From Octopus sinensis (taxonomy: Eukaryota), in NCBI RefSeq assembly GCF_006345805.1, contig NW_021834641.1:1-48129 (forward strand): a stretch of 48,129 nucleotides of DNA. The letters are read 5' to 3'. The notes under the pieces are model-generated. The model searched no databases and was not told where the DNA came from. It was given only the letters and a program-made list of their open reading frames with translations. The translations under genes were made by a program, and so were the position numbers. Positions 1-48,129 of this stretch are shown piece by piece. Position 1 is the first letter of the stretch; each line of letters opens with the position of its first letter.

Positions 1-297
1 CAGTGCACGTGTTTGGAAGTGACTGGAAGTAGAAGGACAAAGAGAAAGTCTTTTCTGTGACAAGAGATTGTGAAGAATGTTTGGTATCTGTGTGTATGTA
101 TGTGCGTGCGTGCGTGTATGTATGTATGTATGTATATATATATATATGTGTGTGTGTATGTTTGTGTGTATGTTTGTGTGTGTGTGTGCGTATACACACA
201 CACATATATCGCTTAGGCATTGCGAGATTTATAGCCTGGTGTAGAATTCATTATACGTATGTCTCAGAACAAAGTGTTGCAGGAGTATAGAACGGTG

Positions 298-674
298 ATA
301 AAGAAAAAGATATGACACAGCAAAAACAATGGTTACGCCGTGAACTTCAGTAGCTTACAGCTGTTTCTGGTATAAGATACAGTGGACTCATATCACAGTG
401 CGGGAATAACCTTCAATAGCTTCATCGGAGCCTCGAATATGAAGTCTGATTTATTTCGGAGAAATTTTACATTTTTGCAATATACAAGGATGGCATTATC
501 AGTGAGAAATCTATTATTGGTGCGTATAAAATGTCTATATTTGAGGCTCCGACGAAGCCAGAGAATGTTATTCAGGCATTCAACTACGAGTCCGCTACAT
601 CTATCGCAGAAACAACTGTAGGCTAATGAAGTTCATAACATAACCATTGTTTTTCCTGCGTCATATGTTTTCTT

Positions 675-678
<4 letters not shown>
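298..678. mobile_element. Foldback/MITE-like palindromic element with ~73-bp imperfect terminal inverted repeats and an inner inverted repeat
   Basis: 298-370 (ATAAAGAAAAAGATATGACACAGCAAAAACAATGGTTACGCCGTGAACTTCAGTAGCTTACAGCTGTTTCTG) is the imperfect reverse complement of 606-678. A second pair lies at 419-440 / 537-558 (GCTTCATCGGAGCCTCGAATAT / ATATTTGAGGCTCCGACGAAGC). Confidence 0.75.
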
Positions 679-726
<48 letters not shown>

Positions 727-1099
727 CACACATATGGCTATATATGCATGCATACATATAAAGAACCATACACATCTTACAAACAACGGTTCACTACTCT
801 TCTGTGCCTCACATGTTATATGATTTCTTTTTTCTCCTTGTAATTGGTCTGTGTATTCATGGAGACGTTGTCAAACACTTTGAAAGAATTAGAATGAAGT
901 ATGGAAGGGAGACCACCACCACCTTTACTTCACCTGTCGTTATATAACCACACTTAGCATTTCAACCGCTAAAAAGAAAAAAGATGTTTTCTATTTTACT
1001 TGCTTCGCAAATTGTTCACTGTATTCATAAAACCTTAGTGCCGCTATTAAGTGTTTTATCTGTGTGTAGTCATCCGTATTGCGTTCTTTGAAGTTTGTG

Positions 1100-1163
1100 C
1101 TTATATTGTATATATATGTATATGTATATATATGTATATGTATATATATATATTATATATATA

Positions 1164-1247
<84 letters not shown>

Positions 1248-1323
1248 GTATGTATATATATATGTACACGTAAAAGTGCCAACACTTTTGTGAAGTAAAA
1301 TAATAATAATAAAAATGATAATG

Positions 1324-1362
<39 letters not shown>

Positions 1363-1504
1363 TAATAATAATAATAATAAAATCAGTGGAATAAAGCATT
1401 GCTAAAAGAAAAACAGAACATTAACAATTACAAGTATAACAATAATGGTAGCAATAATACAAATAACATAATAATAATGATGATGATGATGATGATGATG
1501 ATGA

Positions 1505-1554
<50 letters not shown>

Positions 1555-1585
1555 TTATTATTATTTTTCTTCTTCTCTTCTTCTT

Positions 1586-1681
<96 letters not shown>

Positions 1682-1700
1682 TTTCTTATTATTATTATGA
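1100..1700. repeat. Compound microsatellites (TA)n, (AAT)n, (GAT)n, (TAT)n
   Basis: Directly visible; they explain the poly-Y/I/L ORFs at 1051-1875. Confidence 0.97.
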
Positions 1701-1946
1701 ATTCTATTTTTGGCGCATGTCCATTAACAATATGATATTGTGGTCTCGTATCGCTGGTTTGTTTGGTTTATCACCTTACAATATTTCGGTTTTATGTGGA
1801 CAGATCATTTCAATTCTCCTGGCATGGGTTTCTATACGCATACATACATACATACCTACATACATACATACGTAAATGCATGCACACATACATGCATACA
1901 TACATATGTGTACATATTAATATATATATATATATATAATATATAG

Positions 1947-1988
<42 letters not shown>

Positions 1989-3620
1989 CATACACAATGC
2001 AGCAACCGTTTTTCTAAAGCTAGCACTTTTTTATTCTCTAGCTAATGTTTTATTATTCTGTAACTAACACTCGTTCTTTTTACCAAGCATTTGTTAGCTC
2101 TCGAGCTAAAATTCCCTTTACTCCAGCTAATACATTTTGCTCTCTAGCTAACAATAATTCTCTTGTTCATTAACGGACATTCTTGAAGCTCTAGCTAAAA
2201 GATATCGTTCTCAAGCTCAGTGACTCTCAAATGGGCAAAAAACACCTAGTCCCTTGTCCACCCCCAGAAACATATAAATAAAAATGTTTGCCTTCCATCC
2301 TTCTTTATTAATGAGCAAGCCAATTAGATTTTACATCTGTTTAATTCTTCTAACTTTTCTATAATGTTGGACAAATTTTAAAATGCTTAAGCGAATCACT
2401 TTTTATTAAAGATAGCATTTTATCCATCACCACTCCCTAAGCTTTGCAGCCACCAGTATTGTTTGTTCTCTCTCTAGCGAATGTCGATTGTTTTAATAAC
2501 ATTAATTGTTCTGTTTTTGTCTTGTAGCTAATATTGTTATTTGTTGCATGCTGGCTAACATTTTTGATCTCTAACAGTCGTTGATCCCTAACTAAAATTT
2601 ATTGATCTGTAACCAATATTCCCTGTTTTCAAGCTAGCATTCTTTTTTCTGAAGCTAACATTATTTTTTAAATATTTTCTTGCTAATTTTTGTTCTCTTG
2701 CAACAATTTATTGGTTTTTGTTTAACATTTCAACAACTGTATTTTTTAAGTGACGCTTGTTTTTTACTATCTAATATCTCTTGGTCTCTAGCTAATATTC
2801 TTTGCTCCCTAGCAAATATAACTTGCTCTCGAGTTAAAATTTCCAGTACTGCAGCTAACATCATTACACGCTTCTTGCTGTCATTCTTGGTCTCAAGCTA
2901 ATAGTTGTTGTCTTACAACAGACAATAACTCTTCCCTGTTTCACAAATATTACCTTCTAGCTAATATTTCTTATTCCCTTCTTCGAATTCGTATTTCTTA
3001 AACTCTAGTTGTTCTTTACGTGATATTTTTGGCATTCTAACATTTTTTATTCGGTATCTGAATAACTTTTCTTTCGGCCTCCTATCTAACATTCATGCAC
3101 CTCTAGCAAAAGTTGCTGTATTTTACTTTAATATTTTTGTTCCAACTTATTGCTCTTTATTTGCTAATTATTTTCCATTATTTTTTTTCTTTCACTGGCG
3201 CTTGTTTGTCTTTCAGTAATATCTCTTGGTCTCCAGCTAATACTTGTTGTTCCCAAGCTAATATTACTTGCTCTTTAGTTAAATTTTCCTACCCTGTAGG
3301 TATCACTATTACACACGTCTTGCTGTTGTCCTTGGAATCCAGCTAACATTTGATACCCTTGAACAGTTTTTATTTTTCCACAAACATTCATCCTTTTCTA
3401 GCTGATATTATTTGTATCCTAACTTTTTTATTTCTAAAACTAATCATTTTTCGACCTCTAACTAAAATTCATTGACCTGTAGCTAAAATTTGTTATTCTC
3501 AGGGCAACTTCTTCACAAACTAGCTTTCTTCTTCTTTCGATAACGTCTGCTGTACTCTACCCAACGTTTTGGTTTGCCACGCTAAAATCTATTGTTTATT
3601 CCTAATATCTATTATTTTGT

Positions 3621-3956
3621 GAAGGCGCATGGCTCAGTGGTTAGAGCGTCAAGCTTACGATCGTGAAGTTGTGAGATCGAATCCTGGACCGGGCTGCGTG
3701 TTGTGTTCTTGAGCAAGACACTTTATTTCACGTTGCTCCAGTTCACTCAGCTGTAGAAATGAGTTGCGACGTCTCAGGTGCAAAGCTGTATCGGCCCCTT
3801 TGCCTTTCCCTTGGATAACGCTGGTGGCGTGGAGAGGCGAGGCCTGTATGCATGGGCAACTGCTGGTCTTCCATAAACAATCTTGCTCAGACTTGTGCGT
3901 GGGAGGGTAAATTTCTAGGTGCAAGCCCGCGGTCAGTCATGACCGAAGGGGGTCCC
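3621..3956 (+). mobile_element. tRNA-derived SINE, family G
   Basis: A box TGGCTCAGTGG, B-box-like GATCGAATCC and central domain TGTGTTCTTGAGCAAGACACT. A second copy lies at 20776-21111 on the opposite strand. Confidence 0.9.
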
Positions 3957-4601
3957 AATATTATTCTGTATTATTTTTCCCTTTAATTGACGCTCTTTGT
4001 TGTTCTTCTAATATTCCTTGGCCTCTCGCTAATGTTTGCTACTACTTAGCTAATATTATTTGCTCTCTAGCTACAAATTCCTGTACACTGACTATCATTG
4101 TTTCGTTCCCGTTTGTCATTTCTTGTTATCCTTCAAACTGCATTGATCCTTCTGTTGCTAATATTTCTTATCCTTCAGCTGACATTGATCATACTTTGCC
4201 TAATATTCCTTATTCCCTCTCTCATATTTTTGCTTGCTAGATTCTAGTTGCTCTCTAGCAAACATTTTTGTATTCTAAATTTTTATTAAAAATTCAATAG
4301 CTAATATTTTCTTTTTTGTCGCCAATTAACGTTCGTTGACTTCAAGCTAAATTGTGTTGTTTTCTGGATAATTTTCATCACTAGCTAACGTTTTTCGTCT
4401 TTTCTCGTTAACATTTGCTATAGTCCAATTATTTTTTTTTTCCTGTCAAGCTAATCTTAATTGTCTTTCCACTGTTATTCACTAGTTTTTCTTTTGTTTT
4501 CCTCTCTTTAATAGCTGTACTTCACTGGCTAACATTTGTTGTTCTTTAACAAATACACATCTTTTTCTAGATAACATATTTTGTCCTCAAATTAACATTC
4601 A

Positions 4602-4602
<1 letters not shown>

Positions 4603-4665
<63 letters not shown>

Positions 4666-4680
4666 GCTCTCTCTCTCTCT
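4603..4680. repeat. (CT)n microsatellite
   Basis: Directly visible. Confidence 0.98.
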
Positions 4681-4804
4681 GTAACATTTGTAAGTTTTAA
4701 ATAATATTTGTTCTTCTTTTGCGCTAACATTCATTAGTCTCTCCTCGAATTCTTTGCCTCCAGATATATTTTGGTCTTTACTATTCGTTGATCATATACT
4801 AAAA

Positions 4805-5051
4805 CAGGGCTAGGCAACTTTTCGTCAACTGGGGGACGCATCGTGCCATTTCCAAGTGGGAGAGGGCCGCATGATAAAACACATATGCATGAAATATTAC
4901 ATTCCCAACTGAATTATTTGCAGTTCTTCTTAATTTTATTTGTCTTAGTATGAAAGTTTATTTGTCTCAATATGAAATTAGCAACCCAGAAACTCACCGA
5001 GGGCAGCAGAACATGTAGGGCCGCAGGCGGCCCGCAAGTTACCCATGCATG
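4805..5051. mobile_element. hAT-type MITE with 8-bp TSD
   Basis: Starts CAGGGCTAGGCAAC and ends GTTACCCATGCATG (degenerate TIR). Subterminal GGGCCGCAGGCGGCCCGC is typical of hAT MITEs. Flanks TACTAAAA (4797-4804) / TGCTAAAA (5052-5059) match at 7/8. Confidence 0.75.
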
Positions 5052-5302
5052 TGCTAAAATATACTTTTATTCAGCTAACGTCCCTCACTTTCTAGCTGCC
5101 ATTTGTTTTCTAGCGAGCATTTTATGAGTGCCCCATGGAAATGTTTTGTTCTTTTACGACCATTGCCAAGCATGTTTTCTTTTGTTACGTCAGACTAGAA
5201 ATTTAAAAATCTTCTTAAATAGACATTACACAACACACACACCATCACACACCACACACACACACACACTATACATATATATATTATATATATATATAAT
5301 AC

Positions 5303-5621
5303 TCGCGACTCCAGTGCGTAACTGGTACTTTTTGACGACCCGAAAGGATGAAAGGCAACTCAGAACATAAAGACAGACGAAATACCTATTTCTTTACTAC
5401 CACACCCCAAAGCGCAACGCCGAGACCCAGACAGACAACAGGACGACAGAACGATAAACGATCGACAAGTAGCTATATCGACCCTACGTGCGTAATTGGT
5501 ACATAGATTAATCTACCCCGAAAGTGAAAAGCAATCGACCTCGCGGAATTTGATTCAGACGGTACGTTAACGAAATACGACAACGCATTTCGCCCGGCGT
5601 GCTAAGTATTCTGCCAGCTCG
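5303..5621 (-). mobile_element. SINE family B, dimeric, indel-rich copy
   Basis: Reverse complement matches the head GAGCTGGCAGAA..TTAGCACGCCGGGCGAAATGCG and the body of the 35110-35528 copy, with many small indels. Confidence 0.8.
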
Positions 5622-6271
5622 AAGTTTCTAAATAATGTTTGCCGTTTCCTAGCAAACATAATTTCGTCTCTCACATTCGTAAATTTCTTATTTGTTGTTC
5701 TATAGCTAACAACATTCTCTATTTTCTGGCTAACATATATTCATCTCCAGCTAATTTTCTTCGATTTTAAAAGCTAACATTTGTTTATACAACATCTAAC
5801 ATGTACATGTTATTCCCTAGCTAACATTTACTCTTTCCCTGTTATTTGTTATTCTCTAACTACCATTTTGTGTTCTTTGGTTAGCATTAGTTGTTCTAAT
5901 GGCGTAACATAGTAAATTCCATTGTCTCGACCACGGTCGAACAATGATGATGATGAGTTGTTCTCTCTAATATCCCTTCTTCACTATTGCTGTGTTGATC
6001 TTTAATATTTGTTGCTATCAGGCATCGTATTTTCTCGCTAATCTCTTTTGTTGTTTAATTAATATTCATTATTTTCTTGCTAATATGGTTTTGTTCTCTA
6101 TTTTATATTCATTGTTCTCCAACAAAATCCACAGTACCCCAGCTAATACGTTGCGTTCTTTAACAAGCATTCTCAAAAATAGATTAGTTTTAGTAGGTCC
6201 CAGATGCCATTCTGTGCCAGACCTGCATAAATGTATTTAGAGAAAGTTATCTTCACAGACCAGCCATCTCG

Positions 6272-6706
6272 CTACTACTTACATCTACTTACCTACCTAC
6301 CTACCTACCTACCTACCTACCTACCTACCTACCTTCCTACCTCCCTACCTACCAACCAACCTACCTACCTACCTACCTACCTACCTACCAACCTACCTAC
6401 CTACCTACCTACCTACCTACCTACCTACCAACCTACCTACCTACCTACCTACCTACCTACCTACCTACCTACATACATACCTACCTACCTATCTAGCAAT
6501 CTACCAAGCTATCTACCCTTCTGGCTGTGTGTTTCTCTGCTTGTCTGATTGTCTGTCCATCTATCTCTATACATATTTATCCATCCATCCGTCCATCGGT
6601 CTATCCAGCTCTCCGTCCGTCCGTCACTCCCTCTCTCTCTCTTTCTCTCTCTCTCTCTCTTTCTATCTCTCTGTCTATCTATCTATCTGTCCGTCTGTCT
6701 GCCTGT

Positions 6707-6772
<66 letters not shown>

Positions 6773-6810
6773 CTCTGTCTATCTATCTATCTGTCCGTCT
6801 GTCTGCCTGT

Positions 6811-6872
<62 letters not shown>
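6272..6872. repeat. (CCTA)n followed by (TCCG/TCTG/TCTA)n microsatellites
   Basis: Directly visible; source of the TYLP and LSIY ORFs. Confidence 0.97.
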
Positions 6873-6873
<1 letters not shown>

Positions 6874-7663
6874 GGCCTGGCAGTGCTACCGAGAAGCGCT
6901 ACCCTTCGGGATAAGCTCTACAGACACGGCTCGAGAAACACGGGGCGACCTGCCCGAGATGCGGTCAGAGCGACGAAACCGTTCTGCACGCACTCGTTCA
7001 GTGTCCAACAATTTCCGACCTGTGGGCTTATGTCGAACAACTGCTGTCACGTGTGGACGAGTCGGTTTATCAGCTGGTCTATCGTCAATATTGTCACGCC
7101 TCCTTCCTTCAAACGGGAAGGAAGAGCTATTTTCATCATCCTTGTGGCTATGGCGAAAGAATGTATCTGGTGGACGCGTCTGGAAAGGATTGGAGACAAA
7201 CACTTTCCTCTCTGGTCAATCTCTCATCAACTTCTTCGAGTACCACTGAAAAGGAAAGTGAGAGTAGAGAGGCAAGTTTTGTCTAGCGAATGTTTTAAAA
7301 AAAGATGGGTGAATGTAGCAAGAATGGCACGTATGAATGACGAAGCCACCTTGAGCATAGTCCTATGAACCCAGAAATCGAAACAGAGAGTTGCTTATTT
7401 GCAAAAAAAAAAAAAAAAAAAAAAAAGATATAAAATTGACTTCATTGACCGAGGTTACCGTGGTCTTTTCCGCAGGCTTTTCTTTCCACGGGTAAACCTC
7501 ACCTGTCCTCCCCTTTACACTTCATATTGACATCTCTGTGATACGATCCCTATTGATCATTTTTTTTTCCTCTCCCCCCCCCCCTTTTTTTTTTTTTTTA
7601 ACCCCCCCTTATTTTTGTCCTCTTTCTCTCCTTTTACGATCCCTTTTGATCGAACCCCCCCTT

Positions 7664-7697
<34 letters not shown>

Positions 7698-7767
7698 CCT
7701 TCAAAAGAAAAGCTCTACCTTGTATTTGTTCTATCTGTGTGCAGCCCTGTGTGGCTAATAAAGAACA
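6873..7767 (+). mobile_element. 5'-truncated L1-clade (Tx1-like) non-LTR retrotransposon: ORF2 C-terminal CCHC finger plus 3' UTR
   Basis: Joining frames across about six 1-nt indels gives [57 protein letters not shown]...[66 protein letters not shown] (stop 7366-7368). CX2CX8HX4C at 6951-7004. AATAAA at 7757-7762, then (TATC)n. Confidence 0.88.
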
Positions 7768-7801
<34 letters not shown>

Positions 7802-8122
7802 GCCATCAACCTGAGCTACACCTACAGGTGCAATAGTTGATGATGCAAGATGACAAAAAAATTAGTTCATTTACCGCTGCATGCGATAGGTACGGATTTC
7901 CTAAGAATCTTTATTACGTAAATATATTTACAGTTAGGTGAACTGGAATATTTTATAATTAAATGTCTTTTCGCACCACAAGCCTGTTAGCTAGTCTTTG
8001 TAGAGTGGATAAGCTTTGATACACATGCTCATATATATTCGATTCAAAACTGCCATAGTTTCTTCATGTTTTTTTTCCATATAGTAACACACACACACAC
8101 GCACACGCATGTATGTATGTGA

Positions 8123-8162
<40 letters not shown>

Positions 8163-8249
8163 TGTATACATGTGTGCGTATATATGTGTTAGTATGTATG
8201 TTTGTGAGTGTGTGTTTGTGTGTGTCTGTGTGTGTCTGTATTTATGTAC

Positions 8250-8719
8250 AGGCGGGGCTGTGTGGTGAGAAGCTTGCCTCCCAACCACATGGTACGGCTC
8301 CAGTCTCACGGCGTGAAACCTTGGGCAAGTGTCTCCAACCATAGCCACGGGCCGACCAAAATCTTCTGAGCGGATTTCGTAGACGGTAACTGAAAGCCCG
8401 TCATCTGCACACACACGTCACACGTCACACGTACGTACGTACGTTTGTATGTTGTATGCATGTAAGTATGTATGTATGTAAGTATGTATGTAGGTATGTA
8501 TGTATGTACGTATGTATGTATGTATGTAGCTATGCGTGTGTGTCTTTGTCTCACCACCGCCTCTTGACAACCGGTGTTGTGTTTAGGTTCCCGAAACTTA
8601 GCGACAGGATAACCATCATGCTGAAATGTGCAATTACTGGGTTCGATTCGTTCGACTAAAATTTCTTCAAGGCGGTGCCCCAGCATGGCCGCAATGTAAT
8701 GACTGAAACGATTAAAAGG
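8250..8719 (+). mobile_element. tRNA-derived SINE family A with internal microsatellite
   Basis: Head GGCTGTGTGGT..AGCTTGC, CTTGGGCAAGTGTCT and GGTAGACGG domains; tail ...GGCGGTGCCCCAGCATGGCCGC..ATGACTGAAAC. Homologous to 25007-25460. Confidence 0.9.
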
Positions 8720-8764
8720 TAGAGGATATATATGCTCACATACACAAACACACACCTATATATT

Positions 8765-8984
8765 CTTTCCTACTCTAGGCTCAAGGCCCGAAAATTTTTA
8801 GAGAGTGGTGGGGGGATCGATTAGATCGACTCCAGTACGCAACTGGTACTTAATTCATCGAACCCCGAATGATGAAAAGAAAGTCGACTTTAAACTCAGA
8901 ATTTGAACTCAGAACCTAAAGACACACGAAATACTGCTAAACATTTCGCCCGGCGTGCTAACGTTTCTGCCAGCTCGCCGCCTT
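8765..8984 (-). mobile_element. SINE family B, monomer
   Basis: Reverse complement begins AAGGCGGCGAGCTGGCAGAAACGTTAGCACGCCGGGCGAAATG and contains the B-box-like GAGTTCAAATT. Confidence 0.88.
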
Positions 8985-9005
8985 ACGCACGCACACACAC
9001 GCACG

Positions 9006-9063
<58 letters not shown>

Positions 9064-9417
9064 CTACATATATATATTGCTTTCTTTAAAAGTTCGGTCA
9101 CTCAACAGTCTAGAATAGATAATCTAGCAGTTTTTCCACTGTAAATTGTATCTTTGTTTCCTTCGTCGCAATGAATGGAAAGCTAAACTCCATTGGTTAG
9201 AACCCGTGTATAGTTGAGGAAGCATTTCATTAGGTCTTAATTTTTGTTTTGTTGTTTTGTTGCTGTGTCTTATTGATAACACCTCCTTCATCATTTTATG
9301 GGCTTTGATATAATAATCGACACCAATAAATTCCCCAATTTTCTGTTTGTAAACAGACCATTTATTTAGAAATCGTTGTCAGTGTCACATGCCACTAATA
9401 TTCCCTGGCCTCATTTT

Positions 9418-9457
<40 letters not shown>

Positions 9458-9461
<4 letters not shown>

Positions 9462-11629
9462 GTTTTGTTAAATGACGAAGGTCGGCGTCCCTCATCCTTT
9501 CAGAAGACTTAAGACGATAAAGGATAAAGGTGTTGGAGGTTAAAATACAATGCTTCTTAGCATTGTACAAAGCTTTGCAAGGTCTATTACCGTTTTACAA
9601 TGTTTCGAGAATAAAGAACGATGTCCATGGCCTTTCACGAGGCCTTTCACGGGGGAAAAAGAATCGTTACCCATTTAAAAAGTCTTCGAGAAAGCGAGGA
9701 CGAAAATCATAAAATATTTAACCCGCAACTCTGGTCCTGAGTGGACCATACTAAAGACACCAAGAGCTTGGTAGTGATATGAAATCGCACGACAGATTAA
9801 ATCTAACAGCTACGAACAGGAATAGACACTCTCACAGTTTCCGTCTACATAGGTGAAACGCACTACCTAAGTTCCTGTATAATATTATCCAGCCGGAAAA
9901 TACTTGACTGTGAAGGGGAATTTCTTAACGACGTGGTATGCATCAATAATGAGCCCATGTATCAATGATGTAAAACTAATTTTTTCACTTGAATGATCAG
10001 AAAAACCACTCTAAAAATACTCTAATCTCATATTAAATAGATTAATGCAGAGAGTAATAGAGACAGAAAACAAAGGGAATGAAGAATAATATTAAATGCA
10101 TTTCTGTACTTTTAAGCAACAGGTAAGCAATCATGAATGTACTATCTTTTTTTTTCTTTTACCCTTGAAACAGCTAGCTGGATGTCGTGGTTGGAAGGAA
10201 GGCAACTATATGACTATTTAATAAGACAGGGTGCATAATAAAAAGATTAAGACGGGATAGGAAATATCGTATAACTATTTAGCTTAAGAAGATAGCTAAT
10301 TTATGGCAGACATAAATATAACGCAGGAATTAAGATGAAATACAGTGTCAAAATTTAGGAAAAACAATCCACTACCTTTAGCTCATTAGCAATTAAGAAA
10401 GTGGTGTTCTCGATTAGGTTAATAACGGACTGTACATGTAATGACCAGAAGTAAAAATTACAGAGAAATATGATGTGTGTGGGTATGTGTGCTTAACTAT
10501 ATACGCAGCATATATATATATATATATTATATATATATAATATATATATATATATAATATATTAGAGTTTTGTTAAATGACGAGGTCGGCGTCCCTCATC
10601 CTTTTTCAGAAGACTTAGACGATAAAGGATAAAGGTGTGTTGGAGGTTAAAATACAATGCTTCTTAGCATTGTACAAACTTTGCAAGGTCTATTACCGTT
10701 TTACAATGTTTTTCGAGATAAAAGAACGATTGTCCATGGCCTTTCACGAGCCTTTCACGGGGGGAAAAAGAATCGTTACCCATTTAAAAGTCTTCGAGAA
10801 AGCGAGACGAAAAGGACGAAAATCAGAAAATATTTAACCCGCAACTCTGGCCTGAGTGGACCATACTAAAGACACCAAGAGCTTGGTAGTAGTGATATGA
10901 AATCGCACGACAGATTAAATCTAACAGCTACGAACAGGAATAGACACTCTCACAGTTTCCGTCTACATAGGTGAAACGCACTACCTAAGTTCCTGTATAA
11001 TATTATCCGCCGCGAAAATACTTGACTGTGAAGGGGAATTTCTTAACGACGTGGTATGCATCAATAATGAGCCCATGTATCAATGATGTAAAACTAATTT
11101 TCACTTGAATGATCAGAAAAACCACTCAAAAAATACTCTAATCTCATATAAATAGATTAATGCAGAGAGTAAGAGTAATAGAGACAGAAAACAAGGGGAA
11201 TGAAGAATAATATTAAATGCATTCTGTACTTTTAGCAACAGGTAAGCAATCATGAATGTACTACTATCTTTTTTTTCTTTTACCCTTGAAACAGCTAGCT
11301 GGATGTCGTGGTTGGAAGGAAGGCAACTATATGACTATTTAATAAGACAGGGTGCATAATAAAAAGATTAAGACGGGATAGGAAATATCGTATAACTATT
11401 TAGCTTAAGAAGATAGCTAATTTATGGCAGACATAAATATAACGCAGGAATTAAGATGAAATACAGTGTCAAAATTTAGGAAAAAACAATCCACTACCTT
11501 TAGCTCATTAGCAATTAAGAAAGTGGTGTGTCTCGATTAGGTTAATAACGGACTGTACATGTAATGACCAGAAGTAAAAATTACAGAGAAATATGATTGT
11601 GTGGGTATGTGTGCTTAACTATATACGCA

Positions 11630-11632
<3 letters not shown>
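9458..11632. repeat. Tandem duplication of a ~1.1-kb unit (9458-10510 and 10563-11632) delimited by (TA)n
   Basis: The units align end to end at an offset of 1105. Differences are almost all 1-3 nt indels. Confidence 0.95.
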
Positions 11633-11676
<44 letters not shown>

Positions 11677-11679
<3 letters not shown>

Positions 11680-12065
11680 TTTTACTTATTTCAGTCATTT
11701 GTCTGCGGCCATGCTGGAGCACCGCCTTTAGTCGAGCAAATTGACACCAGGATTTATTCTTTGTAAGCCTAGTACTTATTCCATCGGTCTCTTTTGCCAA
11801 ACATCTATGGTACGGAGACGTAAACATAACAACATCGGTTGTGAAGCGATGGTGGGGGCACACACAAGCACATGCATACATATATATATATATATATATA
11901 TACGACGAGATTCTCTCAGTTTCCGTGTACCAATTCCATTCACAAAACTTTGGTTGGCCCGAGGCTATAGTTGAAGACACCTGCCCAAGGTGCAATGCAG
12001 TGAAAAGGGCTGAGCCCGGAACCACGTGTTGGGAAGCAAGCTTCTAACCACACACCCACTCCTGT
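11677..12065 (-). mobile_element. SINE family A
   Basis: Reverse-complement match to the head and tail of 25007-25460, with an internal (TA)n. Confidence 0.9.
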
Positions 12066-12066
12066 G

Positions 12067-12097
<31 letters not shown>

Positions 12098-12118
12098 ACG
12101 TATATATTCACTTACCCA

Positions 12119-12149
<31 letters not shown>

Positions 12150-13175
12150 TGTGTGTGTGTATGTGTGTGTGTGTGTGTTGTGTGTGTATGTGCGTGCGTG
12201 CGTGTATGTGTATATAGTTTTTGCAGGAATAATTATTGATCAAATGAGGAAATTGGATGACATATTTTGAAGTATTATTTATTAACTGTTACACGTGTTT
12301 CATTTGGTAATAAGGTTACAATCTTTGTAACAAGATAAGGAATCAAATTAGTTTTTGATTCCCTATCTGAAAAAATTTTAATACGTGATATCTTATATGG
12401 TTTTCCTACATGTACAGTTTTGTAACTCCTCTTAGCAAATGAAACACGAGTAACGGCGAATAAATAGAAACTACTAAGTTTCTTTCCAACTTTTCCAATC
12501 TCCTGTTTATATATACATGTGTGTATATGCATGTATGTATGTGTGTGTGTGTTTGTGTGTGTAGTGTCCTACAGAGATGAACGTGTGTATCCAGCATAAC
12601 ATATCAAGTTTCACAAAGCACGCATGAACTCTGAGTATCAAAGGAGTGAATTATTATCGATTCTACACCAATTATACACTCCACATCATATACTGAATAT
12701 TCTCCTCCTCCTCCTTCCCCTCCTCCTCCTCCTCGGATGTAAGCTGTTTATAAAAACTTGTTAATGTATTCTGCAAGCCTTGTATTTTAAAATAAGCATT
12801 CAGACACACAGACTTCTATTACAATCATTATTTAATAGAAAAAAAAAACAGAAAAGAAAGGACACAAAAAAAGAAAACCTGTTACGGAACATAAAGTCTA
12901 AATGAGCTATTTAACAAGGTAAATGGCGAAATGGCTCCAAAGAGGATGGAACATTAAAGAACACAGGAGGTCTTCGTTTCTTTTTCATCTAATTTTCTTG
13001 TATCTTTGTAATATTTTTGTCGCAATCCGACAAGCAGGTGTTTCTTTCGGAAGCGACATGTTATTCTGTTGAGAGAAGACAGCAAACTACGAAAATGCAC
13101 GAATGATATACACAGGACTAAGGGACATAGTTTACATACATACATACATACATACATATCATATACATGTATATA

Positions 13176-13220
<45 letters not shown>

Positions 13221-13592
13221 TATATATATATATTCGTTTATATATTTTTCTGTATATGTTATATATATATATATATATATATATACATACATATACATAT
13301 AGGGTGAGAATGAGAGAAAAAAGAGAGGGAAAGAGAAAGAAAGGTGATTAAGTGTTCATTTGTGTGAGTGTAGTGTGTGCACGTGTATTTGAATGTGTAT
13401 TAATAAACATTTGATACATTGTTTTTTTTCCCTCCTTAAGAGAATCACAGTGTCCCATTTATTCGGTGCTTATGTCTCGCTTTCGTTGGACAATGAATTT
13501 GAACGAGGGATAAATATTGATGAAGCAAGTTTTGCGTCGACACGAAACTCGCTTCGCAATAACATAGTCTTGGTTTCAGCGAGCTCGTAGGA

Positions 13593-13997
13593 AAGGCGGC
13601 GAGGTGGCAGAAACGTTAGCACGCCAGGCGAAATGCTTAGCGGCATTTCGTCTGCCGCTACGTTCTGAGTTCAAATTCCACCGTGGTCGAATTTGCCTTT
13701 CAGCTTTTCGGGCTCGATTAAATAAGTACCAGTTACGTACTGGAGTCGATATAATCGACTGAATCCGTTTGTCTGTCTTTGTTTGTCCTCTCTGTGTTTA
13801 GCCCCTTGTGGGTAGTAAAGAAATAGGTATTTCGTCTGCCACTACGCTCTGAGTTCAAATTCCGCCGAGGTCGACTTTGCCTTTCATCCTTTCAGGGTCG
13901 ATTAAATAAGTACCAGTTAAGTACTGGGGGTGATGTAATCGACTCAATCTCTTGTTTGTTCCCTCCGTGTTTGTCCTCCTCTGGACAATAAAGAAAT
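13593..13997 (+). mobile_element. SINE family B, dimeric
   Basis: Head AAGGCGGCGAGGTGGCAGAAACGTTAGC. The module GTATTTCGTCTGCC..GAGTTCAAATTCC..GTACCAGTT occurs twice. Confidence 0.92.
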
Positions 13998-14046
13998 GAT
14001 CATCCTGTCTTAATTATTCAGGTATTATATATATAGGACTACATTT

Positions 14047-14134
14047 CTATGTTTTAGAGATGAGGAATTATGTACATTATTTACAATTGACGGATATTTG
14101 TCGTCTTCTTGTTTGTTGTTAGCACAATGTTTCG
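14047..14134 (-). mobile_element. Truncated 3' fragment of the hammerhead-SINE family
   Basis: Matches 14510-14598 (GAGATGAGGAATTATGTACATTATTTACA..GACGGATATTTGTC..TTGTTTGTTGTTA.CACAA.GTTTCG). Homology stops at CGAAAC. Confidence 0.85.
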
Positions 14135-14375
14135 ACTCGCAGGTTCGAATCTCAAACCGGGAGATGTGTGTGTTTATGAGCGAAACACCTAAGCTCCACG
14201 CGGCTACGGCAGAAGGTAATGCCGAACTTCTGCTGACTCTTTCGCCACAACTTTCTCTCACTCTTTCCTCCTGCATCTTGCAGCTCACCTGCGACGTCCC
14301 GTCCAGGTGGGGAACCTATACGCCAAGGAAACCAAGAAACCGGCCCTTATGAGCCAGGCATTGTTTGAGAAGGAA
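14135..14375 (+). mobile_element. SINE with family C head/centre and family D-type tail, 5' end missing
   Basis: GGTTCGAATC B box and GAGCGAAACACCTAAGCTCCACG centre; tail CGTCCCGTCCAGGTGGGGAACCTATACGCC. Confidence 0.8.
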
Positions 14376-14492
14376 CAAACAAACAAACTTTGGCATAAGC
14401 TCACATAAATTTGCTATAAAAGAAGACACTTGCTCAAGGTGTCACACTGTTGGATTGAACCCGAAACCATTTCGTTGCAATGCGTGATTCTT

Positions 14493-14718
14493 TTATAAAG
14501 AAACACAGATCTGTATTTATGAGATGAGGAATTATGTACATTATTTACATTCGACGGATATTTGTCCTCATCTTGTTTGTTGTTAACACAACGTTTCGGC
14601 TGATATACCCTCCAGCCTTCTTCAGGTGCCTTAGGGAAATTTCGAATCTAGGTTCTCATTCCTAAGGTATTTTTCGATGTTTTAATAATAATAATAATTA
14701 TTATTATTATTATTATTA

Positions 14719-14752
<34 letters not shown>

Positions 14753-14828
14753 GTTGTTGTTGGAATCGAACTCGGAATCTTGGGATTAGGAACCCGCGCT
14801 CTTAACCACCACGCCATATGCCCGTGGG
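14493..14828 (-). mobile_element. tRNA-headed SINE carrying a hammerhead ribozyme motif, with 17-bp TSD
   Basis: TSD TGCAATGCGTG(A/C)TTCTT at 14476-14492 and 14829-14845. A box TGGCGTGGTGG (14816-14806), B box GTTCGATTCC (14771-14762), (AAC/AAT)n spacer, hammerhead at 14630-14585, then a ~95-nt tail. Confidence 0.85.
14585..14630 (-). ncRNA. Minimal type I hammerhead ribozyme motif
   Basis: GGCAC-CUGAAGA-A-GGCUG[GAGGGUAUAU]CAGCC-GAAA-CG-UU-GUGUU. Stem I GGCAC/GUGUU, stem II 5 bp, palindromic ACGU stem III. Predicted cleavage between 14590 and 14589. Confidence 0.75.
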
Positions 14829-15267
14829 TGCAATGCGTGCTTCTTAACCGCTCAGCCATGCTGGCGCCTATATTCAAAGTTTTGAAATTAAACTTTAAAA
14901 TATTGCATTTATAATATTTTTAAATTTCGGGTTCAAATTTCGTTGTAAGTCATCCTCGACTCTCGGATCCTTTAGGACTAGGTTATTCTGCACCCGGGTC
15001 GATTCCGTCGAACTATACACAAGACCCAACCGCCACCAACATCTTTGTTCCTTTGCCCTGTACACTTTTGCGCGAGCTTATGCCAAAGTAAGAAATCATT
15101 ATTTCAGGCAACAAGAGAAACAGCAAGAACAACAAAAAAGAAAACAAAGAAAGAAAAGCGACAACAACAGCAACAACAACAACAAAAATAGCAACAAGCT
15201 ACAAATCATTATCCGGTCCCACGGCCGCCACTTATCGTTATTACCATCAGCGCCCTTGAGTATCCAC

Positions 15268-15299
<32 letters not shown>

Positions 15300-16002
15300 T
15301 AATAATAATAACAACAACAAAAACAGCAATACAGCAACAACAGTAACAATAGCAATAACAACAAGAAGAGTACACTAATAAATCTAATGCCACTGTTTTG
15401 CTGACATCGTTTTTTAGACTGTCCTCTAATGCCGTTATCCAGTGAGAAGAAACAGGCTATATATATGTGTATGTATGTGTGTGTGTGTGTGTGTATTTAT
15501 ACAGAGTGAGGTGGGGGGAAATTGAGGGAGCCCTTTTCTATCCTATCCCCCAGCTGCCACTAAGCTGTTTTCATCTTTTCGTGTTGCAAACCAAACTGAA
15601 CAATCATATTTTTGACCCGTGAACATAATTCATATTATTGCTTGGAGCAGACGACATTTAAGGAAGAGCTACAAAAAAAAATCAGACGATAGGAAATAAA
15701 TACATAAATAAATAAATTTTTTTTTTCAAAACAAATTTACAATAAATGATAAACAACAACGAAGACAATAACAACAACAATAGCAACAAAGTACCCCACC
15801 AAAAACAAAAAAATGAAACAGAAAGGAAAAGAAAAGTTAATGGTAGAATGTATCAGATAATAAGAGTTTCAATAAAGTCAGCTTAAAATATTCTTTCACG
15901 TCACGAAAAAATTTATTTCTTATTCTTTCTCTATTTTCTCTCCATCTTCTGTTCCTCGCTTCATATATATTTTTATTTTGCTTTCTCCTTATCTTCTTTT
16001 CT

Positions 16003-16047
<45 letters not shown>

Positions 16048-16286
16048 CAACACCAACACCACCAACAACACCAACACCACCACCACCAACACCACCAACA
16101 CCAACACCACTACTACTACTATTACTACTACTGCAAGCATCGTGATCACACACAGCTAGAGCGACGACCATCCCGTGTTTTCTTGGACTAAATAATATAG
16201 CATGTTCATTGTTCATTACAAAGCCTGATATCCTAAGATGTATATGTGTGTGAGTGTGTGTATGTGTGTGTGTGTGTATGTGTGCG

Positions 16287-16440
16287 TTATCTTATGAACT
16301 GCATTAGCTTACAGCTGTTTCTGATATAAGATACACAAGACTCCACTGCAGCTGATTGCAGAAACAACTGTAAGCCAATGAAATGAAGTCCATAAGATAA
16401 GGGTTTATTCTTTTGTCATCTTTTTCTCTTATTACCGCTC
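16287..16440. mobile_element. Internally deleted relative of the 298-678 foldback element
   Basis: Shares TAGCTTACAGCTGTTTCTG.TATAAGATAC and GCAGAAACAACTGTA.GC.AATGAA; the arms are mutually complementary. Confidence 0.7.
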
Positions 16441-16538
16441 TGTATTCGACTAATTCTTCGTTCAGAAACATGTGTATATTGAGTTCTACACCAGATTATT
16501 AATGGTGCAATGCCTAAGCGAAATATAGAAGCAGCAGC

Positions 16539-16598
<60 letters not shown>

Positions 16599-16664
16599 TT
16601 GGTGTTGGTGTTGGTGGTAGTAGTAGCAGCAGCAGCATCAGTTGTAGTGGTGGTGGTGGTGGTA

Positions 16665-16708
<44 letters not shown>

Positions 16709-17363
16709 AATGATGGCATACATTCTCGTCTTCGGTACATGTGTCTTTAGCTTAGGCTGGCGCACTCTATTGTAAGAGAAGTAAGATTCTTGGAATATTT
16801 TACACTCACTTGGTCTTAGCGACAACACCATACCCAAATTCTACGGATGGTTGATGGTCCAATGAAATTGGTGCATGAATTATCCAATGAAACGTGTGTG
16901 TGTGTGGTGTGTGTATGCATATATATGCATATATATGCGTATGCATATGTATATGTATACATGTATACATATATATAATATATATATAATATACATGCAT
17001 ATATATATATGTATATATATATATATATGTATGTATGTATATATATATGTATAGGATATCAAGTAAGTCAGGAGATATGAGATGAATATATTTATTTTTC
17101 ACAAGTTGATATCCATAAGGTGACGGCCGTTTGGCAGCCAACACTGTGCAAAAGTAAATTTTGGTGTATGATAAATTATTTTACAAGTCTGCTTTAGTGT
17201 GTATGTTAAAAATTGTTTATTACAACTGTACATTTTACAAATGATTGCAGATATCGGAGGCTAACTCTTCATATCAACAGAATATCATGGTCGTATAAAC
17301 TTTATACATATACAAAGAAGTTACCTTCAAATTTTTAATGTATGAAAGACAGAAAAATGCATA

Positions 17364-17761
17364 TCTTTATATATAAAAGAGAGGTTGTGTGCTGTCTATC
17401 TCCTACGATTTAGATTCCTAACTACTCCCACATTTTGCGGTGCAGTTAACCAAATGCGGGTATCTTATAGTCGTGATTCATATCGAGCCCTTCTGGGTAT
17501 TAGCGCGCGTCTACGATGAGTCTACGATTTAAAAAAAAAATTACCATCAGTTTTTCCATTTTAATGCATTTTTTCCGCTATTATATAAGGGAAGTAACTC
17601 TCTAAAAATGTCTACGATGTGTCAACGATTTAAAAACAAATTACCATCATTTTTTTTCGATTTTTAATGGATTTTTTGCTATTTTTTGGCTATAACTCTC
17701 TAAAAATGCTTATATAGTTATTTCCCTTACAAACCCGAGCAACGCCGGGCGATACTGCTAG
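17364..17761 (+). mobile_element. Non-autonomous Helitron
   Basis: 5' TC after A, 3' CTAG followed by T, and subterminal hairpin CCCGAGCAACGCCGGG. Homologue at 32000-32502. Internal ~95-bp tandem duplication. Confidence 0.85.
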
Positions 17762-17814
17762 TATATACATATATGAATTTGTGTGTGTATGTGTGTGTGT
17801 GTTTGCGTGTGAGG

Positions 17815-18110
17815 TCGTATAAGTTAGTCGTTAGAGTTTTGCACTCGCAATCTAACGATCACGATTTCAGTTCTTAGGGTGATGCGTTGTGGTCTTGAAC
17901 AAAACATTTCATCTCACGTCGCTCTGCAACCCTTTCCGTCCCTGTCGCGTAGTACACGATGCACTTGGTCCATCAACGTCGATTTGATGGACAGAGTGAT
18001 CTAATGCGCCACACCTGCATTTTATCACTATAAACAAATCACTTGTGCAGGTCGTTCAGTAAAAGCAGAACGCTCGTATGTCGTCTTCGAAGGGAGAGAC
18101 CTTCATGTGC
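17815..18110 (+). mobile_element. Degenerate tRNA-derived SINE with a D/G-like central domain and its own tail
   Basis: GATGCGTTGTGGTCTTGAACAAAACATTTCATCTCACGTCGCTC resembles the family D/G centre; decayed tRNA-like head upstream. Confidence 0.6.
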
Positions 18111-18158
<48 letters not shown>

Positions 18159-18352
18159 GTATAGAGTTCGGTGTGATGATATCTGTATATCCGCAGAATT
18201 GTATTTGACATGTTCGAAAGACGAACGAAAGCGCTAATATGAAAATGAAGATAAAATAATAAAAAAAGTTATTTCCAAAATTCTGACGACTTTTTTTCAA
18301 TATTCAATTCTTGAGAACTTGATTAGATTAAATTAGATTAGGATAGGTTAGG

Positions 18353-18353
18353 T

Positions 18354-18446
<93 letters not shown>
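18353..18446. repeat. (GATA)n microsatellite
   Basis: Directly visible. Confidence 0.98.
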
Positions 18447-18448
<2 letters not shown>

Positions 18449-19100
18449 GCTGTGGATTTGCAGAATCGTTATAGTACCACGCATACAAAACCCTTGGGGT
18501 ATATATTTCCGGCCTATATGTTCCCAATTTAAATCCCGTCGAAGTCTACTTCATGTTTCATCTTTCTGGGGTCTATCAAAAAACGTTCTAGTGAAGTACA
18601 TGTTCGATTGCATCGAGTGATACTGGCGTCCTTGTCATTTCTTCAAGCAACAGAATGCGTTACAAAATCTCGAAGAATTCTTTTTTAGTATCGCTTATTC
18701 TTTAAGGGTGGGCGAGTGAAGCTATAAAACCTAACATCAACTGTGTTTTTGAAACGCTTGGTATTATTAACACTGTATTATCAACATGGTAGAACAATAC
18801 CACACACATTTTGTAATTTATGTGATGTGTAGTGCGCCCGTCATCGCACCCGACGCCAGTCGACAGGAGGAAGAAATATGTATGTACGCGCGTGTGAGCG
18901 TAGATTGTATGCGTTTTGTTGTGAGCGTGGGTTTGAATAAACAACACTAGATATTTATAGAACGTTTCATTTATCATTGTACGAAGTTATGTCGGTGCAT
19001 GTTGTGCTTTTGTATCTTTCTACGTTTGGATGCCTTTTTTTAGTAAATATATACTCGTGAATGTATCTGCGCGTCTACATGTGTGTGTGTGTGTGCTGTG

Positions 19101-19167
<67 letters not shown>

Positions 19168-20605
19168 ACGTGTGTGTGTGTGTGTGTGTGTGGATATGTA
19201 TCCGTCTACAGAATAAAACTGTCTGAGCTATATACTATTTAACTCCTCGGATAAATTATGAAAAACTCGGAGGACCGCAATACTCTACAAATGAGCGCAC
19301 ACACCCGCGTGCACAAATATCAAACACACGTGCGCGCGCACACACATACATATAGCGTTGTAAGAGTTATGGAATCTTTTAAAAGTAAATTTAATTTCCA
19401 TTAAAGTAGCATGGAGATTTATAAATTAGCGCTTTATAACAAGCTCTAGTGAATATGTCTGTTTAAATGGTTGTTTTAGACATGTGACTGTTCAGTTTGG
19501 GATTTGAACATCATCTTACTTACATCTTTTGGTGGATGCATTGTTTTATATGGTTGTTTTAGTCATGTGATACATCATACGTTATTGAGTCACGGGTTGT
19601 ATTTCTTAATAAACATATGTTGTGTTTGTATCCTTAAAGATTTCAGCTATCTTATTTTTTAATTTATTCAAGTTTCATCAAAAGATTGTTACTATAAGAA
19701 GACCTCGTATTTCGGGCACTTATTTGCTGCACCTAAACCGAAATGTTTTTCTTATTAGTATTTGTCTAGTGATGAGATTCCTTATTTGTTGACGATGACT
19801 ACACATTTACTTTCTCAGTTTTAGTATCGTTTGTGCGATGTAATCTTTATTACACTGATTCCATTCAAGAAAATAAATTAAATTCCTTGATCCGCATATG
19901 AAAGGATTTCGTACGATAAACATTTGTTCTGAAATAAACTGAGGCGTCGTCTCTCAGCAAGGTGTATGTAGATACCATATTTTTAAAGAGGACATATTTT
20001 GACTGTTTAATTATTATTTTTAGAAGGTGGGGATGCTGGTAAGTATTTTGTAAAGGACTTCAGTTGTCTTATTTTTTAATATTTTTGAATAATGCTTCCA
20101 GCATCTACTTTCATTGTTGGATCTTTCTTCAATAATGCACTCTCCAGACAAATGGTTTGAAAAACATCTGCATTTACTGAGTTGTGCTGATATACTAGAT
20201 GGAATTTTAAGCGTAGGGGGGAGTCTTTTATCCTTCCTCCTTGATGGCTTTGGAGGTGAAAACAAAGCCATAAACACTTCAGGTGAACACTGGTAGAACA
20301 GACACCTGTTCTACCTGGTTTTGTAGCCGAAACCACTTCGTACTTTTAGGGATACACCGAACTATGCCTTCCAATATATTATTTCCGTATACAAGATTAT
20401 AGGGTGTATGAGGAATATTTTGGCGCTTTTTCTAGTATGTAGATTGACTTGGAAGGAACTGATGTCTTCAATATGATGTTGCTTTCGTTGATTGCATCTA
20501 TGTCAAGAACGCATCACCTTGTATTAATGATAAGCGTCTATGTTCCTTTAGCCGTCACCACCAGCCGGAATATCGACCAAAGTACATTGTTATATTTATG
20601 CTCAT

Positions 20606-20745
20606 ATGATTAGGGTACACTAGGCACATGCATCACAACCATATGTGCGCGACATAGTGATCTCATATCAAGATATACAGCGCATGACCTTGCAGGTGGG
20701 GCCCAGTTAGAATTTTCTTCTGGTCGAGTAGCCCCTCCTGTTAAT
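20606..20745. repeat. Dispersed repeat fragment, second copy at 36278-36475
   Basis: ATGAT.AGGGTACA.TA.GCACATGCATCACAA.CATAT...ATATCAAGATA.A.AGC.CATGACCTTGCAGGTG.GGCCCAGT is present at both loci. Confidence 0.8.
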
Positions 20746-20775
20746 CTCCCGGGTATCTTTATACTCATGTATACT

Positions 20776-21111
20776 GAGACCCTCTTCGGTCATGACTGAC
20801 CGCGGGATAGCACCTATAAAGTTATCCTCCCAAGCACAAGTCTGGGCAAGGTTGTTTATGGAAGACCAGTAGTCACCTATGCATACCAGCCTCCCCTCTC
20901 CACGCCACCAGTTTTATCCAAGGCAAAGGCAAAGGCCGATACAGCTTAGCACCTGTGACGTCACAACTCATTTCTAAAGTTGAGTGAACTGGAGCAAGGT
21001 CAAATAAAGTGCCTTGCTCAAGAACACAACACGCAGCCCGGTCTGGGATTCGAACTCACAACCTAACGATCGTAAGCTCGACGCTCTAACCACTGAGCCA
21101 TGTGCCTTCAC
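20776..21111 (-). mobile_element. tRNA-derived SINE, family G
   Basis: Full-length reverse-complement match to 3621-3956; B box GTTCGAATCC. Confidence 0.92.
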
Positions 21112-21153
21112 CAATGAATAAGATAATTATTATTGTTCCTTTGGTCCTGTTTT

Positions 21154-21190
21154 CTTCTTCTTCTTCTTCTTCTTCTTCTTCTTCTTCTTC

Positions 21191-21222
<32 letters not shown>

Positions 21223-21360
21223 CTTCTTCTTCTTCTTCTTCTTCTTCTTCTTCTTCTTCTTCTTCTTCTTCTTCTTCTTCTTCTTTTCTTCTTCTTCTTC
21301 TACTTCTTCTTCATTCCTCTTCTTCTACTGCTGCTGCTGCTGCTGCTACTACTACTACTA

Positions 21361-21400
<40 letters not shown>
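21154..21400. repeat. (TTC)n, (CTG)n and (CTA)n microsatellites
   Basis: Directly visible. Confidence 0.98.
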
Positions 21401-21402
<2 letters not shown>

Positions 21403-22689
21403 TTAGCCAATGCAAGGTTTGCTTGAAGAGTAATATAAACGAAGGAGGTTCCAACAGTAAGTAACTGGAGATTTGGTTGCTATTTCTAGCAGATCGAAGA
21501 ACCCGGGAGACGCTCCTTCCTTTGATGTAGTTCTGCTATTCTTGCTATAACGGCACTGTATTGTTGCTTGCGTTGTAATTGTTTTCTTTGTAGTTATTGT
21601 TTAAATATATCCACCAACAGATGCATACATACGTAGGAGTGAGAAGAGCGTAGTGTAGGTTAAATAAAACATTGATAGTGTAGGTAAAATTCTTTGGAAA
21701 CTAATACAATTAAAATTTGAAAAAGGAAGTGAAGACAGTAGCATAGAAGACAATGCAACAATTTACATTTTATATAACATTATACTTAGATATTTCTGGG
21801 ATAAGATCCTTTGATCAAAAGAAAATAGTGTTCGGTGTCAATCTGATGTTATTAGCTCGACACTATTCTCCATTTTCTTTTTATAAATGAGTTTTAATCT
21901 TGAGGTATCAGCGACAGAGATATCATAAAAGAATACCAGTAAAACGTATCAAAAAATAACAGAACTAGCTAGCTAATACCCTGTGTGAGTAAGCTTGATC
22001 ACTTTATTAACCAATTTAGAAAGAATGGGAGCCATATTTGGACAGTGTGATGATAGGGTTAAGTGGCCTTCAAACAAAAACCAGAACTCCAGAGGGGAAA
22101 ACAAAACAAACGTTATTATTATAACAGCATATGCTGTCAACAGTACCCCACAGTTATAATGTACACAGACACACACACACACAGACATTCACATACATGT
22201 ATGTGTTCACGTTAAATATATATATTTACGTCTGCTATATGTTACATAACAATGTATAGATGTGTTATATTATCTTGTTTTAATATTAAATTAAGTCTGC
22301 TTTTGATGAACATGATATAAGAGACTTGCAAATCTGATTAACTATTTGTGTAACTAGAGGAAAAACAAACATGATAATTTTTTTTAATAATATTAATAAT
22401 AATTCGTGTGGTAGGTATTACTATAATATTCTCTGTTTTTTTTTTTTTAAATATTTTTTTCCATGTGTTTTTGTTACTTTTTTTTATATGTATTTTATTC
22501 CTGTTGTTTCCGTAATGTAAAGCCAGCGTATCCCCATATCACACACCGAAATGAATTTACTATTTATGAAAACAAATCAATATGAAATAAAACATCAAAG
22601 GAAATTACCAGAGATTATATATACGTATATAGATATATATATACATCCTTGCGCGCGCGCACGCAAACACACACATACACATATATATG

Positions 22690-22787
<98 letters not shown>

Positions 22788-23186
22788 GTTATATATATTA
22801 TATATAATAACACACGTCATACATTATATGTATATAAATGTGTGTGTATGTATGGATGAATGTATATATATATACATTCTCACACACACGCGCGCGCAAC
22901 ACAGATATAAATACAACATTACAAGGTGCTGCGTAGTGGTTTCGGATTCAGGGCCACGTGGTTGCGCAATGAACATTTTAAACAAAGCCATGCTGAAACG
23001 TAAGGGATCGGATAGGATATGGTCTTTGTGTAATTTTGACCCAACCTAACAGAACAATGCATGTGCCTTAGGTTATTCCGTCTGGCAGTGACTTTTCCCT
23101 CTGCAGTCTTTACATTGAATATGGGCTGAATTCGACACGAACTTTCAAATGCGTGATTTAAATGAAATGAAAAGCTTACTCTTACT

Positions 23187-23440
23187 CTTTTACTATTTTA
23201 CTTGTTTCAGTCATTTGACTGTGGCCATGCTGGAGCAACGCCTTTTAGTCGAGCAAATTGACCCCCAGGACTTATTTTTGTAAGCCTAGTACTTATTCTG
23301 TCGGTCTCCTTTGCCGAAACGCTAAGTTACGGGGACGTAAACACACCAGCATCGGTTGTCAAGCGATGTTGGGAGATACAAACACAGACACACTCACACA
23401 AACATATACACACACATGCATATACACATACACACACACT

Positions 23441-23471
<31 letters not shown>

Positions 23472-23476
23472 ATATG

Positions 23477-23508
<32 letters not shown>

Positions 23509-23662
23509 GTACGATGGTTTTCTTTCAGTTTCCGTCTACCAAATCCACTCACAAGGCTTTGGTCGGCCCGAGGCTACAGTAGAAGACACTTGCCCAAGGT
23601 GCCACGCAGTGGGACTGAACCCGGAACCATGTGGTTCGTAAGCAAGTTATTTACCACACAAC
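23187..23662 (-). mobile_element. SINE family A
   Basis: Head and tail match 25007-25460; internal (CA)/(TA) tracts. Confidence 0.93.
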
Positions 23663-23699
23663 TTACCATGAATATCACACCAAACTACAACCGATACCA

Positions 23700-23821
23700 T
23701 GTGGACCATTATTACCATCGCCACCTCCACCACCACTACTACCACCCATAACACCATTAACACCAACAACACAGTCACCAGCAGCAGCAGCATCACCGAC
23801 ACCACCACCACCACCACCACA

Positions 23822-23855
<34 letters not shown>

Positions 23856-23960
23856 TCAACACCACCACCAATACCTGCACCACCACTAATAAATCTACTC
23901 CCTTTCACAACTACTACTACAGCCATCGATAACATTAATACCTTCACCATCTCCTTACTC
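23700..23960. repeat. Compound (CAC/TAC/CAG)n trinucleotide region
   Basis: Directly visible; explains the Pro/Thr/Val-rich ORFs. Confidence 0.9.
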
Positions 23961-24767
23961 CTGCTATTACCACTACCATAATAATAATCACCAGACACCT
24001 TGGTTCCCCACGACCGCCACCACTGAGATCCTCTAATCTTCCCCAGCAAGAATATAAAATACTTCACGGAATTTTGTCTGACGCTCTGACGATTCTGCCT
24101 GTACACCATCTTAGACAATATAACATAGTATTAATGACAATATACCTACAAAATATCACCATACTACATAACCAAGACAGCCAGAACACCGACAAAGACT
24201 ACACAACCAACAACAACAATAATGGCGAAATAAATACACTGAAAACCAACACATACTAAACTAGTTAATATATCTACTACAGTTACCCACCAATATTATT
24301 CATATCAATGTCTCATTGTACATTAGTTATCTCTTGTTACAACTAAAATTCCTAACGAATATCCTAGCTAGACATAAGTTCACTTCTCGTTAATCATTCT
24401 CTTACATACATCTCATGTGTTAATTTCTTTGGTTTATTTTTTAAAACATAGATTTGTTTTTAGCATTACGTTATTTTAGGAATTTTTTACTTGTTCCTTC
24501 GTTTGCTTTTTCTATCAATTCTCTCGTTCTTATTCGTAGCCGTTCATGTTATCGTTATTGAAACTGTTTCCGTCGTCGTCGTTGTTGTCGTTGTTTTGTA
24601 AGAATGCTGTTACTATTACGGTGTTATTTTACAGTTCTTATGTCCCTGTCTTGGTTTATTTTTCTTGTATTTCTTCTTGTTATAGAAGTAGTAGTAATAC
24701 TATTTGTTGTTTTTGTAACAGTAGAAGCAGTACTAGAAATATTTGTAGTAGTAGTGGTAATTTTGGT

Positions 24768-24925
24768 TTCAAATTTTAGCACAAGGCCAGCAATTTTGGG
24801 AGAGGGAGTAACTCCATTACATCGAGCCTAGTGCTCAACTGTTACTTATTTTATCGACTCCGAAGGACGAAATGCTGTTGAGCATTTTGCCTAGCGTACA
24901 AACGATTCTGCCAGTCCGCCGCCAT
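24768..24925 (-). mobile_element. SINE family B, internally deleted and degenerate
   Basis: Reverse complement begins GGCGGCGGACTGGCAGAATCGTT and has a family B-type 3' part. Confidence 0.7.
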
Positions 24926-25006
24926 ATCTAGAAGCATTAGTTGTTGTTGTTCTTATTTCACCTTTTAGTATATTTATTCATGTTTTGTTATTTAAACACA
25001 AATATA

Positions 25007-25460
25007 GGCGCAGGAGTGGCTGTGTGGTAAGTAGCTTGCTTACCAGCCACATGGTTCCGGATTCAGTCCCACTGCGTGGCATCTTGGGCAGGTGTCTTCT
25101 GCTATACTCTTGGGCCGACCAATGCCTTGTGAGTGGATTTGGTAGACGGAAACTGAAAGAAGCCTGTCGTAATATGTATATATATATATATTATATATAT
25201 TATATATATAATATATATATATGTTATTTGTGTGGATATGTTTGTGTGTCTGTGTTTGTTCCCTTAGCATTGCTTGACAACCGATGCTGGTTTGTTTACA
25301 TACCCGTCACTTAGCGGTTCGGCAAAAGAGACCGATAGAATAAGTACTTGGCTTACAAAGAATAAGTCCCGGGGTCGATTTGCTCGACTAAAGGCGATGC
25401 TCCAGAATGGCCGCAGTCAAATGACTGAAACAAGTAAAATAGTAAAGAGTAAAAAAGAGT
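25007..25460 (+). mobile_element. tRNA-derived SINE family A (reference copy in this window)
   Basis: GGCGCAGGAGTGGCTGTGTGGTAAG head, B-box-like GGATTCAGTCC, CTTGGGCAGGTGTCTT centre, internal (TA)n and tail ...ATGACTGAAACAAGTAAAA. Confidence 0.93.
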
Positions 25461-26479
25461 ATATTCCATGTTTATATTTGTAACAGTTGTTATAGATGTT
25501 GATAGCAATACAGGATATAATGATTGCCGTGGTGATGCCCATGGTGAGAACGCTGGTGGTGATACTGTTGATGCTGGTGGTGAGGCTATGATGGTTATAA
25601 TTATATAGACATAGAGCAAAGTAGTTAGTTATCAGACGACATTCCTTCATAATCTGTGTTCAAATCTCGCCGAAGTTAACTTTCGTCCATCTGAAGTCGA
25701 TAAATTAATCAGAAAAGCACTAACATCAATGGCATCAACGAACACCATTCCCTTAAAATTGTTAAATTTATGCTCAATTTGAAACCTTTCACGCTCTTAT
25801 TTAGAGTTAAAAATATGAGTGAGATTTAGCTGTTATTTCCAACAGGTCGAATGACTACACAGAGGCCCTCAATTCTATTCGTGATTATTGTCACTAATAC
25901 TCAGTCCCCAGGTCAGCTCTCATTGAACAGACTAAAAATAAAAAAAGGGTTCCATATTTCACACCCTGTCTTTAAGTCTATTAAATGGAGGCTTCGTCCA
26001 TTATTCTTGTTCAAGACAGTAGAATAGTTATGGACAAGCGGACCGCATACAACACAGGGGAATTTCTGAATGCTTCGCTTGGCAACAAATTACTTTGAAA
26101 ATTCTTAGTGATGTAGCCCTATATATAATGAGCCATGTCTCTTGCGGCCCACTTTTCAAAAAAAGCTGGGCGTTCATACAAATAGAGTGGGATTTGAAAG
26201 TATTTTGGTGGCTATTTCTATCAGGTGAAACGAACATCAAGAGATATCCACGTTTGCTTCCGTATGTCGTCGTCAATGTTGATAATTAGCCCTAAATCTC
26301 ACTGGGTAGACATTTTAAGAAAGGCGTTCCAGCCGTGACCATCCGCATATTTTAGTACAAATACACTGGCCAATATGTTCATCTTTTCCATAGAAGTAGC
26401 TTATTTTCTTAAGGAGGTTATGCTGTCATTTCTATCAGTTTGAGTGAAAATATAAAGGCTCTTTAGAGGTCATGGATAT

Positions 26480-26985
26480 AGTGGTGGTCGTGGTGGTCGT
26501 GGGTAGTAGGTGGTGGCCGCGGTGGCGGTGGTGGTGGTGATGGTGGTGGTGGGTAGTAGTAGGTGGTGGCAGCGGTGGTGGTGGTGGGTAGTAGTAGGTG
26601 GTGGTGGGTAGTAGTAGGTGGTGGTGGGTAGTAGTGGGTGGTGGTGGCGGTGGCGGTGGTGATGGTGGTGGTGGTGGTAATGGGTAGTAGTAGGTGGTGG
26701 TGGTGGTGGTGGTGGTGGAGGTGGTAATGGGTAGTAGTAGGTGGCGGCGGCGGTGGTGGTGGTGGTGGTGGGTAGTAGTAGGTGGTGGCGGCGATGGTGG
26801 TGGTGGTGGTGGGTAGTAGTAGGTGGTGGCGGCGGCGGCGGTGGTGGTGGTGGGTAGTAGTAGGTGGTGGTGGGTAGTAGTGGTGGTGGCGGTGATGGTG
26901 GCGGGTAGTAGTAGGTGGTGGCGGCGGTGGTGGTCGTCGTCGTCGTCGTGGTGGTCGTGGGTAGTAGTCGGTGGTGGCAGTGTTA
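26480..26985. repeat. Compound GGT/GTA/GGC repeat with recurring GGGTAGTAGTAGGTGGTGG unit
   Basis: Directly visible; the extensin-like ORF 26435-27301 is its translation. Confidence 0.92.
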
Positions 26986-27782
26986 ATGTCATTACAATGT
27001 TCGTGCTGATACGATTGGTTTTAATTGTATTCTCTGTTTCGTATATAATATCTGTGCGTGTTCTGTAAGGATGGACGGGTATGTGCGCGTGCATGAATGA
27101 CTGAATGTATAAGTGCATGGGTGTATGTGACCCTGTATCTGGGTATGTCTGTGTGTGCCTGAGTATAGATACATATATATGCATGTGTGTGTCTGTCACT
27201 ATCTCTACGTTTGTGTCTATATTTCTGTGTACGTGGTTGTGTGTGTGTAAATGGTTGCGTATGGGTATGCATGTAGTATATATGCGTGTTAGAATTTCCA
27301 TGTGAATGCGTTAGTATATGTAAGAGCTAGCGTATGGATGCGTATGCATATGTTTGTGCGTCTATTTGTGTGTGTGTTTATGTGTGCGTGCTTGTGTATG
27401 AATGAGTGTATAAATGTGGGTATATGTGCGTCAATATATGTGAGTGTGTTTGTTCTAAGTACTTATATATGTGTGTGCGCATGTGCGTGTATGTGTATGC
27501 ATAGCTTACGTATGGATTTCTGCGTGTCTGTATGTCAGTGAATATACTTGCATGTACATATAGTTGTGCGTGTGCTTGCATATGTTAGTTTCTTTCTGAC
27601 GTAGTTTCAGTTACATACAGGCATAGACATGCGATGGCTGTTGTATGTTATTGTAATTTTAAAGATATCCTCGTGTATTTCTGATTTCTGTGTTTTTCTG
27701 AAAGAGAATTTACTGAAGATAAGTGCTGTTGGTGCCACTATCTTTTAGCTGTTGTTTTATGGGTAGCAGATGCTGCTGTTGT

Positions 27783-27934
27783 CTTCTTCTTCTTCTTCTT
27801 CTTCTTCTTTTCTTCTTCTTCTTCTTCTTCTTCTTCTTCTTCTTCTTCTTCTTCTTCTTCTTCTTCTTCTTCTTCTTCTTCTTCTTCTTCTTCTTCTTCT
27901 TCTTCTTCTTCTTCTTCTTCTTCTTCTTCTTCTT
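27783..27934. repeat. (TTC)n microsatellite
   Basis: Directly visible. Confidence 0.98.
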
Positions 27935-27979
27935 CCAATCAGGACTCAAGCCATTAGCCACAAAGAATAATCTCTAATT

Positions 27980-28328
27980 CGAGCCTACTCTAAGCTCCGT
28001 AAACAGTGGCTATTAACGGGTGGAGAGCTGAACCGTCCTGGGGTACAGAGGATTCGCAATCTAGACTAGGGTCTGAAAGTCTACCACACCATAGTGGGTT
28101 ACACCATGGTTCCTCTTCTTTGTGGCAGAAGTAGGAAGAAAGAGTGAGAGAAAGTTGTGGTGAAAGAGTATAGCGGGGTTCACCGCCACCCCTCCACCGG
28201 AGTGTCGTGGAGCTTAGGTGCTTTTGCTCAATAAACACTCACAATCGAAACCGCGTTCTGTGAATCGAAACCGCGTTCTTAAGACCGCGAGTCCGCTACC
28301 CTAACCACTGGGTTATTGCACCTCCACT
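27980..28328 (-). mobile_element. SINE with family C head/centre and a distinct tail
   Basis: Reverse complement GGAGGTGCAATAACCCAGTGGTTAGGGTAGCGGACTCGCGG... matches family C up to CTCTCACTCTTTCTTCCT, then diverges. 20-bp internal duplication at 28245-28281. Confidence 0.85.
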
Positions 28329-28511
28329 GCTGTTGCTGTTACTACTCTACCATGGAATCCCGAGTACGCAGCCTTGATCAAGTAGATCTAGCCACCCCAG
28401 CTTTTATTTTATATTTTCCCATGCGTAGACTGCCAAAAATTGTATTATCCAAAGCGCCCCATTAATTTTCTGTTCTTAGATATATTAAAAATAAAAATAA
28501 TAAATGCGCCC

Positions 28512-28751
28512 TTTTAAAGCCTAGCTAGGCTCATGGGCCCAGTTTCCCGGTTTTTATAGCGTATGCGTTCCCTAGCTGGACGGGACGCCAGTCCATCGCA
28601 GCGTTACTCATTTTTGCTATCTGAGTGGACTGGAGCAACGTGAAATGAAGTGTTTTGCTCAAGAACACAACGCGTCGCCCGGTCCAGAAATCGAAACCAC
28701 AATCTTACGATCATTATGCTGACACCCTAGCCACTAAGCCACGCGCCTCCA
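28512..28751 (-). mobile_element. tRNA-derived SINE family D
   Basis: Reverse complement TGGAGGCGCGTGGCTTAGTGGCTAGGG..GGTTTCGATTTCTGGACCGGGCGACGCGTTGTGTTCTTGAGCAAAACAC..; tail CGTCCCGTCCAG. Confidence 0.88.
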
Positions 28752-29395
28752 TTCTTTGATATATTAGAAATTGCTATTTTTAGCAAGATTAATCAAATCA
28801 TAATGAAGAGAATTTTTATGAAAACCGGGAAAATGTGTTTGGTTTCCAAGATGCCTGATGTACACTCGTGTGTTGATTCATATGTTATTTTATCTCAGGA
28901 AGATCACTGTGCCAATACTAGGTACGCACAATCTTTCACTTTTGCCGAACTACTAACTTACAGGACGTACATAAACCGGCACCGGTTGTCAAGCAGTGGG
29001 GAGGAGATAAACACAGATATACAGACACAAACAAACACACAGACACACACACACACACATACACGCACCATATATATATATATATATATATATATGCTAT
29101 ATATTTCATATAATAAAACATTTATATATATATATATATATATTATGTAGTAAATACACACGTACGTACATAACAAATACACACAAATTCACAAGCACAA
29201 TGGTTAACATACGCACACTGAGACAATATCAAAAATTAGAAATGATTGCATATATACGCATTTAAAAAAATAATACGCACGCAATCTCTCAATGCAAAAA
29301 AGGGGAAAAAATGCTATTGACATTCAAATATCTCCACTGAAATGCATCACTTCTTAAATCGAAATTCATCCACAGAGAAAACAAGACAAACAGAA

Positions 29396-29415
29396 AGACA
29401 GACAGACACACAGAC

Positions 29416-29464
<49 letters not shown>

Positions 29465-29472
29465 TAGATAGA

Positions 29473-29512
<40 letters not shown>

Positions 29513-29534
29513 TAGATAGACAGACAGAAAGACG

Positions 29535-29608
<74 letters not shown>

Positions 29609-29617
29609 TAGATAGAT

Positions 29618-29660
<43 letters not shown>

Positions 29661-29764
29661 GAGATAGATAGATAGATACATAGAAAGAGATGAACGTATA
29701 GGTTGAGAGAGAGGCAGAGAGAGAGAAAGGGATGGAGAGGAAAAGGAAGAACGAATGAATGGAC

Positions 29765-29819
<55 letters not shown>

Positions 29820-29885
29820 AAACATAGACAGATAGATACATAGATAGATAGATAGATGTAGATAGATAGAGAGATAGAAGGAAAG
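29396..29885. repeat. (GACA/GATA/GA/GAAA)n compound microsatellite
   Basis: Directly visible; source of the 317, 220 and 207 aa ORFs. Confidence 0.97.
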
Positions 29886-30291
29886 AAAATGAAAAGGAGG
29901 GAAGGCGGGAAGTAAAGGAGGAAAGGGAAGAAGGAAGGAAGGAAGTGCTTGAGAAGAGCGCAAAAATAAACATTCTGAAGCACACACACGCAAACGCGGG
30001 GCTAGACATAAATCAACAGATCGCAAATACGTTACTGCTATAATTATGCAGTCCACATGCTCACGGCGTAGCTGAACGATGCTGGCTGGTTGGTCAACTG
30101 AATGTTTGAAAAGGCACACAATATGGAACTTCTCTGGCTTGCTTTCTCTTCTCAACCAATGAATTGTCGGTAATTTGTGAGCCGAATATAAAACGCGATT
30201 TTTTGCGTATGGATGCCCGTGCGCACGCATGTGAATGAGCATGGTGCGTGTGCGTGAGCGTCTGTGTGTGTGTGCGTGTGCGTGTGTGTGA

Positions 30292-30322
<31 letters not shown>

Positions 30323-30702
30323 TGTGTGTGGTGTGTGTGTGTGTGCGGGTGTAAAAGTATTCGGGCGTATGTAACCTGAAAACTTATTTATTTCTCGACG
30401 AATTTGTTTGAGAGGAAAATATATTTTGAGTAGCTATTTCCGACCTTTTTCGTTGTTAGCATTTAGATTGAATGATAAGAATGATGATGATGATATATAT
30501 ATATATATATATATATAGGTGGCTGGAAGGATGGATTAATGGATGCATGCAAAGAAAGGTGGGGAGAAAGAGGGTGAGGATAAGGGACTAGCGGTAACAG
30601 ATACTGATATATATATATATATAATAAAATATTAGGGAATAAATCCAAACTTACAGGGAAAAATCAGATTTAGGATTGAATCCAATTTTATAGTAAAATA
30701 TT

Positions 30703-30906
30703 ATATTATATTAAATTAGAGATAAAACCACGATTAGGCAAATCATACCATGAAAAACTTAAGCCAATACATAAGATTAATTAATTTATATTATTTTAAA
30801 TATATATCAAAATTATTAAAAAAAGATAATGAGTATAACACTACGATCGTTTCATGGCTGTCCAATTCTTAAAATTTAATAGTGGTTTTATCTCTAATTT
30901 AATATA

Positions 30907-30909
<3 letters not shown>
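30703..30909. mobile_element. AT-rich element bounded by a 33-bp inverted repeat
   Basis: TATTATATTAAATTAGAGATAAAACCACGATTA (from ~30703) matches the reverse complement of 30877-30909 at 32/33. Confidence 0.65.
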
Positions 30910-30946
<37 letters not shown>

Positions 30947-31052
30947 GCATATATATATATATATATATACACCACACACACATACACACATACATACATA
31001 CATACATACATACATACATACATGTATGTATGTATGTATGTATGTATGTATA

Positions 31053-31210
31053 TACGACGGGCTTCTTTCAGTTTCCGTCTACCAAATCCGCTCACAAGGA
31101 TTTAGTCGGCCCGAGGCTATAGAAGGCACTTGCCCAAGGTGCATCGCAGTGGAACTGAACTCGGAACCATATGGTTGCTAAGCAAGCTACATATCACACA
31201 GCCACTCCAT
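31053..31210 (-). mobile_element. SINE family A head fragment
   Basis: Reverse complement matches the first ~160 nt of 25007-25460. Confidence 0.85.
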
Positions 31211-31439
31211 ATACATATACATGCCTGTGTGTGTGTACGTGCACGCGCGCTTGTCTTTTAGTTGTTTCACTCATTACGCATTGGCCGTGTTGGTGTCCTG
31301 CGTGCATGAATTTCAGTCAAACAAATCAAATCCACAACTGTTTTTTAAAGCTTTATAAGCTACACCGCTGATTGACAGGGACTTAAGCAAGTCAGCACTA
31401 GTTGCGAAGTGGTGTTGACGGACAATCACAGACATATGA

Positions 31440-31828
31440 TGGAAGCACTCCGTCGGTTACGACGACGAGGGTTCCGGTTGATCCGAATCAACGGAACAGC
31501 CTGCTCGTGAAATTAACGTGTAAGTGGCTGAGCACTCCACAGACACGTGCACCCTTAACGTAGTTCTCGGGGATATTTAGCGTGACACAGAGAGTGACAA
31601 GGCCGGCCCCTTGAAATACAGGTACAAGAGAAACAGGAAGTAAGAGTGAGAGAAAGTTTGAGGTGAAAGAGTACAGCAGGGATCACCACCATCCCCTGCC
31701 GGAGCCTCGTGGAACTTTTTTTAGGTGTTTTCGCTCAATAAACACTCACAACGCCCGGTCTGGGAATCGAAACCACGATCCTATGACCGCGAGACCGCTG
31801 CCCTAACCACTGGGCCATTGCGCCTCCA
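31440..31828 (-). mobile_element. tRNA-derived SINE family C, full length, TSD CACAGACATAT
   Basis: A box TGGCCCAGTGG, B box GTTTCGATTCC; CACAGACATAT on both flanks (~31427-31437 and 31830-31840). Confidence 0.95.
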
Positions 31829-31999
31829 CCACAGACATATATATGTATATGTATAAGACAAGGGATGAATAAAGGTCATCATTACATAATTTACTTTTGT
31901 TGGAGAAAATTCGTGTTTACAGAAGTCCTTATAGGTTCGTTACTGACAGGTTTACTCAGTTGGTCTTATTGATCAATTGAGAAACGTTGAACGACCTCA

Positions 32000-32502
32000 T
32001 ATATATATATCTAGTTGTGTGAGTGTCTGTCCCCTTCGATTTAGATTCCTAACTCCTCCCAAATTTTGCGGTGCAGTTTAACCAAATTCGGGTATCTTAT
32101 AGTCGTGATTCATATCGAACCCGTCTGGCTATTAGCGCGCGTCTATGATGAGTCTACGATTTTAAAAATAATTTAACATCATTTTTTATTCCATTTTAAT
32201 GCATAATTTTTCGTGTGTCGATGGCGGCGGAGTTGGCGTCCACGCTCACAGCTGCAGCTGTTTGCTTCTCCCCCTTCCCTCCCTCGTGAAGCTGTGGGGA
32301 AGGGAGTGTAAAGAAATCAACGTCGTAATGCGTTGTCAAGGAGACCAGCGTTCTTTTAGAACAACGACTTCATGGCTTGAAGACACCAAAACAGAAATGG
32401 CTAAGAAAGCCCAAATTGGCATCTATAAGGGAAGTAACTCTCTAAAAATGCTTATATAGTTATTTCCCTTACAACCCGAGCAACGCCGGGCGATACTGCT
32501 AG
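32000..32502 (+). mobile_element. Non-autonomous Helitron, same family as 17364-17761, with an extra GC-rich internal segment
   Basis: Shares GATTTAGATTCCTAACT..ATCTTATAGTCGTGATTCATATCGA and the identical 3' end CCCGAGCAACGCCGGGCGATACTGCTAG|T. Confidence 0.85.
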
Positions 32503-32516
32503 TATATATATATATC

Positions 32517-32548
<32 letters not shown>

Positions 32549-32585
32549 TGCCAAATAATTACACGCACCATATAAATACTATCTG

Positions 32586-32969
32586 GAGTCGCAATGGTCC
32601 AGTGGTTAGGGCATCGGACTCGCGGTCATAGGATCGCGGTTTCGATTCCCAGACCGGGCGTTGTGAGTGTTTATTGAGCGAAAACACCTAAAGTTCCACG
32701 AGGCTCCGGCAGGGGATGGTGGCGATCCCTGCTGTACTCTTTCACCACAACCTTCTCTCACTCTTACTTCCTGTTTTTGTTGTACCTCTATTTCAAAGGG
32801 CCGGCCTTGTCACTCTCTGTGTCACGCTGAAAATCCCCGAGAACTACGTTAAGGGTACACGTGACTGTGGAGTGCTCAGCCACTTAAACGTTAATTTCAC
32901 GAGCAGGCTGTTCCGTTGATTCGGATCAACCGGAACCCTCATCGTCGTAACCGACGGAGTGCTTCCATC
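32586..32969 (+). mobile_element. tRNA-derived SINE family C, full length, 12-bp TSD
   Basis: TSD AAATACTATCTG at 32574-32585 and 32970-32981; A and B boxes present. Confidence 0.95.
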
Positions 32970-33464
32970 AAATACTATCTGTAATTCTGTATTGACTCGA
33001 ATGAGAAAATGTGTCTCTCAAGAAAGACTTCACTTTGAACAATTTCCACGATGTTTCATATTTAGATGTTGCTGTTGTTGTTGTTGTTTGTTCCTTCTCG
33101 AGCCATGCCTGGCTCAGAAAGGGCCGATTTCCCGGTTTCATTGGTGTATAGGGTCACCCACCTGTCGCATCATATTTAAATGCTTTTATTAAATTTGTTC
33201 CATGGTTTATTTATTAAACATAAATAAACCTTGGAATTAGATGGTTTTGATTTAGTGTCAGGTGATTTTAGCCGTCCTTGTACAAACATACACACGTACA
33301 TATATATATATATCTATATATATTATATATATACATACATACATATATATATATATATTATATATATATATATATATATCTATATATATTATATATATAC
33401 ATACATATATGTATATATGGTGTATATGTATATATATATTATATATATATATATGGTGTATATG

Positions 33465-33495
<31 letters not shown>

Positions 33496-33589
33496 TATAT
33501 ATACACATACATATACACCACATATATATATATACATACATATATGTATATATGGTGTATATATATATATATATATATTGCTACATCGA

Positions 33590-33990
33590 TATTCTTCCCT
33601 GTGTTCGTGAAAGATCTGTATCTCTGCCGTAAGGCTTGATTTCCATTGACGCCAGCTGAATTCAATTCGTCCCCAGTCGGAAGATACCTGTTGTTATGTC
33701 CTGTTATTTTTATTATTTAATTTATTGTATTTTTGTATTTATATTCGTGTATCATCGTCTGTTCTTCTGTTCTTGTTTTGGTTTACATTCGATGCTTTTT
33801 TCCGAGAAATCTAATGCTCTTGGCTTAGTTTTTCCTTGGGGCTGGCCAGATTGGAGTAATCTCAAGATTAATCAGCCGAAATCGCGTGGATGATCCGGTT
33901 CTTGACTGAGGATAAAAAGCTTCGAATGACCCGTCCTTGTTTTTTTGTGTCGTCTATCTGGATGTTTTGCGTTCTTGTCCCATTTTGTAT
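33590..33990 (+). mobile_element. Diverged member of the 43001-44129 Penelope-like repeat family, between (TA)n tracts
   Basis: ATCTAATGC.CTTGGCTTAG..GGCTGGCC..AATCTCAAGATTAATCAGCCGAAAT..GATGATC.GGTTCTTGACTGA.GA..GCTTCGAATG.CCCGTCC is shared. Confidence 0.7.
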
Positions 33991-34124
33991 TTTATATATA
34001 TGAAACGTAAAAGACTTTTTCAATTCCTGAGCTTTATACTAATACATCTGTTTGTTTTCTACACCACCTGCCTTCATCTTTTGTTGCTTTTTTCGTGAAC
34101 TCTCCGTATATATATATACACACG

Positions 34125-34280
34125 AGGTAATTCTTCCGTCTACGACATCGACTCACGAGGCTTTTGTCGGCCCGAGGCTAACTAAAGTAGAAAACATTTG
34201 CCCATGGTACCACGCCTTCGCACTGAACTCTGAACTATATGGTTGAGAAAAAAAAAACCTGTTACCACCCAGCCATCAGT
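34125..34280 (-). mobile_element. Degenerate SINE family A head
   Basis: TTCCGTCTAC..GTCGGCCCGAGGCTA..ACATTTGCCCATGGT..ACTGAACTCTGAAC. Confidence 0.7.
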
Positions 34281-35109
34281 ATATAAATATACATACTCCC
34301 ACACGTTCGTACATTTGTAAATAGTGAAAATGAAAGATGAAAGGAAAAGTGACAAAGAGAAGAAAATAAAAAGCAAGTGGAAATAAAAGAAAAATGAAGA
34401 AGCAAAATTAGAGTAAGAGAATAGAACCGCTGTCTCCCGATGGTTCAAAGAGATGTTTGTCGACGATGGGGAAATAGTTTATTGTATGATGTATGAAAAT
34501 GTCTCACACGTTTAACTAAGTTGTTTGTCATTAGTTTTTCGACATAGAATTTAATGAATGAACAAGCAGAATGAATTGAATCACGTGTCGGCGTTTTGTT
34601 TGTTTGTTTGTTCAGATTTTGTATTATATGTTATATCTCTTTTTTCTTTTTTTGTTATTCAAAGTGGGTGAACTATTTTATTTTACTTTACTTTACTTCA
34701 TTTTATTTTATTTATTTTACTGCTTTTTTAAAAAAAAAAGATGTTTTCAATCTTGTAGTGATTTTTGTTAATGGACTGCGACCATGCCGGAGCAATTCTT
34801 TGAGCTGAGAATATAGAATTTTATTGAGTTCGGATGAAAATTTACAGTTGACTAGCGAGGAAGTTTTAATTTATTTATATTGACTTAAAAATCGCTTCAC
34901 CCATTATGTTTTTGGAGAATCTAAATGAAAAAGACGGTACGTGGCAATCTGATGCGCTAGAAAGAGCAAATTAGATATGTTTCAAATTACACATATCGCA
35001 CTGAAAACAGATCGGATTATGTAACCCTAATGTGGTGCAACATCTCAAAAAGCAAAAGGTGTGGAATATCATGATTCAAATACCTTTCAACATAGCACTG
35101 TTTGATAAA

Positions 35110-35528
35110 GGCTGAGCTGGTAGAAACGTTAGCACGCCGGGCGAAATGCGTAGCCGTATTTCGTCTGCCGTTACGTTCTGAGTTCAAATTCCGCCGAGGT
35201 CGACTTTGCCTTTCATCCTTTCGGGGTCGATAAATTAAGTATCAGTTAGGCACTGGGATCGATCTAATCGACTTAATCCGTTTGTCTGTCCTTGTTTGTC
35301 CTCTCTGTGTTTAGTCCCTTGTGGGTAGTAAAGATATACAAATAGGTATTTCGTCTGCCGCTACGTTCTGAGTTCAAATTCCGCCGAGGTCGACTTTGGC
35401 TTTCATCCTTTCGGGGTCGATAAATTAAGTACCAGTTACGCACTGGGATCGATGTAATCGACTTAATCCGTTTGTCTGTCCTTGTTTGTCCCCTCTGTGT
35501 TTAGCCCCTTGTGGGTTGTAAAGAAATA
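35110..35528 (+). mobile_element. SINE family B, dimeric, near-consensus
   Basis: Two near-identical ~190-bp modules; flanked by GAT(A/G)AAGGCTGAGCTGG at 35104-35120 and 35529-35545. Confidence 0.95.
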
Positions 35529-35673
35529 GATGAAGGCTGAGCTGGAATTACACAACAACAGCGATGAAATCCACAATAACAATCTCAGAGAAAGTTGGGA
35601 GACAGGAAGATTGAAATTGGACACCTGGTCCAGATAATACTTGTCAGAAAGAAAACTTCTTAGTTTTTATTTT

Positions 35674-35869
35674 GAAGGTAGCAAGCTAACAGGATTGTTA
35701 GACAAAATGCCGAGTGGTATTTATTTCGACTCATGCGTTCAAATTCTGCCAAGATCGACTTTGCCTCTCATCCTTTCGAGATCGATGAAATAATGACCAT
35801 TTGAACACTGAGGTCGATATAATCGACTAGTCCCCTCTCACAAATTTCTGGCCTTGTGCCTATAATAAA
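35674..35869 (+). mobile_element. SINE family B, older monomer
   Basis: GTTCAAATTCTGCCAAGATCGACTTTGCCTCTCATCCTTTCG..GGTCGATATAATCGACT. Confidence 0.8.
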
Positions 35870-35915
35870 TTATTATTATCATTATTTTTACCTTCTGGCC
35901 TTGTGCCTACAGTAG

Positions 35916-35977
<62 letters not shown>

Positions 35978-36008
35978 TACTATTATTATCATTATTATTA
36001 TCATTATG

Positions 36009-36064
<56 letters not shown>

Positions 36065-36083
36065 CATCATCATCATTATTATT

Positions 36084-36230
36084 AAGGCAGCAATCTGGTG
36101 GAATCGTTACCATGCTGTACAAAATGCTTAGCGGCATTTCACCCATCTTTACGTTCTGAGCTTAAATTCTGCCGAGGTCAACTTTGCTTTTCATCCTTTC
36201 GGTGTCGATATAATAAGTACCAGTTGAGGA
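36084..36230 (+). mobile_element. SINE family B, partial
   Basis: AAGGCAGCAATCTGGTGGAATCGTT..CTGAGCTTAAATTCTGCCGAGGTCAACTTTGCTTTTCATCCTTTCGG. Confidence 0.8.
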
Positions 36231-36484
36231 CTGCGTACAAATATACGAAACCCAATATACCCATCATGACTAACTGTATGATAAGGGTACATTAAGCACA
36301 TGCATCACAAACATATTTTCGCGACATGGTGATTTTATATCAAGATAAATAGCACATGACCTTGCAGGTGAGGCCCAGTAAAACTTTTTTCAGATTGAGT
36401 AATCCATTCTGCTCAAAAGGTCCCTGAATAGAGCTTGTTTAAGGATGATGAACGAAGTGAATTATTCAAACGCAAACAATTCCC

Positions 36485-37038
36485 CAGCGTCCTAGGGCGA
36501 GTGAAAGATAAGAGATGTTAGAGTATGACTGAAAGGAGGGGAAGTGGCAAGGGGCAGTTGCGAAATATCTTCATGTAATACAACACATACAGTTAAATTG
36601 ATAAGGTTTAGCTAAGGATGTGAGCAGTACTTGTCAGTACAATCTTTTGAATTTCTCTGAGACATGGTTCTCTTGGGATATTATCTAAATGTTTCTGACA
36701 TCCCTTTCTTATACTAAGGGTAACCACAATAACAGGAACAGTTCCCACTTTAAGAAGCCACATCTTTTGTATTTCAAGTTCCAAGTCCCTGTGTTTACTA
36801 ATTTGTCAAATTCCTTTACAGGTATATTTTTTATCAGTGGGAACACTTAGATCTATTAGTCTACAAGTATTTTCTACTCTGTATTTAATGACTGTGTCTG
36901 GTCAATTAGCCTGGATTGTTCTGTTGGTGTTGACTGGAAAATCCCTGAGGATAGTGACATTTTTACCTTCAACGACTGGCTCAAGATGATGTTCATGCAG
37001 TTGTGAAGAACGTTAGCGTGGTAGTTTTTAGTAAGCAT
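36485..37038 (-). mobile_element. Older R4/Dong-like non-LTR retrotransposon 3' fragment (RLE domain)
   Basis: Translates HEHHLEPVVEGKNVTILRDFPVNTNRTIQAN*PDTVIKYRVENTCRLIDLSVPTDKNIPVKEFDKL..RDLELEIQKMWLLKVGTVPVIV..LREIQKIVLTSTAHILS*TLSI*, with stops and frameshifts. Confidence 0.85.
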
Positions 37039-37039
37039 T

Positions 37040-37067
37040 ACTATTATTATTATTATTATTATTATTA

Positions 37068-37135
<68 letters not shown>
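37040..37135. repeat. (TAA)n microsatellite between two R4/Dong-like fragments
   Basis: Directly visible. Confidence 0.98.
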
Positions 37136-37138
<3 letters not shown>

Positions 37139-38618
37139 TAGTCTTAATTTTATCACGTGTTTTCACTGCACTGTATTGAAAATGTTTTACGTAGGATGTG
37201 TGCCGTGCCTAGTTGTGCTATTTTCAGTATGTTATATATACTTGTAAGTTCTGATGTTTTTGTTATGTTTCCGTCAAAAAGTTTTTTTAATGCGCCTACT
37301 ATGATACGAACTATTTCTGTTTTTAGGCTCCACATTCGAGGTAATTCTAGTTCCAGATCTTTGTACTTTGGAAATTTCTCCGCTTCTTTTAGAGAAACAT
37401 TGTCATCTGTTGGCATTGATACATGGCTTAGAAAGCATTTTTTTTCTTGGTGATCTCTCACAACTATATCGGGCCTATTAGCCTTCATTTCTCTATCTGT
37501 GTGTATTGGCATATCCCAGAGTATGGTTGCTTTCTCATTTTCTGTGTCCTTTTCTGGGGTGTGCCTATACCATCCTTTTTCTGTTGTTATTCCATAGCGT
37601 TAGTATAGCTTTCGGTGTATATAGGTCTCAAATCTGTCGTGTCTGTGAATATATTCCTCCCTAGCCAGGATTGGGCAGTCAGAGACAGTATGATTTATTA
37701 TTCCTTCTCCATTACCACATAATCTGCAGTTACTTGTATTTCTTTTCATTATATGTTTTTGGTGATTTATATTGGAAAGTCTTTGATCTTGTGCTGCAAT
37801 TAATAATCCTTCAGTCTCTGCTTTGAGTTCTGACCTTCTCAGCCATTATTGGATTTTTACTTTATTTCTTTTCTGTTTAGCTTAACCCACTGTTTGCCAT
37901 GTAGAGGCTTTTCTTGCGATCGTTTTATCATACGTTGCAGTTCTGGTTTTAGTTTGGATTTCATTTATTTTACTGCTTTTATTGTTTCTTCTTTCTCTTA
38001 TCTCCATAGTTGTTAGGTACGATGACTTCTTTTTTGTATTTGCCAGCTTCCTTAACGACAGAAAACAGTTTTATGTTTTGTTCGTGTTTTGTAGCTATTT
38101 GTATCAGTTTTCCTTGCACCTAAAGTAGTTATTTCTGTAGTCCTATGGTGATTATTTTGTAATAGTTTTCTAGCTGTATACTTTCGATACATTGCATATA
38201 TAGCATTTCTATGTAAGATTTTGGGTGGTGCATCCTAAATCCTGTCATTATTTTTCTTATTTTCATGTCTATTTTGATTAGTTTATTTAGAGTCCAGTTA
38301 AGAATATTGTAGCTGTAACTTATAACTGGGATGGCAAGAGTATTAATGCCTATTATCTTGTTTTTCACATGAGCTTTGATTTCAGTATTAATCTGACTCG
38401 TTTATAGTATTCCCTTTTTATCTTCTCTTTCACTTGAGAGTGTTGTATCGTATCTAGTTCATTGATTCCTAAGTATTTGTGTGCTTGGCTTTGGTCTAAT
38501 TCTCTTATTTGATTTTTGTTTTATCTAGTATGATGTTGTTACTCTTAACTGGTCTTCCTCTTTTCAAGGTCGCTTTGACACCTTTTTCTAAGCCAAATTA
38601 CACGTTTATTTCTTTGCT
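37136..38618 (-). mobile_element. 5'-truncated R4/Dong-clade non-LTR retrotransposon (RT C-terminus, CCHC finger, restriction-like endonuclease), decayed
   Basis: FGLEKGVKATLKRG..KYLGINE..KNKIIGINTLAIPVISYSY..RMHHPKS; CRLCGNGEGIINHTVSDC (CX2CX8HX4C, 37728-37675); ANRPDIVVRD..KEAEKFPKYKDLELE..RMW..LGTAHILRK. Confidence 0.92.
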
Positions 38619-38646
38619 AGAGAGAGAGAGATGGAGAAAGAGAGCG

Positions 38647-38673
38647 TATTATTATTATTATTATTATTAGTAT

Positions 38674-38715
<42 letters not shown>

Positions 38716-38725
38716 CAGCAGCAGT

Positions 38726-38775
<50 letters not shown>

Positions 38776-38785
38776 CAGCAGCAGT

Positions 38786-38849
<64 letters not shown>

Positions 38850-38850
38850 T
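38647..38850. repeat. (TAT)(TAG)(CAG)n compound microsatellite with an internal 66-bp duplication
   Basis: Directly visible. Confidence 0.95.
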
Positions 38851-39323
38851 TTTGACGCCTAAATTTATAGGTCTTTATCCCTTATTTCAGTATGTTAAAT
38901 ATTTCGATTACGCCTTCAGTTTCTGGCAATGTTTAAAAGGTTGCAGAAAACGTAACAGTCGAATATAAATCGGGAAATGCAAGATGATGTTATAGAGAAT
39001 TTCATTGTTTTTGGTGTGTATTTTTTTTTTTTTTGCTTTTCTTGTTTGGCGTAAAATATTAACATCTTTATATTGTGTAAGAACAAAAAAAATATTGAGC
39101 AGTCTGTGCACTTTCTTCTTTAATCCTTGAATTGACATTCAAACTTCCGATTCTGCGTTATCTTAATATAGAAGGTACTGCCTCTTTTAAGACAGCAGAC
39201 GGCTAGAGGCACACACCCATGAACACACGTATACACGCGAACGCACATACACGCATACACACGTGCGCGCACCCACACACACGCATACACATACACAAAC
39301 GCACACACACATAGACACATATA

Positions 39324-39375
<52 letters not shown>

Positions 39376-39443
39376 GTCTAAGTATCCATACGGTAAAAAA
39401 TATGCACTCGTATATTTGTCAATAGCGTTGGTATATTGGTATT

Positions 39444-39633
39444 ATATATCCATCACGGCCGATGTTACCGGTCGGTTTCGCACTAAGGGTTCAACGGGAT
39501 GTCAATTAAGAGCCCGATTATGTAACACTGCGATCTTCAGAGTTGGCAGTTATAACGGTCATCCGGGTGAACTTAACATCCAGTTGAACTCCTAGTGTGA
39601 AACCGATTGCTAAGGTCGGCCATAATGGATACA
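39444..39633. mobile_element. ~190-bp palindromic MITE-like element
   Basis: 39444-39505 (ATATATCCATCACGGCCGATG..TCGGTTTCGCACTAAGGGTTCAACGGGATGTCAA) is the imperfect reverse complement of 39572-39633. Confidence 0.7.
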
Positions 39634-40384
39634 TCATACTGTACACTTCGATTAATATGTGGTGTGTATGTGTTTGTGTGTGTGTGTTTAAAGGGCTTCT
39701 TTTCTCCATGCTTAAGATATGATACACTGGTTTCTCGACTCCTTGTTTGGTACCTAATACACTTGCACTTTTGCCCTCCCTCATTTCTACATTGCTTCAA
39801 GACACAGATTTCACAGTCGTTATCTACACCGCCATGAGTTATGGTACTCAAAAATATGTCATTTTCTATTAGCAAGATATTAAGAACTGATTAATAAATA
39901 ATTAGAAATAACTATATATTTAATATTAATTAACTCACAGTATGCCCATTCAAGTGATTTGTTAATAATAGTTACTCTGCAATTAATTTTAGTCGTAATT
40001 ACTATCGATTCACATTCTGCTAAAAAAATTGAAATTAGAAATTAAAATAATAAATAATTAAATAAAAAGCCGTTAGTTAAAGTTTTAAGTAACATTTAAT
40101 TAACGCGATAATAATTAACTAACTAACATCGGTAGTTTGAAGGTGATCATTTAGTGTCATGATACCGCTAAAAGTAATCGATAGAAGATTCGAAACACCT
40201 GATTAGACAACGAAGGTACCAAAATATCTGAACATATGACAAACCATCAAATGAGTTCCAATGTAGTCACTTAATATACTAGAAATAATAGATAAATAAT
40301 AGATAAATATCTCTAAAATCATACCCTATTGTCTTAAAATGATATAACACAGAGGAGTAAGAAACGTTTTGCACAGCCGTTTTG

Positions 40385-40914
40385 ATGCCACCACTTTCCC
40401 GGTTTCCATGGCGTATGTATTCCCCCGCCTGCACGGGACGCCGGTCCGTTGTGGGATTACTCGTTTTAGCCAGCTGATTGGACTGGAGCAATTTGAAGTG
40501 AAGCGTTCTGATCAAGAACACGACGCGTCGTTATTTTTCGTCACTACCTCCCCGTGCCGGGAGTGGGTAAATTGCGCGCCTGCTGTCTTCTTTAAATGTG
40601 GTAGCCGTTTCGCATGCTCCCTATCAGGAATCGAACCCTGATTACTCGTTACCCGTTGCCACCACGGTCGGCACTTACCGGGCCGTCGACAGGTGATAGG
40701 GCGGAACTCGCGGGGGACCCGTCGCGCGAAGGCTAGATCGTACTAACACTTATCCAGAGTCATCAAAATCGAAAGGTGTGAAGCCGCTGCACGCGTCGAC
40801 CCGCGCGCGGATCGCGGTGGCTGCTGCGACGTCCAGTACGCGTCGGCCTTAGTCTAATATTTGCGCCGCGACCAATGCGGAAGGCCGACCGAATCACTAA
40901 GCTACGCGCCTCCA
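40385..40914 (-). mobile_element. SINE family D chimera containing an 18S rRNA segment
   Basis: Head TGGAGGCGCGTAGCTTAGTG (40914-~40890); centre and tail GACGCGTCGTGTTCTTGATCAGAACGCTTCACTTCAAATTGCTCCAGTCC.. (40529-40385) match 28512-28751. Confidence 0.85.
40530..40885 (-). pseudogene. Decayed 18S rRNA fragment (V2-V3 region)
   Basis: Reverse complement contains TTAGACTAAG, TTGATGACTCTGGATAA, GCCCTATCA.CTGTCGA, AATCAGGGTTCGATTCC, GAAACGGCTACCACAT, CAGCAGGCGCGCAA.TTACCCACTCCCGGCACGGGGAGGTAGTGACGAAAAATAAC in 18S order. Several normally invariant bases are mutated. Confidence 0.95.
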
Positions 40915-41194
40915 CTACTTTAAACTACGGGAAAAGAACCAAGAACAACATTATTCAATGGGTCCTATTGTAAGAAAGCAGAGACGGGATTTGAAGGACA
41001 CATGCCTGCTTTATCTAGCTGAACAAGCGTCTAAATAGTATCTCCCATATTTGCTCGAAATATGCGCTATTTATATACCATGCATTGATTCCATTTAATC
41101 GACCTTTATATATGTGACATAATGTCAATGTTAGGAATCAATGTCTGTATTAGGGATGTGGATTAACTAAAGAGAAACAGCAGTGGTGGTGGTG

Positions 41195-41237
<43 letters not shown>

Positions 41238-41314
41238 AAGCAGCAGCAACAGCAGCAGTCGTAGTAGAAGTGGTGGTAGTAGTAGTAGCAGCAACTGCAG
41301 CAGTAGCAGCAGTC

Positions 41315-41356
<42 letters not shown>

Positions 41357-42133
41357 CCTGAAATGCTTCTGACTAGGAATATCGAAATTTGACCGCTGAA
41401 GGTAATTTTTTTTCAATCTTTTTCTTTTCTTTTCTCTTTTTTTTCTTCTTTTTTTCTCCATACAGGAATCGAACTTTCGACCTGCTGCTTTATACTAAAT
41501 AGTGTAAAGAATTGGCATGCAATGATTTACGATAGACTGACCAGTGGTTTTTCTTTGCAATTGAATATGCCAAGGAAGCTACCTATTCGTCAAGAAAATT
41601 TATTGCGCTGCCAAAATCAGAATGAGTTTTTCCTCTCAGAATTCTTGAAATATTGAGTTTTCTAATAATAGCCTAATCTATAATGTCTATAATGTTTGCG
41701 TTCTGTCGAATTTAAAGTTATAATCGGCATATTTTGGACAAGAGAGAAATGCCAGCTTTGACACTTGCTGGTTTCCTACAAATGTACAACACTTCCTCGT
41801 GCGGCTTCCTTTACTAAACAATGGACGCCATTATTCTTCAATTTCCACATGATAGCAGGTGGTGTATGTGTGGTGTGTGTGTGTGTACGTGCGTGCAAGT
41901 GTGTGTGTGCTTGTGTTGCGTTCATTATGTATTCGAACAGTGACTGATTGATACACAGAGGATCAACGGGAGATGATATATAATTAACTCTTCCATTGGC
42001 TGTCAGCCAGACATTGTTATTCTTGTTCTCTTCCTTCGTGTTCTTGCTGTCATTGTTGTTGCTGTTGTTGTTGTTGTTGTTGTTGTTGTTTTGCCCCAAC
42101 CCCATCCTGCTTGAGTATACCAACCCTTTATCC

Positions 42134-42960
42134 CTTCATTTGCTTCAGTCATTGGACTACAGCTATATAGAGGCACCGCCTTGAAGGCTTCAGTCAAACA
42201 AATCTGCCCCAGAACTTATTTTTCTTCAGACCGGTTCTTTTTCCTCGATTTTTTATTTATTTTGCTGAATCACAAAGTTACGGGGACGTAGACAAACCAA
42301 CTTCGTTTGCCAATTGGTAGTTAGGAGACAATTGCATACAGGTATACACACATATGCAGGTGTATATACACACGACGAGCTTCCATACATTTTCCGTCTA
42401 CCAAATACTGGTCGATAGTAAAAGGTACAGATCTTTTCGGTTTGAACGGCAGTTTTTAACATAATTTCTAGGTAACTAAAAAATTTTAAACTTCGTATAC
42501 TGGTAGAATGTGTTTATAAAACATCTTTTTCTCTTGGCTTTATTGAGAAAATTCTATAGTTTGCAAGATATTTGTTGTTTTTTTTTCTTCAATTTCTGCA
42601 ATTTCAACCAATCACTGACGTCTATTGAAGTAAAAATAACATTCTGTGCCGTATGAATATGTCCCTCGTTTAAGAAAGAGATTGGGTTTATTTACATTTG
42701 TGAAGAAAAAAATATATCCTTACCCCCACCCTTAACCCTAACCCTAACTAACCCTAACTAACCCTAACCCTAAAACAGATTGAAATGCAATAGATCGATA
42801 CTAGGGTCATAATTATGAGTGGCAATTTCATATGACACCGCTAGAAAAAACTGCCGTTCAAACCGAAAACATCCAAAGGTACTTGCTCAAGATGCTGCGC
42901 AGTAATGCTGAGCCCAAAACCTACGATTGAAATCATTCCAGCCACCCGTGTACATCCAGT
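42134..42960 (-). mobile_element. Degenerate SINE family A interrupted by a MITE
   Basis: Tail TTCAGTCATTGGACT..GCACCGCCTTGAAGG and TTTCCGTCTACCAAAT lie on the left; ACTTGCTCAAGATGCTGCGCAG resumes after 42882. Confidence 0.7.
42429..42874. mobile_element. MITE with ~29-bp TIRs, 8-bp TSD and internal telomere-like (CCCTAA)n
   Basis: TSD AAAGGTAC at 42421-42428 and 42875-42882. TIR AGATCTTTTCGGTTTGAACGGCAGTTTTT versus AAAAACTGCCGTTCAAACCGAAAACATCC (2 mismatches). CCCTAA-type repeats at 42731-42772. Confidence 0.9.
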
Positions 42961-42964
42961 CTTT

Positions 42965-43000
<36 letters not shown>

Positions 43001-43004
<4 letters not shown>

Positions 43005-44129
43005 TAAACAGTAACATTAATTACAGACATGGACAAGAACATGAAACACCACAGAGACGACACAAGAACCACAGGACGGGACATTCGAAGCCCTCAGTCA
43101 TCAGTCAAGAACCAGATCATCTTAGCAATTTCGGCTGATTAATCTTGAGATTGCTCCGATATGGCCAGCCCGCCAAGGGAAATCTAAGCCAAGCGCATTA
43201 GATCCCCTGGAAGAAAGCTTCGAAGTATACAACGAAGGACGGAAAACAGCGAAGTACACAAACAAAAATACAGAATACGTGACACCAATAAGAATACAAA
43301 AACGTAAAAACAATAACGGTAAAAATAAAAATAAACAACAAAACAAACCAGGACGTAGGACAAGGGTCTTTCGACAGGACGATTTGAGAATGGGGCTTGC
43401 TTGTGAAGTTGTGCCTAAAGGCCACGGGGAGACGAACGAATACTGTTGCTTCTGAGGCTGCTGAAAAACGAAAAGAGCGCTCAACAGCGGCTAGCTGTCA
43501 CGTGAGAACAAAAGACAGGAGAAAGGGACAGATGAAAAGGGAGAGAAGGTGGACGAGGGAGGAGAAGAAAGAGACAGATCGAGGGGGCTGGAGGTGAAGA
43601 GAGATAGAGAAACGTAGAAAGGGGGGGGAACGGATGGAGAGGGAAAGAAAGGGAGTGGAATAAGGGAGGAGAGAGAGAGAGAGAAAATAGACAGATTAAG
43701 AGTCGTATCAAAGCTTGAGAAAAATATACTTATCGTATAAGGACAATTGTGGATACGTAGCCGCCGATTATATAGGTAAACAGTAACATTAATTACAGAC
43801 ATGGACAAGAACATAAACACCACAGAGACGACACAAGAACCACAGGACGGGACATTCGAAGCCCTCAGTCATCAGTCAAGAACCAGATCATCTTAGCAAT
43901 TCGGCTGATTAATCTTGAGATTGCTCCGATATGGCCAGCCGCCAAGGGAAATCTAAGCCAAGCGCATTAGATCCCCTGGAAGAAAGCTTCGAATGTATAC
44001 AACGAAAGGACGGAAAACAGATCGAAGTACACAAACAAAAATACAGATACGTGACACAATAAGAATAACAAAAACGTAAAAACAATAACGGTAAAAATAA
44101 AAATAAACAACAAAACAAAACCAGAACGT
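43001..44129 (-). mobile_element. Penelope-like partial tandem: 356-bp direct repeats (43001-43356, 43773-44129) flanking a 412-bp unique segment
   Basis: The direct repeats are seen directly and one end abuts (TA)n. The Penelope assignment and the strand are inferences from architecture only. Confidence 0.55.
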
Positions 44130-44379
44130 CTAATAGAGATTGGGAAATCGTCTTTTTAGCCTATTAGTATCAGATGTAAAATAAATTTAGCTGTTATTTC
44201 TAGCAGGTCCAACAACCATAGACGCTTCTCATAAGTTGAGTGACTTTGTAGAGTGGTCTGCCTCGGTGAAAGTGGGTGCTCAATGTGTAGAATGAAATGG
44301 CGTTTTGCACGGCTGACGCTGTCGTCTCCGTCATCGCTGCTTCTGCTTGCTACTGCTGCTGGTGACATTAATGTCAACG

Positions 44380-44531
44380 AAAATGACGACGATGATCAAC
44401 ATCATCAAAGTCACCACAATCATCATCATCATCATCGCTATCTTCATCGTCGTCGTCATCATCATCCTCATCATCTTCAAATCCACCTCCACCACCACCA
44501 CCACAACAACAACAACAACAGCGACGACGAC

Positions 44532-44585
<54 letters not shown>

Positions 44586-44599
44586 GGTGGTGGTGGTGG

Positions 44600-44638
<39 letters not shown>

Positions 44639-44643
44639 GATGA

Positions 44644-44712
<69 letters not shown>

Positions 44713-44873
44713 TACTAATACAATAATAATAGTAATAATAATAATAATCATTTCTACTATAGGCACAAGGTCTGAAATTTTGGGAAAAGAGACTAGTCGA
44801 TTACATCCACCCCAGTGTTTCACTGGTACTTAATTTGTCGACCCCGAAAGGATGAAAGGCAAAGTCGACCTCA

Positions 44874-44922
<49 letters not shown>

Positions 44923-44927
44923 TAATA

Positions 44928-44982
<55 letters not shown>

Positions 44983-45070
44983 TAATAATCTTATAATAAT
45001 AATAATAATATAATAAATAATTAAACACCCACAATTGCCATCATCATCATCATCCTCATCATCATCAACA
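44380..45070. repeat. Compound (CAT/CAC/GAT/GGT/AAT)n microsatellites with an embedded SINE B fragment (44752-44873, minus strand)
   Basis: Directly visible; the fragment carries GACCCCGAAAGGATGAAAGGCAAAGTCGACCTC. Confidence 0.92.
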
Positions 45071-45432
45071 TCACGACGATGATGTCCCTTCTGTAAACTG
45101 ATGCTGAATTTCATGGCGTCGGAAATATATTTCATCTGCCATTCATATAAGAGAGCAGATAGCCTATTGCGAAATAGAACGACCTTCTGATATTATATAG
45201 AGTCGGAGATGAAGATGAAAGAGCGAACAGAGGCTGGTTGGTTGATTGGATGGGATGAAATGATGATGACGATGATGATGATGATGATGATGATGCAAGA
45301 CATTGAATGGAATTCGATTCGGATACAAGCGAGGAGTTTTGGTTACCGTTGAGCAGTTTAGAGAGAGAGAGCGAGAGATCTGACTGGATATGGTAAGGAA
45401 AATAAGCATGGGAAAATATAGATATAAAAAAG

Positions 45433-45760
45433 AAATGTAAGAATGTAAGAATGTAAGAATGTAAGAATGTAAGAATGAAAGAGTAACTAAAATAAAACAA
45501 ATAAATGAATGAATGGATGGATGGATGGATGGATGGATGGATGGATGGATGGATGGAGGAAAATGAATGGATGAAAGGAGGGAGAGAGGCAGGAACATGA
45601 ATGGATGAGGGGATGGAAGTATGGATGGAAGAATGGATGGATGGATGGATGACGGGAGAGTGAGAAAGAGGGAAAATGAATGGATGGATGGATGGAAAGA
45701 AGAATAAAAGAATGGATGTTTGGAGGAATATTTGGATTGATGGATGGATGGATGGATGGA
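45433..45760. repeat. 8-bp (AATGTAAG)n and (GGAT)n/(GAAT)n repeats
   Basis: Directly visible. Confidence 0.95.
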
Positions 45761-46143
45761 AGAAGGGAGAAATGGAAAAGCAGATGAATGAATGAATGAA
45801 TATCATGAATGGTAAAGGATAAAAAAAGAAGGAACTAATGAAAGAAGAAGAGGATGAAAACAGCGGAAATTATGATTCACTTTTGAGTTATTTACGTGTC
45901 CTTTTAACATCTCCAGACAAGGGATCGAACAGAAAGTTGTCCTTCGTTATTTCATATATTTTATGTGGTTATGTATTTAAGATCCACTGTGAAATTAGGA
46001 TCCCTTACACAGACACATACAGGCAAACACGCAAACACATATACATATACACATATGCAACTGCAGCCATGCATGTATTTATAATTCTTAATATAACTAG
46101 ATTCTCGTCTGTATGTATGTGTATATATATATATATATATATA

Positions 46144-46343
46144 TTTATTATATAGAAGGAGCTTCTACAGGACTAGTACTGTTTCATTTCAAGAGAAATC
46201 TTCAGGAAGCTCTGAAGAGATTTCTCTTGAATGAAACAGTACTAGTCCTGTAGAAGCTCCTTCTATATAATAAATTAATTTTACTCTACTCTGCTATGTA
46301 ATGAGTACCTTACTACTGTGGTTAACCCCGGATCAACCCGGCC

Positions 46344-46345
<2 letters not shown>
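46144..46345. mobile_element. Near-perfect 63-bp-arm palindrome plus tail; probable inverted pseudo-LTR of a Penelope-like or retrozyme element
   Basis: 46144-46205 is the reverse complement of 46212-46273 except for two small indels. The right arm continues into a ~70-nt tail ending in (TA)n. Confidence 0.7.
46160..46211 (-). ncRNA. Type I hammerhead ribozyme motif
   Basis: AGCUUC-CUGAAGA-UUUC[UCUU]GAAA-U-GAAA-CAG[UACUAGUC]CUG-UA-GAAGCU. Stem I 6 bp, stem III 4 bp, GUA cleavage triplet; the stem II junction is non-canonical. Confidence 0.68.
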
Positions 46346-46396
<51 letters not shown>

Positions 46397-46587
46397 ACTA
46401 TATACATATATATACATATATTACATATATATACACATATATATACATATATACGTGTACGTGTATGTGTATATATATATTATATATATATATATATATA
46501 GATATATATATATATATATATAATTTTATATATGTATATATATGTATGTATGTATATATATGTATATAACATACATACATATTATAT

Positions 46588-46636
<49 letters not shown>

Positions 46637-46947
46637 AGTTCCTTTGTGTGTTAATCTTTCATTATTATTCGTACAGAATATGAATTATTCATATAGGTGT
46701 AGCCTCGTTTCTAGTACAAAGAGAATGTTACATATTGGATCTTTCAGCAACAATAATATGAACAATGTCAACGAACTTACACATCGAATTTTGAAACATG
46801 TTCTAGATATTTATTGTTTCACTTACAGGTCATATTTGCAAAGTGCGTGTGTACCAAAACCAAAGGAGTAGGAAGTAAATTTCGTCATTTTTAAAAAACA
46901 TACATACATATATATATATGTATATATATATAATGTGTGTGTATTGG

Positions 46948-47293
46948 TGCAGGCGCTGTAAGAAGCTTGCTTCTCAACCATATGGTTCCGGGATCAGTCC
47001 CTTTGCGTGATACCTTGGGCAAGTGTCTCCTACTATAACGTCGGGCCGACCGAAACCATGTGAGTGGATCTGGTAGGCAAAAACTGAAAGACGTCCGCCG
47101 TGTATGTATGTATATTATATAGATATATATATTATATTATTATATATATATATAATATATATATATATAATATATTATATATATGTATATATATATACAC
47201 ATATATACGACGGGCTATATATATGGATATACACATACATATATATATACACACTTATATACGACGGGCTATATATGGATATAAATATACATA

Positions 47294-47351
<58 letters not shown>

Positions 47352-47710
47352 TAATAAATAAAAATTGCATACATACAACATATATGTACGTACCGACATC
47401 TACATGTATATATACATGCATATATAAATATATATATACGTACAGGACATATTATATTAAATGAGAGACAAAACCACTATATATATGTGTGTGCCTTCGT
47501 ATCTGTGTTCTTGGCCCCATCACCGCAGACAACCGGTGTTGGTGTTTTTACGTCCCCGTAATATAGCTGTTCGGCGAAAAGGGCCGGTAGAATAAGTACC
47601 AGGCTGAACGAATAAGTCCTGGTTTCTGCTTGTTCGACTGAAACCTTCCAAGGCTGTGCTCCAGAGCAGCCGCAGCATCCGAATCACTGAAACAAGTAGA
47701 AGAATAAAAG
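46948..47710 (+). mobile_element. SINE family A with ~370-bp internal (TA)n expansion
   Basis: Head 46948-47105 (AGCTTGCTTC..GGATCAGTCCC..CTTGGGCAAGTGTCT) and tail 47480-47710 (ACAACCGGTGTTGG..GAATAAGTACCAGG..ACTGAAACAAGTAGA). Confidence 0.85.
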
Positions 47711-48129
47711 CAAAATAAGATGATCACAATTAGAAGGCCTTTCTTTGATCGTAGACTTGGAAGATCAAGGCTGACTTGCAAATGAAATTTTTTGTTTTAA
47801 AAATCATTAACAACTACAGTAACAGCAACAACAGCCGCGTCAGCAGCAGCAGCAACAACAACAACAATAACAATATCGAAACAGTCAGTTACCAGATCGT
47901 ACATGACAGATCATTGATGATTGCTTCGATAAGGTTAACTACCGCAGAAGGGAGGTTTATAATTATGAGACCGGCACTAGAGTGTGTCAATAACCAACGC
48001 TCTTTGATTTCAAATGTCAATCTGAATGGGCATCACGGAATGATATTGCTGTTTAACCCTGACGTCAGGCTTCATCATGTGGATCTATGATCAAAGGCGG
48101 TCCGGCTGTGACCATCCAGTTATTTCTCG

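What the first reader, a model, noticed from the sequence alone, without database searches (positions are those of the whole stretch)
40385..40914. SINE-18S rRNA-SINE chimera
Seen: about 355 bp of 18S (V2-V3, with a GC-rich V2 expansion) sits sense-to-sense inside a family D SINE. It replaces roughly 45 nt from the anticodon arm through the B box. The rRNA supplies its own GGTTCGATTCC, a perfect B-box match, although ~250 bp from the A box. Mutations at invariant rRNA positions show an old genomic copy, not contamination. Inference: either a double template switch (SINE to 18S to SINE) during reverse transcription, or a propagating SINE subfamily with an 18S module. SINE parts derived from 5S and 28S rRNA are known; I know of none from 18S.
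Basis: partly seen in the sequence, partly recalled or inferred. Interest (0 to 1): 0.8.

Follow-up and report, generated by a model that had tools for sequence, protein, structure and literature searches.

The report
One-off SINE with 18S rRNA insert
One old, dead copy of a common octopus-type short mobile element (SINE) has about 50 bases of its front part replaced by a decayed 372-base piece of the animal's own 18S ribosomal RNA. It is a real but single copying or repair accident of a known kind, not a new family of mobile elements.

Summary
The element lies on the minus strand at about 40358-40915. It has three parts:
- A 21-nt SINE head with the A box.
- 372 nt that match nt 343-735 of the host's roughly 2.64-kb 18S rRNA.
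- About 165 nt of SINE body and tail.

SINE nt 20-73, including its B box, are missing. The 3' joint lies in a perfect 7-nt overlap (CGACGCG). The 5' joint lies in a 7-nt patch of partial identity.

The 18S piece has 7% substitutions, biased GC to AT, and four indels against the genome's own 18S copies. It is therefore an old genomic pseudogene fragment, not contamination.

Both junction 30-33-mers, with up to 3 mismatches, occur once in the 2.72-Gb assembly, so no 18S-bearing SINE subfamily propagated. Public contigs from three studies bridge the 5' joint and the SINE-to-flank boundary. None of the listed contigs bridges the 3' joint.

The mechanism is unresolved:
- About 0.5: a double template jump by a reverse transcriptase (SINE RNA to 18S rRNA and back).
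- About 0.35: microhomology-guided repair of an existing SINE copy with 18S as filler.

Both are known kinds of event. This scan already noted several other rRNA-SINE chimeras on other DNA of this genome, three of them also 18S pieces inside SINEs. I could not verify those notes.

The parts
40895..40915 (-). SINE head: GT plus consensus nt 1-19 (GGAGGCGCGTAGCTTAGTG). It starts exactly at the family's 5' end and includes the A box TAGCTTAGTGA (40904-40894).
   Evidence: 1 mismatch to the family 5' end, with 0 matches expected by chance. Compared with the consensus of 29 genome copies. Coordinates.
40889..40895 (-). 5' joint patch GATTCGG. The 18S reads GATACGG and the SINE reads GGTTAGG (GATTAGG in copy L056), so the crossover lies within 7 nt of partial identity with 1-3 nt of exact overlap.
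   Evidence: Alignments.
40524..40895 (-). 372-nt decayed copy of host 18S rRNA nt 343-735 (V2 expansion to the conserved core before V3), in the same sense as the SINE.
   Evidence: Rfam RF01960, 113 bits. 86-88% identical to about 20 dispersed 18S loci. 93.0% substitution identity with GC to AT bias and 4 indels. 18S numbering.
40627..40637 (-). GGTTCGATTCC, a conserved 18S motif that happens to match the Pol III B-box consensus. It lies about 257 nt downstream of the SINE A box.
   Evidence: No evidence of function, since the locus is single-copy.
40524..40530 (-). 3' joint: perfect 7-nt microhomology CGACGCG, shared by 18S nt 729-735 and SINE consensus nt 74-80.
40358..40523 (-). SINE body and tail (consensus nt 81 to about 260). 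Similarity is clear down to 40391. From 40390 to about 40358 it is a weakly alignable, decayed A/T-rich tail.
   Evidence: Other genome copies stop matching at about 40385-40390.
28487..28751 (-). Intact reference copy of the same SINE family in this window, flanked by the 14-nt target-site duplication AATATATC[A/T]AAGAA (28752-28765 and 28473-28486).
   Evidence: More than 5,000 candidate copies in the genome.

Best explanation
This is a single, old, non-functional chimeric retrocopy made in one retroposition event.

Inferred sequence of events: a LINE-encoded reverse transcriptase primed on the 3' tail of a SINE RNA and copied it up to the boundary between body and tRNA-like head (nt 74-80). 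The nascent cDNA end, the complement of CGACGCG, re-paired with the identical heptamer at nt 729-735 of 18S rRNA. Synthesis continued along the rRNA to nt 343. The cDNA then re-paired through the GAT..GG patch with a SINE RNA just behind its A box and ran off that RNA's 5' end.

The product lost the SINE B box and never amplified. It has since decayed by about 7% in the 18S part.

Shown: the anatomy, the shared orientation, the microhomologies, the single-copy status and the age. Inferred: that the SINE parts were RNA rather than pre-existing DNA when the joints formed.
For: - All three parts have the same sense. RNA-to-RNA template switching requires this.
- The head ends exactly at the SINE family's 5' end, as expected when a reverse transcriptase runs off its last template.
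- The 3' joint has a perfect 7-nt overlap, about 6e-5 by chance at a fixed joint. The 5' joint lies in a 7-nt similar patch.
- There is no poly-A and no duplication around the 18S piece, so it was not a separate standard insertion.
- The SINE and 18S parts have compatible decay. The 18S shows 7.0%. The SINE shows about 9-13% once CpG-retaining older-subfamily sites are set aside.
- Double template jumps that give tripartite retro-chimeras are documented (PMC2104539). Sense-oriented 28S rRNA/LINE-1 chimeras of 50-482 nt are documented in primates (bioRxiv 10.1101/2025.02.02.635956).
- Unverified notes of this scan list many TSD-flanked rRNA-SINE chimeras in this same genome.
Against: - Nothing in the locus shows that the SINE parts were RNA at the time. 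A pre-existing SINE copy broken between nt 20 and 73 and repaired with an 18S filler gives the same structure, and the collinearity of the two SINE parts then comes for free.
- A return to a SINE RNA upstream of the point of departure needs a second specific jump.
- No unambiguous target-site duplication flanks the whole element.
- The SINE tail looks somewhat more diverged than the 18S piece: 17 private differences in 135 sites against 26 in 371. That could mean the SINE is older than the insert.
- My two exact-pattern searches for simple 18S-SINE fusions elsewhere in the genome found nothing.
Confidence: 0.5

Rival explanations
1. A pre-existing genomic SINE copy suffered a break between nt 20 and 73. 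It was repaired by microhomology-mediated joining or templated synthesis, using an 18S rDNA fragment, an 18S cDNA or 18S rRNA itself as filler, with loss of about 54 bp of the SINE.
For: Microhomology at both joints and deletion of recipient sequence are the classic scars of such repair. The collinearity and shared orientation of the two SINE parts need no extra assumption. The SINE tail is nominally more diverged than the 18S piece. SINE copies are very abundant targets, with more than 5,000 candidates. 18S copies and fragments are dispersed over many chromosomes as possible donors.
Against: The sense orientation of the filler is only a 1-in-2 outcome here, whereas template switching requires it. 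A 372-nt filler is long for polymerase-theta-type templated insertions (my own knowledge, not tested). Scan notes report at least three more 18S pieces inside SINEs. One is described as sense; the notes give no orientation for the other two. They also report many TSD-flanked rRNA-SINE fusions that need reverse transcription (unverified).
Confidence: 0.35
2. It is one copy of a propagating SINE subfamily that carries an 18S module and uses the rRNA's own GGTTCGATTCC as its B box.
For: The A box is kept and a perfect B-box-like motif lies in the insert. SINEs with 5S- and 28S-derived parts exist (PMC10946416; PMC4994717).
Against: Both junctions are unique in the 2.72-Gb assembly at up to 3 mismatches in 30-33 nt and in 70-mer BLAST searches. 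No other hit of the full query crosses a joint. The A-to-B spacing of about 257 nt is far from that of the parent SINE, about 40 nt.
Confidence: 0.03
3. The structure is an assembly artefact or contamination: a false join of SINE reads and rRNA reads on a small unplaced contig.
For: The window is an entire 48-kb unplaced contig. None of the listed public contigs bridges the 3' joint at 40524-40530.
Against: The 18S piece differs from the genome's 18S by 7% substitutions plus indels, so it cannot come from rRNA or rDNA reads. Contigs from runs X2 and X3 (0 differences) and X5 (another study, 12 differences in 426 nt) bridge the 5' joint. X1-X3 bridge the SINE 3' end into unique flank. An exact 135-nt contig of the decayed 18S piece exists in X1. 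All are at single-copy depth. A 7-nt overlap is too short to mislead a long-read assembler.
Confidence: 0.04

Closest known systems
Tripartite chimeric retroelements from double template jumps during LINE reverse transcription (Gogvadze et al. 2007, PMC2104539; human and Magnaporthe examples)
   Same: Three RNA-derived parts are fused directly in one orientation, the 3' part is a LINE-dependent retroelement, and each is a single dead copy.
   Different: Here the first and third parts come from the same SINE family and are collinear, so the result looks like an insertion inside a SINE. The fungal example has a perfect 14-bp TSD. Here none can be recognised.
[quoted passage not shown]
   Same: Internal rRNA fragments of a few hundred nt (median 269, range 50-482), mostly in sense orientation, are fused to a retroelement.
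   Different: Those chimeras are bipartite, the partner is L1 rather than a SINE, and the rRNA is 28S. That paper does not mention 18S at all (0 occurrences).
rRNA-derived SINE families: SINE3 and other 5S-headed SINEs, and SINE28 (Longo et al. 2015, PMC4994717; table in PMC10946416)
   Same: rRNA-derived sequence sits inside a SINE-like unit.
   Different: Those are amplified families with many copies. This one is a single copy with a disrupted promoter.
Filler-DNA or templated insertions at microhomology-mediated break repair
   Same: Microhomology at both joints, loss of recipient bases, and an unrelated cellular sequence as insert.
   Different: The insert is long (372 nt) and in sense to the SINE. 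Whether repair or retroposition made it cannot be told from this locus.

Membership tests
Propagating SINE family with an 18S module | Many copies share the same head/18S and 18S/body junctions | tested here: not met
   Junction 70-mers and 30-33-mer patterns with up to 3 mismatches match only this locus in 2.72 Gb.
Propagating SINE family with an 18S module | Internal Pol III promoter with A and B boxes at workable spacing | tested here: inconclusive
   The A box is kept (40904-40894) and the SINE B box is deleted. The 18S-borne GGTTCGATTCC lies about 257 nt away. Transcription was not tested.
Template-switch chimeric retrocopy (Buzdin/Gogvadze type) | Parts are copies of different cellular RNAs joined directly in the same transcriptional sense | tested here: met
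   SINE head, 18S nt 343-735 and SINE body all lie on the minus strand with no linker.
Template-switch chimeric retrocopy (Buzdin/Gogvadze type) | The 3' part is a LINE-mobilised element with its own 3' tail, and the 5' part ends at the 5' end of its RNA | tested here: met
   The tail aligns, decayed, to the family's A/T-rich end at about 40358. The head starts at family nt 1.
Template-switch chimeric retrocopy (Buzdin/Gogvadze type) | One target-site duplication flanks the whole chimera | tested here: inconclusive
   The best candidate, TTTAAAG against TTTTAAG, is no better than chance. The intact family copy at 28487-28751 has a clear 14-nt TSD.
Template-switch chimeric retrocopy (Buzdin/Gogvadze type) | Inserted as one unit: the orthologous site is empty in lineages without it | not testable with these tools
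   No other octopod genome can be reached.
Break repair with filler DNA (microhomology-mediated) | Microhomology at both joints and loss of recipient sequence | tested here: met
   A 7-nt perfect overlap at the 3' joint, 1-3 nt within a 7-nt similar patch at the 5' joint, and SINE nt 20-73 missing.
Break repair with filler DNA (microhomology-mediated) | The recipient SINE existed intact before the insertion | not testable with these tools
   This needs the orthologous locus in outgroup species. Divergence of the SINE part against the 18S part is only weakly suggestive.
Functional 18S rRNA gene | Full-length SSU rRNA with conserved core intact | tested here: not met
   Only 372 nt of about 2,640, with 26 substitutions, some in universally conserved stretches, and a 19-nt deletion.

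The most novel reading that the evidence does not exclude
This locus may be one of several independent SINE-18S-SINE sandwiches in this octopod genome. If so, the LINE reverse transcriptase that moves these SINEs may repeatedly hop onto rRNA and back at the head/body boundary of the SINE RNA. That would imply that SINE RNA is reverse-transcribed in physical contact with ribosomes, and such hops could be the raw material for new composite SINEs, including a first 18S-derived one.
Probability: 0.15. Interest if true: 0.55.

Novelty: new member of a known kind. Interest (0 to 1): 0.3.

Why it matters
On its own this is a molecular fossil with no function. Its value is as a clean, datable example, outside mammals and fungi, of how an abundant cellular RNA gets spliced into a mobile element through short overlaps.

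Taken with the other rRNA-SINE chimeras that this scan noted in the same genome, a census of such joints could show whether octopod LINE reverse transcriptases switch templates unusually often. Orientation, breakpoints and overlap lengths would be the informative features. That process is thought to assemble new SINE families from modules.

Tried and rejected
- **Propagating subfamily.** Rejected by four whole-genome junction searches.
- **Contamination or live rRNA.** Rejected by the 7% GC-to-AT-biased decay and indels.
- **Separate standard retro-insertion of 18S into the SINE.** Rejected. There is no poly-A and no duplication around the piece, and 54 nt are lost instead.
- **Two independent SINE insertions flanking an 18S fragment.** Rejected. 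The left part is only the first 21 nt of a SINE, the opposite of the usual 5' truncation, and the two parts are collinear.
- **TSD search for the whole element.** Nothing better than chance.
- **A SINE subfamily with the chimera's odd 3' end.** Other copies stop matching at about 40385-40390. A decayed standard tail remains alignable by eye.
- **Dating the SINE part against the 18S part to separate the two mechanisms.** Inconclusive. The chimera derives from an older, CpG-richer subfamily that my sample of copies does not represent.
- **Check of this scan's notes on simple 18S-SINE fusions.** Two exact-anchor gap patterns found no hits. Decayed copies would be missed, so this says little.
- **Rfam on 12 loci at once.** The call failed, so I ran single loci instead.
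- **Further loci.** I did not try other routes.

Full report
**What is there**

The window is a complete unplaced 48,129-bp contig of a 2.72-Gb assembly with 13,516 contigs. Its very high microsatellite load and its SINE families fit an octopod. Earlier notes of this scan also call the genome octopus.

Rfam finds one gathering-level RNA match in the whole window, a eukaryotic SSU rRNA fragment on the minus strand at the finding's place (113 bits, E 7.6e-31). ARAGORN finds no tRNA gene.

**Anatomy, read on the minus strand**

I built a consensus of the genome's own 18S from 13 dispersed loci. Against these the element resolves as follows.

- **Head, 40915-40895.** GT plus SINE nt 1-19, with 1 mismatch and 0 matches expected by chance. 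It contains the A box.
- **18S piece, 40895-40524.** This is 18S nt 343-735, counted from the TACCTGGTTGATCC start in L003.
- **Body and tail, 40523 to about 40358.** SINE nt 81 to about 260. It is 85% identical to the consensus down to 40391, followed by a decayed but alignable A/T-rich tail.

SINE nt 20-73 are missing. That span covers the rest of the tRNA-like head, including the B box.

All three parts have the same sense. The intact family copy at 28487-28751 has a clear 14-nt target-site duplication. The family has more than 5,000 candidate copies in the genome.

**The joints**

At the 3' joint, the heptamer CGACGCG (40530-40524) belongs both to 18S nt 729-735 and to SINE nt 74-80. At a fixed joint such an overlap has a chance probability of about 4^-7.

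At the 5' joint the chimera reads GATTCGG. The 18S has GATACGG and the SINE has GGTTAGG, or GATTAGG in copy L056. The crossover therefore lies inside a 7-nt patch of partial identity.

No linker, poly-A or duplication surrounds the 18S piece.

**Age and authenticity**

The 18S piece differs from the genome's 18S consensus by 26 substitutions in 371 aligned sites (93.0% identity). The changes are directional, GC to AT 18 against AT to GC 3. There are four indel events, including a 19-nt deletion. This is the pattern of an old genomic pseudogene, not of rRNA or rDNA contamination.

The SINE tail has 21 differences from the consensus in 135 sites. Five of these are CpG where the consensus has TG or CA. 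The chimera therefore descends from an older, CpG-richer subfamily. Without those sites its decay (about 9-13%) is compatible with that of the 18S piece, or somewhat higher.

**Independent support**

Public contigs were laid on 39800-41500.

- Runs X2 and X3 (two organism labels, two studies) have exact contigs over 40862-41171. These carry 34 nt of the 18S piece, the SINE head and the unique 5' flank.
- Run X5 (a third study) has a 438-nt contig over 40707-41132 with 12 differences, so it comes from a diverged haplotype or close relative that also carries the 5' joint.
- Runs X1-X3 bridge the SINE 3' end into unique flank (39800-40424).
- X1 has an exact 135-nt contig of the decayed 18S piece (40541-40675).
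- All of these lie at single-copy depth.

None of the listed contigs bridges the 3' joint at 40524-40530. Short-read unitigs break in the high-copy SINE body. That joint therefore rests on the assembly alone.

**Copy number**

- The full 546-nt query finds about 20 complete or partial 18S loci and SINE tails, but nothing that crosses a joint.
- 70-mers over each joint match other loci only up to the joint.
- A 30-mer and a 33-mer across the joints, with up to 3 mismatches, occur once in the assembly. The reversed-pattern controls give zero.

The idea of an amplified 18S-bearing SINE subfamily is therefore rejected for this assembly. The B-box-like GGTTCGATTCC (40637-40627) is simply a conserved 18S motif about 257 nt from the A box. 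Nothing suggests that it works.

**Mechanism**

Two known processes fit.

(A) *A double template jump during retroposition.* The reverse transcriptase copies SINE RNA from its tail to nt 74. It then jumps to 18S rRNA through the 7-nt overlap and copies nt 735 down to 343. Finally it jumps back to SINE RNA behind the A box and runs off its 5' end. This reading requires the observed sense-to-sense order, and it explains why the head ends exactly at SINE nt 1. There are precedents:
- Tripartite chimeras in Magnaporthe and mammals (PMC2104539).
- Sense-oriented internal 28S rRNA pieces of 50-482 nt fused to LINE-1 in primates (bioRxiv 10.1101/2025.02.02.635956).

(B) *Repair of an existing SINE copy.* A copy broken between nt 20 and 73 is repaired through microhomology with an 18S DNA, cDNA or RNA filler. 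This explains the collinear SINE parts without a second specific jump, and it fits the 54-nt loss. It does not predict the orientation.

The locus alone cannot separate A from B, and no target-site duplication survives.

Notes of this scan on other DNA of the same genome describe many rRNA-SINE chimeras. Several are TSD-flanked bipartite ones, and three are further 18S pieces inside SINEs. These notes moved my odds modestly towards A, but they are unverified. My two exact-pattern checks for the bipartite types found nothing, which is weak evidence because decayed copies escape exact anchors.

I put A at about 0.5, B at about 0.35, an artefact at about 0.04 and a propagating family at about 0.03.

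**Comparison with what is known**

A 2024 review's table of rDNA-derived parts in transposable elements lists 5S- and 28S-derived SINEs but none from 18S (PMC10946416). A single dead copy is not a SINE family, however.

The finding is a new member of a known kind: a chimeric retrocopy or filler insertion. By my recollection the parent SINE's body resembles the CORE/MIR-type domain reported for the octopus OR2 SINE (cited in PMC4758252). I did not test this.

**Verdict**

The element is a real, old, one-off accident, of modest interest by itself. It is more useful as one data point in a genome-wide census of rRNA-SINE joints in this octopod.

Noticed in passing
Loci L002-L012, L016, L017 (G000 contigs C1, C2, C3, C8, C18, C19, C27, C913, C11589, C12776): Near-complete 18S genes with 96-99% identical upstream spacer are dispersed over at least nine chromosomes-sized contigs rather than lying in one array. 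More diverged partial copies (72-85%) also exist. I did not examine whether these are working rDNA units or dispersed pseudogenes.
   Followed up: partly
L003:2484-2486 (G000:C12776): This 18S copy lacks about 410 nt of genuine 18S core sequence that at least ten other loci carry, so it is an internally deleted rDNA copy. The intact host 18S is unusually long, about 2.64 kb, with GC-rich expansions.
   Followed up: partly
window 40169: Public runs X1, X3 and X5 carry a 20-nt insertion (AAAAGTAATCGATCTTAGAA) behind 40169 that the window and run X2 lack. It is an indel polymorphism in the unique 3' flank.
   Followed up: no
window 14476-14845: Another first-stage note on this window proposes a SINE carrying a hammerhead ribozyme here. 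The whole-window Rfam scan at gathering thresholds reported no hammerhead family, only the SSU fragment.
   Followed up: no
window 31434-31658 and 32749-32973: A 225-nt inverted repeat, 95% complementary, with 1,090 nt between the arms. It may be the ends of a DNA transposon or two young repeats in opposite orientation.
   Followed up: no
window 3610-3961 and 20771-21120: A second tRNA-type SINE family is present in two opposed copies, 87-90% alike. Its head is GAAGGCGCATGGCTCAGTG and it shares the same conserved body motif as family D.
   Followed up: no
18S consensus, nt about 400 (window 40866-40859 in the chimera): The 18S piece contains a second CGACGCGT, an 8-nt match to the SINE's switch site, so the overlap used at the 3' joint is not unique within the rRNA.
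   Followed up: no
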